A DNA stretch of 63,721 nt, filler included, from Reticulomyxa filosa (GCA_000512085.1; 26 parts of 26 records of this genome joined end to end with filler, not necessarily neighbours in it), one strand, 5' to 3'; shown: positions 1 through 63,721, counted from the whole stretch's first letter. Translations and numbers: made by a program. Notes: a model not told the origin generated them from the letters alone.

Positions 1-4
1 GGGG

Positions 5-583
5 TCAATGAAACGGTTTGAACTTAAAAGTCCCATCTCCTCCAACCACAATGAAAGTATCAATGTTCATTTCCTTGTTGATTTTGTCTTGATTGGAAAT
101 CAGATATTCGATCATCGACAGTGTTGCAGTGCTTTCCCAACAAGATACCGTGTGGCCGTACGACTTGATCAAAGGTACAATCACATTGGAAATAATGCGC
201 TTGCTGGCCCCTTTGCCACTTATCGGGTTGTATAACACCAAAATGCTTGACACCTTGTGTTTCTTTGCGCCTTTGGCACTCGGCTGCGTGCTTGCTTTTT
301 CCGTTTCTGTCGTCTGTGTCTCCTCGCTTTTGCTTTCGCCCACAAACCCGCTTTGCGTGTCTTGGGGCATTCGGCTCAATGACAACAGTCTCAAACAACC
401 CGATTGAGAATAGTCGTTGTGCTCAATGTTTTGCGTTGGAATGCCCTGAGCCATAAACACTCCCTTTTCATGCTTTTTTTGCGGGGTCCATTGGTAAGTT
501 GTTTTATCATCTGACTCTGTCGGTTGTGAATCGACTGACGTTTTCTCTTCTGTCTTTTCCTCTGGGGATTGCAATGACGACAT
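5..583 (-). CDS. Sphingosine/diacylglycerol kinase family protein, 5' part (runs off window)
   Basis: DAGKc motifs VLYNPISGKG and IVVGGDGTF after a low-complexity N-terminus. Probably spliced just after GGDGTF. Confidence 0.85.
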   Translation of the reverse strand: MSSLQSPEEKTEEKTSVDSQPTESDDKTTYQWTPQKKHEKGVFMAQGIPTQNIEHNDYSQSGCLRLLSLSRMPQDTQSGFVGESKSEETQTTETEKASTQPSAKGAKKHKVSSILVLYNPISGKGASKRIISNVIVPLIKSYGHTVSCWESTATLSMIEYLISNQDKINKEMNIDTFIVVGGDGTFKFKPFH

Positions 584-1055
584 TTTTTAGTCAATTGGTA
601 TATAATCACGAAGAAAATTATGGATTGAAAAAAATATTTTATTCAATGTATCCCCCTTTTTACGTGTAAAAAAAATTGGTTTGCTTACAATTTCTTTTTA
701 AATATAGTTGTTGTACTTGCTTTGACTAAAAAATAAAATGTGAAAGGACTGATATGATGCCAGATGAAATATGTTAAAATTAAGAGACTATCTAACAAAA
801 AGAGAGGTCTATTTACCATCCTTTTCTCCTCTCTCACTATAATGAGTAAGTTGAGCGTTTTAAGTTTGTTTAAAATGTTTGCATAACACAAAAATAACAT
901 ACACTTTCGATAATTTCTAGGAACGTTTGTTGCAAGCTCTTTTTGAAAATTTTATATTTTTGATGCAATCCACTCCAAAAAAAGAGTCTCAAAATGTTAG
1001 TGGTAGAGTGTGTTGGCAAAAAAAAAGGGTCCTCTTCCTCCTCCTCGCTCCAAAG

Positions 1056-1749
1056 TTAGTTTAAGAGTTGATAGAACAACATGTATGCTTCAGAAGACAG
1101 TACATCTCTCAAAGTGCATGATACAGCCAGTTCATCGGACACATGCACCCACCCGCTATTGGGATCGGAGTTATTGGTGGCCCTGCGATAGACCGTGTAA
1201 TGGCCGCTGTTCACACCGCCGTGGTGCACAATGACAGCAGTCAAATAGTACTTCAATTGGATGCGTTTATGGAGCCCGGAAAAGGGATTTTCGGGGATGT
1301 AAAGATATTCTTTGAACTGGATAAAGCGTCGATTTTTAGCAATGCCGCCACCTCCGTCCATGTCTCCAAACACGTCGATACGATTGACATGCATGACGAA
1401 TATATTGGGATAGCGCACGATCGTTTGCTGCTTCACAGCATCGCTTTGATGTGTTTGGCACTTGTAATCGCTTATCAATTCCTCGGCCATAAAGTCGTTC
1501 AACAAGTCGGTGATGCTGTGTGTCTCTTTCATTCGCAGTTTCTTTTGCGCAATCACCGACAGCGTAATATGGTTCATTTCGCTTATTCGACTATGCGTCG
1601 ATTTACATTGCGTACACGTTATTGTTGTATTGATCCACCCTTTCAATGGACACTCAAGCTTTGATTGACACTTCCTTCTCTCTTTCTCCTCATCCTCCTT
1701 TTTATTCGTCCATTTTTCTTCCATTGTTTTAGTCTCTTCCAATACTAAA

Positions 1750-1788
<39 letters not shown>

Positions 1789-2419
1789 AAAGTTCGATTG
1801 CGAATACTCGCATCTGTCATCGCGTTAGCACTATCTTTTTTACTGTCATGATTTTGTCGTCTTATTGCATGCAATGAATGGTGATGGTTTATCGAGCTTG
1901 TCATATCGGATAATAATAGCTTCCACACGTTTTGTGCCTGGTGCTGCTCTTTTGCGTAACTCTCTTCGTACGATAATAACTCAAGTATTTTGTTGAATGC
2001 TTCGTGAGCATCATTTTGCTCATACATTTGCAATGATGAACTGTGCCGTGTCAAGTACCCAATCAACTGTCGTGGACTTATCACTTTGTCCGTGTTGTCC
2101 ATTATCTGTTTAAATAATATTGCCACGGACGTCTTTGTTGGATCCAAAAAACTCCTTTGCACTGATACTAATTCTACAATATATTGCACAAATAAGGAAT
2201 TTGCTATTAGTGCTTGGATCACCACGTTACAATAGCCTTTTTTTTTTCAAAATGTTCGTGGAGGAATTGTTTACAAGGGGGAACCACGCAAAACACTAAA
2301 ACATAGAAAAAGTAGAAATTACAGGAATTTCCGATGTTCGTCAAGCCTTTAACCCTCTCCCGCTTGGAAGAATCGTCATCTGACGAAAACAAACTCATAA
2401 GACTTGATATATAGTCCAT
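1056..2419 (-). CDS. Ubiquitin carboxyl-terminal hydrolase (USP, peptidase C19), 2 exons
   Basis: Removing GT-AG intron 2322..2237 restores the Cys box GLTNIGNSCYCNVVIQAL. Also QNDAHE box, His box HHGGVNSGHY, WVHVSD and AYMLFY. Confidence 0.93.
1749..1787. repeat. (GAT)n microsatellite encoding poly-Ser in the USP; similar AAT/TTG tracts at about 3734-3790, 23620-23705, 35295-35400, 41170-41231, 41845-41910, 61175-61208, 62578-62616
   Basis: Directly visible simple repeats. Confidence 0.9.
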
Positions 2420-2842
2420 GTGTTCTCATGTGGTGATTCGCAAAAAAAAAAAAAAATTATCTATTAATCTGAAGATGCTAAAAAAATTCTTTTTCCAGAC
2501 AAATATCTACAAAGTGTAGCAGCTCCTTTTCACCATTTTTTTTTGGTGATGCGATGCGCAAGCTGCACTAAAACTTGTTAATCAAATTGTCCGCCTTATC
2601 CTGAACAAGATATAGAGCGCATATAAAACAAAAGAAAAATAAATTCAAATGTTCAATATACTCAAACAATAATGTTCATTTTTCGTTACTAAAATTAGTG
2701 ATTCATTTTAAACAGATATTATTTTTTGCAGTCGGTCGTAATTTTTTAGCTTATTTTATTAATTGTAACAATTTTTTTAAGGACATACGTACTGGAAAGG
2801 GTTCTTTTTTGCGGCCGAATGCAAAAATTTCAATATGACAAG

Positions 2843-3285
2843 AGCACAAGTTTTTATGTACTCTTTAAGCAGTCTTTCAAAAACGAAACTAGTGTAGTAG
2901 AAGCTCCTACTATATAGACAGAATCGTTAAAGGGGCTGATGAGCTCTCGGTGGGTTAAACTTTTACTAACACTTTTCACTAACCAGTGTTTTCTTTTCGT
3001 TTTAATCTGGTGTTTCGGTGTACTCATTTACACAAATTTGTTTTCTTTTTCTTTATTTAATCTTTTTCGTTGATACTTGCTCAAAAGAGCTAATTAACCT
3101 TTCGTATTACATTTATTTCATCGGCAACATACTCCCACACTAGTTTAAATAAAAGAAGAATATAAAACAACAACGACAATAACAAGAGAATAAGAGAAGT
3201 TGGAAGAAAAGGTAAGTTGTTGTAAAAAAAGGGTTTCCTAGGTTACGCAAGAACTTCCCTTTACACTGTTAGGCCCTGCCCTACA
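2843..3285 (-). mobile_element. Older, eroded related LTR interrupted by the 2893-3139 LTR
   Basis: 3144-3285 aligns by eye to the 11777-11998 LTR (aacaacg.caat.acaaga...gttgttg...aaaaaagggtt.cct...tgc.ctaca). Similarity resumes left of the CTAG TSD (tttcaaaaa, agcacaagt). Left boundary not resolved. Confidence 0.6.
2893..3139 (+). mobile_element. Solo LTR (247 bp) of an LTR retrotransposon
   Basis: Starts TGTAGTAG and ends CTCCCACA (TG...CA, imperfect terminal IR). 4-bp TSD CTAG at 2889-2892 and 3140-3143. TATATA at 2911. Family motif TTTCGTATTACATTTA near 3100. Strand assignment tentative. Confidence 0.8.
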
Positions 3286-3633
3286 ACTTCAACAAGCTTT
3301 GTTCAACTCTTGCTTTTCTAATGCCTGAAGAAATTGTGTTGAATTAAATTAAGCCAGAGATTATAGTAATACTTACTACGCCGTAACATAGTCGTACTAG
3401 CTCAATATTTTCTTCTTTTAATTTATTTTAATTATATTTCATATTTCGAAAGCACAATTTACTTTTCTTCCAAATCGTATAAAAAATGCACAACGGCCAG
3501 AATTTGCGTGCAATACTAATTTATCTTCTGCAAATTTGTGACATTTATCTTGTTTGTTGCTAACGAGCCTTGAAAACACTGTGGATATATATAAAAGATA
3601 AAAAGTATTTTCTAGTGCAATTTTTTGTGGAGA

Positions 3634-3733
3634 NNNNNNNNNNNNNNNNNNNNNNNNNNNNNNNNNNNNNNNNNNNNTTAATTAATTAANNNNNNNNNNN
3701 NNNNNNNNNNNNNNNNNNNNNNNNNNNNNNNNN
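3634..3733. other. Artificial contig-joining linker (first of 25)
   Basis: 44 N + TTAATTAATTAA (stops in all six frames) + 44 N. Repeated at approx. 7322, 12898, 15198, 16742, 19126, 20393, 21681, 22922, 24439, 25734, 28100, 29671, 30851, 33932, 37644, 40121, 42330, 45522, 46696, 47796, 49701, 50871, 61209, 62478. Confidence 0.98.
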
Positions 3734-4047
3734 TTATTATTATTATTATTATTATTGCTGTGATTATTATTATTATTATTGCTGTTACTATTATTGACGT
3801 CAGTTGATATCTCAATTTCCTTTGGCTTTTCTTTGTCTATTTCTGATTTTGATTCTTCTTTTATTGTTGTTGTCGTCATTTCTGATGATTTCTCTGTCTC
3901 TGTTCTGGTGTCTTTGCCTTTTTTTTTTTGAACGTATACACAATTTTCCAAAAAAAAAAAAAAATTTTTTTTTTTGGCAAGATTGCCTGTCAAGAGAAAA
4001 ATACAAATAAAAATAAGAACTGTCAGGATTTTCATTAGATTTGTCAT
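3734..4047 (-). CDS. Putative secreted/membrane protein, 5' fragment
   Basis: MTNLMKILTVLIFICIFLLTG signal-peptide-like start, probable intron, then a charged/poly-Asn tract truncated by the contig end. Confidence 0.45.
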
Positions 4048-5081
4048 CCTATTTGCACAAAAAACCTACAAAATGAGCCCCTTTGACATACACAACTTCT
4101 TTTTTAGACACTGGAAAAAAAGAACCAACCTTTAAAACACCTCCATCTTCGGAAACAGACATCTGCTAATTATCGCTTTTGAAATAAAATAGGGTCTTTA
4201 AAGCCAATCCTTTGAAAATGCCTGCCCCCTTCCTCGTTGGTTGTACTCTTTTGTAACTTACAAAAAAAAGCAGCTCTATTTTTTCACCCATAAACAAGCT
4301 TCACTTGCAACATGAAGCAAAACTTATTGTCAAAAGTTTAAATTTTATTTTTTTGACTAATATTTAAAATTGATATAGGCTAAAAACCGAGCAACAGTCT
4401 TATGATTAATAAAAATATCTTTCATATAAATTTTTCAAATATGAATTCTTATTTTGTTTGTATTTGAAACTCGCTTTCAATGCAAACATATAAGAGAATA
4501 ATAAACGTGTAATAACAGTGCAGGTAGTTTAAAATATAATGTACATACTTGTTCAATAAAAAATTGTAAAAATATGTTATCAAATTATGATATATTTCTT
4601 TCTTATGTCATAAGAAAGCTGAAACAACAACTGTGATATGCTTTATAATTTTTATGAGAATGCACTGACCATTTTTTCTTAATACCGTTCTGTGAACAAT
4701 CTTATATAACTTTAGTAATAAGATGCAATCAACAAGGACTTATTTATGAGATTATGGATTACAATGCATTTCCTTTTGTTGTAAAATTTAGGACAGTCTT
4801 CTGACACTGACCAAAAACTCTTCCAGAAGTATTTTTTTATGTAAATGGGCCAGTTAACACGACAAAAAAAAACTTTTACCTATTGCATCATTGGAAAACG
4901 GTTTTGGCAAAAATGCTTTGTTTAAAAAAAAAATGCTACTTTCTCTGGGGGATAAACTTCGTGAATATTGAGAGCGATAATATAATGTTTGCTTACTAGA
5001 GAGAGGCCGAACATCAAAAAAAAAAGGCTCACGTTTTGCCCATTAAAAAAACAAAAAATTTATTTTCTAAAAAAACTCGCG

Positions 5082-6150
5082 TCAAACAGCCGGACACTTT
5101 ACATGCAAAGCTGTGTAGTCCTTGTAATTATCTAAGTGGAATTTTTTGACGTGTCTTGTCAAGTTGCTTTTGGTGGTAAACTGGTCATCACAAAAGTGAC
5201 AGTCAAATGAACTTCGTTTGGTCAGGTGGGTTTGCATATGTTGGATTAACCCGGCTTTTCTGAACAAGACAACAACACACAGCAAGGCACAACAAAATGA
5301 TCAAAAAAAGGTCAAACTTTTTTTTTTTTTTTGGTCAAGGGCCTCCCCTCCTCCCCCTTTTCTAATCACCAAATGCAAAAAAAAAAAAAAAAAACGTTGG
5401 GTACACATCATAACACATTTTACCGCCCAAATTTTTTGGGTACAATCGGTACACGCAAAGGGTTTAAGACCGTAATGACAAGTGTTGACATGCTTATGTA
5501 AGGCACCGGAGCTGGCAAAGGACTGTTGACAGTACTGGCACGCCACCCGTTGCATGGATTTGGTGGATGGGGTTGTCTGCAACGTTTTGTTGACGCGAAG
5601 TTGGTTTGAATGAGTTCGATAGTGTTGCTGCATGTCCCACCTGGTCCCAAAGCGCTTCGGGCAGTTGACGGACAAACAGGGAAAGGGTTTGATGTGAGTT
5701 TTTTCGATATGACGCGTGAGTCGATTCTCACGACTAAATCTTTTTTTGCAATAGTGACATACTGTCTTCTTCTCTTTGGCCCTTACCCTCTTCTTCATCA
5801 TCATCTTCTCCATTGATGGTTGACAGCTCTTCCGATGAAAGAAATAATCGCGTTTGGTCAAAAAGAGCGACCAACAGAGCTTGCATGACGCAGCTATTTT
5901 TTATTTTTTATTTTTTACAAAAATTATTGTTATTATTCTTTTTTACTATTTCGGACTCCCTTTTTTTTTTTTTTTAAAGAAATTTCGGGAAACATTTTTT
6001 TAGAAAAAAAAAAAAAAAAAGAAGCAGAGAAAGTATATACACAAAAAACTCATACAAACTTACGAGCAAATAGACAAATTCTTTTGTGCAAAGATATCCA
6101 TTTTGGACATTTTGGTAGCTGTAGATTGCAACCTGGGCATTCTATGATCC
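5082..6150 (-). CDS. Multi-C2H2/C2HC zinc-finger protein, spliced
   Basis: Fingers CHYC..HIEKTH, CLSVNC..HYRTH, CQYC..HVNTCH, CTDC..HMQTH (across an intron) and CHFC..HVKKFH. Upstream CKLC..HRKSC and CPGC..HKRIC. One-base frameshift in an A-run near 5435. 5' end uncertain. Confidence 0.85.
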
Positions 6151-6751
6151 TTTGGTCACAGTTAAAAGTTTTTTGTAACGGATGTGATTGAATGTGTGAA
6201 TATGTCGCTTCTTTGTCGTGTTGACTTGAAATAACGAAAGTTAGTTCCTATTTTGCCTTTTATGGCACAAGGCCTAACGAGAATTAATTCGGAAATTTAA
6301 AAAATTAAAACGGAAGATCAATATTTACTCGAAAAGAACTTTTTAAGCGCAACGTAGCTAACCTTTCCAAGTCGTCCCCTTTCGACCCAAGTAAAAATAA
6401 AAAATCTTTTGTGCCGGTTTAAAAATACTTTTCACAATTTTTATTTACGTTTGAGAAAAATCATGTTTACTGGTACAGAAATGTGTATCAAATATTTAAA
6501 AGTTTTGATAAATACAAGCGCCGTAAACTTATTCTAAGTGAACTGTGTTTGTTTTTTACAACAATGAGCCACGTCCACCAAGGCAAAGATTTTGCTATGT
6601 TCAATGATTTTGAAGTATCAAACGTTGAACATTTCCAAGCTCTTGGATCACCAAAACTGAGAGGAAATAATGGCAAAAAAAAAAAACAAACAAACATAAA
6701 GACATAAAAAAAAAAAAAAAATTAAAGGAAAAAATGAAAAGTGTAACGTTT

Positions 6752-7294
6752 CTATTCTTCGTCCAAAGAAACATGTAAAGAATCTAAGTCGCGTTCGTCT
6801 TGTTTGACGACAGTTGACTTCAAGAAATTTTCTTTGCTTCCTTCTTTATGTGCAGTTGCGATTTGCTCTTTGATCCACTCATAGGTCTTGTGCAAGCCGA
6901 CTCGCAAAGGAGTGGAAGGGGTCCATCCCAACACCACTTTTATCAAAGTGTTTTCACTGTTACGACCGCGGACACCCTAGTGTTAATAGTCAAACAAGCA
7001 TATTCCACATTGTGATTATCAGGCGCGAGTGACACCCCCCCCTTTGGTCTCTCGGAGATTGCATGTTGCAAGCATGAAATACAACAACAACAACAACAAC
7101 AAAAGACGACAAGAACATACACATATACATATGTGCATATGTTCTGTCTTCATATGCCTCCTATGTGTTATATTTTTCTCTCGCAATCGCATACCGTTGG
7201 TCCTTCGATATGTGTGATAGGAATAATATTTTGTTTGTTATCAAAGGTCAGAGCAAGTTTTGCCATGTCATTCATGGACACCATTTCATCTGAT
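6752..7294 (-). CDS. GME: GDP-mannose 3,5-epimerase-like SDR, last two exons
   Basis: Removing intron 7194..6977 gives SDEMVSMNDMA...HIEGPTGVRGRNSENTLIKVVLGWTPSTPLRVGLHKTYEWIKEQI, which matches the GME C-terminal signature (GPxGVRGRNSxN). Confidence 0.85.
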
Positions 7295-7422
7295 CTAAAA
7301 ACAAAACAAAACAAAACAAAANNNNNNNNNNNNNNNNNNNNNNNNNNNNNNNNNNNNNNNNNNNNTTAATTAATTAANNNNNNNNNNNNNNNNNNNNNNN
7401 NNNNNNNNNNNNNNNNNNNNNA

Positions 7423-7673
7423 GGTCATTCAGATTCTGTTACTTCTGTCCAATTTTCACCTGATGGTAACAGAATCGTATCTGGTTCAAGTGATGACACC
7501 ATTCGATTGTGGGAAGAACAAATTCAATCTGTAAAAAGTCTTTGTGGAAATGTATTTGGCAAGGTGGTGTTCAAAGTACTGGTTTGTCATTGAAGGGCAG
7601 TACTTGGAAAGATGCAAGAGGTGTAACTTTTTTGCAGATGTCAGTTATTGAACAATATGGTGGAACTTTTTGA
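7423..7673 (+). pseudogene. 3' end of a paralog of the NACHT-WD40 gene at 52969-58770 (frameshifted)
   Basis: WD40 repeat [20 protein letters not shown], then in a shifted frame [42 protein letters not shown], homologous to VKCIWQVGVQSYGLSMKDSIWENTLGLTPQQKLLVEQRGGKF*. The frameshift could be a sequencing error. Confidence 0.75.
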
Positions 7674-8927
7674 GTTGCTTTTTTGTATGAAAAATGGTTA
7701 TTTTGAAACTTTTTTTGTTGTGTTGTTTTTTTTTTTACTTGAGTAAGTATTCATTTTTGCTTGTATATTTGATTGAAATGGCCACATTGGCAGGGAAAAC
7801 TTTTCAGTATACATAAGACGAACGACAGCTTTGTTTTTATTTTTATGCTGTTCAATTGGTAATTCTATTACTTTTTAAAACTAAACTACAAACGGTTTTC
7901 TCAAACAAAAAAAATAAAAAATCTTATTTTTTTATGTTTTGGAAATATTTGCTTTCAATTTGATATTTATCAATGTAGACCATAAGCCAGTAAGTAATCA
8001 AAACGAAAGAAATTCTCTAAATATCAAAATAATTCTTTGAATTTACTTTTTTTTTGTGGTGTTGTTATGATTTCCGAATCCATAAGATTGGTGTGCAATA
8101 TTTTTTTTTCTCATTTTATTTTTCGTGATAAATGAAGAAATTGTTAGTGCCAATGTTAGCCATTTAATTCAACAAGTATTGACTCTTTACAAAGTTATTT
8201 TTTTTGAAAATAGAATGTTTATATTTCACGGAAAAAAATTAAAATGTAAAAATGCTTTGTAAAAAAAAATCAAAGATACAATTGCTTGGAGCAAAAAAAA
8301 ATAATTTTCAATGGCAAGTTATTGTAACCCAAAAAATCACTTTAAAAATTAGTGCAGCATATTTTAGGCATTTGTCACTTATCAAAGAAATAAGCAAAAA
8401 AATATTTTATAAAAAAATTAAGTAATTTCTGTCAATTGCCAAGTGAGAAAAGTTTGCTTAGTTTCTTCAATTTTAGTTGTGTAAAGTGATATAGCGGAAT
8501 CCATGTGTTGTTCCGATTAAACAGGTAAGCATAATGATAATCGTTCAAATTCATAAAGTTGGTTTTTGGTTCACAGTATGATAATTGATATATTTTCTTT
8601 AATAAATTGTAGCAAAAATACTTTAAAAAATATGAAAAGAAAAAGTAAAATATATCTCCTAAAAAAGTGTAATTATTAAAAAATCTAATTTGATATAGAA
8701 TTTGCCAGAAATTCCTTTCACCCTTTTCAAAATTAAAACTCGTACAAATGCATTAAAACAAAACAAAGTAAAATTGCAAGACAACATAATTAAGACGTTT
8801 CGATGATTTGTCATCGACAATAAAATTATACTGAACTTGAATCCGAAAACAAAAAAGTGCTTTTCTAATTCCTAATCAAATTAGGGGTATCAATTCTATT
8901 CAGTTTGATTATCATTTACTACAGTAG

Positions 8928-9043
8928 GTTGCAAAGAAAACTGAACGCCTAAAACGATATCCTATGATGATAATTGATTTTTCATGGAGAAAATCAATTA
9001 TCATCATATGATATCTTTTTAGGCGTTCAGTTTTCTTTGCAAC
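8928..9043. repeat. 116-bp near-perfect palindrome (about 54-bp arms, 2 mismatches, about 8-nt loop)
   Basis: GTTGCAAAGAAAACTGAACGCCTAAAA...GATAATTGATTTT followed by its reverse complement ending ...GGCGTTCAGTTTTCTTTGCAAC. Confidence 0.95.
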
Positions 9044-12000
9044 ATTCCAGAAAAGACATCAATCATCCAATATCGGCAGAAAAATTGTTTTATATAGTAT
9101 ATTGTATACTGACATGCTTAGTCGTATGACTTTATATAAACATAAGATTGTTAGAAATTATATGTACGAGTAGCTTTCAATATGTATTGCAAGTGTTGTT
9201 CATATTTAAGGTCCGAGTCTATGATTAGTAACAATCACTTGTCTTTCTTCTTTAATAGGCATACAGTCTAATTCTACCTTCAGAAAAGGGATTTTCTTTT
9301 GTTTTTTGATCGAAAGGTTGTACATTGTGATTTTTCCTGATCTAGTAGCATTTTCCACTTGCTTCACCATGAGTTCATTTCATCAAAACTGATTTGAAGT
9401 ATTTCCAATTGCTGATCCATTTCTTTGGTATCAGATTTGTATACAGACTTACATATTGCTACGTCGTCTGCGAACACACCACATTGAATTGGATCTTGTA
9501 TTTGTTCTGTCAAATCGTTGATTTAGAGCAAAAATAGTAATTGTGATAAAGTCGATAATTGGTTCAAACATATTTCAAATTTTTGAAGGCTTGACTTAGG
9601 TCCATTTAGAACAACATGCCAGACTCTATCCATAAGTAAGCTGTCAATCTACTAATATAGCCTTATTTAATATTAAATTGGTTTCTCATTTTAAACATTA
9701 GTCAATATCTATAGACACTATCGTATGCAGCTGATATATCTAACATAAGAGCATATGTTACTGCATTTTGTCAATAAGTGCATGTATTGTATCTGATTTA
9801 TTGTACCAGTATTGAAACCCTGACTGACTGTAATGAACTAACTGATGTTCATTCGGATACCACATTATTATCATTGTCACTATTCGGTCCATTAATTTTC
9901 CCATGATATAGTTATATAATTTTGCATGTAGTGTGATCATTTCTAGTTTTGGAATGACGACAATATTTGCAATTTTCAAACTGTTAGGAACATGTCATAT
10001 ATGACATCTCCAATTAAATAACAGTACTAATTATTCAATAATTGCATGACATTCATTTTTCAGCGATATATTGTGGACATTGTCTGCATCTTGCGCTTGT
10101 ATGATGATATTCTTCTTATTGAATCGATAACTCCATTATCTTTAATTTAAACTTGGTGACGTTCCAAAGTAAATATTTCACTTTTAATTTCTGTTTCTTT
10201 CTCCATTTCTATTGCAAAGATATTAAATCTTCAACAAAATGATAGAGTTATTCATTTAATAATTCCAGTGGCTGCAGATGCTTTGCAAACCATCTGTCAA
10301 GCAACTATGCTTTTTCAGCATATGTTCGTGCTATTGTTTCTGGTTTGTCGTCTGTTGCTAGACAGACGAATGAATGATCGAAATTTTATTAGTGTGTAAT
10401 GCTATAATTGTGTGAATAGCTTATTAGTATTTCCTTCATGGAGTTGTTCGATAATTCTGCTAATGTATTATTGTTTTTTTTGTTTAATTTTTGTTGATTA
10501 TACCAGCTGCTTCATTATATCTTTTGTAATTAGGTTTTGTTTTGTATTTTCTGAATAACCTTTTTAGTTTGTGCAATTTTTTCCTTTGTCTATTCAATAT
10601 TTTAGTCGATATAGTATTCTTTGCTAATTGAATAACACAGTTTGTCTATCTTTTCACTGCAATATCTAATACTATATTGTTCTGTTAATTATTAGAAGAG
10701 TTGCAGTCCAAATTTTTATGCTTGCCTCCAGATATGAATTCCAATTTTCACTATGTATATTCAATGTTTCTATTTTTATTCGATATGTTATAAATTTCAT
10801 CGCTATATTAAAAGTGATTAGAAGGTAGTCTGAATGTAATTATAATTCGTCTTGGTCTGTTCTCCAGTTATTGCAGCAGTTGATAAGTGATGAAGTGCAT
10901 ATTGTTATGTTAATACTTGATGATGCACTATCTTTGAAAAAAGTGAAATCAAATGTATAAGTATTTAAGATTTGGAGCTTATTTAAAACAATAAAATCCA
11001 ATATACTTTATACAATAGTCTGTTTTCTGGTCCAACTATGCTGATGGTATGCGTTCCAATATCCTCCAATTACGATGTTTTTTGTTACTGTTGCTAATTG
11101 GAATTCGTCCGACCTGACATTTTCATTTTGTTTTTCGCTAAGTGAGTGGTAAACTTTTGTACATAACAATATTGGCTTATTCTGCACTGGGCATTTCACT
11201 TGCATCTAGCAGGATTCATACACAAAACTTTGTAATTTGTTCGGATTGTTAGTAAATATTTTTGCGTTGGATTCAGGTCAAAGTATTACTGTTCTTCCTG
11301 ATTCAATCCAATATTCAGTACAGATGCTGTAAGTATTGCTATGTAGTTTTCTTTGCTGAACGAAAACACCCTTGTGAACTTTGTGTTGCATGATTGTTAT
11401 GAATTATTATTGTTTCAACAAGTTTAGTCAGATTATTGGCTGTCTCTTGCAAAAAAGACATTTGTACTCGAAGATCTGAAATTTCTATATTTTGTTTGTT
11501 ACTGTTTTTCTTTTGTTCATAATATTTGTTTTTTGTATTGGTTCTGTTGCTGTGATGGTATGTCATTTTTTGTGTTTCTGTTTTGTATTGTTATATCTTG
11601 CATTAAAGAAATTTTTTTTATGTTGATTTTTTATAATAATTTTTTAACATCTTTCATTTTTTTCATGTTTTCAAATTTTTGTTGTTTTTTAATTATGGCC
11701 TGTTCACGTGTTGTATATTTGTAACTATTTTGTTGTGTTTTTGGACACATTATAAGTCACTTCGATGTCTTCATTTTGTAGGAAGATTGATGTAGCACCA
11801 AGTGTAATAAGAAAGTAATTGCTGAAAGGTGTTTTCAAAAAGCAAACAAAAAGTTAATAATTCAAGATAAACAACGCAATGACAAGAAATAAGAAAACAG
11901 AAAAGTGAGAGAAGAAAGACAGTGAAGGTTGTTGAGGAAAAAAGGGTTCCCTCGTTCATATTAAGCTTCTACTGTAATTAGTAGGACATTGCACTACAAT

Positions 12001-12780
12001 TTGCACAGCACAAATCGGTATTTATTAGTATTTTTCTTGAATTTTCAATTTTCAGATTTATGATTTTGTTTTCCACAGAATTTGCACACTTGTTTCTGGC
12101 TGCAGTCTCTTCAATATTGTTCAAATCTTAACATTTTTTACATGTTTGAAGTGGCTCTTGTACGTCATCTATATTATTGTATACTTCTGGCTTTACGTCT
12201 GTATCCATACAGACTTTTTTATCTTTAATATTTTGGTGGCATATTCTGCATTTAATTGTTTTTATATTATTATTTTTATACTGTTGTGTTTTCAGTCGTG
12301 TATTTTGCGGTACTTCTTGTTGTAATTTTGATATCTTATTAAATACCAATTTTATTTTGTATTATTTAAATTATGTTTTCTTTGATTATCTGTTGATATT
12401 TGCTAAGGTGCCAGAAAAACATTTTTTGTAGCTTCGTTAAATACTGATATTTCAGAAAACCTTCAAATCTTTCAAGAACCCAACTAAATAAATCGACATT
12501 TGTTGGATATCCACAGATCAATGCTATTTTTGTCACTTTAGCGTCGTTGATATATAATTATTTTTTTTTGCACCTGTTTATAAATTCGAAGCTTGTATAC
12601 AGTAGAATGCAAAATAAAGTGGAAAAGAAATAATAATATTAAACCAGATAAAAATTTTGTTGGATGTAAACATTATCAACGTTGTAAATAACCTACATAC
12701 ATACAAAAGAAATAGGAATTCCAAAAGTATGTCCAGATAATATCGCTCATGAAATATTCTGAAATAAATAGCATTGAAGG
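8985..12780 (-). mobile_element. Degenerate non-LTR retrotransposon (LINE; ORF1 remnant + APE endonuclease + reverse transcriptase)
   Basis: APE remnants NIVIGGYWNA (about 11070) and INITICTSSL..HSDYLLITF (about 10810-10915). RT motifs QSGF, MLDISAAYDSV (about 9715-9746) and GVFADDVA (about 9457-9480). Cys-rich/coiled ORF1 pieces at 11340-12430. Many stops and frameshifts; 5' boundary approximate. Confidence 0.88.
11777..11998 (-). mobile_element. Solo LTR (222 bp) inserted in the LINE ORF1 region
   Basis: TGTAG...CTACA termini (5-bp IR). 4-bp TSD ATTT at 11773-11776 and 11999-12002. Degenerate family motif (AAGTGTAATAAGAAAG) near 11800. Confidence 0.8.
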
Positions 12781-12829
12781 CATTGTGGCCGCGTTTTCAA
12801 TTCAAAATATCAAACTTAAAGTTTGATAG

Positions 12830-12897
12830 TGTGGGATTTGTGAGAAGACTAAATGTAATACGAAAGTAACTTAGTTCCAAAAGAACAACTTCAGTAA
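12830..12897 (-). mobile_element. LTR terminus, same family, truncated by contig end
   Basis: TGTGGGA terminus followed by TAAATGTAATACGAAAG, the reverse complement of the 3100-3139 end. Confidence 0.7.
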
Positions 12898-12997
12898 NNN
12901 NNNNNNNNNNNNNNNNNNNNNNNNNNNNNNNNNNNNNNNNNTTAATTAATTAANNNNNNNNNNNNNNNNNNNNNNNNNNNNNNNNNNNNNNNNNNNN

Positions 12998-13302
12998 GTT
13001 GGGTATATGCTGTTGAATATTCACCATTTGTAGTAAAGAATAGCGGTGGAATTTTCGGTTTGTTCGGAAATGATTCAAATGTAATATGTTCTGGATCATT
13101 TGATAATACAATTCGTTTTTGGGATATTCGATCAAATAAGAATGAATTATATATAATTAAAGGAAAAGAAAATGAAGATAATGGAATATTTTGTCTTAAA
13201 TTTTTGTCATTGAAAAAAGAAGAAAAGAAAAATGAAAATGGAGATTATGTTTTCAAATTGTGTTATGGTTTATGCAAAGGTCCGATTCGTATTTGGGGAT
13301 AA
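12998..13302 (+). CDS. Lineage-expanded WD40 protein, 3' fragment
   Basis: ICSGSFDNTIRFWDIRSNKNEL...LCYG..GPIRIWG* family C-terminus. Confidence 0.8.
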
Positions 13303-14279
13303 GATAAATTTTCCAACAAGAAATGTTTAATTAAAAGAACACTAAAGAAAATAACATTTTAATTTAATAAAATCAAACATTGTTGTTAGACAAATCAGTG
13401 AAAATACTTATTTGAAATTTTTGGAGCGTTTTTATAAACAAATTTGAGTTTACAATCTAAAAAAACATTAATTCATGCTTTGTGTAAAATTCTTCAAGAA
13501 AATAAGAACATAAACAATTATCGGCTCACATTGGAAGAGATGAAGATAATTAATTATATTAAACAATAGTTTTATTCATCAATTTATTTTAATGTCTTCT
13601 TTTCTTCAACTATGTTTTATCATTTAGTCCGTTATTTCATTTGTCTTTGTAAATTCCATTGAATGAACTGAAACCTTTTGAAGTTAAACTCCATAATTAA
13701 TCATGTTATCATTTGCACATTAGATATTCTGGATCATGTGATAATACGATTCGTCTTCGGGGTGTCCTATTTCAATCAATTGTATTATCGACTGTGCAAA
13801 GCAAGTATATTCTTCCGATATCTATGTTACAACATGCTTTTACACATAGTTATTACATTATTCTCATTTAATGATTAATGTTTGCACTGTTAAGCCGAAT
13901 TGAATTACTTGTAATTTTTTGTTATCTATATGTGCAAAGGTATGTCATATTCAAGGCGCCGAATTGATTTGTGATAAAATGAGAAATAATTTTGATACTA
14001 ATGTTAATGTAATGTAAAATGTGAAAATAGTTTATTCCAATTGATGCATGATATGTTTGAATTTTATTATAGCCAAATCCAAGATAATATTAATATCTTT
14101 TCAACATACAACATGTTTTTGTTGTATTATTTGATGAATTATATTTTTTAAATTGTTAACAACTCTGATTTAAGACTAAACAACAAATTTTAGATTGAAT
14201 AAATTGAAATGGAAATTACAAGCTTTTGTGGATGATTTTTCACTTTATTTTTAAGTGAAAAGATATTGACATACATAAA

Positions 14280-15015
14280 TTGAGCATTTGGTTAAGCCAT
14301 AATATAAATTAACACAACTGTCACTATTTGATCTTTGTTTATTGTTATTCATTTTCTTTTTCGATTCAATAAATTTAAGACATAATGTCCCTTCTCCTTT
14401 GTTATCTCCTCACATACAATCCATTCTTATTTGTCGAATATCCCAAAATCGAATTGTATTATCACGTGATCCAGAACATATCACATTTGAATTACCACAA
14501 ATGACATCAGTACTATTCTTTATTATAAATTGTGAATATTCAACAGCACGAACATACATCGTATGTCCATTGAATGCCTGAATTTGCTCATCAGATCGAA
14601 TATCCAACAAACAAACACTTTTATCACATGACGCAGATAATATTGTATTTAATAATTCATTTGATCCATATTTTACACTTATCACAAAATCATAATGTCC
14701 TTGGATACAGTCAATTGTCTGTTTGTTTCAATATCCTATATTCGAATAGTATTATCATATGATCCAGAACAAATTGTATATCCATTTCCATCAATCACAT
14801 CAATATTATACTTTTATTGCCATTGTTGTTATTACTTTGCAATTGTGAAATATCAACACCAAACACTATCTTCATGTCCATTGAAAGCATGTAATGATTT
14901 TAATGTTTTAACATCCCATAAAAGAATAATATTGTCAATTGACCCCGAACACAAATATCGATCACCATCAAATTATAAAAATTCAATCCCACAAATACCT
15001 TTTTTGTTCCATTGA
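14280..15015 (-). pseudogene. WD40 family pseudogene
   Basis: WD40 pieces in several frames with stops and frameshifts; same family as 12998 and 18629. Confidence 0.75.
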
Positions 15016-15342
15016 ATATTTGTGACTGTTGCAATCTCAAAAATGAATGTACAATTCATTCAAAGATTAATAATCTGCTTGTTTTAAACAAAATAGATTG
15101 TCCAATTGCTAATTGTATTCTTTGGAAATAACTGTGATGTTTTTATTTTTGATTATACAGTAGATTGCAAAAAAAACTGCCATACCTAAAGGCACTANNN
15201 NNNNNNNNNNNNNNNNNNNNNNNNNNNNNNNNNNNNNNNNNTTAATTAATTAANNNNNNNNNNNNNNNNNNNNNNNNNNNNNNNNNNNNNNNNNNNNTTT
15301 TGTTTTGTTTTGTTTACGTTATTTGAATCTAAACAAACATAG

Positions 15343-16227
15343 GCCAAATATTTTAAATTGGCAAGAGTTATAAAAGAAAATGACATGGGGATAAACAGCG
15401 TAAGATTTTCTGCATGTGGTCGTAAGATTGTGTCATCACTCGATGATAATACGGTTCGAGTATGGGATATGATATCAGGACGAGAGCTCCAAATCTTTAA
15501 CGGACATTGCAAACAGGCCATTATTGCAGAATTTTCACCTAATGGACAAACAGTGGTTTCAAGCTCAGTAGATGAGACAATTCGATTGTGGGATGTGAAA
15601 TCAGGAGCACAAGTGACGAAATTGGAAGGATATCCAAATTGGATATGGTGTGTAAATTTTTCTCCAGATGGAAATAGTCTTTTATCGTGTGCATCCGATA
15701 GGACTATACGAATATTGGATGTGCATTCTGGAAAAGAAATTCAAAAACTAGTTGGTCATTCAAAAGTTGTTTTAGATGCACAATTTTCATTCGATGGCCA
15801 AATGATTGTATCATCATCAGCTGATAAAACAATTGGTATATGGGATGTCAAATCTGGCGAAAAGTTGAAACTATTGACAGGACACTTTGACTATGTAAGA
15901 CGCGCTGTATTTTCTTCAAATGGCCAATTTGTTTTGTCTTGCTCATGGGACCGGACAATTCGAATATGGAACGTAGAATCAGGTGAACAATTCAAAATAT
16001 TTGAAGGACATTCGGACCGTGTCGATGATGTGAAATACTTTCCAGATGGTCAAACTATTGTATCTTGTTCATATGATAAAACAATTCGATTGTGGGATGT
16101 GAACACAGAAAATGAAATACAGAGATTGGAAGGGCATTTCGATTGGATAAAATCAGTTGATGTCTCTCCAGATGGTAATACACTTGTGTCAGGTTCTTAT
16201 GACTCTACAGTTCGAATTTGGAGATGA
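15343..16227 (+). CDS. WD40 protein, last exon encoding a 7-repeat propeller
   Basis: Acceptor AG at 15341-15342. Seven regular 42-aa GH..FSPDG..D.TIR.WD repeats of the same style as the NACHT-WD40 gene. Confidence 0.9.
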   Translation, partial: AKYFKLARVIKENDMGINSVRFSACGRKIVSSLDDNTVRVWDMISGRELQIFNGHCKQAIIAEFSPNGQTVVSSSVDETIRLWDVKSGAQVTKLEGYPNWIWCVNFSPDGNSLLSCASDRTIRILDVHSGKEIQKLVGHSKVVLDAQFSFDGQMIVSSSADKTIGIWDVKSGEKLKLLTGHFDYVRRAVFSSNGQFVLSCSWDRTIRIWNVESGEQFKIFEGHSDRVDDVKYFPDGQTIVSCSYDKTIRLWDVNTENEIQRLEGHFDWIKSVDVSPDGNTLVSGSYDSTVRIWR

Positions 16228-16252
16228 ACAAAATTCATATAATCAATGATAA

Positions 16253-16285
<33 letters not shown>

Positions 16286-16841
16286 TAATAATAATATTAA
16301 ATAAATTTAATAATTAACTATTTAAAAACAGCTCATAATAATTTTTGCAGCTATCTTGAAAAGTCACATGAAATTCGTTCTGTGCTAATGCTTACTTGCC
16401 AAAGTTGATCATTACTTTCTGCCTCTTTTTAAACAAAAATGAAAACTAAAAATAACAAAATATTACTTGCATTGAATTGTCTTTTGTGTTTACACAACTT
16501 TCAATATGGTGAAAAAAAAAAATGCTTCATTAAAAAAAAAATTTACAATTATTTCTAATGGTTGATTTCATGGAGCCATTTTTTTTGTGATATCAATCTT
16601 AGATTATCACGTCTTTCAATTGGTCATTTTCCACGTTTGCGTTTGTCATCATATTTTTTTTTTTTTAGGATCGTGGTTACAGTAACCACGCTTTAACAGT
16701 ATCCATTTGCGTGCATTACTTTTTTATGCGTCCATGCATTCNNNNNNNNNNNNNNNNNNNNNNNNNNNNNNNNNNNNNNNNNNNNTTAATTAATTAANNN
16801 NNNNNNNNNNNNNNNNNNNNNNNNNNNNNNNNNNNNNNNNN

Positions 16842-17590
16842 ATATCAACACACCAAACAATATTTTCATGTCCATTGAAAACATGTAATGATTTGGAAGT
16901 TTCAATATCCCATAGACGAATTGTTTTGTCACATGATCCAGAACACAAATATCTACCACTATTAAATGATGAAAATTCAATACCACAAACACCATGAGTA
17001 TATTCATTGAATATTTGTAATTGTTTATCATGTTTGAAATCCCAAAAACGAATGGTTTTATCATAAGATGCAGAACAAATAACATTTTGACGATAATTAT
17101 GATAGTAATATTGTGAAAATTTTACACAATACACAGTATCTGAGTGTTCATTAGATGATTGAATTTGTTTGTTGTTATCAATGTCCCATACACGAACTGT
17201 TTTATCATATGATCCAGAACAAATGAATTGGCAATTATCAAATATTGAATAATCAATACTCCACACAGTACTGGTATGTCCAGTGAATGTATTAAGTAAT
17301 TTGGATGATAAACGAAATGTATCAAACATGAAGACAGTAGATGTCTATGTTAATAAATATTTGAATATTTTGGTTGGTATTTTAAAAAAAGAAAAAAACA
17401 AATAAACTAACATAATTTAGAACAAGTCTATCAAAATTTTTGATCCATCCTAATTTAATATTTAATTTTCGGATCCAATGCTGAATAATAATTTGGATCT
17501 CTTCTTCTTTTGACTATTTCAATCATAAAGCAAACAATAAATAATAAAGATCCTAAAAACAGCTTAAACGAAACTTTCATTGAGAAATCT
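16842..17590 (-). CDS. Lineage-expanded WD40 protein, 5' part, with N-terminal helical module exon (17513..17412)
   Basis: Phase-0 exon SKEEEIQIIIQHWIRKLNIKLGWIKNFDRLVLNY, then a WD40 exon from about 17344 to the contig end. First exon tentative. Confidence 0.85.
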
Positions 17591-18628
17591 GAGTTCATTG
17601 TTTGACTCTTTTTTTTTTCTTGAGAGATGATCTGATGATGATGAAAAAAAGATGCTTTTCGATTTTTTTTTTTAGATCAATAAGACACCGTTTTTTCAGT
17701 TTATTTTGAGTTGGATTACAAGTATAAATATTTCAACAAATGGCAATACTATTCCTTATGATAAAGCCATCACAATATAATAGAATATTTGCAAGCAAAC
17801 TTTGTATCTTATTGATATAAACGGTATTTGCTTTTACATAAAAGAATTATTTTTTTTCTGTCATCACAAACTTTAGTAATGTGGACATATCTAATAATAA
17901 TTATAAAATAAAACGAAATGGATAAAAAAAGAATAACAAAACATCACAATTTCTATTAGGAAAATTATACAATCATTCTTTTGAAGAAAAAAAATAAAAA
18001 TGATTGTTGTTGTGATATTTCTTTTTTCATTGTAAACAATTAATACACCTCTGAAACTGGGATAACTTCTAGTTTCTTTTGGTCAGTTGTGCTTTGATAA
18101 TATAGACTTGTTAATTTATCACAATAACAACTTTCAATAATCGATTGTTATTTTTGCACAATTTCTTTTTTATATATTGATTGATTACCATTTTTAATCA
18201 CTCAAATATTTTTGTTTGAAATATGTATCATCAAACAAAGTAAAAGTTGATAATAAATCAAATGCATTAGATGAATCATTACCATATTTTTCAATTATAT
18301 CTTGATTCAATAGATCAGTTTTATTGTGTTTCATTGTCGAGTCATCCCTTCTTTTCTTAAATTGTAAATTATTGAAGATATTTACAACCAAAAATAAAAA
18401 AAAGTGTAAATGAAAAGATTAATTATCAGAAATAAGTTATCAAAAAAAGGATTGTCCTTTTTCAATCGAATATTACTTTTAAATTGCAGTCGTATCTGCA
18501 TTACCTTCATTTTAATTTTTTTTATTGAGAAAAAAGAAATTACTGAAACAAATAATGTATATTGGACAATGAAAAAATTTATCTCATTTAATTCATTCAA
18601 AATCAAATCAGCTAACAAAATGTCTTCA

Positions 18629-19125
18629 CTATCCCCAAATACAAATCAAACCGCTAGATGTGCCGTAACACAGATTAATATTACAATCAATATCATTATT
18701 CCTTTTTTTTTTCTTTTCATTTTTTTTCAATTGTAAAAATTTAAGACATGATATTCCATCACATTCTTCATTATTTCCTTTAATCACATACAATTCATTC
18801 TTATTTGATCGAATATCCCAAAATCGAATTGTATTATCATACGATCCAGAACACACTATATTTGAACAATCACCAATTTTATTATTTACTACAAATGGTG
18901 AATATTCAACAGCATTCACATAATCTGTATGTCCTTTGAACATTCGAATTTGTCGATCAGATCGAATATCCCACAAACGAATACTTTTATCTCATGATCC
19001 AGATAATATTGTATTTAATAATTCATTTGATCCATATTTTACACTCCAAATTCCTTCTTTATGTCCTTTGAATACATTTAATTTTGTTGTTTCAATATCC
19101 CATATTCGAATGGTTTTATCATTTG
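18629..19125 (-). pseudogene. WD40 family 3' fragment with in-frame TGA
   Basis: ILSGS*DKSIRLWD at about 18993 (TGA where family members have an aromatic or Cys codon); family C-terminus LCYG..GLICIWG. Confidence 0.7.
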
Positions 19126-19557
19126 NNNNNNNNNNNNNNNNNNNNNNNNNNNNNNNNNNNNNNNNNNNNTTAATTAATTAANNNNNNNNNNNNNNNNNNN
19201 NNNNNNNNNNNNNNNNNNNNNNNNNTGGATAGGATGTTCCTCACGAATGAAAACGCGGCTTGTAAAATGCAGAGTCGTTCTTCATTTGGCCCTTCATGTC
19301 TTTCATCTGCATGTTTATCATTTCTAAAAACCGCAAAGTTTTTTTTAAAAACCCTAACACAAAACAACATGACAATTTTTCAATTATTTGAAAAAATGTC
19401 CAATTTCATATTTTGCATCCATTTTTCATATATCAGTCAATGCGTGATTTTTTATTAAAAAATTCAAATTGTTTCAGTACAGCCGAGAAAGAAGGAACAA
19501 AGCGCTACTTTCATCAAGTTTTTTGGGAACAAATCGAAATACAACATCTTTGTTAAG

Positions 19558-20097
19558 ATGCAACAACAATTTCAACTTCCTCCAATGCTTCAAGCAGTTT
19601 TACAAGTGAGATTGCCCAGTAGAGAGAATGTGAGAGGAAATAAAAAAATATATTTAAAAAAAGGACGGTTGTTTTGTGGATGTTAGCCGCCACAATCAAT
19701 ACCTCCGCAAGCAGGAGAGCAACCCCAATATGAAGAATTGCCATATAATCGCAACGAATACAAACATGCAGAAGAACCCAAAGAAAACGAAGAAAAATCA
19801 AAGTTGAAAGACATAATGGACGAAATACCGAACGGATACGAAGTGATTGATGCATGTGGCAGCCAATTCAAAAAAATTGCCCCTTATGTGAATAAAGCAC
19901 TAACATGGGGATGGATCCCTCTGTGTGTGTACTTTGGACTGAAACAAGGAACACACAAATATTACCCAAGTGAAGATCTACGACTGCCTGAAGAATTGGC
20001 AGGAACACAATTTGAAAGAAAACCAAGCTGGACCGATACCGTTCCTTTTATTGGTTCAGCTGGGAGTGGTCAAAGTGGGCTGTTCTCTTCTGTTTAA
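19558..20097 (+). CDS. Tom7-like mitochondrial import protein with N- and C-terminal extensions (about 152 aa, 2 exons)
   Basis: Exon 19558-19605, GT-AG intron, exon 19687-20097 in frame. KALTWGWIPLCVYFGL resembles the Tom7 transmembrane signature (K..FH[WY]G[FW]IP.V.YLG). Confidence 0.6.
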
Positions 20098-20492
20098 TTC
20101 TCTTTTTGGTTGTCATTTCTTTCTTTTTTTGAAATTGTCTCATGATTACTTGTAAAACCGGCCAATCTCATGGCATAAAGTATTCAGTCGGATTGGCTTT
20201 GTCTGATCTAAGAGTCATTTTCTTTTCAAATTGTGACGGAGACAACTTGTATCTATATTTTTGATTACCAAAAAGGAATCATGCTAAAGGAAACACGGAG
20301 ATTTGATCTTATTTCTAAAGTGATGCATTTGTCAAGAAATTTAGGAAGAGCCTTAACATTAGGCCAACAATTTTTCGGGAAATTCTTTGTTTNNNNNNNN
20401 NNNNNNNNNNNNNNNNNNNNNNNNNNNNNNNNNNNNTTAATTAATTAANNNNNNNNNNNNNNNNNNNNNNNNNNNNNNNNNNNNNNNNNNNN

Positions 20493-20550
20493 TCGAGTAA
20501 AACCTTTTCGTATTACATTTAGTGTAGCTCTTCACAATAGACTCCCCACA
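20493..20550 (+). mobile_element. LTR terminus, same family, at contig start
   Basis: TTTCGTATTACATTTA...ACTCCCCACA, matching the 3' end of the 2893-3139 LTR. Confidence 0.7.
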
Positions 20551-20863
20551 AGTGTTTTTGTTATTTTTTAACTAATCACTAAAAGAAATTTTTTTCATGC
20601 AGAACAAAAAATTAAAAGATAGTTCAAGTTTTGTGATACTAATTTTTGTAATTTTTACTACATTTTAATTTTTTGCGTTCAATCTGTTTGATTAACTTAT
20701 GTTTTGTTGAATTTGCTCAGAAATAATAATTCATATTACACTTAGTACCACCTTCTTTCACTACACTTTCTGGTGATATGTCACATGTTGTCGATGTTCA
20801 TTTTGATGACGAAAAAGCGATATGTTTTTCTGCAAATAAATCGATAACAAAAAACAAAAAGTC

Positions 20864-21511
20864 TTATTCTAGAAAAATTTTCAGGTCAGCACCAGAGTCA
20901 GTTGTTGAGCGATTAAATCTAATTTCATCATCGCCAGTAAAATGTGAGTGTCGCATTGCATAAAATTTCGTTTCACCCGAATTCCCGTAACAAGTGCTTC
21001 CCCATGTAGATTTATTGTTTGATTTGATTTCAATACTTTGCTGACGAAATTTTTTGGCTTCTTTAAGGCGATATCCCATATTAGCAAATTCACAAATTAT
21101 TTTCGCGATTTCCACATATCGAATAAATTGATTACCACTATTTTCGTCCTCACTTTTCGTAGCGATGGACACTAAGATGTGATCTATCAAAGCAATGTAA
21201 TGTTCTCGAACAAATGTAGGATTATCACGATAAGAAAAAATTGGTTTTTTGGGGTCGACAATGAAAAAAGCCAAAAATCCTCGATTGCAAACATTATTCG
21301 AAAGATTCTTTAATAAACGAACGCGATGAGCAACAGCAGTATTATCAAACACCATTGCACTGTGTAATTTCATATTATCGCTCGTTTCGGCTGTGTAAAT
21401 GTGTTGTGGTGCATCAGATTTTATATAATATTCTTCTGGATGCACTAAAGGCCGGAATTTCATATTTCCACCACTCAATGCATCATCCCATTCCCAATAA
21501 TACAAACCCAC
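20864..21511 (-). CDS. Hypothetical protein fragment
   Basis: 215-codon open frame with protein-like composition; no family recognised. Confidence 0.4.
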   Translation of the reverse strand: MGLYYWEWDDALSGGNMKFRPLVHPEEYYIKSDAPQHIYTAETSDNMKLHSAMVFDNTAVAHRVRLLKNLSNNVCNRGFLAFFIVDPKKPIFSYRDNPTFVREHYIALIDHILVSIATKSEDENSGNQFIRYVEIAKIICEFANMGYRLKEAKKFRQQSIEIKSNNKSTWGSTCYGNSGETKFYAMRHSHFTGDDEIRFNRSTTDSGADLKIFLE

Positions 21512-21780
21512 ATATCGAATATTTTCCGTTAATCCTTCGACATGCCAATGTCCTGCATATCCTTTTTAATTGATCGACCCAAATACAATACAATTGTGGC
21601 AAATAAATAAATAAATGAATGAATAAATGAATAAACGAATAAGTAAGTATATAATCAATGAAAAGAAAACGAACCAGTATNNNNNNNNNNNNNNNNNNNN
21701 NNNNNNNNNNNNNNNNNNNNNNNNTTAATTAATTAANNNNNNNNNNNNNNNNNNNNNNNNNNNNNNNNNNNNNNNNNNNN

Positions 21781-22292
21781 AATTGAAATGTATTTAAATT
21801 AAACACACTAATATTACTTCGATAATATGTGATAAATAACAAATTATTATTGCTTCCACCAATCACTGCACGCACTCCTTGATAATCATCTTGCTTTCTT
21901 CCAATTTGAATTACACGATTGTGTTTGTCTGTGAAAGGGATCCATTGATTGCATTTTTTTGATTTCTTTGATTTACTAATTTCATTATCATTACTCCAAA
22001 CGCTTGCATATTTCATCATCAATGTATGTTTATTTTTTCCACCAAAAGACAGCAAAGTAACTTCGTTGCTATCCTTGCCGTCTACTAGTTTCACTACACA
22101 GTGTCCTTCTAAACAGACGTCCCTTGGATACAGACAGATAAATTTGTGTTCGTTTTTGAGTGTATGATAAGAATAACAAACTCTTAAACGTCTATGGTCA
22201 TAGCCTCCACAAATGAGTATTTCGTGCTTGTGTAGCACACATTGAGATTGAAAAAGATCAGTTCTCAAACTCTTCAAATATTGAAAGGTCAT
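21781..22292 (-). CDS. Kelch-like beta-propeller family protein, 5' part
   Basis: QSQCVLHKHEILICGG, LLSFGG and GVRAVIGGSNNNLLFI; homologous to the 51111-52000 gene. Confidence 0.8.
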
Positions 22293-23049
22293 GCTGTAAA
22301 TATTGACAAATTATTAAGCTGTAGGCTTTATTTAAAAAAGGAGGAAATTAAAAAGACTTGTTTACGATGCTTTTTTTGAAAGAGCACACAATTTTTACTG
22401 TTTACCAAATGTGACTTGCTTATCACTAACAAAAATGCGACTGTGGTCTCGTACTTATTTGTTTCCCTTAGAATGAACTTTATTCACATAAATTCATCCA
22501 AAAAAAAAAAAATGTCCACGGTGCACTTCCAGATCAAGCGTCAAAGAAAACTGTACAATATTAGATGGTTAATAGCTAGTGAGATTCTCGAATACAATAT
22601 CATATATCACTTAATTTCGATTCTTTTTTATCCAATCACTTTTAATGAATAGATATCTCACCATAGCGAAACTCAAAAAAATGTTTGTAAATACTATAAA
22701 ATAGTTACTTTTATGGCAATCTTTTATATGTCTCAAGTCTTGTAGTTCTTGATCTACGTCACAAACTTTCTGGTATGTCCCCGTTTTTAAAAAAAAAAAA
22801 AAAACATCATCTCAGCAAAGAGACTTTACGCAACAAACTTTAACATAAAAAAATGAGTAAAGTAGATGATGAAAAAAAACAATGAAGAAAATAAGAATTG
22901 GAGTGGCTCCAGTTTCTGGTGNNNNNNNNNNNNNNNNNNNNNNNNNNNNNNNNNNNNNNNNNNNNTTAATTAATTAANNNNNNNNNNNNNNNNNNNNNNN
23001 NNNNNNNNNNNNNNNNNNNNNGAATTTTTTTTGTTGAAAAAAAAAAAAA

Positions 23050-23616
23050 AAAGAGTGGGCAAAGAGTATATTCGTGCATTGATATGGATCCACTCGTATT
23101 ACTACAGTGGCATTTGTTGTTGGGACTGGTACTACCCTTACCACTATGCTCCGCTGATGAGTGAGCTGACGAACATCGAAGAAATGGGACGTCAACTGAC
23201 AAAGGAAATGCTGTCGAATGTAAGAGGACAGCCCGTGTCGCCGTTGACGCAGCTGGCGCTGATCACGCCACGGAAAAGCGCACCTCACATATTGCCTCGA
23301 GCATATGCACAGGTCGTGGCGGGTAAGTATTCTCCAATCGCGCAAAAGTACTATCCCGAAACGATCGAGCTTGACCTGAATGGAAAGGATTTGGAATGGG
23401 AGGCCGTGGCATTGTTGCCGTTCGCCAATGTGCCCGAAATCGAGGCAGCCCTGGCGTCTTGCAAAGCGCAGCTGTCGCAGAGCGAGTTGAAGCGCGACCG
23501 ATGGCATTGCGTTTGGTTGTATGCACGAAATGGCGTTACATGTAAACAAATTTCCAATATATGGGGATGTGTGATCAAGCAACCCAGTGCTTCCAATTTG
23601 CATCTTTGTTTTGACG

Positions 23617-23659
<43 letters not shown>

Positions 23660-24284
23660 GAAAAAGAAGAAAAAGAAGAAAAAGAATAATAATAATAATA
23701 ATAATGTGTATGAATTGATCATTCCTTATGTCTTCAATCAACTAACCAAACCCCATCAGGATAACTACTCGCACAAGTGCAACTACCAATTGACCAATCA
23801 TGATCTACAATTCCGCCAGACTGTGTCCAAAACTGTTTCCGAAAGATTCATTTCCGGCAAAGAACAGATTCGATATCTTGTTCATAAATTCTTCAAACAA
23901 AATCCACAAATGATCTACCAAATAATGTGTCAAAACTCTTCTTCTTCTTTTTCTTCGCTGCTCTTCGACAAATCTGTCGTTCACGATGTCGCCTCTGTCG
24001 TCGCTGAGGCCAACGTGCTTGCTTCGCAACCCAAAAACAAACAAGTCTCCACCATTCAAAATCTACATCGCGCTGGTATTGACACCTCCACTCGCATCGC
24101 CACTCCCACCAATATCATGGCCGCTATGATCAATAAGCTCGAACGTCAGTCCAAATCTGCCTCTACTCGTGCTCTGCTCAAACGCACGCACAATATCCAT
24201 TCTTCACAACAAAAACCTCTATCTAATCCCATTCCCAATTCCAATCAGCCCTCTACCTCAAAACAAAACAACATAACAAAGTAA
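23050..24284 (+). CDS. 5'-3' exoribonuclease (XRN1/XRN2 family), 3' part
   Basis: Y..AL.WI.SYYYSG..CWDWYYPYHYAP, P..QL..I.P and YP..ELDLNGK..WEAVALLPF conserved XRN motifs. Confidence 0.9.
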
Positions 24285-27200
24285 AAAAAACAAAAATCAA
24301 TTTACTTTAACTTAACTTTGATTTAATATTATGTCTATTCCATTGCAATTCATTCAGTTGTTTTCAATTCTACTTCTTTTCAATGTGCTATAAAGGAGCA
24401 AGGGAGGGAAGGAAAACACCATATATATATATATATATNNNNNNNNNNNNNNNNNNNNNNNNNNNNNNNNNNNNNNNNNNNNTTAATTAATTAANNNNNN
24501 NNNNNNNNNNNNNNNNNNNNNNNNNNNNNNNNNNNNNNAAAAAGAAAAAGAATCTAAACTTAAAAATAAAGAATTAACGTATGAATTGTAAAAAGAAAGA
24601 AGCAATGTAACGTTGGCATCAATTCAAACTGATGTAAAGAAAAGACTGAGAAAACAAGCAGAAGAAGAAGACGCAGAAATTGATAGTACTTCAGATAACT
24701 TAGCACAAATCCATATTAGTAAAAAAACAAAGAACAAATACTCAAGTCAATCTAACGAACTGAAAATTAATGAAATTATAGAATTGTCAGATTCTGACAA
24801 TGCTAATGAATGTAAAAATAATGAAATCTAAATCAAACAAGATATAATTCAATCAATTCATTTGTTGTAAATTGTTCCATTTAATAATATCATTGGATCT
24901 CCATTGAATAAAAAGCTTTAATTCATGATTATATTATATTTTTAAATATATTGTCCCCAAAATTAATATGAAATCTTCGATTATTTTGATTATTATTATG
25001 TCAAATTTCTATCATTAAAATGTGATTTGATGTTGGAACAGTTGCAAAGATTAGACTATTTTTACTTTGAAACTCAACATTTTGGACAATGTGTCTGTCT
25101 CTTTCATGTAGCCTGTGTACCTTCAATAGTGAATAATAGCGTTTGTAAAATTTATCCAATGTATTTCATCTGTTACAAATAAAAATAAGCATTTGATGTC
25201 TTTGCAAGTATTTGGGCAAGATTCTTTTGATGCTGGATAATGTTCATATTTTTCAATATTTCACTGGACGTGTCAATAAAATAAAGGATAATTTCATTTG
25301 TGTTTTGCAAAGTATTAAAATCAATATAAATGTTGACAAAGTCAATGCATTAATCAGTTGATTATTTCTTGTATTACTTAGAATGTTGATACTGGTAAGC
25401 AAATTGCTTTTAATCCACACGTTGATACACTAGTTACTAATCTATGATTTGTTACTGATGTTGTGGCGCTGATATTGCTTATATTGGTGAGATGAAAGCA
25501 TACACTAATCTACATATTTCGCACTTTGATATTGGATTGATGTCAAATTGTATAATGTCAAATTGACACTTTTTGTGACATGTACATATCCATAATTGAT
25601 CAAATCATGTAATATCGACATGTCAATCATAATCAATTCAATCCGCAAATAGTAAATGGGTCGAAGACGTAAATATGTTTGTAGAAAAAAGTGGATACAC
25701 TACATCCGACATTTACATAATCGATTGTCTTACNNNNNNNNNNNNNNNNNNNNNNNNNNNNNNNNNNNNNNNNNNNNTTAATTAATTAANNNNNNNNNNN
25801 NNNNNNNNNNNNNNNNNNNNNNNNNNNNNNNNNGAAGAAAAAAAGATTACAACATAACATAGTCATGTATATATGTACGTTATGTGTACATTATATGTAA
25901 GTATATTTTTAAAAAACACCTTTTCTATTATTATATTATCGATGACATAGTGACGAGTACTTGAGTAGTATTATGCGTCATTATAGTTATTTCTTTTACA
26001 ATCTTGCACTTGTCAGCAGTGCATCCGTCACTGATCGCAATTGTGGTGTCATATCTTTCTTTTCAAGGGCTCTTTTTTTCGTAACATGTGATTTGGAAGG
26101 TCTTCATTTCAAAAACAATTGCACATTTTGTCGGGGTTCATTCAGTTCACTTCTCTCCACTGTTGGGGATTCTATGAGAGAATCCTTTTTTTTTTTTGGA
26201 TCCGAGTTTTTGATAAATTATATTTGCTAATCCGATCCACTTCATGCAATGCTCAGAAATTATAATGTTTGTTCCAATAGTAGTAAGTTGAAGATTTACA
26301 TTTTTTGATAATGAATCATCGGGTTGATTGTCTTGTGTTTGATATCAAACATTTCTCCTATTGATGATAATTCCGAAAAAGAGGAGCTTCTTTCTTTTTT
26401 GACAATTGTTTTAGTTTTACGGAGGAATGCATTAGAGAAAGAATCCTCGAAAGCGCGCTTCAGGTTGTATATTTTTTGCTTGTTAGGCTGTTTGAAAAGA
26501 GCAGAATCAAACCACATTGTAAAGTTCAAGAGAATTTTTTCTAAAAAGGGAAAACTTTTTCTCTAAAAGAGAAAAACCATTACTCAAAAAAAAGTAATGA
26601 CCTATTTCAAAAAAAAAAATTTTTAATGTTCAATTATTTGTTTTTAGAATCAAATGTAGAATCATAAATGAAATAATAAACAAAAATTTTAACAACACTT
26701 TTTTTCCAATTTATTTTGTCAAAATATTACAAAAAATTGCAAATTTTCATCTTTTTTAATAAATATTTATTAGTTCTGCATTTATTTGTCACTTAAGAAA
26801 AAGGTCTTTTTTTTTTCTTTGGTTATCTCTTCGTACCAGTCCGTAAATAGTGTGGTATTCGCACTCTCTAATAGCACTGGTATATCTTTTTTCTTTTTTT
26901 TAAAATACTTTTGTAACTTAAAAGAGTGTTGTGTTTTTTTTTTGAACAGATCTCGCACTTTGATAATAAAAAAATGATGATTTTTTTGTTTGGATGCAAT
27001 ACATCCTTCAGCAAAAGAAAAAAAATGTATATTGAATATGGGGTAAGGCCCCCCGTCTCCGCAAGGAGTAACAAAGGTTTGTATTTATTTATAATTTTTT
27101 TTTTGACATAATTTACTTTATTTGCTTTTTCATTAACAGCCGCAACCCGTCTGTTAAAAAAAATATTGTATACGTCCTCGTCCCCATCCTCTGCAAAGAA

Positions 27201-28199
27201 AATTTTGGGGTTGAAGCCACCCTGCATTCAAAAAAAACAAAATGGTTTGTATCTTTTTATTATTTTTTATTTTATTTTATTAAATGATTGTATGTTTGTC
27301 AATAGGCATGCTCATATCAACAAAAAATTATATTTGCACTCACTATCTGTTACAAAAAAAAAATTAGATAATTGGAATTTGGACTTTTGGCTCCAAAGCA
27401 AAAGTATACATTTGTTTGTTTTTTTAAAAAATAAAAAAAGCATTTCAATTTGTGATTGTGATCATATCGTTCAATGATCAAAGGAAAGATTGGAAAGTTT
27501 GTTTTTTATTATTATTTTTATTATATTTAAGTTGATGAAGAATTTGGGGGAAAAGAAAATAGAAGGGAAAAATATATTGAAAAATTGGGAAAAAATTGGT
27601 GAAAAATGAATTGAAAAGGAGTGGGAAAATAAATTGAAAAGGGGTGGGAAATAAATATGAAAAGATGTAAAAGTTAGTGGAAAAATTTTTTTTAAAAGAA
27701 AAATGAAGAAAATAAAAAAGAATAATAAGAAATAAAAAAGAAATAGAAAAAAATAGTAAAAGAAAAATAAAATTAAAAAAATGAACAATGAAGAAAAAAA
27801 GTAAAAAGATGGAAAAAAAAAGTAGAAAAGAGAAAGAAAAAATAGTAGAAAAAAGAAAAAAAGAAAAAAAAGTAGATAAATTGTAAGAAAAAAGTGAAAT
27901 TGTTCACTTAAAACTTGGAAAATGGCGTATGGCCACACGCGAACATCAAATCGATAAAGTGGGAGTGGCAAGATATTGTGGATGCAACTAGAATGGTGGA
28001 GAAGTTTGAGTTGACGAACAAGAACTCTGTCATCGTGGAAATTGGAGCAAATTTTATGTCAATAGAGTATTGGAGATCGATCGATACTATCGAACAGTAN
28101 NNNNNNNNNNNNNNNNNNNNNNNNNNNNNNNNNNNNNNNNNNNTTAATTAATTAANNNNNNNNNNNNNNNNNNNNNNNNNNNNNNNNNNNNNNNNNNNN

Positions 28200-29670
28200 C
28201 AATATAAATGTTCAACAAGTTGATTTGGAGTCTCAATTTACATGACAATCCTTTGTGACAGGCGAAATGTGGACAGTGTTTGCGACAGCATGCTATTAGG
28301 TGAAGAAGATATAACTGCCAATAAATAAGGCGTTTTTTTTCAACTCTTTTAAAGCGTTGTCATCCAATAGCAAAGTACGAAGCAATTGCGTTACGTGTTC
28401 CAGTGTTTCAATTGTCAGCATTTCTGGCCACATTAAGCAATACAATGGAGGCTTCCAGCTATTTGTAGCTGCCTTTCTGTTTGGCGTAACTGACTCTTTT
28501 TTTTCTTCTTCAGTTTCTTGCTGTTGTCGTTTCCTTGCACAAGTGATAGCTCGAAACAGTAGGCACTCCACTTCTTCTTCCATTGTATTTTCCTTGCATA
28601 TCAATATGTGTTCAATCCGGGGAATGACTCCAACAGATTCAAACAATTCCAAAACATTTAGCATTTGGCTCGAATTTTGGACAATCAAATTGGGGTTTCC
28701 CATACTCAAGTATGCCAGATGACGTATTATCTCTTACTTTGTTATTGTCGGAGTTGCTCCACATCTCCGAACATATCTCTCCAAATTGCGATAGTACATC
28801 GTCACTGTCAGCAGCTACACATTTCCATTTTTTTTCAATACTGTCGACGCATCGGGATAGTTTGTGATCAATGCGTTGTAAAAATGGTAACACAAATCTG
28901 GAGGCAAGCAGCTTTTTGTCTTCCTTTGGACAAATTGACATACAATTCTTTCAAATGCACAAACTCTTTGTATTTTTTTTTTTTAACAGTGTCTTGCGTG
29001 TCTTTGTTGTTGTTGTCGTCGTCGTCATCCTTGAGCTTAAGGAGAGATTGGTGGAGGGGCCTTAAGGTTCTTCTTGTTGTTGTCACATTCCAAAAATTTG
29101 GCAAAACACAAAATTCAATCGTCTTATTTTTGCACCATTTGAAACAGCTTGTGTAATGATCCTTTCACAAATATCTGTAAGTCGATTAAAATTTTCGGCT
29201 TTTTTTTTCTCCTTGCACGGTCAACAATGAAAGCCAGGGGATGCACAAGGAAACAATATTCCAAGTGATGAATTCAGCAAAGTTTGGAGGGTCTTGTCAG
29301 ATATTCCCTCTGGCTTTCTTGCTTTTCTCTCTTTGCTTCAATTTCGATCTTGATTTTGCTTTCAACGTTGGATTTGGCTTCAATGTCGGATTTGCTTTTG
29401 CTAGTCTTTTCGATTGTATTTGATTTGACGCTGTGCTTTTTTTTTTTTTTTTTTCCACGAATAGTTTTTGACGTAAATCGACAGAATTGAGAAGAAAAAA
29501 AAAAAAGAAGACGTGCAAAATAAATATTGTGCGAATACGTACATGTTTGGATCCATTCCGACAGGAATGTCGATAATAATGTTGAATACGTCCTCCAATA
29601 AGTTCCAGCTAATAGACGGTTGCTCCAAAATTTGTTTCAGCGACTCCAAAGTTTTATCACTCCATTTTTT
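28200..29670 (-). pseudogene. RNF213/mysterin-like giant AAA+ ATPase fragment (frame-disrupted)
   Basis: GNPNLIV...LELF....IPRIEHILICKENTMEEEVECLLFRA...LYCLMWPE.L resembles the RNF213 segment leading into the AAA+ ring. Coding sense is split among frames. Confidence 0.55.
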
Positions 29671-32600
29671 NNNNNNNNNNNNNNNNNNNNNNNNNNNNNN
29701 NNNNNNNNNNNNNNTTAATTAATTAANNNNNNNNNNNNNNNNNNNNNNNNNNNNNNNNNNNNNNNNNNNNTTAAAAAATTAAATCTTTTTACTGATGCAA
29801 TTTGAATACCTCTGCTATTCTTTTATTTTTCAAATAAGCGAAACAACTAAGCGTGAAAGAGAAGCAAATTGATGAAATAAAGAATAAACAATTTATCTTA
29901 AGGATATACCAGTCGAAATCAATTGTATTTAATATGAAGATATGAATGAAGCACTGATTGCAGGAAAGCATTGTCCAAGACAATTCCTTAACAACAATTA
30001 CAATATATTAAAATAAAAACAACTTAAATATAAATTAATAAATTGAATTTCATATATAATATGATTTTAAAGGAAAAATAAAAGGCTTGAATCGATTTAC
30101 TGAAATTGAATTAAAAAATGATAAGTCAACTAAATGCCAAATTTATGTTTGGGATGTGTTTCTACTCGGTAAAAACGAGTTGACTTTTTTGTACCCCACG
30201 ACAAAAAAAATAATTTTTGTTTCATTTGCTTTCATAGCAAGAGGAGAGAAATTTGTTCATCTTTGTTACTACAAAGTTAGTACATTTCTTTTTTGTGTAG
30301 AAGAAAACATGTTTGGAACGGTTCAAAGCTGGGTGTTAACAAATTGACGAACACTCAGTAAAATACGTTCCGAAAATAAAGGTCAACACCAGAAAGAAAA
30401 TGTTTTTTTTTGTATCATTTTTTTTCTGTTATAACCTACATTAAAATATTTTAAAATATATGATTGTAGAAAATGATGTGTATTTTCTTTTAGAATTGCG
30501 CATTCGCGAAGCGGTTAAAGAGTGACAGATCTGCAATCATAATTAAATTTAGAATTTTTTCTTTTATTTGTAACAAAAAATTGTTTTTTAACTTTTATCA
30601 AGTATTGATATTATTTTAATAAAAAGTTCAACCAAAAACTAATGCAATATGAAGTAGAGCTCACAAAAAGTTGCTACTGAATCAATACATTCTCTTGATA
30701 AAATTTGCATCAAATGATAATATTCTTCAAATAAGAGCTAAACAAGAATTAGCTTTTGCCTAGTTATTATTGTCGTCATTGCGTTACTTTGCGAAAAAGC
30801 GTCTTGCGTTTTGCACTTTTTAACTTTTTTAAATTGTAAACCATTTTCCANNNNNNNNNNNNNNNNNNNNNNNNNNNNNNNNNNNNNNNNNNNNTTAATT
30901 AATTAANNNNNNNNNNNNNNNNNNNNNNNNNNNNNNNNNNNNNNNNNNNNACAACAATTTGATTGCCACAATTGCTTTCAATCAAGTGCATTATAGACAC
31001 TAGCAACCAAGGAAAGTTTGTGAACATTACCCAATACTTTAAACGAAAAACAAACAAATGACGTATACCTTTACTACATTTGAAAATTATAAACAAGTTT
31101 GCAAAATGATTGCAATGAATTCTGATTTCACTTGTGTCTTTCATCATTTGTAATTACAATAAAGCATAACTGTTTGTTTGGTAATGTTTGTACTTATAGA
31201 ATCTTCATATTATTAACAATTTCAAAATTGTTTCTTTTTTTGTTGTCATATTGTAAATATTGGATGAAAGAATCAAATTATCAATGATTTTAAAAAACAA
31301 TATTGGTTTTTAGCAAAAACAAATTCGCTTGTGTATCCACTGGTTAGGGAACCTGAACCTTTGTCTAAATTTACTTTGTCACAAACTAATTATTAAACAC
31401 TGGAACGGCCATTACAATACCATATTATCCTTTTTTCTATTCAATTACTTGTGTGATTGATTTATTTGTTAATTTTTTTAAACAATTTAAGTGGTTAAAA
31501 TCAATTAATTTCTTCTAAAAAAAATTAACAAGGTTATACAATTTCAAAAAGATATCAAACTGATTTGTTTACTAAAAAACAACATACCCAATATTTCTTT
31601 CTATTTTGAATATAAAATACCATAAATGAAAAGATTTCTCTACTGATGCAAAATAAACTTTAATTAACAAAAGGTCACTTGATTCCAAATAAAACAAACA
31701 TTATTAGATTACTTTTGAAAAATCACTTTTACAGACTTCGAAGAATCATAAAAAGTTTCAATCCAATATTCACATTTAAAGAAATTGTTCAAAGTAACAG
31801 TGGTAATAAACATATCACAGAAACGTTTAAGATACAACCAATTCACACCTTATTTGTTAAAGAAAAATACGTATGTAATGCGAAGTAAATAATAAAACAA
31901 ACTAAAAAAACAATTAAAAACATTCCATCAATGAAACATATACAATCCATATAATATCTCAATGATAAAATGAATTGGAATTTGTACCAGATGTTTTATA
32001 ACTTTGAGTGAAAATGATGAGTGACGATGTGAAGGATACCTGAGTTAAAAATGGTTATTACAATTAAATGACCAAAATAAGCTGCAAGATTGCATTTGTC
32101 TACTTTGCAAAGAAGTTGTGAATCATCCAGTGCAAATCGATTATACTGAACACCAACACAACGATGAAGTAGTAAACGTATTTGCAAAAAAATAATGTAA
32201 ATATCCAATTAGACAATATGAAAAATGTAGTTATACTAAGGTTTGATTGCTGCTATTAAGTAACAATTTATATTTGCACTTGTAATTTCATCTTTTTCCT
32301 GTTTATTTCCAGGTTTATGTTGGATTTTTGATCGTTACTATTTTCTTCATCATGAAAGGGATTTGTCTTTTGTGAATAAGTCGAATATCGTAATGATATT
32401 TGACATCACTAATTTTGCTTTTGAAAGCTCTTGCGTTTTCACGATTGACATTGTCAATATATGTTTCCAATTTATTTCCTTATCAACAGAAGACAAATTT
32501 GGCAATTGTGATTGACTTTTTTCTTTCCCTTGAGCAAGCAATTAGCTTGAACTAGACACATTTTGCAATGTGGCGGGCCAATATGAGACTAATTGCTTCC

Positions 32601-33006
32601 TTTTTTGATAAAACCTTCTTTTGACTATGCAATCATCTTGAGAATAGACTTTTGCTCTGCCTCATTTCTCCAAAAAAGTTTTCAACATGAAATTCAAATC
32701 TAAGCAGATGTTGGAATATCTTTATTAGATAAACACTTATTCCTTCCAACAAACAACTTCAGTTAACAATCTGATATCGATGATGGATTTGGTTTGTTTT
32801 TTTTGTATGCCTATTGAATATTTGAATTCTTAATGAAATGAAAACAAAAACTTTATATGCATAGTACTTCATATAATTCAAAGATAAAAACGAAATGTCC
32901 AACTCTTGGTATAAAAATCTTATAACACAACAAAAGTCGTGTCGTAAGTCCCTTTTTGATAGGAAAAAATTGACATCTCCAGAGAAAAACAATAGAAGTT
33001 GAAAAA

Positions 33007-33931
33007 ATGGGAACTTATCTCAGTAAAAAAGGGCTAACAACACAACCAGCGGTAAGTTGCGTTACAACACGTCCTTCAGAAAAAGTTATCTTTTAAAATT
33101 TGACTGATTGTAGTTTCAGAAAAATCTGTCAGAAGAAGAAATCGAATTAATTATTAGATATTGGGTTAGAATATTAAGCATCAAACTAGGATGGATCCAT
33201 GATTTTGACAGACTTGTTGCTAAATACGTTAAGTTTATTTTTGTTTATTCAATGATAAGTATTTATTTATTGCTATTTCATAAAAACTATTTTCGCAGGG
33301 AAGCAGTTTCTTCATGCTTGATACATTCCGTGAATTATCAAAGCTACTCAATATATTCACTGGACACATGAATTTTGTGTACAGTATCGATTTTTCGACA
33401 TTTGGTGATAGTCAAGTCATTTGTTCTGGATCACTTGATAAAACAATTCGTATGTGGGATGTTAAAACTAGCAAACAAATTCAATCATTCAGTCAACTTT
33501 TAAACTGGGCATATTGTGTGAAATTTTCACCATATCATTATTATAATCGTCGTCGTAGTGTCATTTGTTCTTCATCAGATGACAAAAATATTCTTTTTTG
33601 GGACTTCAAAGATAATCGACAATTACAGGTATTCGATGGACACAATGGATGGGTTGGTGGTATTGAATTTTCACCATTTAATGGCGGTAGATATTTGTGT
33701 TCGGGATCTGAAGACAATACAATTCGTTTATGGGATGTTGAAACATCAAAATCATTACATGTTTTCAATGGACATGAAGATGGTGTTTGGTGTGTGGCTA
33801 TTTCATCACTGCAAAGCAATAACAACAATGACAATGATAATAAAATGAATAATATTGGCATAATTGGTGGTAATGGGTATACTATTTGTTCTGGATCACA
33901 TGATAGAACCATTCGTATATGGGATATTGAA
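33007..33931 (+). CDS. Lineage-expanded WD40 protein, 5' part (3 exons; myristoylation-like start; helical module exon)
   Basis: Exons 33007-33051 (MGTYLSKKGLTTQPA), 33114-33227 (FQKNLSEEEIELIIRYWVRILSIKLGWIHDFDRLVAKY) and 33299 to contig end (WD40 repeats). All introns phase 0, GT-AG. Confidence 0.9.
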
Positions 33932-34120
33932 NNNNNNNNNNNNNNNNNNNNNNNNNNNNNNNNNNNNNNNNNNNNTTAATTAATTAANNNNNNNNNNNNN
34001 NNNNNNNNNNNNNNNNNNNNNNNNNNNNNNNAAAAAAAAAAAATTTGGAAAAAAAGATAATAATTAGAATAATTTGTGTACGTATACGTATATTAAAAAA
34101 AAAAAAAAAATAAATCACAG

Positions 34121-36833
34121 CTGACGGAAATTCAAGAGAAACAATTGTGTCAGCTGCACGAGAAAATCAAAAAGGAGCAAAAAAAATATGGACAGTTTGT
34201 GGAAGTGTTTTATTTGGGGCAAGGAACGCCAAAAAAGAGACGACAATACAAAAAAACAGGACACAAGACGGCGGAAGAGATAGTATATATGTCGATTAAT
34301 CGTGACCGCATGCAACAGTTATCGCGTTGGCTATTGACTCGCAAAAACCAATTGAAGCGTACGTACCCCCGTTTGTTTTATCCATTGTCCGTCGGCGGCT
34401 CGCGAGCACAGGTATGGGAGAGCATCCCTGCCACGTCCGGCCTCCAAAATACCAAGAATGCAATGCCAAAGACAGCGCTTCAGTTTATTCATACGTTTTC
34501 GCACAACGCCTTGGACGGATATTCACTGCCACCACTGTGGCAATGGTCATTTCCATCTTCCTCACCCTGCCGGCAAACGAAATGCCACTTCCGATGAACA
34601 TTGCGGTGCATTTCGAGAATGCAAAGATCTATGAAGAATGGGCCGAAAAAAACACACAATCCAATAATGAGTTGCCACACGTCGTCCATATTCCGTCTGC
34701 TTGTATCAGTCAAGACCCAATGGTGCCGTTCATCCTTAAGCATCAACAAACACTCACCCCTTCAACAAAAACAACAAAAACAACAACAACAACAACAACA
34801 ACAAAAACAACAATGGTTAATGCAAGTACCGATACTCCACTGATCAATGTTGTGTTGTCTTCCTCAACTTTGAGTCACTTGTGCGATATCGATATGTTGG
34901 GTGCTTGGAAGACGTCCTTCGTGGTGCCTTGGAAAATCCTTCAAGTGACCGCGACTCACAACAACAACAACACCACAGGACCACGCCACGTGTTGCTACT
35001 CGACAAAATGATCCCGCTCCAAAAGTGGTCGCCCAGGGCGGCAAATGCAAAATATCACAAATGGGCAACCAAGGCGCATTTCGTCATGAATGCGCTCAAG
35101 CACACACGTCAGCAAAGTTCCACCCATTCCAATGTCCCGCTCTCTCAATTCTTGCAACAGCAATGCGATGCCTACAATTTGCATAGCAACAACAATTTGC
35201 AATATTCTCTGTGGAATATTATGGGGCGTTTTAATGTGTTGATCCGACATCGAAATCATGGAACCGATCAAGTTTTGCAATAACTATTCAAAACAATAAT
35301 AAATAATAAATAATAAATAATAAATAATAAATAATAAATAATAATTGATAATTGATAATAATAATAATATATTATTATTATTATCAACTATCAATTATTA
35401 TTTATTATTGCTATGTTGTGATAATACATATCTCTTATAAAAAAAAAACCACAATACAACCAATTAGGATGGACGCCAATGCTATCCTGGAATAAAATTA
35501 GAATATTTGAATTTGTGGAAAGAAATCTTTCCCTCACACAAAAAACAAGAAAGGCAACGTTTTTTGCATAGTGAATCGGAAGAAAAGAAACTACAAGGCG
35601 ACAACGGAGGCCATTCGTTAAGTGATGACTCGCTGTTGTATGATCTGGACAATTTGGAAAAGATCCCCGAGTCGCAGCGCTTGCAATGGTATATGTCTTG
35701 CAAATTGCGACAAGGTAGCGAGTGTCAATTGGTGCTGTCGCGCATTCGAATGAACTGTGGCGACGAAAATCGGCTGTGTTACACCCGTGTCATCCCGCAA
35801 AGTCAATTGGAACAAGTGTTGTTGGAAGACAGCCACGAAAAGATATTTTTGCAAAAGCGATTGGAATTGGCCTACCATAACTTGTGTCAATTATTTGAAT
35901 TTTGCTTTCAAACGTACCATCAGCAGATGAGTGGCCTACAAACTAATCACGAGCCCAATGACTATTATTTGTTTTCATATCGATGCAAAAGCGACATGGT
36001 CTTGATCTATCGGCAGCACGATATCCTTTCCCAACACCACATTACTCTCCCTTTTGACTTGCACAAATACGTTGATTGTTGTTGCCAAATTGATCAAAAT
36101 TATGTCGATTTCATTCTGCCACGATCCATTCATTATGATGGAATGCAGAATTGTCACATCCCCGATTGTCTCCCACCACAAATTGCTGTTTTGCCATCGC
36201 AATGTCTTATGTTCAAAAACCACGTAAGGAAAACAATTAAATAAATAATATAAATTATATACATAATATATACTTGTTATTTACATTGCAAGCAATAATA
36301 ATAATAATAATAATAATCAACAAAAGGGCTTTTGTCCATTGTATTGGAATCTCAGCAAAGATTGCAAAGATGGACATTATCGCACTCATGTGATCCTCCA
36401 TTGCTGGGAACACGCTTTAGGCTCTTGCCCTCGTTGTCAGTGCACGTGGCCGCATTTGACGGAAATAAAACTGATTGATGATGCCTGTTTGATGTTTCAT
36501 ATCAAGCAATTAATCGACTATTGCCAGGACTTTGTCAAGTATGGTACGTGTTCATCGCAAAAAAATAATCGCTGCTTTTCGTTGCATTTGGACAAACAAG
36601 AATTGTTAAGGCGATTTGCCTCGATAAAATCTCGACACTTGCCATTACCTGAATTAATTCGACGAGGGTTTGAATTGAAAGATAAAATGGAACAGACAAC
36701 CCAACAGCTAAACGCAAAATATCCAAATAAAAAATCTGCTGTCAACTTTGTTACTGGATATCAGAAATTTTCTAAAACTCCTTTAACCTCAGACAAACAA
36801 ACGACTTCACAAAAGGTAAAAAATGAAGAGTAA
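34121..36833 (+). CDS. ICE2/NARG2_C-like domain protein with Cys/His-rich C-terminus, multi-exon
   Basis: VLSSSTL..LCD, VPW.I, VLLLDK..P, NLQYSLW...VLIR...HG and KLEY...E......W...KLR resemble the NARG2_C motif order. Exons separated by AT-rich introns near 35270-35468 and 36225-36326. 5' frame junction unresolved. Confidence 0.55.
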
Positions 36834-37780
36834 CACAATTGCAAAACTTCTCATCTCTCCACTTTTACTGACATCAATAGTTTCTCATATTTTATGCAAA
36901 TTTCTCTTGCTTTTTCTTCATCTCCTGTTCGCATTCAACCCATATTTGAAAAGTACGATCTGCTTCTTTTCGTTTTCTGATCCTATTGCTTACTTATCAG
37001 GCGGAGAAAAAAGATTTCAACAATTTTTTCAGTGCACTATCATCGGCATTTGTGAGATGTACAAGTAAAGACTTATAAAGTCGTTAAAAAATTGTTATAC
37101 TATTGTTTTGCAACTAAAATAAAAATCAAACATTAATAGATGCTCTTAAAGTAAGATAGTACATCAGCCAAATGTTTGAAATTATTTCGTATTCGCCCGA
37201 TATACCTAACTAAAGCTTTGATAAAGCTTTTTTTTTTTTTGAACTTCCGTCTCCCTCTGAAGTGACCTCATCGCTCATTAGCCGTTAAAAATGGTATTTT
37301 TTGTTAACAAAATTCCATTGAAATATTAGGATATCTCAATGCCCTCATGTTTTATTATTTTTGTAATCTCTAAAAAAAAAAAAAAATTGTGTGCAACAAA
37401 GGAAATCGGAAGAATGGGCAATTGGAGCAAGATGGTGATGAGCGAGTTGAACTCTCGAAGTGAAGATTTGCACAATTTGAGCGAGTTGTTGTGGAGAGAA
37501 TGGAAAGAGGAGAAGGAAGAAGGACAAGGTTGGAGACAGAGACGAATGGAAGAGATAATAACGCGAGGGAGCGCCTTTGTGGAAAAGATGGCAAGTGTAG
37601 CAAACGAAAAAGAAAAGAAGAAGAAGAAGAAGAAGAAGAAGAANNNNNNNNNNNNNNNNNNNNNNNNNNNNNNNNNNNNNNNNNNNNTTAATTAATTAAN
37701 NNNNNNNNNNNNNNNNNNNNNNNNNNNNNNNNNNNNNNNNNNNAAAAATAAAAAACAAAAATAAATTTAAAAGACCAGAG

Positions 37781-38206
37781 ATGACACAAGCAATAGTGGC
37801 AGCAGCGAATGTAATATTGCGTGTGATAATGTGTTTGTGGTTCGTTGGTCGATATCCTCGGGCAAATCTGACGTTGATGACCTTCCCATTTTTGACAGTG
37901 ATTTCATCACTGACATACAGCATTCGAGTGTATGAATTGTTAGAAATGGGGGAAAACAAGGAATATGACGGATATCGATACTATCGTTCTTGGATGTGGA
38001 GCTCCTTGCTCAATGTCCCATTCACTATTGCTGGATTGGCTCTTGTTCTGACCGGATCACCTGGATTAGACGCTGTGTCCATTGTCGTCTTGGTTTTGAA
38101 TTTGCTGAATGTTGGAAGGTGTTTTCTTGCCGCTTGGGCTTGTGTTGAATCGGGAAATGATATTCACTCTGACTTTGAAAAAACCATTAAATACAATCGA
38201 CTATAA
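37781..38206 (+). CDS. Multi-pass membrane protein, last exon
   Basis: About four hydrophobic segments in a 141-codon frame following an AG acceptor; no family recognised. Confidence 0.55.
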   Translation: MTQAIVAAANVILRVIMCLWFVGRYPRANLTLMTFPFLTVISSLTYSIRVYELLEMGENKEYDGYRYYRSWMWSSLLNVPFTIAGLALVLTGSPGLDAVSIVVLVLNLLNVGRCFLAAWACVESGNDIHSDFEKTIKYNRL

Positions 38207-40220
38207 AATGTTCAAGAGGAAAGAAACAAACAAGATAAACATAAAACAAACAAAACAAATCCATTTGTTTGTTGGTTTTCTCTTTTTTTCTTTTTTTTTT
38301 TTGGAAGGAAAAAAAAAACAGAGTTTCTGTTTTTTTGTGGCATTTTTTTTGTTTGTTTTTTATTAACACATTGCATCAAAAATCACATTTGCAACACGAC
38401 ACATTTTCTTTTTTTTGTTGTTGGCCGTGTCTTTGCCCCGTTTGGTTCATTTTTTGTCAATGAATATAATGCCAGGTGATTGTTGGATTTTAGATCATGT
38501 TCTAGGCTTGATGCAACCAATTGTTTTTTTTCCCCCCTGTTTTCCTTGCTTCTATAGATGGCCGTGAATGTTCAATTTGTAAAAAAAATCGTAGAGTTTT
38601 TTTACAAAAATAAAAAATTTCTGGGCCATTCTGTCACGTCTTTTCATCTCAAAAAAAACTTAAATCACCCAGATTTTTATTTAACAGTGAAATGATTGCA
38701 ATTTGTTAGTTATTTTATTGTCTTGAAGAAATAAACATTAAAAACGTGCTACAATGTCCACATTTTTCAATTGTAAAATTTTTTCTAGAGACCGAGGATC
38801 AAATGGATAACCTTTGTTATATTAAGAAAAAAAAGAAATACGATTGGAAAAGGTGTATCTGAAATTATGTCGTTGCACTAAATTTCAATTAATTTTTATG
38901 CAATTTCAACTTATCAAGAGCAGAGTATATGGTTATATCTAGTAAACACTAACTTCAGTTGACCAAGGGCTAACATTTTTAAAAAAGAATTTTTGTTGAA
39001 CTTGATGTGCTTATTTTAAAAATAAGGACGCGATTCAAACGTAAGTATATTATGTTGTTCGCCTTATCTTAATAAAGTATTTGTATTTATTTTGAACAGT
39101 TTCGTGAAAACATTGACATGAAAAGCTCACATTAAGTGTCGAACAAAAACAAAAGCTTGAAAGCCAAAATCCAAGACAAAGAATGCATATATCAATAGTA
39201 ACAACTATTTATTTTTGCCATAATGCAATTGTATGATATAAGAATATTTTGTTAATATAACATCTAAAAGAAAACAATTATCAATTGGTATTGAGATTAC
39301 GAAATGTAGCATACACTAGCAACATTGATTGGTGTTTTCTTGTAAGAAATTATTATTTGCTTGCTTCAATCGATACAAAGTAAGTGTTTTTTAATGAATA
39401 ATTACAATATTTAAAATGAATTATTGAATTGTTTTAATATAATATCAAAAGATCATTGAACAATAAAAAGTGATTTGACTAAAAATGTGTTAGTCATGTG
39501 TTTGGATTCATTGAATCGGAAGATAATGTTGGCTTGTGATAGAATAAATAAGTAATGTACTGATCATTTTGTGTAATTCTTTTTTAATAAAAAAATATTG
39601 TTGCAAAAAATTACTGGCAATATAGTCAAATTTTACAAAGTTTTTTATGTTATGAAACAATAATTAAAATTTTCAAATACATTTTTTTTGTAACAAGAAA
39701 TTGAAAAGTGTTTGTTAAGTTTGAACTTTTTGTCTTTTAAAAATGTCGTTCGTGTTCAAGATGCATATTGTATTATTTTCGTTGGTAACATATTCAATTT
39801 GTTCAGATAAGTTAAATGTAATGTTTTTCTTTTTTGTTTTTTTTATTTTTGAAAATTTGTATTGTTTCGAAAATAACAACGTATGTTCAAGTATCAAAGA
39901 CTAGTTTTATGCTATTTTATTGCAGTAGATGTTAAGTTGGATAGTTGGTTGTTTTGGATTTGGATTGAGAATGTGTTATTGTGTATATGGATTGTGGATA
40001 TATTACTATAGATATAGATTGATGTTCCTGTTTGGAGATAGAGTCAATTGAAGTGTATGTTCGCAACGTAAATATGTTAATGGGCATCACATCTATACAT
40101 TGGTTGCATCTTGCAGTAGGNNNNNNNNNNNNNNNNNNNNNNNNNNNNNNNNNNNNNNNNNNNNTTAATTAATTAANNNNNNNNNNNNNNNNNNNNNNNN
40201 NNNNNNNNNNNNNNNNNNNN

Positions 40221-40258
<38 letters not shown>

Positions 40259-40303
40259 TTGTATCGAAACAAAACAAACAATTGATACATTTGATATATG
40301 TTT

Positions 40304-41179
40304 TTATGGGTCAAAAGCAAACCATCGTCTTTTGATACAGTACTCTGGACCAATGGGCACCTGGAGTTGTCCGATGCAATCCACGATTCCAGGATACGTG
40401 ATGTCGGAGCCTGAAGTAACAAGATAGAGTCCAGTCTTCCGCAATTGGGACACGCCAATGCCACATTTGCCATCGTAAAAAGGCCCTCTGTCCCAACTTT
40501 GTCCGACGACATTTTGCACGTGACAATGGACGTCACTGGGAACCGAGTGTTGCCACGTATACAAATGTTCGGGCGTGTCCACAAAGTAAGGGTTTTGGCG
40601 GTAATCCAATATATAGTCGTCAATGTTCGTGATCTCGGTATAGTTGTGGACATATTGACAAGCGTCCATACGCGTTGTTACATACACGATAAATCCGCTA
40701 CCGCTTTTGGTTTCGTCCGACTCAAAGTCGATGCAAATTGTCTGTTTTGATTGCGGCGGAATCCAATAGCGAAGCGTCGATGGTGTCGTGCTGCCGCTGA
40801 ACGAAACCGATAAATCTTCAAACGAATCATTGAAATTCCGGACGATGACTCGGTCGAATCCTCTTTCCAAGTCCATTTTAATGAACTCCACATCAACTTC
40901 AATCGGATAAAACACTTGTTCTTCTTCTTCTTCTTGTTTTTGTTCTTGTTCTTGTTCTTGTTCTTCTCCGTTTATATGTAGCACGCCATCCACATCGAAC
41001 GGATCCACCTCCTCTTTCACTTTGTAATTGAAAGTGTAACACCAACTGCGCTTCTCATCATTTTCATACATTTCATGTCTCGTCTTTTTGTTTAATTTCT
41101 CTTCCTCGACCGTTCTCCATGTTGCGCCGCTCCTGTCTCCTTCTCCTTCTCCTTCTTCTTCTTCCTCTTCGTTATTGTT

Positions 41180-41230
<51 letters not shown>

Positions 41231-42187
41231 GCTTTTGTCATTTGCCTTCTTTTGTTTTCCGCTCCGCTTCTTAATATACGTTTGCTCAAACGACTGAATT
41301 GGGAACGACATGCGATATTCATACATGCCATATAGAGCATCTTGCACAATTGAGTCGCCGCCACTGCTGTCGTCCGTTATCATTACGGTTTTCAGTAAAG
41401 TCGCCATGTTCTATTTGTTTTTATGTTAGCGCACACACATTTTTATTAACATCATTATCATTAATTATGAATTATGAATTATGAATTATGCATTATATAT
41501 TATGTATTTATCATAACAATTAAAAAGTGATATAAAAAAAATAATAACAATATATACATATATAGCAAAAAAAAAAAAAAAAAAAATAACCCTCAAAGCG
41601 GGACCAGCAGGCAGAGAACGATAACTCCATGATGTGCCGTCTACTTCTTCCCACGTGTTTGTTATGACTTCTGTCGTCACCGTTGGCACAGACGTAGCTA
41701 TTGACGGCTGTGGTCGCGGTTGCTGAGTGGGGGCCGCATATGCCGTTGGCGAGAAATCTATGTTTGAACTTGGACGTACGCTAGGATAGGAGGACGACCT
41801 TGTCGATGTTGTCTCCGTTGTTGTCGGTGTTGTGGTAGGGGTCTTTGTGGTTGTGGTTGTGGTTGTGGTTGTGGTCGTCGTTGTTGTTGTTGTTGTTGTT
41901 GCTGTTGTTGCTGTTACGGCAGCTTCGATGCCGGTAGCAGAAGATGTACTACTAGGGATTCCAAAGATTGCCGGCAATAGCGACGTCGGGGAAGTACCTG
42001 ATATTGGCATTGGTGTCGGTGAAAAGGCGTTGTGCCATTGCGACTTTGTTGGGGACAATGTCGTATATATCACTGGCGAACTGTGGCGTGCGTCTTCCTT
42101 CGTTTCATTCGCTGTGCTGTCTGGATGCACGTTGTATATGTTTTGAGACCAACAGGGGAGGGCAAATACACACACACACACACACAT
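40304..42187 (-). CDS. Secreted/surface protein with Thr/Ser/Pro mucin-like region and CUB domain, partial
   Basis: Thr-rich exon (about 42160-41590), then an exon with VEF..MDLE.GFD.V.V...FSGS..P...I.FESD......GF (CUB C-terminal strands). Confidence 0.7.
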
Positions 42188-42492
42188 ACAAAATGCTAAT
42201 GAGAGAAATAATTTTTCTTACACACACCCCTTTTTTTTTTTTAGTTTTTTTAGTAAAGGGTTTAAAATTTTTTTAAATTTCTTTGTTTTTCTTGTTCTTT
42301 ATTTTTATTAGACAAAACTCATGACCCAANNNNNNNNNNNNNNNNNNNNNNNNNNNNNNNNNNNNNNNNNNNNTTAATTAATTAANNNNNNNNNNNNNNN
42401 NNNNNNNNNNNNNNNNNNNNNNNNNNNNNATTTTTTTTTTTTTTGGGGCTCAAATATTTTTCTCACATTTAATGTTTTTTTTTTCAAACAAT

Positions 42493-45386
42493 TAGAAATG
42501 AGGTTTGGGCGTTTGCTTTGGATTTGGATCATAAATACATGATATCTGGAGGATCTGATTTGTCGTTGTTTATGTGGGAAATTGTTCCAAGATAAGATTT
42601 GTTTGCGAATGCCAAAGAGACTCAAGATGATACTGCAATATCGCTTACTGCAAGTATACACATCCACAAAATTGGTACTATGGGTTGTGGATTTGGTTTG
42701 AAAAATAAATCTCGCATCGTCAGTTTGGCATACAATAAATCGGGAAATTTATTATTTGTTCAAGTTCGAATTTTATTTTTTTTTTTTTGTGTGTGTCCCT
42801 TTGAAGGGAGGAGTTATAAAATGCAATACAAAACAATGAAATGTGGAATGGTAATAGACTAATTCCAATGTGATTGATCTGTTTCATGTGCGAGGCCAAT
42901 TTGAAATGAATAATAGAAGACAAGCTCGCTTTCAACAGTTAAGAAATCAACAGTTGAACCAAGCGACAACTGATGAAACTGCTCCTAATGAAAAAAAGGA
43001 ACTGAAATTGGAAGATGTGCCTTTTGAAGTCGCTGATTATTTAACCCATTTGACACCTATTCGCACTACCATAAACATTGGATTGTTAAACGATACCAGG
43101 ACAAAGCATAGCAATGCTAAAGAATCTTCTTTCGCAAAGTTCAATGCATCAAATTCGGCCAATAATGAAGATCCAGATGATGACACAGAAGGCTTGTTTT
43201 ATTTTTACAAATAATGAAGAGAGAAAAAAAAAATTTGTGATGTTGTGAGAGATACAGAGGAATTAGATGGATTGAAAACCTTGAGACAACAAATCGTGTC
43301 ACAAAATTTGGATCTCAAAAAAGTTCTGTTGCAACCCATTTTGTGTGGCTATGATAATAATTCCATTGCAATGTATCATTTGGCCTATCCAAATGTAGAC
43401 GAAATACTGATGGACGAAAATGAGAATGCAAATGAAAATGAAAATGACGATGAAGCTGATACAAATAATATTTCAAAAAAAAAAAAGAAAGGATAAGAAG
43501 AAAAAAACTAAACTAAATCAAATGCTACTGGGCGTCGAAGAATGGAAAAAATACATTGAGAATTGGGATGAAACACTGTGTATTGACAATGGAGGACATC
43601 GCACTGCCATTCGCAGTGTGTGTTTCAGCACCGATGATACTATGATATCAACAACATGCAAAAATGAACTCAAAATTTGGAATACTCGCACCCAACAATG
43701 CATTCGATCATTACATTCTGAATATGGACTTAAATGCATTTTTATTTCTGGAAATAAACACGTCCTTGTTGCTACAAAGCAAGGCTCCTTAATGGTTTTT
43801 ACTCTCTTTTATTTATTGTCTTTCAATTGCTTTGTCCGCACATTGATATATGCATATACATATATGTTTTTTTTTTTTTTTAGCTGTACGATTTATTGGG
43901 CAGTCGGTTGCTTCAAAAGTACCTGGCACATGATGGACCTGCGTACTCAATGGATCTGTGTCCAGATAAATCAGGTGTGGCTAGTGGTGGTGGTGATGCT
44001 TGTGTCAAATTTTGGACATTTGATTTGGTGATGAACGCCAAAACTGGAGAAAAAGAACTGTCTTTGAAACTGACCAAAACTTTGAAAGTGCAAGATGAGG
44101 CCCTTTGTGTAAAATACTCTCCTGATGGAAAATTTATTGTTGTATCGCTATTGGATTGTACCATCCAACTCTTTAATGCACAAACTTTAAAATTTCATCT
44201 CACTTTGTATGGCCACAAACTACCAGTTCTTAACAGCCAACACTATACAACTCTATTTTATCTTTTTTTATAACATTTAATTTACAACTTTTTTTTTTAT
44301 ATTTGTACTATTGGTCAGACATTTACACTAGACATTTCATCAGACAGCCAATTGTTGATTAGTGGCTCAGCCGACAAAAATATAAAGATCTGGGGTATCA
44401 ATCACGGAGACTGTCACAAGTCAATATTTGCTCATAGCGATAGTATTATGGGCTTGCGATTTGTCCCAAAAACTCATTATTTTTTTAGCTGTGGTAAAGA
44501 TCGAATAATTAAATACTGGGACGGTGATAAATTCCGTAAGATTCAGGAATTCTCCAATTCTCATAAAAACGAAGTGTGGGATATTGCAATTAACTCAACT
44601 GGTCAATTATTATGCAGTGGGAGTGGAGATCGAAGTATATCTCTGTGGATGGAATCGGACGAACCGTTATTTCCATTGGAAGAAGAACGAAAAGAATTAG
44701 AGAGCAAGTTTGATGAAAATCTCGACAATGAAGACAAATTTGATCGAAAACCATCTGCCATTGAAAAAAGTGGGATCATTGAGTTTAAAGAAGTAGATAA
44801 GCCAACACGTAAAAACATGGATGCCATTGACCGTGCTGAGTATTTGATGGAGTGTATGACAGAGTGGAAAAACAAAGAAGCTAAAAAATCAGCTGCGACT
44901 GAATTTATGTATGGAGTCATTCGCAATATCCCGACATCACAAATGGAAGAAATTATCTTAATATTACCATTTCAAAATGGTATTGATTGGCTATTAGGAT
45001 ATTTAATGGACATTTTATCTTGCGACCAAAATGAGAAAGGAACTATTGATAAGAGTAGAGGAGATATGGAGAAATGTGTCAAACTTTGCTTGTGCATTGT
45101 CGAGATTCATTATCAAAGGTTCTTGGGAACATACAATCTCGAACTTTTCAGATGTTTAAAAACATTGAGCATCTTGTGTCGACAAAATTTAACTGATTAT
45201 AAACGCACAATTGGACATAATTTGGAAACATTTGCTTATTTACAAGATTTGATGAAATCCAAAGCAGAGTATGCCTTTGGTACCTTCCAAAGAGATAAAA
45301 ATTTGTTCATTAATGCTCAAAAAGATAAATTGGTTGAAACATGGGACGACAAAGATAATGATGTTGACGAAGAAATGGAAATGTAA
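42493..45386 (+). CDS. WDR3: WDR3/UTP12/DIP2 U3 snoRNP protein, multi-exon, 5' truncated
   Basis: GHRTAIRSV, LYGHKLPV, SGSADKNIKIWG..HGDCHKSIFAH.DSIM...FVPKTHYFFS.GKD..IKYWDGDKF, and a C-terminal Utp12-like helical domain. Confidence 0.92.
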
Positions 45387-45621
45387 AATAATGCAATGAA
45401 AGTGATATAATTTTTCCATCAAAAAATTTTTTCTTCTGTTCTGACAGAATGATGGCAAATGAAAAAAGACAAATAAGACATATTGTTGTGTATTCCTTTT
45501 GACTAATTATTTGCTATGTTGNNNNNNNNNNNNNNNNNNNNNNNNNNNNNNNNNNNNNNNNNNNNTTAATTAATTAANNNNNNNNNNNNNNNNNNNNNNN
45601 NNNNNNNNNNNNNNNNNNNNN

Positions 45622-46695
45622 TCGATTCTGTTTTCACATGTTTGATCAATAGACTCAAAGGTAACGATGAAGAGAATCGAGGATTGTATGCAAAATGTAT
45701 TGGATTTCTTTCAACAAAATTAAATAAAAAGCAATTGGATGATGTTTTTGAATATTTGAATGGATTAAAAGATGGAAATGAATGTATTTGTGCATTATGT
45801 GAAAAATCACTTGAAACAATGTCAACAAAATTGAATGATAAACAATTGGATAGAATTTTCAGTGCTTTCATTCATAAGTTAAAAGATACAAATAAACAAA
45901 ATCGTGAATCATGTGCAAAATCACTTGGAGTAATTTCAACGAATTTGACTGATAAACAACTGGGAGGAGTTTTCAATGCTTTGCCAAAGGAGCTGGAATA
46001 TTTTTACTTTTATTCATATTTCAAAGCACTTGAAGAAAATTCAACGAAATGGAATGAAGGACAATCGGAGAGGGTTTTCAACGCTTTGATATTTTTTTCC
46101 AAACATTCGATCAACACAAACAACGACGATTATTATTTGGTGAGATCACTTAAATTAATATCAACGAAATTGAATGACAAACAATTGTATGTATTGGTGA
46201 TACATTTGTTGGAAAGAGCGAAAAAGGGATCTAAACGGTATGTGATAAATGCATTGTCAAAAATATCGGAAGATATGTGGAAATGTGCAACAATTTGTGG
46301 ACTGAAACACATGCAGGTAATGAAAGAACAAAATACTTGGCAAAGATGGTTTAGTAATGTGAACAAAAAAATAGAATTGTTGGCTTTCGGGTTGATGACA
46401 TTCAACCCTCGCATTCAATTGAGTTGTAATGATGATAATACCAATTTCGATGCTTTGAATGAGTTAATCAGATATTGTAATAGACAAGCCAGTGAATGGA
46501 AATTTCCAACTCATCAATTAAAATGGAATAATAGCAATAATGATAGAGATATTCCATATCCTTGTTTGAATAATGAAATTGAAGAAGTTTGTAATGATGA
46601 GAATGCATTCAAAGGATGTTACACTGTTGTTCATGAAGCAGCAAGATCAGGAGACTTATCACAATTCAAATTGATATTGCAAAATCATCCTGATA
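45622..46695 (+). CDS. HEAT/ARM-like repeat protein followed by start of an ankyrin repeat, internal fragment
   Basis: Repeated STKLN.KQLD.VF...L...KD.....R..CA.SL units, then TVVHEAARSGDL at the contig end. Confidence 0.75.
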
Positions 46696-47028
46696 NNNNN
46701 NNNNNNNNNNNNNNNNNNNNNNNNNNNNNNNNNNNNNNNTTAATTAATTAANNNNNNNNNNNNNNNNNNNNNNNNNNNNNNNNNNNNNNNNNNNNTTGCT
46801 TTGGAATGGAATGAATTTGACCGTATTATTGTTAGTTGCGTTTTCGATAACAGTAACGTCAAGGTTATTTTTACATTATATACATATATACATTATACAT
46901 ATACACATATATACATATATACACATATATGTATAATGTATATATGTATATATATTTCTCTATCTATTTATTTCTCTTTATGTGCACTTATACATATACA
47001 ATGTGTGCTCGTGTAAATAACTCTTTTT

Positions 47029-47661
47029 GTGTCGTTAAATAAACCTCGTTTACAGAGGCTTCGCAAAGAATTAGAAATATTAACCAAAATGGGGATGAGC
47101 CAGTTTTTACGAGAACTGGACGACGAACACGGGGGAAAGAAATACAGCTTGGCAGTTGGACTGACCTTACATGACTCTGTTCCGAATGTGCTGTTGATCG
47201 CCAATCGCATCAAACTTTTGAGCGACCGACAATTGGATTCGTGGACTCAACAACAAATTGCTCAAATGGATAAAATCATCACTCGAAAAGACAAGATCAA
47301 TCAATCGAAAACGCAAGCGCATAACGACGCGACAGCAAAGGATCAAAGTCAAGAGGAAGAAAGAATGAATGATGAGATGCTCATCAACCAAGTCGCGTCC
47401 TCCAGTCTCTCTGATGACAACGAATTGATGAAATTGGAGGAACTGAAATCCATTGAATATATTATCTTAAAAAATTTAAAGCAAAGCATGATCGAATTGA
47501 AATCTCATTATCAATCCACCAAACCCAACATTGACCCTCGAGAACTTAAACATAAAGAAGTTCTCATCGTCTATCAATCTATTCGCAGAATCATTTTTAA
47601 AACTATTCAAACACTTGACGAAAAATTAAATGATTTAAATATTGATTCTGGAAACAAATAA
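47029..47661 (+). CDS. Hypothetical helical protein, last exon
   Basis: 210-codon open frame after an AT-rich intron-like tract; no family recognised. Confidence 0.5.
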   Translation: MSLNKPRLQRLRKELEILTKMGMSQFLRELDDEHGGKKYSLAVGLTLHDSVPNVLLIANRIKLLSDRQLDSWTQQQIAQMDKIITRKDKINQSKTQAHNDATAKDQSQEEERMNDEMLINQVASSSLSDDNELMKLEELKSIEYIILKNLKQSMIELKSHYQSTKPNIDPRELKHKEVLIVYQSIRRIIFKTIQTLDEKLNDLNIDSGNK

Positions 47662-48973
47662 CTGACTCACAAAAAAATAATTTGTTTTCTTTTTACTCAC
47701 TTCTTCAACCCTTTTATTTATCTTTTATGTGTAACGGGTTTGCTTTTACACTCTTTAGAACAAATAACATGAACTGTTGTTTTGCTGGCTTTTCTNNNNN
47801 NNNNNNNNNNNNNNNNNNNNNNNNNNNNNNNNNNNNNNNTTAATTAATTAANNNNNNNNNNNNNNNNNNNNNNNNNNNNNNNNNNNNNNNNNNNNATATA
47901 ATGTGCTTGGGTCCATTGCTTGAAAAAGTTTTTTATATATCTTTTTTTTTTGATATATGTACCTATTCAATAAATAACAGCAACACAACATCTTTATACA
48001 TACATTGATTATTTATTTATGTGTATGTGATATATGTTACTTGAAATTTTTTAATGGATACTTCAAGGTGTATCAATGAAGCATTAGAATGCAGATGGAC
48101 ATGTTTTGCTGTGTACATTGTCATTGGTGCTGCAGCGAGTTCCCAGCGATAATGACAATTGTGACAGCAACAGCAATGAAAGTAAAAAATAGCAACCTCA
48201 TGGTTGAATTGTTGCTGATAGAAACTCAATATATCGTCGAATCATGGAAACCACATTACAACTCACGCGTCTGTTATTTTTGCAACAAAATTTATTTGTC
48301 ATTATTAAGCAAATGACTATTAGTAACGGCGTGTATCGAATGGGATCGTTTTATCGCGTTTTGGATGACGTATAATTGGAAAAAAAAACTGAAGGTCCAT
48401 ATCGTGTAATGTGGTCCGTGATAAATTGAAAGTAGATCGAATAATTGAAAGGTGATCTGATGATTATAGTGATTACGTGCGCAGCCTATATTCCAAGTTA
48501 ATGTTTTCTTCAATGTGATTGGAAAATAGTTGAAACATGTATAATCAACACACTTATATAACATAGTCTTCAAAGAATACAATCCTATCCATGGAGCAAT
48601 TGGAAAGGGGGTTGCGTGCCAGCAAGAAAGAGAAAGTGGTTGGAACAATGCCAAATCGGTGGCATATTCGATTGCGAGTATTTGATACTTGCCTCAAATT
48701 TTGATTGAAAAAATTTTTGTTGTGAATTGTGTGCTTCTTTTGTTTTTTAATAACAATTTCAATCCTCCAGCTCACCTGACATTTTTCTTAATTATACTCA
48801 TCGTAAAAAATTTCTGAACTTTGCTTTTTTAAATTTGAATGCGTTATTGAAGCAATTATCGAAGAAATATTTTTTGTTTAAAAAGGCTATTTTGTCTGGA
48901 GTGTTTTTTTCCTGCAAATAAAAAAGTGGAATCTTATATTAAAAAAAAGTTGCATCGCCTACGAAAAGACGGC

Positions 48974-49683
48974 TTACTTAGAACCATCTCTTGGAGACAA
49001 TGAGTTCCAGTTGGATTTTACATCAAATTTCCAGTTTGCAGTAACTGTTTTGATTTTGGTGTAAAAATATACTCCATTCTTTCCGTAAAAGTTCATAGCA
49101 CCACGGAAAGAGTTTTTGTTGCCGGTGAAAGAAAAGAACGGCAATGGGACAGGGATAGGGAGATTAATTCCGACTTGTCCCGCTTCAATTTTGCGTTCGT
49201 GCAATCTTGCGGCAGCTCCACTGGTAGTGAAAATGGCAGTGCCATTGCCATAGGCATTAGCATTAGTGAAATTAATAGCCTCATCTAAGGTTGCCACATT
49301 TTTGACTAGCAACATAGGACCAAAGATTTCTTCCTGTGAAATCAAACAACAACTTTGTTCTACTCTCTTCTTCCCAAGTATGATCAATAAATCAATAAAT
49401 AGCGATTTGCATTGTTTGTTAGATAATATAACTTTGTAGCAAGTCATGTGTGGTTCTACTCCAGTGATAACAGTCGATCCAACAAAGTTGCCTTTTGGAT
49501 AATCTTTGACTTTGCAGTTTCTGCCATCTAATACTACTTTTGCGCCTTCATCAATAGCCGATTTAATAATATCATTTACACGTTGTTTAGCTTCAGGTGA
49601 GATCAAAGGTCCAACCGACGTGTTTGGTTCGTGTCCTGCGTTCACAGCATAGGTCTTTCCAATTTCAATCAATTCAGGGATCC
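48974..49683 (-). CDS. ALDH6A1: Methylmalonate-semialdehyde dehydrogenase, 3' part
   Basis: [31 protein letters not shown] and [33 protein letters not shown]. 99-nt intron 49432..49334. Confidence 0.95.
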
Positions 49684-51110
49684 TGTTTTGATATTTATCC
49701 NNNNNNNNNNNNNNNNNNNNNNNNNNNNNNNNNNNNNNNNNNNNTTAATTAATTAANNNNNNNNNNNNNNNNNNNNNNNNNNNNNNNNNNNNNNNNNNNN
49801 TAGGTTCACATTGCTTTAATTGAAACATATTACAACCACTGAACATATGACACAAAGAATAAATATACAAACCAAACTTCAAATATAGCTTGTTTCCTTC
49901 GCACCTGATCGACGTTTGCCATTTTGTTGTTTTGCTGTTCTTGCCTTTTTTTTTCCACAGCTCCTGATAAAGATATCTTTTCTCTTCTTGTACTGTGTGG
50001 ACTTATCACGAAGCAATCCACTTTTGAGCAATCATTGCGATAAATATGATTGATATGAATTCACATCGCCTCCTTCATCCTCGATGGTGATTCGTGATAC
50101 TGCACATTTATGATCGTTGATATACTTGTGAACTGTTTTCCTCCAATGCCAGTTAATCAGCCTGCTTGCTGGACGTTTTTTCACAATGCAATTATATCCA
50201 ACCTGTTTTCAAGTGATCCATTTATTGCACAACACATTTATCCGATAATAATATCAACGCGCTGATAACCACATTAATAATTTGTTTGGTCACGTTCAAT
50301 GTTTGGATAACTCGTGGCAACACAACTTGCTGACAATACAATTCGAGCAGCTCTATTGTTGGAGGAGCTCAAGTGTCCATCAATAGTACAAATAGATTCT
50401 GTTGACAATGGTAAAAGGCATTCAATGCTTCGATAACACACAGCTTGGAGATTATGGTGATGGGTGGGATGGTGGTGAAATCGAAGAAAGAGTAAAGACG
50501 ATCACTCCAACGAATGCTTGTATCGAATTCACTTGAACTGGTTCTATGTACGTACACACATACTTGATTTTTCTGTACATATCAACGGCAGCCACGGCAA
50601 TACCAATTCTATCTCCTTTTTGATAGCGACATTTTGAGTTTGCAACACTGACCTTGTTTTAATGCATGAGAATGTCCGCTTCAACACATTTACAAATTTG
50701 AACATTGCCACCAAGACGCCAATATGAAAAATACGATTAAACAATCCTTGACATTAGCTTGATCGGCCTGAAGATGATTCCCAAAAGTACAGTCGACTAA
50801 TACCATGACGAAATTGGGCTTGGTGCCGACGATGATATTGATATCCATCCAATGCAAGCTTGTTCGGTTCNNNNNNNNNNNNNNNNNNNNNNNNNNNNNN
50901 NNNNNNNNNNNNNNTTAATTAATTAANNNNNNNNNNNNNNNNNNNNNNNNNNNNNNNNNNNNNNNNNNNNTAAAAAGTTAAACAAGGATTTTATGTATAA
51001 ATCCAAATTGATCAATCATTTTTGTTTATTTTGAGATTGCCAATGCTGAAAAATAATCACGGAAGTTTTATTTAGCGGCTGGGTAAAATAGAAGTTTCAT
51101 TCAAAGAAGC

Positions 51111-52000
51111 CTATGCGATGTCTGACGACAGCAGAGTCTTGTTAATACCATATGTAATGATAATTTCGTTGATTTCATTTACCCATGTAAATCTTATTTG
51201 CAGAGTTCGAATCCAATATTTCAAAATATACTTTATTTCATTTTTTAACTATAATCACAATACAATGTATTTTTGTTTTATTAAAATATATAATAAACAA
51301 ATAATTACCAATTGTGAGGTATCCCATAAACGTAATTTCGTTTTTATATGAATCACAAGTTCATTATGTTCTTGATCCATTCCTCCAATTATATGTATAT
51401 CATTGTCTTCACTTAATACTGCAACGCCGTCAGATAATGCAATCGGTAAAGTCTCTTCAAATATACTCCATATATTTTCTTGAATCGAATACTTATGCAA
51501 TAATCTTAAATTATTTCGGTTATAGCCTCCAAAAAATAATATATGCTCATTTAAATGAATATATGCATGCCCATGAAATTCGACCATACTTTGACGAACA
51601 GGTACGTAATTACATATTATAGTGTTATACTTTTCATTATACTTAATAAAAATCATTTTATCAAATGAAAGTATAATCATTTGATGAATTTGCTCATTTT
51701 TGAGCCCATTCACAATTGCAAAACATAAACTATAAATAAAATACATTTCATCTCGAAATGTTTTATTTAAAACAAAATTAAATTTATTTAAATCAAATAT
51801 GCTAAATTGATTTACATAATTGATAAATAACAAATGATTTTTGCTTCCACCAATAGATGCACGCACTCCATAATAAGATTTATGTTCTCCAATTACAATT
51901 TGATTATTATCATTGTCTGTGAAAGGAACCCAACGATTGTAATGATTTACTTTTATTCCTTTTTTTGATAGATCACTCCAAACATTTACATATTTCATTA
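51111..52000 (-). CDS. Kelch-like propeller protein 3' part (5' end missing or decayed), ending in the helical module exon 51248..51111
   Basis: GVRASIGGSKNHLLFI, ILFFGG, IHIIGG. A 60-nt phase-0 intron 51308..51249 is followed by LKNEIKYILKYWIRTLQIRFTWVNEINEIIITYGINKTLLSSDIA*. Confidence 0.75.
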
Positions 52001-52968
52001 CTAATGTGATTTTTTTTTTGAACAACACGTTAAGTAAAAAAATATAAATCATATTTTTAATATTATTAAAAGTTATTATAATTATATTTATACAAAAAAA
52101 TAATTTATTTTAATTTTGAATTTAATAAAAAATGTAGTTCTAGTGCAAAATATTTATAGATTTATCAATTTATAATATCATTGATATATCCATCAATTTT
52201 ATTCTAAATAATCATTTATCATTACATATCACAACTAATGTAAAGATGTTTCAACTATATTGTGTAAAATATACTTTCATTATTTTGACCTTTTTTTAGA
52301 ACATAAAGGAGACTAGAAGTATTAGAATGTGAGTTTAAGTTCTGTAATTAGACAGAAACGCTACAGTAAAACTAATTATATTTGCACTAATTGTGTTACC
52401 CAAGTTGAATCATTTCAATATAGTACAACACATTATATAAAAAATATTGATACACTGAGACTTCAAGATTCAATGATATTATGATGTGACTACTCTATAA
52501 TTGATTAATCTTTATGTGATATTGAACAAGGAAAAAAATGAAAAGGCAAATACGTCCAAAGATATTCAATATAACTTTGTAATGTAAACATCATCTGTAC
52601 AATTTTATAAATGTCATTGATTTTCCAACAAAGTAAGCTGTCTTTTTTCACAAAGACCTAGATTTTAAAAAGATTTATTAAGTAACGTACTTGTCTGCTT
52701 AAAATATCTGCTTAAAAAAATACTACCAACTGTTCGGAAAATTATGACTAGGTTTTCCTCAAGCGATCAAAAATAAATCCAATATTTGTCTTTTTGTTTG
52801 ATTCTTTAATCAGAAGTACGCTACTGACATCAAACATTGTTATCAGCAATATTTATTGTCACAAAAAATAGTTTTGCTGAAGTAAAAGTTGACAGATAAT
52901 ATTGACAAATTTCAGTCCATAAACAAAGGCAATACACACAATCTACACCAATATAGAATCAGAAAAAA

Positions 52969-55900
52969 TTAAAATTTTCCTCCACGTTGTTCCACAAGCA
53001 ATTTTTGTTGAGGTGTCAAGCCCAATGTATTCTCCCAAATACTGTCTTTCATTGACAAGCCATAACTTTGAACACCCACTTGCCAAATACACTTCACTAA
53101 ACCAGTCTTAGAAACACTAGAAATTTCATTCTCTGTACTCCATAATCGAATTGTTCTATCATCTGAACATGAAACTATTTTTGAACCGTCTCGTGATAAG
53201 CTAACTCCACAAATAGCTCCAGTATGTCCTTCTAGTAATAGGATTTGCTGTCCTGAAGACGAATCCCATATTCGGATGGTTTTGTCTCCTAAATGTGAGA
53301 TAATCTTAGAACCATCTGGTGAAAATTGTGCTTTCACTATATCATCAAATATCACTTTTACCATATGAAGTTGATTTCCAGAAAGTAGATCCCATATTCG
53401 GATCGTGTTATCCCACGAACATGTTATAATTTTGGAATTATCTGGTACAAACTGTACTGAAATTAGTCGCCCTTCGTGTCCCTTTAATAATTGAAGTTGC
53501 TTTCCAGTTGATGTATCACAAATTATAACTATTTTATCATCTGAGCATATCGCAATTCTAGATCCATCATATGAAAATGGCATTTTGTTAGCTATGTATA
53601 TCCATCCTTCAACTGATTGTAGTTGCTTTCCAGACTCTATGTCCCACAATCGAACTGTTTTATCCACAGAACGAGACACGATCTTGGAACTATCTGGTGA
53701 AAATTGTACGCCCGTTATATCGTTTGAATGCCCTTTCAGTGTCTGAATACGCCTTCCTGATGGTATATCCCATAATTGAATGGTTTTGTCATATGAATAC
53801 GACACAACTTTGGACCCATCGGCTGAAAACTGAATTCCATTTATAACCTGTGAATGCCCTTCTAATACTTGTAGCTGTTTTCCTGATAATGTATCCCATA
53901 TTCGAATAGTTTTATCCCATGAACAAGAAACAATTTTGGAATCATCTGGTGCAAATTGTACTCCTATCACAGAGTTTGTATGCCCTTCCAATATTTGAAT
54001 TTGCCTTCCTGATAATACATCCCACAATCGAATCGTTTTATCGTCTGAACATGATACTATTTTTAAACCATCGGACGAGAATTGCACTTTATTTACACAA
54101 TCCAAATGCCCTTCTGATAATTGGATTTTCCGCCCCACCGACATATCCCATATTCTGATGGTTCCGTCATTTGAACATGACAAAATTTTAGATTCCTTTG
54201 GAAAAAATTGTACTCCGGTTACATCACCTGTATGTCCTTCTAATACTTGTAACTGTTTTCCAGATGACACATCCCATATTCGAATTGTTCTATCATCAGA
54301 ACAAGATACAATTTTGGAACAATCTGATGAAAATCGAGCCGCATTTATGTCAGCCGAATGTCCTTCCAGTGATTGAATTTGCTTTCCAGTTTCCAAATCC
54401 CATATTCGAATTGTTCTATCACGTGAACAAGACAGAATTTTGGAGCCATCTGGGGAAAATTGCACTACAGTTACGCGGGCTGAGTGACCTTCTATTATTT
54501 GAATCTTTCGACCTGATGGAAAGTCCCAGATTCTAACGGTTTTATCAGCTGAACATGACACAATTTTAGATCCATCCGGTGAGAATCGAGCTCCAAATAC
54601 AAAATCTGAATGTCCTTCCAATATTTGAACTGAATGTTTCGACGATAAATCCCATACTCGGATTGTCTTATCACGTGAACAAGACAAAATTTTAGAACCA
54701 TCTGGGGAAAATTGCACTGCAGTTATATCACCCGAATGTCCTTCCAATGTTTGACTCTGTTTTCCAGTGGCTACATCCCATATTCGAGCGATAGTATCCC
54801 ATGAGCAAGACACAATTTTGGAACCATCTGGTGAAAACTGTACTTCAGTAACTGGATCGGAATTTCCTTCGATTACTTGAATTTGCTTTCCTGAAGATAA
54901 ATCCCACAGTCGAATTGTCTTATCGTCTGAACATGAAGCAACAAATTTGCCATCTGGTGATATTTGAATTCCATTTACACCACGTAAATGTCCTTCCAAA
55001 TAGGCATACTCTCCAAAATAAACGCCGTTCATTGATGCATTTGTAAAATCAGCTTTATTCAAAAAAGCTTGGCTAAAACTGACATAATTTAAGTTTGCAT
55101 TTTTGAGATCAGTCCCTTCGAGGAATGCATTGTCTAGTACTGCATGCGGAATTTTAATATTATTCCAATCTCTGTAATGCATGTTAATATTGACCACATT
55201 GAGTATAGTAATCGCATTTGCTGCTGCAACGCTGACATTTTCATTGGTCTTTGACGCCTCAAGGATTCGGAATAGTCTTGATTTAAAATTTGCATATATT
55301 GGATTTGTATCGTGGATTCTCTCACCAATAAACTTAATAATTCCCGATTCTCCGTTCAACAGCTTGTAATTAACAAGGAACTTCTGGACATGCGTTTCAA
55401 ATTGCTTTTGAAATTGTTCATTGCTTAGATTAAAGTTACTTGGCTTCCATGAAATGATATCAAGGACAATTTTTTGTGCGGCATAATATTCTTGGCATGA
55501 TTTATGCAAAAATTGGTACTTGTTATCTCCACTCCTTCTTAGGACGTATTTAGAAATACTATCACCATCGAAATATTTTTCCCAAACATCTGGTGGTTTT
55601 GCAGATGAACTGTTATCTTCTGTTTTTATCTCCGTGCTTTCAATTATAAATTGGTGTTGGTTGTCTTCTTCTTTTTTCGGTTCGTCTTTGTCTACACTTC
55701 CGCTATTAAAGTATTTTTTCCAAATACTTCGTTTCGCACCTCTTTTTTTACTTGTTTGTATTCTTTCTTCAATTTTTTTTTCGGTTTGTATTTTTGGATC
55801 TAATTGGCTCCATATTTCGTTTTGGGGCTGTAATTCTGGCTCAATTGCAATTTGACCTCCTTGAATGAACATATCAAATGCCAAATCATGACAATATTGT

Positions 55901-58770
55901 TTTAGTGCTGACTTAATTTTTGTAAAGTTTGTTTGTATTCGCAATTCGGCTAATTTGGACGTTATGTTTTGCGTATGAATATCAACCCATTGATCGTTGA
56001 ATACTTCATACACTTGTGCTCGAGAAATTCTGCTTCCGACACCGTATTGTTTTACCAATGATGGCAATACAGTTAGAATAAGTTGGAGAAGAACTGGTTC
56101 TTCCACCATTTTCTGCAGATTCGGATAATTATTTAATGTTTCTTCGTATTGTTTTGGTGTCCAATCACTATTCTTTTCATCATAATTTTTAGAATGCATT
56201 TTCGCAAATTTTTCAATGTAACTGTGCATTTGTTGTTTTGTAAATGGCCACAAATACATCATTGAGGTATAATTTTGGTTTGCACCAAATAGAGTAATCT
56301 TGATATCTTCTTCACTCAGTACGTTGCTTCTACAAGTAACAACAATTTTTGCGTTCCATTGATTCAAATTGAAACGATCATAGAAATATGGCACATCTTC
56401 ATTTTGACGATAAAAATCAAATATTTCATCAAATCCATCCATAATGAATACAAAAGATGCTTGCTCACAAATGGCGTCCATAATTTCCTTGCTGATATTT
56501 TTACCTTGCAATGCTTGCAAAACGATATCCCTTTCATTTTGCTTGTTGTAAATTTTTGCAAATGAAATGTAAACAGGAATTGGCTTTTTGGAGTCAGTTA
56601 TATAATTGTTCCACAATGTTTGTTCCAAATAACGGCAAAATATGCTTTTTCCTGATCCTGATTTACCTTGAATTATCATTACTTTTTTTTGATCATTTTT
56701 TTTTTCTTCTTCCAAAAATTCAAGCACGCGTTGATGGCAGTCATAGGTATCATGTTTTTGTTTATTGTCTCCGTGGGGATAGTTATTTGCCTGCAATGGG
56801 ATATATGTTTCAAGATTCTGTAATACAGCGATATCTTCTTGTATTTCCTGGTTTCTTGATTCTTGCAACAATAATGCAAAATCGGCACAGCTGGCTGGAT
56901 TCTTGTTTCCAATGATGTATTTTTTGTAATATTCATACAAAATTACATAAATCGCTTTGCCTTTCACAGTGGCTGGGATGAATGTACTAAGTTGATCATA
57001 TACAAATTGTGCCATTTTCAAAGACACTTTATTATCGATTTCTGTTTTTGTTTTTTTAGACAGTTGTGGTGGTTTCAATATTCCAATGTCCGAATGCAAC
57101 TTGCAACGATCAGCTATTTTCTGTAATCCCTTTTCGTCAATCCACTCACAAATGACATCATTGATTTTTGTTAGTGTCTCATCACTTACTTGTCTCAGTT
57201 CTTCCTCTTCGGGGTCACTTGGTCTCCATGCTCTGATGAGCTCATAGTACAAATGACTCAGCTTTGGATTCTCAATTACAGTGTAACCCTCAAAGGTTGT
57301 GAAGCTCTTCAAAGTCGCCTGCATTTCCACGTAAACATCGTGTTTTGGAACATATAATTTGATGTTGTGGAAGCGATGATGTGTTTTGGATTGTCTTTCA
57401 AAGAAATCTTTATCTTCGGACACAATCAAATTAAATTTTTCAGCTTTCTTCAACAGCGCAACTGCAGTTTGCAATTTGGTTGGATTATCACATAAAATAG
57501 TAAATCTCCCAATATCGAATACTTGATTGTAATCGCCTTTATAATCGTATTGAATCTTTTCCAACAATCTTGTCTTATCTTTTACTTGTCCGGGCTTCAC
57601 CACAGTAATTAAGTATTTCTGCAACTCTGCTATCAAATTTAACAGCTCACTGCTTTGCATTGCAGCCTCACTTCGGATAATTAAATCCTCCAAACTCGTT
57701 GAATGCTGTCGAATTTTGTTGGCCTTTAATTCATATGATAACCCTGGTTTAATTGTATAGAAACATTGGTAATTATTTTCTTTCACCGGCACTGAACCAT
57801 CATTCGCAGAAATGAGATGTTCTGAATTGGAAACCAGTGCTTTTACAACTGATGCAATAGCGAATTGTCCACAATCCGGACAGCAGTAAGACGTTTTGTC
57901 TGATACAAATGAAATGTCTCCAAATCCGATATTCACCCACACCGGGATCTTTGCTTTTGCTGCCAAACAATCCGTATTTTTGCAATACCCTTGCAAATTT
58001 ATTCCCGGTTTAGTTTCACCAATTTCCACTTTTTCCTCTTCTTTTTTCAATTTGTCAGATTTTTGTTCCATTTCCTCATGCATTTTTAGTTCCTATTTTA
58101 AAAAATTAAATAAACAAGTATAAAAAAAAATAGTCGAGAAAGAAAGGCATTGCATCATTCAGTGTGACCTGATCGATTTTACTTTCGGAGGGTTGTGTTC
58201 CGTGCTCTGAAACATGATTTTGATTTTCAATCTTTTATTTATTTATTTATTTAGTTTATGTATTTATTATTTTTTTTATTTATTTTGTTAATTTGCAAAA
58301 CAAGATTGATTTTTTTTTTTTTTGCATTGAAAATATAGAATATACATTTGAATCCATGAATTTAGAGATGATCTTCTCGACCACCACACCGACATTTCCA
58401 TTATTTTCCTCGAGATGTTTCTTCAACTCGTCCTTGTCAAGCGTCTCACTGCACAGTCTTGCCAATGCTTTCATTTGCGTTTCGTATCTTCCTTCGGAAC
58501 TGTTTTGCATTCCCCCTAATAGTTTCATACCTTTACGATAAGCAGAACTCCATTCATTTCCATCGTTTTGTGCAAATGCATACATAGCGTTTTTGGCCTG
58601 ATCGAGCAGGGCATATACAAAAAACACGCACAATTGTAAAAAAAAAAAAAGTAGTGATTTGTGCCTTCATTCGACATGTAAGAAATACTCTCATTTTTAC
58701 CTCTATTGCAAAAACGCAATCGCTGATGTCAATATCAGTGTTATATTGTTTCGACATAATTGTTTCCTCA
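52969..58770 (-). CDS. NLR-like STAND protein: UBA/CUE-like + Zn-ribbon + RelA/SpoT-like nucleotidyltransferase + NACHT + pentapeptide + 15x WD40
   Basis: Terminal exon 58092..52969. Upstream phase-0 exons 58231..58169, 58597..58346 and one ending at 58701 (start unresolved). Walker A GKSGSGKS (about 56644-56667), Walker B FVFIMDGFDE, VTCR sensor, FLHKS.QEY winged-helix motif, pentapeptide tract, 15 WD40 repeats. Confidence 0.92.
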
Positions 58771-59784
58771 ACACCTTTTTTTTTTCCAATCCGTTTCATC
58801 CCCATATTTTTTTAAACAAGAAAAATGATAACGCATTAGTACAGATATCCTTTTTGTACAGATTAGTTTTTTTTATTACCTCCTTGGACTTTTGAAATTA
58901 ATTTTAATGCTTTTTTTGACGTTTCCCTGATCGAGTTTAGTTGTATGTCGAGGGTTGCGGTCACTGTTTTTTTTTGTTGACACGAAAAAAAGATACGATA
59001 TTACAACAGTTGGACCTGGTTGTATCCCGAATAGCAACGAATGCTACAAGAACGATTAGCTTTTTATAGTTTTCTGAAAAAATGATTATCGAAAAAACGC
59101 ACAGCCCAGTTTCAAAACGTTTGCAAGCCGGGTCGGTCCCCGGTCGTGACCTACACAACTTTTGAAAATGCATTTTTTTTCTTGTTTCTGCGTACGTGAG
59201 ATGTATCACAATTATTTTTTGTTCTCGGGCAAAAATTTTCTGTTAAGTTTCAACAAGCTATTATTAAAGTTGGGGCAAGTGATAGGCACACTAAGCATGC
59301 AAACAAACTAATGCAAACTAAACGGGCTAGCAATGGGCACAGCCTTCATTTCTTCAAATACACTATAGCGTGTGGACAATAAAAAAATATATTTCGTTGT
59401 TAAGAAAAGAGGGGATACTTTCGCAAAAAAAAAAAAAAGCTTTGTTTAGCAAAAAGGGGTCTATTATGGGAGCTACATATAGCAAATTAAACAGCAAGCA
59501 TTTTTTTTTCTCGCTGTTGTGACCTTCATCTCTACTATGGAGAAACGCCAAAAAAAGAAAAAAAATTGTTTTTCAACAATAGTATGTTGTTATTGTTTAT
59601 CAAATGAGACAAAACAAAACAGAAAAAAAAAGCACATCCAAAGTCAACAAAAAAAAAAAAAGGAATTAAGGGCACAAGAAAGAAAAAGACTGGATAGTGC
59701 CAAATCCAAATTAAAGTGAGGGAGATGGAGAAAGGGGAGAAGAGTACACAAGGGGAGACATGTGTATCTGTGTTAAAGATGGAG

Positions 59785-61172
59785 TTAGGAAAGTTTAGCT
59801 TGACATTGATAGAAATCCCAAAATTGAGTCAAAGGATGGGTTTTGTTTTCAATGTTTTGAATGAATTGACACAAGGCTTTGTCTCGAACGTGCTGTCTGT
59901 ATTCCGTTTCTTGCGACAGCAGCAGATTGGCTTTGTGCAGAGCACCAGCGGCGGCGAAACAGGACATAGAGGAAGACAAGCACGATCACGAGAAGAACGA
60001 GGACATAGATCCAACTGGTGTGTTTATCCAACGAAAACAAAAATCGACATTTGCATTTGGAGTCCCTTTTCCCCCATTTCAACACGACGTCATACTCGTG
60101 TTCGGATATCAATCCGCGTTCGTCACCTACCTTGAAAAGGTCGTCTTTGGTTGCCACTATTCCACTTGCACTCATCATTGTATTTGCACCGGTGACAATA
60201 GGAATAGTGCTTGGTTCCATATCTTTGTTAGCTCGTTTTTCTTTGCAGGATTTCTTACTTTTCTTCTTTTTGACTTTTGCTTTTTTGTCTTTGTCTTTTT
60301 TTTTAGTTTTCCCGGAAATATGCACTTGAGCTTTTTTTTTATCCTTATCTTTATCTTTATCTTTGTCCTTCTTTGGACTGACTTTGGCCTCGGCGGCACA
60401 ACGCTTTGCCTCTTTGACAAAGTCTTGTATTTTGGTATCAATAACGACGACATACTTTTCAATATCATCTTTGCAGCCCTTCAATGACCGCGTTTTGATC
60501 TGACCTTTGAAAAACGAGCTCTTATGCCACTCGCATGCAAACAGCACCTTACAAATGGTAGTGAGTTTCAACGGCTGATTGGCCGCCACGAACACACACT
60601 TTTGTCGCCATTCCCATTTTTCGTGCATAGTATACGTATCGCCAAAGGGTACGTCCTTTGCTTGTGTCATGCGATGCCACACGAATGCGTTGTCCGACGC
60701 TTGACAAGCACGCTCGCTTCGCTCGACTCGACTCTCCGTCGCCACCGTCCCCGACAACGCCACAAACGCCGGCAAATCGTCCAGCTTCGTAATCAGCTGC
60801 ACGTCCCGCTTTTGCCAGCTGCGTCCGTTGTGCGTGTACCAGTTCTCCCATTTGCTGCTCACTACGTCGCGGTTCTTCGGATTCTCAGTCAAGTACTCCT
60901 TTATCGGGTACTTGGCGTCCTCGCTGAAGAACCACTTCCACATGTCTTTGATCGCACAGTCAAATTCGTGCGACACTATCGGCTCGAACTCCAATTTCAA
61001 AGGCATCCCCACCTTCCCGACTTTGTAATCGGGCAAATAATTTAGGTCTTCGTTTAGTCCCGATAACTTTTCCGCCAAACTGGGCGACGCGACCATTTCG
61101 TCGTTTTTATTGTTTTCATCCTTGTCATTGCTGTTGTTGTTGTTTGTACTGTCATCGTTTGCTGCTTCATTG

Positions 61173-61208
<36 letters not shown>
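59785..61208 (-). CDS. VASt (StART-like, LAM/GRAMD1-type) lipid-transfer protein with C-terminal TM, 3' part
   Basis: S.W......R, T...DVPFGDTY....W and W.KSSFFKGQI VASt motifs; Lys-rich linker; TM WIYVLVLLVIVLVFLYVLF. Stop at 59849, or at 59785 if frameshifted. Confidence 0.8.
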
Positions 61209-61349
61209 NNNNNNNNNNNNNNNNNNNNNNNNNNNNNNNNNNNNNNNNNNNNTTAATTAATTAANNNNNNNNNNNNNNNNNNNNNNNNNNNNNNNNNNNN
61301 NNNNNNNNAAAAAAAAAAAAATATTATTCACCATAATTCATCATCATCA

Positions 61350-61730
61350 ATTATTAACATATCATCTACTTTCAATTTTGAATTGGTACGTTTTTTTAAA
61401 TTAATCAAGACATTCACTGGATATACAAACATTGTAAGTATTGATTATTCAACATTTGATGATTGTCAATTCATTTGTTCTGCATCAGATGACAAGTCGT
61501 TCAAAGCAACAATTTTCTTTTTTATACATCAGAAATTAGTAGGATTACCATAAAGCTACCGTATATGCTCAAATATTCATCATTTATAATAATTAGTATC
61601 GGAGCAGTGTAATATATTCTGAGCCTTTTTTGGATATTCGGTCAACTAGGAATTGTTTATGACCAAAGAAAATAATGAAGAAGATGGTGGAATAATGTCT
61701 TTTCAAATTTACAATTGAAAAAGATTATGA
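61350..61730 (+). pseudogene. Highly decayed WD40 family remnant
   Basis: KLIKTFTG...SIDYSTFDDCQFICSASDDK, then deleted and disrupted similarity to the family C-terminus. Confidence 0.65.
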
Positions 61731-62577
61731 TTCAGATTAGGATCTTATTCGTGCCCAGTCGATAAATGCATTGTTTTGTTTTAGAAGCCCTAAAAAGGAA
61801 GGCATAATGCTTTGATTAAGCAAATAGATTTTTTTAATTACAACCATGATAGTTTCCAAAAACACGGTGTAGGCTACAATGATTGAAGATTTACAACATT
61901 GTTCATTTAAATTCTTTTTCTCACTTGATTTTTTATTATAACTGATTTTGGAGTAGCTTCAAAGGGACTTTCTATTTCAAAGCAAATCAGTGCATATTTC
62001 ACTTTTTTAATCACTATTTTTTTTCATTCCAAAATTCAATATGGTAAAAAAATGTTTTTGGTTATCCATTACATCTTAGAGAAATTATTTTTTAAATCTA
62101 CTGCAAAAGCGCAGTCACAGTGTTTTTGACCTAAAAAAACGTACATGATATTTTTAGGGGAACTATGCAATTACATCGAAGAAAACAAAATGAAATGGTT
62201 TGAGGTTGGTCCAAGTCTTAGTCTGCTTTTCCGTTGATTTTTAGGTAATCAAGAACAAATCATTTTTCTTCACACTTTTTTTTAATGGATAAAAAAAAAG
62301 AAAATAAGTAACGACTGCCCTTTAGAAATGTTGATGAGATATCCTGAAAATATTATTGATAGCAAAGATACTCAAAATAAGAGCAAACAGTAATCATAAA
62401 TATGTTTGTATAAAACAAAAAAAGACATTAATTAACTATTGGATTTGCTTTTTTTTGTTTTTTCAAAAAGGCTATTCNNNNNNNNNNNNNNNNNNNNNNN
62501 NNNNNNNNNNNNNNNNNNNNNTTAATTAATTAANNNNNNNNNNNNNNNNNNNNNNNNNNNNNNNNNNNNNNNNNNNN

Positions 62578-62618
<41 letters not shown>

Positions 62619-63710
62619 TCAGATTGCTATTAAAACTATTATTCATTGGCGATGAGGTCAATGACAGACCCGTAGATGTGGTCGGAGACCCCAGACCAAA
62701 ACTCGGCGACAATGACAATCCCTCGCTGGTGCTCGCCACGCTCGTGCTGAATCTCATCGCCATCGAGGTCATGGACGACTTTGGCTTCAATGTCCTTCGC
62801 ATGTTGGGAAGCTCGACCGTTTGCACCAGCTTCTGGTCTACTAGCGATATGATCTCTATCGTGCTGTTCATCAGATAGCCCACCAAATAATTCCCACACT
62901 CTTCTATGTACAGTGGCAATGCGCTCCAACTCACCGGGCTTCGTTGCACCGTATCTCCTTTCGAATCGACAAAAACCCCAAGGTTGCCTGCCTTTCATCA
63001 TTTTTTTTTTTTTTTTTTAAAAAAAATTTTTTAAAAAAAAAAAAAAAAAAGCAACATTTCAATCCAAATCTAATGAATGATATACAGTTTTCAAATTTAA
63101 AAGAAGAAGAGGATTTTTTTTAAAAAAAAAAAAAATTGTGCGCTTTTGCGTGCGTGTGAGGAGGTATAAAAGTATATGATGTGATGCATGAATTCATATA
63201 TATACATATATATACATATATATGTATATATATAAAACTTGCAGCAGTAGGTCCCCTTCGAAGTCGTCTCTCTTCATGTCTTCCTCTTGATACATGACCT
63301 TGCAAATGACGGGGGCAGACTGTTCGTTGGGCAAAGGCACGGTCTTCTCTTCGTTAGTTTTGAAATTGCGAATGATGTAACCGCGCTTCTTGGTGGAATA
63401 GCACAAGGAATAGTCGTTCAGAAACACCATCGAAAAGGGTGGATCGCTCGTGGTAAAGTCGCGCGTCAGATTGTACTTCTTCTCCATACTGTCCCATTCG
63501 AACAAATACACGTTCTTCTTGCTGCACACTCCGAGGCGGTAATAAGGCTTGCGGAAGTCGGTCACCAGGTATTGCGCATTCTTTGTTTTCGATGGCAGTA
63601 CTTGGTCGGGCATTGGCGAGAGTGCTTTGCTATGTAATGCCATGTAATGCCCATCCGATAAAAGCACTATCAACATGGTCAAATCGGCACATACTACCAT
63701 TTGCTTTACC
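62578..63710 (-). CDS. CNH-domain protein (Vps39/TGFBRAP1-like), internal exons
   Basis: LIVLLSDG, L.VC.KK.V.LFEW, P..M.F....LC......Y and G.FVD..G....R....WS..P......YLV......IEI.......LVQT. Confidence 0.75.
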
Positions 63711-63721
63711 TAAAAAAAAAA

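Follow-up and report, generated by a model that had tools for sequence, protein, structure and literature searches.

NLR-type proteins in which a RelA_SpoT domain precedes NACHT and WD40 domains have been documented in fungi (Dyrka et al. 2014, PMC4986451; Sordariales survey, PMC12258605), where, as a preliminary description of the present locus had stated, RelA_SpoT occurs as the N-terminal effector of some NLRs (PMC4986451). This architecture has so far been described only in fungi, by bioinformatics, and is reported here in a foraminiferan. Among characterised RelA/SpoT-homologue (RSH) synthetases, Tas1/Apk1 is the (p)ppApp synthetase toxin of the P. aeruginosa type VI secretion system (PDB 6OX6); it makes (p)ppApp and depletes ATP (PMC11782079). 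RelQ and RelP (SAS1 and SAS2) and the synthetase domain of long Rel, RelA and SpoT produce the (p)ppGpp of the stringent response. The toxSAS enzymes CapRel and FaRel2, from bacteria, each consist of a single chain that lacks an NTPase, carries a C-terminal regulatory pZFD and acts on tRNA.

The locus studied here lies at positions 52969 to 58770 of a 63,721-nucleotide stretch of Reticulomyxa filosa DNA (26 parts of the genome joined with filler, hereafter the window), and its product is a STAND/NLR-type protein. As in the fungal RelA_SpoT NLRs listed in PMC4986451, enzyme domain, NACHT and WD40 follow one another in that order; in both, the enzyme is the predicted direct effector and the families are multi-copy and lineage-specific. 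Unlike the fungal proteins, the R. filosa family comes from another eukaryotic supergroup (Rhizaria, Foraminifera) and adds a CUE-like exon, a four-cysteine (4-Cys) β domain and a pentapeptide segment; in fungi the RelA_SpoT class is rare, whereas the R. filosa family numbers at least 57 copies. The sources of 30 relatives were looked up, and no fungal label was among them. In architecture the protein also resembles bacterial NACHT (bNACHT) and Avs-type antiphage proteins, which are STAND NTPases with a C-terminal sensor coupled to an N-terminal toxic effector, but which are prokaryotic and carry other effector domains.

Gene model and domain organization

Translation of the window gave one unbroken open reading frame of 1704 codons plus stop on the minus strand (52969..58083). 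The coding part of this large exon probably starts a few codons further upstream, at 58092, immediately after an acceptor site. A probable upstream coding exon of 80 codons begins with an ATG at 58585 (58346..58585, minus strand) and encodes a small helical CUE/UBA-like motif that is kept in most paralogs. The N-terminal extensions of 15 paralogs matched approximately 58304-58627 in tblastn searches, with E values down to 2e-21. Pfam CUE matches to this exon were sub-threshold (E 4.6e-4 to 6.7e-4, in four of 24 members), and the weak PDB profile matches were to the UBA-like regions of USP25 and EF-Ts. The two exons appear to be separated by a GT...AG intron of 253 nt (58093..58345, minus strand), as read from the sequence, which is AT-rich and contains many stop codons, with stops in all relevant frames. 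The reading frame is kept across the junction, in agreement with the protein models of paralogs.

The domain order is CUE-like exon, 4-Cys β domain, RSH domain, NACHT, pentapeptide repeats and WD40 double propeller; with the RSH domain at aa 120-335, NACHT at aa 468-626 and WD40 at aa 1028-1649, the protein has the tripartite layout of an NLR, in which an effector at the N terminus and a central NTPase are followed by C-terminal repeats that build a superstructure. All coordinates below are on the minus strand. In the AlphaFold2 model the N-terminal domain (aa 22-118, 57730..58020) is all-β with a pLDDT of ∼90-96. It has no Pfam match and belongs to no known family, and its structural matches were weak and cupin-like (Z ≤5.8). 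Four cysteines, C34, C39, C68 and C71, are invariant or nearly so among paralogs and make up a putative zinc site. The RSH domain (57079..57726) follows directly. A linker to the NACHT domain (aa 336-467, 56683..57078) is ∼61 % conserved among paralogs and has no Pfam match.

The NACHT NTPase domain (56206..56682) was recognized by Pfam with E 6e-10 and 39.6 bits (cut-off 26.7). Both nucleotide-binding motifs are intact: Walker A, GKSGSGKS, at aa 473-480 (56644-56667), and Walker B, with DGFDE, at aa 545-553 (56425-56451). Beyond it lies a region (aa 627-970, 55174..56205) with a Lys/Glu-rich low-complexity insertion, followed by the pentapeptide-repeat segment (aa 971-1025, 55009..55173), for which Pfam gave E 1.2e-7 and 31.6 bits (cut-off 20.2). 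The WD40 array (53137..55002) consists of 15 GH...WD units of 42 aa each, enough for two propellers, and Pfam scored 14 of the 15. A C-terminal tail (aa 1650-1704) and the stop codon occupy 52969..53136. The NACHT-pentapeptide-WD40 module named in the preliminary description is thus confirmed.

Fold and family of the RSH domain

The preliminary description had placed a RelA/SpoT-type domain ahead of NACHT on the strength of short motif strings. Those strings were found at residues 167-176, 189-196, 235-243, 251-255 and 276-284 (57229-57606), an agreement far beyond chance. The isolated domain matched Pfam RelA_SpoT (PF04607) with E 8.9e-5 and 23.2 bits, which leaves this copy short of the 27-bit gathering score. 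The same profile matched 38 of the 40 paralogous domains with E values under 0.01 (best 3.9e-7); precomputed annotation assigns PF04607 to one paralog, P0001, and the nearest outgroup, P0100, scored 40.6 bits. The only PDB sequence match at E ≤0.01 was Tas1. Comparison of the R. filosa family with the wider family by HHalign gave 99.7 % and E 5e-27, and the wider family in turn matched Tas1 (E 6.6e-20), YwaC (1.3e-11), YjbM (1e-7) and RelSeq (1.8e-5).

Two AlphaFold2 models of the domain, with pLDDT 81.7 and 87.2, were compared with known structures. With the first, the top 50 Foldseek matches were RSH synthetases only, led by Tas1 (E 8.4e-7). VIA-align returned Tas1 with Z 11.7 for the first model and 13.6 for the second, other RSH synthetases (SAS1/SAS2/RelP, Rel, CapRel and RelA) with Z ∼9-13, and CD-NTase, Pol X and TUTase folds with Z ∼6-7; in the search independent of Foldseek, only RSH enzymes reached Z ≥8. 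These comparisons confirm that aa 120-335 is an RSH synthetase-type domain (toxSYNTH) with the RelA/SpoT synthetase fold, which has an α/β core like that of nucleotidyltransferases, a mixed sheet and flanking helices, as had been proposed from the motifs. Tas1 ranked first in every search, by sequence and by structure, and within the superfamily the domain falls in the Tas1/Apk1-like branch. In the structural alignment, the domain is just ∼16-21 % identical to Tas1. Tas1 is a secreted bacterial toxin that a separate immunity protein neutralises, whereas the R. filosa domain forms part of a eukaryotic STAND protein, and no immunity-like gene was found in the 10-kb piece.

Active site and acceptor loop

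The RSH motif residues of the R. filosa protein are K168, R172, E175, K176, D190, R193, His236 (at the Tyr position), R237, E253, Q255, H277, Y280 and R284. All except His236 and R237 are invariant in 40 paralogs, including the five (K168, D190, R193, E253 and Q255) whose conservation the preliminary description had singled out, and these eleven align with invariant positions of the wider family. Specifically, the Syn1 residues for the donor ATP (K168, R172 and K176) and the Mg-binding Syn2 residues (D190 and R193) align with K, R, K, D and R residues that are invariant in the wider family and that Tas1 shares. The catalytic E-x-Q (Syn4) and the H-x2-Y...R helix (Syn5) are present and align likewise. 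Common to the R. filosa domain and Tas1 are a K-x3-R-x2-EK...DY-x-GD...D-x2-R block, the E-x-Q motif and a GH-x-YYE-x2-R helix, and both lack the first Arg of the RxK motif. RelQ, RelP and Rel share the fold (Z ∼7-13) and the logic of Syn1, Syn2, Syn4 and Syn5, but have the RxK first motif and a GYRS acceptor loop, where the R. filosa family has no first Arg and a His at the Tyr position.

The main departure is in this G-loop. In a profile-profile alignment the Tyr that stacks on the acceptor base (GYRS/GYRD) was absent and His236 stood in its place; the alignment fixes the exact residue, a small correction to the earlier reading of His at the Syn3 Tyr position. Residue 236 is His in 36 of the 40 paralogs and Tyr in the other four. 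Tas1 keeps the Tyr, in a GYSG loop. R237 is conserved, the Asp of the wider family's GYRD is Phe238 here, and the loop contains many Lys, Arg and His residues. In FaRel2 a Tyr-to-Phe substitution at the acceptor-stacking site impairs catalysis (PMC11782079). Given this defect and the replacements at residues 236 and 238, acceptor or activity may differ from those of the canonical enzymes.

The altered loop could suit a non-nucleotide acceptor. The same NLR would then carry an enzyme of the CapRel/FaRel2/PhRel type that, once activated, pyrophosphorylates tRNA at its 3' CCA end and blocks translation, with no free nucleotide as product. CapRel was one of the structures matched (Z 10.0), and toxSAS that modify tRNA defend against phage under the control of a small zinc-finger-like domain (PMC11782079); in the R. 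filosa protein the 4-Cys domain directly adjoins the enzyme. CapRel and FaRel2 also offer a defence-type switch, with toxSYNTH inhibited in cis by a small neighbour domain and released by a trigger, of the kind proposed for the R. filosa protein. However, Tas1 and the nucleotide-making SAS outscored CapRel in both sequence and structure, and CapRel and FaRel2 gave no sequence-level match to the R. filosa RSH domain. FaRel2-type enzymes combine an acceptor site whose positive patch is reduced with a basic N-terminal tRNA anchor (PMC11782079), whereas here the acceptor loop is Lys/Arg/His-rich and the N-terminal helices are without net positive charge (counted by eye, a weak indication). Structure comparison gave no match between the 4-Cys domain and pZFD structures. 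We consider a tRNA substrate rather unlikely.

Paralogs and proposed mechanism

The count of paralogs suggested in the preliminary description came to at least 57 in R. filosa, and the close paralogs are all R. filosa proteins, which bears out the foraminiferan source that the description had called probable. Identity among paralogs falls from 76.5 % in the RSH domain, the most conserved part, through 64 % in NACHT to 52 % in the WD40 region, the least conserved. No other domain has a dN as low as that of the RSH domain (0.10, with dS saturated); for WD40 it is 0.35-0.36, and dN/dS there is 0.37-0.45 and thus does not exceed 1. Variation in the WD40 array clusters at positions 15, 16, 18, 19 and 34 of the repeat. 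The RSH domain is therefore under strong purifying selection and the WD40 part diverges faster, in a family that has expanded within its lineage.

These data bear on whether the RSH-like domain is an enzyme at all. It could be an inert oligomerization or adaptor module, or the family could serve housekeeping regulation unrelated to non-self recognition; the replaced acceptor Tyr and the sub-threshold Pfam score of this copy are compatible with such a view, as is the existence of many expanded gene families in R. filosa. Against it, the eleven ATP, Mg and catalytic residues do not vary among 40 RSH domains that otherwise differ by 17-45 %, a conservation of the active site too strong to be expected of a mere scaffold; the low RSH dN points the same way, and Tyr-236 is kept in four paralogs. 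We regard this explanation as decidedly improbable.

The best explanation of the whole, which we judge to be probable, is an R. filosa STAND/NLR protein that gates a Tas1-like, ATP-draining pyrophosphokinase through WD40 sensing. Tas1 itself is a constitutively very fast, monomeric enzyme, and so an inhibitory mechanism would be required in the R. filosa protein. The WD40 array would keep the protein inactive until a ligand, a non-self or danger signal, is bound; NACHT would then exchange nucleotide and oligomerize, and the N-terminal enzyme would be released or assembled into its active state. The enzyme would move pyrophosphate from ATP onto the 3'-OH of an acceptor, which, because of the closeness to Tas1 and the basic, His-rich acceptor loop, would most likely be an adenine nucleotide. 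The product would be (p)ppApp, and the drain on ATP would shut down or kill the affected part of the cell, an outcome like that of abortive or allorecognition-type responses. An immune or allorecognition role is one that we infer from architecture, copy number and divergence pattern.

The nucleotide produced might instead be a second messenger that does not kill, either (p)ppGpp or some related or new pyrophosphorylated nucleotide, and be read by downstream proteins, in which case the NLR would signal rather than kill. The close structural matches to RelP, RelQ and Rel fit such a role, exported SAS enzymes can yield both A- and G-alarmones (PMC12691689), and the His-for-Tyr replacement could change acceptor choice. 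We think this quite unlikely, however, since Tas1, the closest relative that has been characterised, is a toxin, and no receptor or hydrolase partner was found in the 10-kb piece. Bacterial members of the wider family, moreover, occupy toxin-delivery contexts (eCIS_core, C-terminal toxin positions and a phage head-protein fusion), in keeping with the ATP-draining enzyme that we favour. The same domain family also occurs in other eukaryotic STAND fusions, namely P0123, with the order Ank-RSH-NACHT, and P0162, from a diatom.

Gene structure and domain architecture

An AT-rich piece (window 50971-61208), whose GC content is 20-39% across most of its length, bears a single very long open reading frame of 1704 codons on the minus strand (window 52969-58083). 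The motif strings quoted in a preliminary description of this DNA were located at residues about 160-285 of this ORF (window 57229-57606). A conserved coding segment lies upstream at about 58346-58585, also on the minus strand and in another frame than the large ORF; 15 paralog models have N-terminal extensions that match it, and it carries a sub-threshold CUE/UBA-like signature. Removal of a 253-nt GT...AG intron (58345-58093, minus strand), predicted solely from the sequence and the paralog models, would link this segment to position 58092 of the large exon with the reading frame kept. A mini-exon within the predicted intron (around 58170-58200), prompted by weak likeness to paralog linkers, was rejected: none of the GT/AG pairs would carry the reading frame on into the large exon.

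Pfam placed a NACHT domain at residues 468-626 (39.6 bits against a cut-off of 26.7) and pentapeptide repeats at residues 971-1025 (31.6 bits against 20.2), and detected 14 WD40 stretches within residues 1028-1649, bearing out the NACHT-pentapeptide-WD40 module that had been read from the sequence. The NACHT Walker A (GKSGSGKS, residues 473-480) and Walker B with DGFDE (residues 545-553) motifs are both intact. By eye, the WD40 array resolves into 15 GH...WD units, each exactly 42 residues long, with a mean pairwise identity of 55% and with variation gathering at repeat positions 15, 16, 18, 19, and 34; in the DNA the array is a 126-bp repeat of 10.8 copies. A Lys/Glu/Ser-rich low-complexity insertion (window 55174-55900, minus strand; residues about 730-860) separates the NACHT-associated region from the pentapeptide repeats and holds the short motif W-x-K-Y-F twice.

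At the N terminus, residues 22-118 form a confidently modeled all-β domain with four conserved cysteines (Cys-34, Cys-39, Cys-68, and Cys-71) that probably make up a zinc site. This domain has no Pfam match, and its structural matches are weak and cupin-like, with Z-scores of 5.8 or below. A structure search with a model of residues 22-340 gave no match to the pseudo-zinc-finger inhibitor of the toxic small alarmone synthetase CapRel. The linker at residues 336-467 matched no known family in Pfam.

Fold, homology, and active site of the enzyme-like domain

Residues 120-335 were modeled by AlphaFold2 from a 40-sequence alignment (pLDDT 81.7, pTM 0.71), and a second model covered residues 22-340 (pLDDT 87.2, pTM 0.77). 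In a Foldseek search of the PDB the top 50 matches were all RelA/SpoT-homologue (RSH) synthetases, including the type VI (p)ppApp synthetase toxin Tas1/Apk1 (PDB 6OX6; E 8.4e-7), an exported Streptomyces small alarmone synthetase (SAS), RelP, RelQ, Rel, SpoT, and CapRel. Alignment with VIA-align gave a Z-score of 11.7 for Tas1 (168 residues, root mean square deviation 3.6 Å) and of 10-11 for SAS enzymes, with other RSH synthetases at about 9-13 across these comparisons. A Foldseek-independent search of 48,161 chains gave Tas1 a Z-score of 13.6 and returned ten hits at Z ≥8, all of them RSH enzymes; the non-RSH folds, comprising CD-NTases, Pol X, TUTases, RsfS, and MenT, scored 5-7.7. A generic Pol-β-type nucleotidyltransferase, a CD-NTase/cGAS-like enzyme, or a MenT-like enzyme was rejected as the identity of the domain, since such folds reach Z-scores of about 6-7 against 11.7-13.6 for Tas1 and the motif set is RSH-specific. 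The RelA/SpoT-type fold proposed in the preliminary description was recovered by modeling, with RSH enzymes at the top of all structure searches. We regard the RSH-fold assignment of residues 120-335 as close to certain.

The isolated N-terminal part has RelA_SpoT as its sole Pfam match (E 8.9e-5; 23.2 bits, below the gathering score of 27). Scanned singly, 38 of 40 paralogous domains matched RelA_SpoT, the best at E 3.9e-7, and one paralog bears a precomputed PF04607 assignment (an automatic Pfam label). Tas1 was the only match at E ≤0.01 among all PDB sequences, both with the single sequence (E 0.0054) and with the 40-sequence profile (E 0.0026). An exhaustive profile HMMER search over 1.84 billion representatives yielded 116 proteins at E 1e-3 or better, about 45 of which, close relatives or fragments, come from R. 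filosa and from soil or water metagenomes; the remainder form a distant tail. When aligned, the distant relatives have the invariant K, K, D, R, E-x-Q, and H-x2-Y-x3-R positions in common with the R. filosa family, and 17 of 58 reach Pfam RelA_SpoT alone at E 1e-3 or better (best 3.6e-10). Compared profile to profile, the R. filosa family and this wider family matched with 99.7% probability (E 5e-27, 182 columns), and the wider-family profile matched Tas1 (E 6.6e-20), YwaC/RelP-type SAS (1.3e-11), YjbM/RelQ (1e-7), and RelSeq (1.8e-5). As judged by sequence comparison, the homology chain is closed from the foraminiferan domain through the wider family to bona fide RSH synthetases, of which Tas1/Apk1 is the nearest characterized branch. 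Searches of the ESM Atlas by features and by shape returned only unnamed or RelA_SpoT-bearing clusters.

Eleven residues, Lys-168, Arg-172, Glu-175, Lys-176, Asp-190, Arg-193, Glu-253, Gln-255, His-277, Tyr-280, and Arg-284, are invariant in an alignment of 40 paralogs whose domain sequences differ by 17-45%. They include all five positions (K168, D190, R193, E253, and Q255) singled out earlier from the sequence. By alignment to FaRel2/SAS numbering (PMC11782079), Lys-168, Arg-172, and Lys-176 would bind the triphosphate of the donor ATP, and Asp-190 would be the Mg-binding catalytic aspartate. Glu-253-x-Gln-255 makes up the Syn4 motif. Like Tas1, the R. filosa domain lacks the Arg that opens the classical RxK. 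The one departure from the motif set in the R. filosa protein is the acceptor loop, which reads G-Y-R-D in the wider family, G-Y-S-G in Tas1, and G-Y-R-S in SAS enzymes but H235-H236-R237-F238 here. Profile alignment sets His-236 at the Syn3 Tyr position. Tyr occupies position 236 in four paralogs, suggesting that His and Tyr can replace one another here in the R. filosa family. The acceptor specificity of the domain may differ from that of known enzymes. The RSH domain is probably catalytically competent.

An expanded family and its relatives

A search with the first 460 residues found 56 further proteins, all annotated as Reticulomyxa filosa and 47-77% identical over the searched part; the gene family thus has at least 57 members in this naked freshwater foraminiferan. 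Two paralogs were placed in the R. filosa assembly GCA_000512085.1. Among 34 full-length paralogs mean identity is highest in the RSH core (76.5%), followed by NACHT and the four-cysteine domain (64% each), the linker (61%), and WD40 (52%). Substitution rates were estimated by the NG86 method between the present gene and two paralogs for which DNA was fetched. The RSH domain had a dN of 0.10, given as dN only since saturation of synonymous sites leaves the NG86 dS undefined. NACHT had a dN of 0.14-0.15 and a dN/dS of about 0.14-0.15, and WD40 a dN of 0.35-0.36 and a dN/dS of 0.37-0.45; the WD40 values are approximate owing to repeat-register ambiguity. An effector-sensor pair would be expected to show this combination of a conserved enzyme and a diverging repeat array.

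Several R. filosa copies are unusual. P0001 (RFI_08856) has a further RSH domain, present as its C-terminal half, plus linker (residues about 250-390) upstream of a complete module (residues 501-716), and two others, P0058 and P0060, are each matched by the profile in two stretches. This pattern points to paralogs that are fused or lie in tandem, or to copies that are truncated. The most divergent copy, P0049 (annotated as a VCBS repeat protein), carries its four-cysteine and RSH modules at residues 580-926, at the C-terminal end of a 1017-residue model without NACHT; ahead of them runs a long coiled-coil-like stretch rich in Glu and Arg. This copy may represent a different fusion, or its model may be truncated.

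The wider family occurs in bacterial toxin contexts, namely eCIS_core/DUF4157 giants (e.g. a Polyangia protein), C-terminal positions of large proteins, and a phage head-morphogenesis fusion. The last of these, P0119 (JGI metagenome, 2115 residues, named at source as an SPP1 gp7-family phage head morphogenesis protein), has its Tas1-like domain at residues 813-993 and may be a phage-delivered enzyme. Members of the wider family are also found in STAND and TPR fusions that are eukaryotic or eukaryote-like. P0123, from an ENA metagenome contig (L001 2745-6257), is an Ankyrin-RSH-NACHT protein; of the relatives outside foraminifera, it comes closest to the R. filosa family in its RSH motifs (RFT-x-x-C, Y-V-E-M-Q). 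P0100, P0101, and P0123 are closest to the R. filosa domain in motif detail; among them one is above the Pfam threshold and one is a NACHT fusion. P0162, from a transcriptome of the diatom Proboscia alata (MMETSP), is an NPHP3_N-RSH-WD40 protein (residues 64-232, 342-531, and 924-1322); unlike in the foraminiferan family, the RSH domain follows the NPHP3_N/NACHT-like NTPase and precedes WD40. P0140 (Triparma) has TPR and C1 domains, and several further relatives are RSH-TPR proteins.

RelA_SpoT as an N-terminal NLR effector, including a RelA_SpoT-NACHT-WD40 arrangement, has been known from fungal genomes since a 2014 report (PMC4986451), and such NLRs are still a rare, uncharacterized class (PMC12258605; PMC10197012). 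In literature on Reticulomyxa NLRs and on alarmone synthetases in eukaryotic NLRs, we found no published description of RelA_SpoT NLRs in Reticulomyxa or any protist. The same design recurs in R. filosa, in the distant supergroup Rhizaria, in well-conserved copies, with kindred fusions encoded by a diatom and by eukaryote-like contigs from the environment. The R. filosa proteins differ from the fungal ones in their large expansion, added N-terminal modules, Tas1-like enzyme branch, and changed acceptor residue. Reuse of bacterial conflict-system domains in innate-immunity-like proteins of eukaryotes is known from a growing number of cases, to which the R. filosa family adds another.

Proposed action and genomic setting

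In STAND/NLR proteins a sensor binds a trigger, the NTPase oligomerizes, and the N-terminal effector is activated. By analogy, the WD40 propellers would bind a trigger, the NACHT domain would then oligomerize, and the N-terminal RSH effector would be switched on. The relationship to Tas1 and the basic, His-rich acceptor loop suggest that the active effector would move pyrophosphate from ATP onto an adenine nucleotide, so that ATP would be depleted and (p)ppApp would build up, a toxic outcome for any cell. Enzymes of the Tas1 type work extremely fast without an activator, so the resting state would require an inhibitory arrangement. Candidate inhibitors are the adjoining four-cysteine domain and the NACHT-WD40 body, by analogy with CapRel, whose enzyme domain is inhibited in cis (PMC11782079).

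We favor, by a little, a triggered defense or allorecognition role for the R. filosa protein. That its RSH domain makes (p)ppApp is a more tentative proposal. More speculative still, and rather unlikely as a whole, is that a Tas1/Apk1-like interbacterial-toxin pyrophosphokinase was co-opted as the executioner of an expanded foraminiferan NLR family, making (p)ppApp or a novel pyrophosphorylated nucleotide in the eukaryotic cytoplasm; the novel nucleotide is considered because of the His-for-Tyr acceptor loop. If true, eukaryotes would have here their first immune or allorecognition effector mechanism based on an alarmone, and the diatom and other protist fusions would make the strategy widespread but overlooked.

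How a RelA/SpoT-type NLR effector acts inside a eukaryotic cell is now a testable question: because the isolated 216-residue domain is tied to the Tas1/Apk1 branch, whose characterized member kills by converting ATP to (p)ppApp, it can be assayed for ATP-draining or alarmone-making activity. Foraminiferal reticulopodial networks fuse and must discriminate self, and the family offers a molecular handle on foraminiferal non-self recognition.

No hydrolase-like or immunity-like partner gene was found within the 10-kb piece. The ORFs flanking the NLR gene, both on the minus strand, are ordinary eukaryotic genes. Downstream, a 265-residue ORF (window 51255-52052) shows weak, below-threshold similarity to Kelch repeats (Kelch_KLHDC2, E 5.8e-6) and probably belongs to a Kelch-repeat gene as one of its exons. 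Upstream, a 415-residue ORF (window 59849-61096) encodes a VASt (lipid-transfer) domain above threshold (E 1e-12). The GC content at 60471-60970 is 0.53, far above that of the remainder of the piece.
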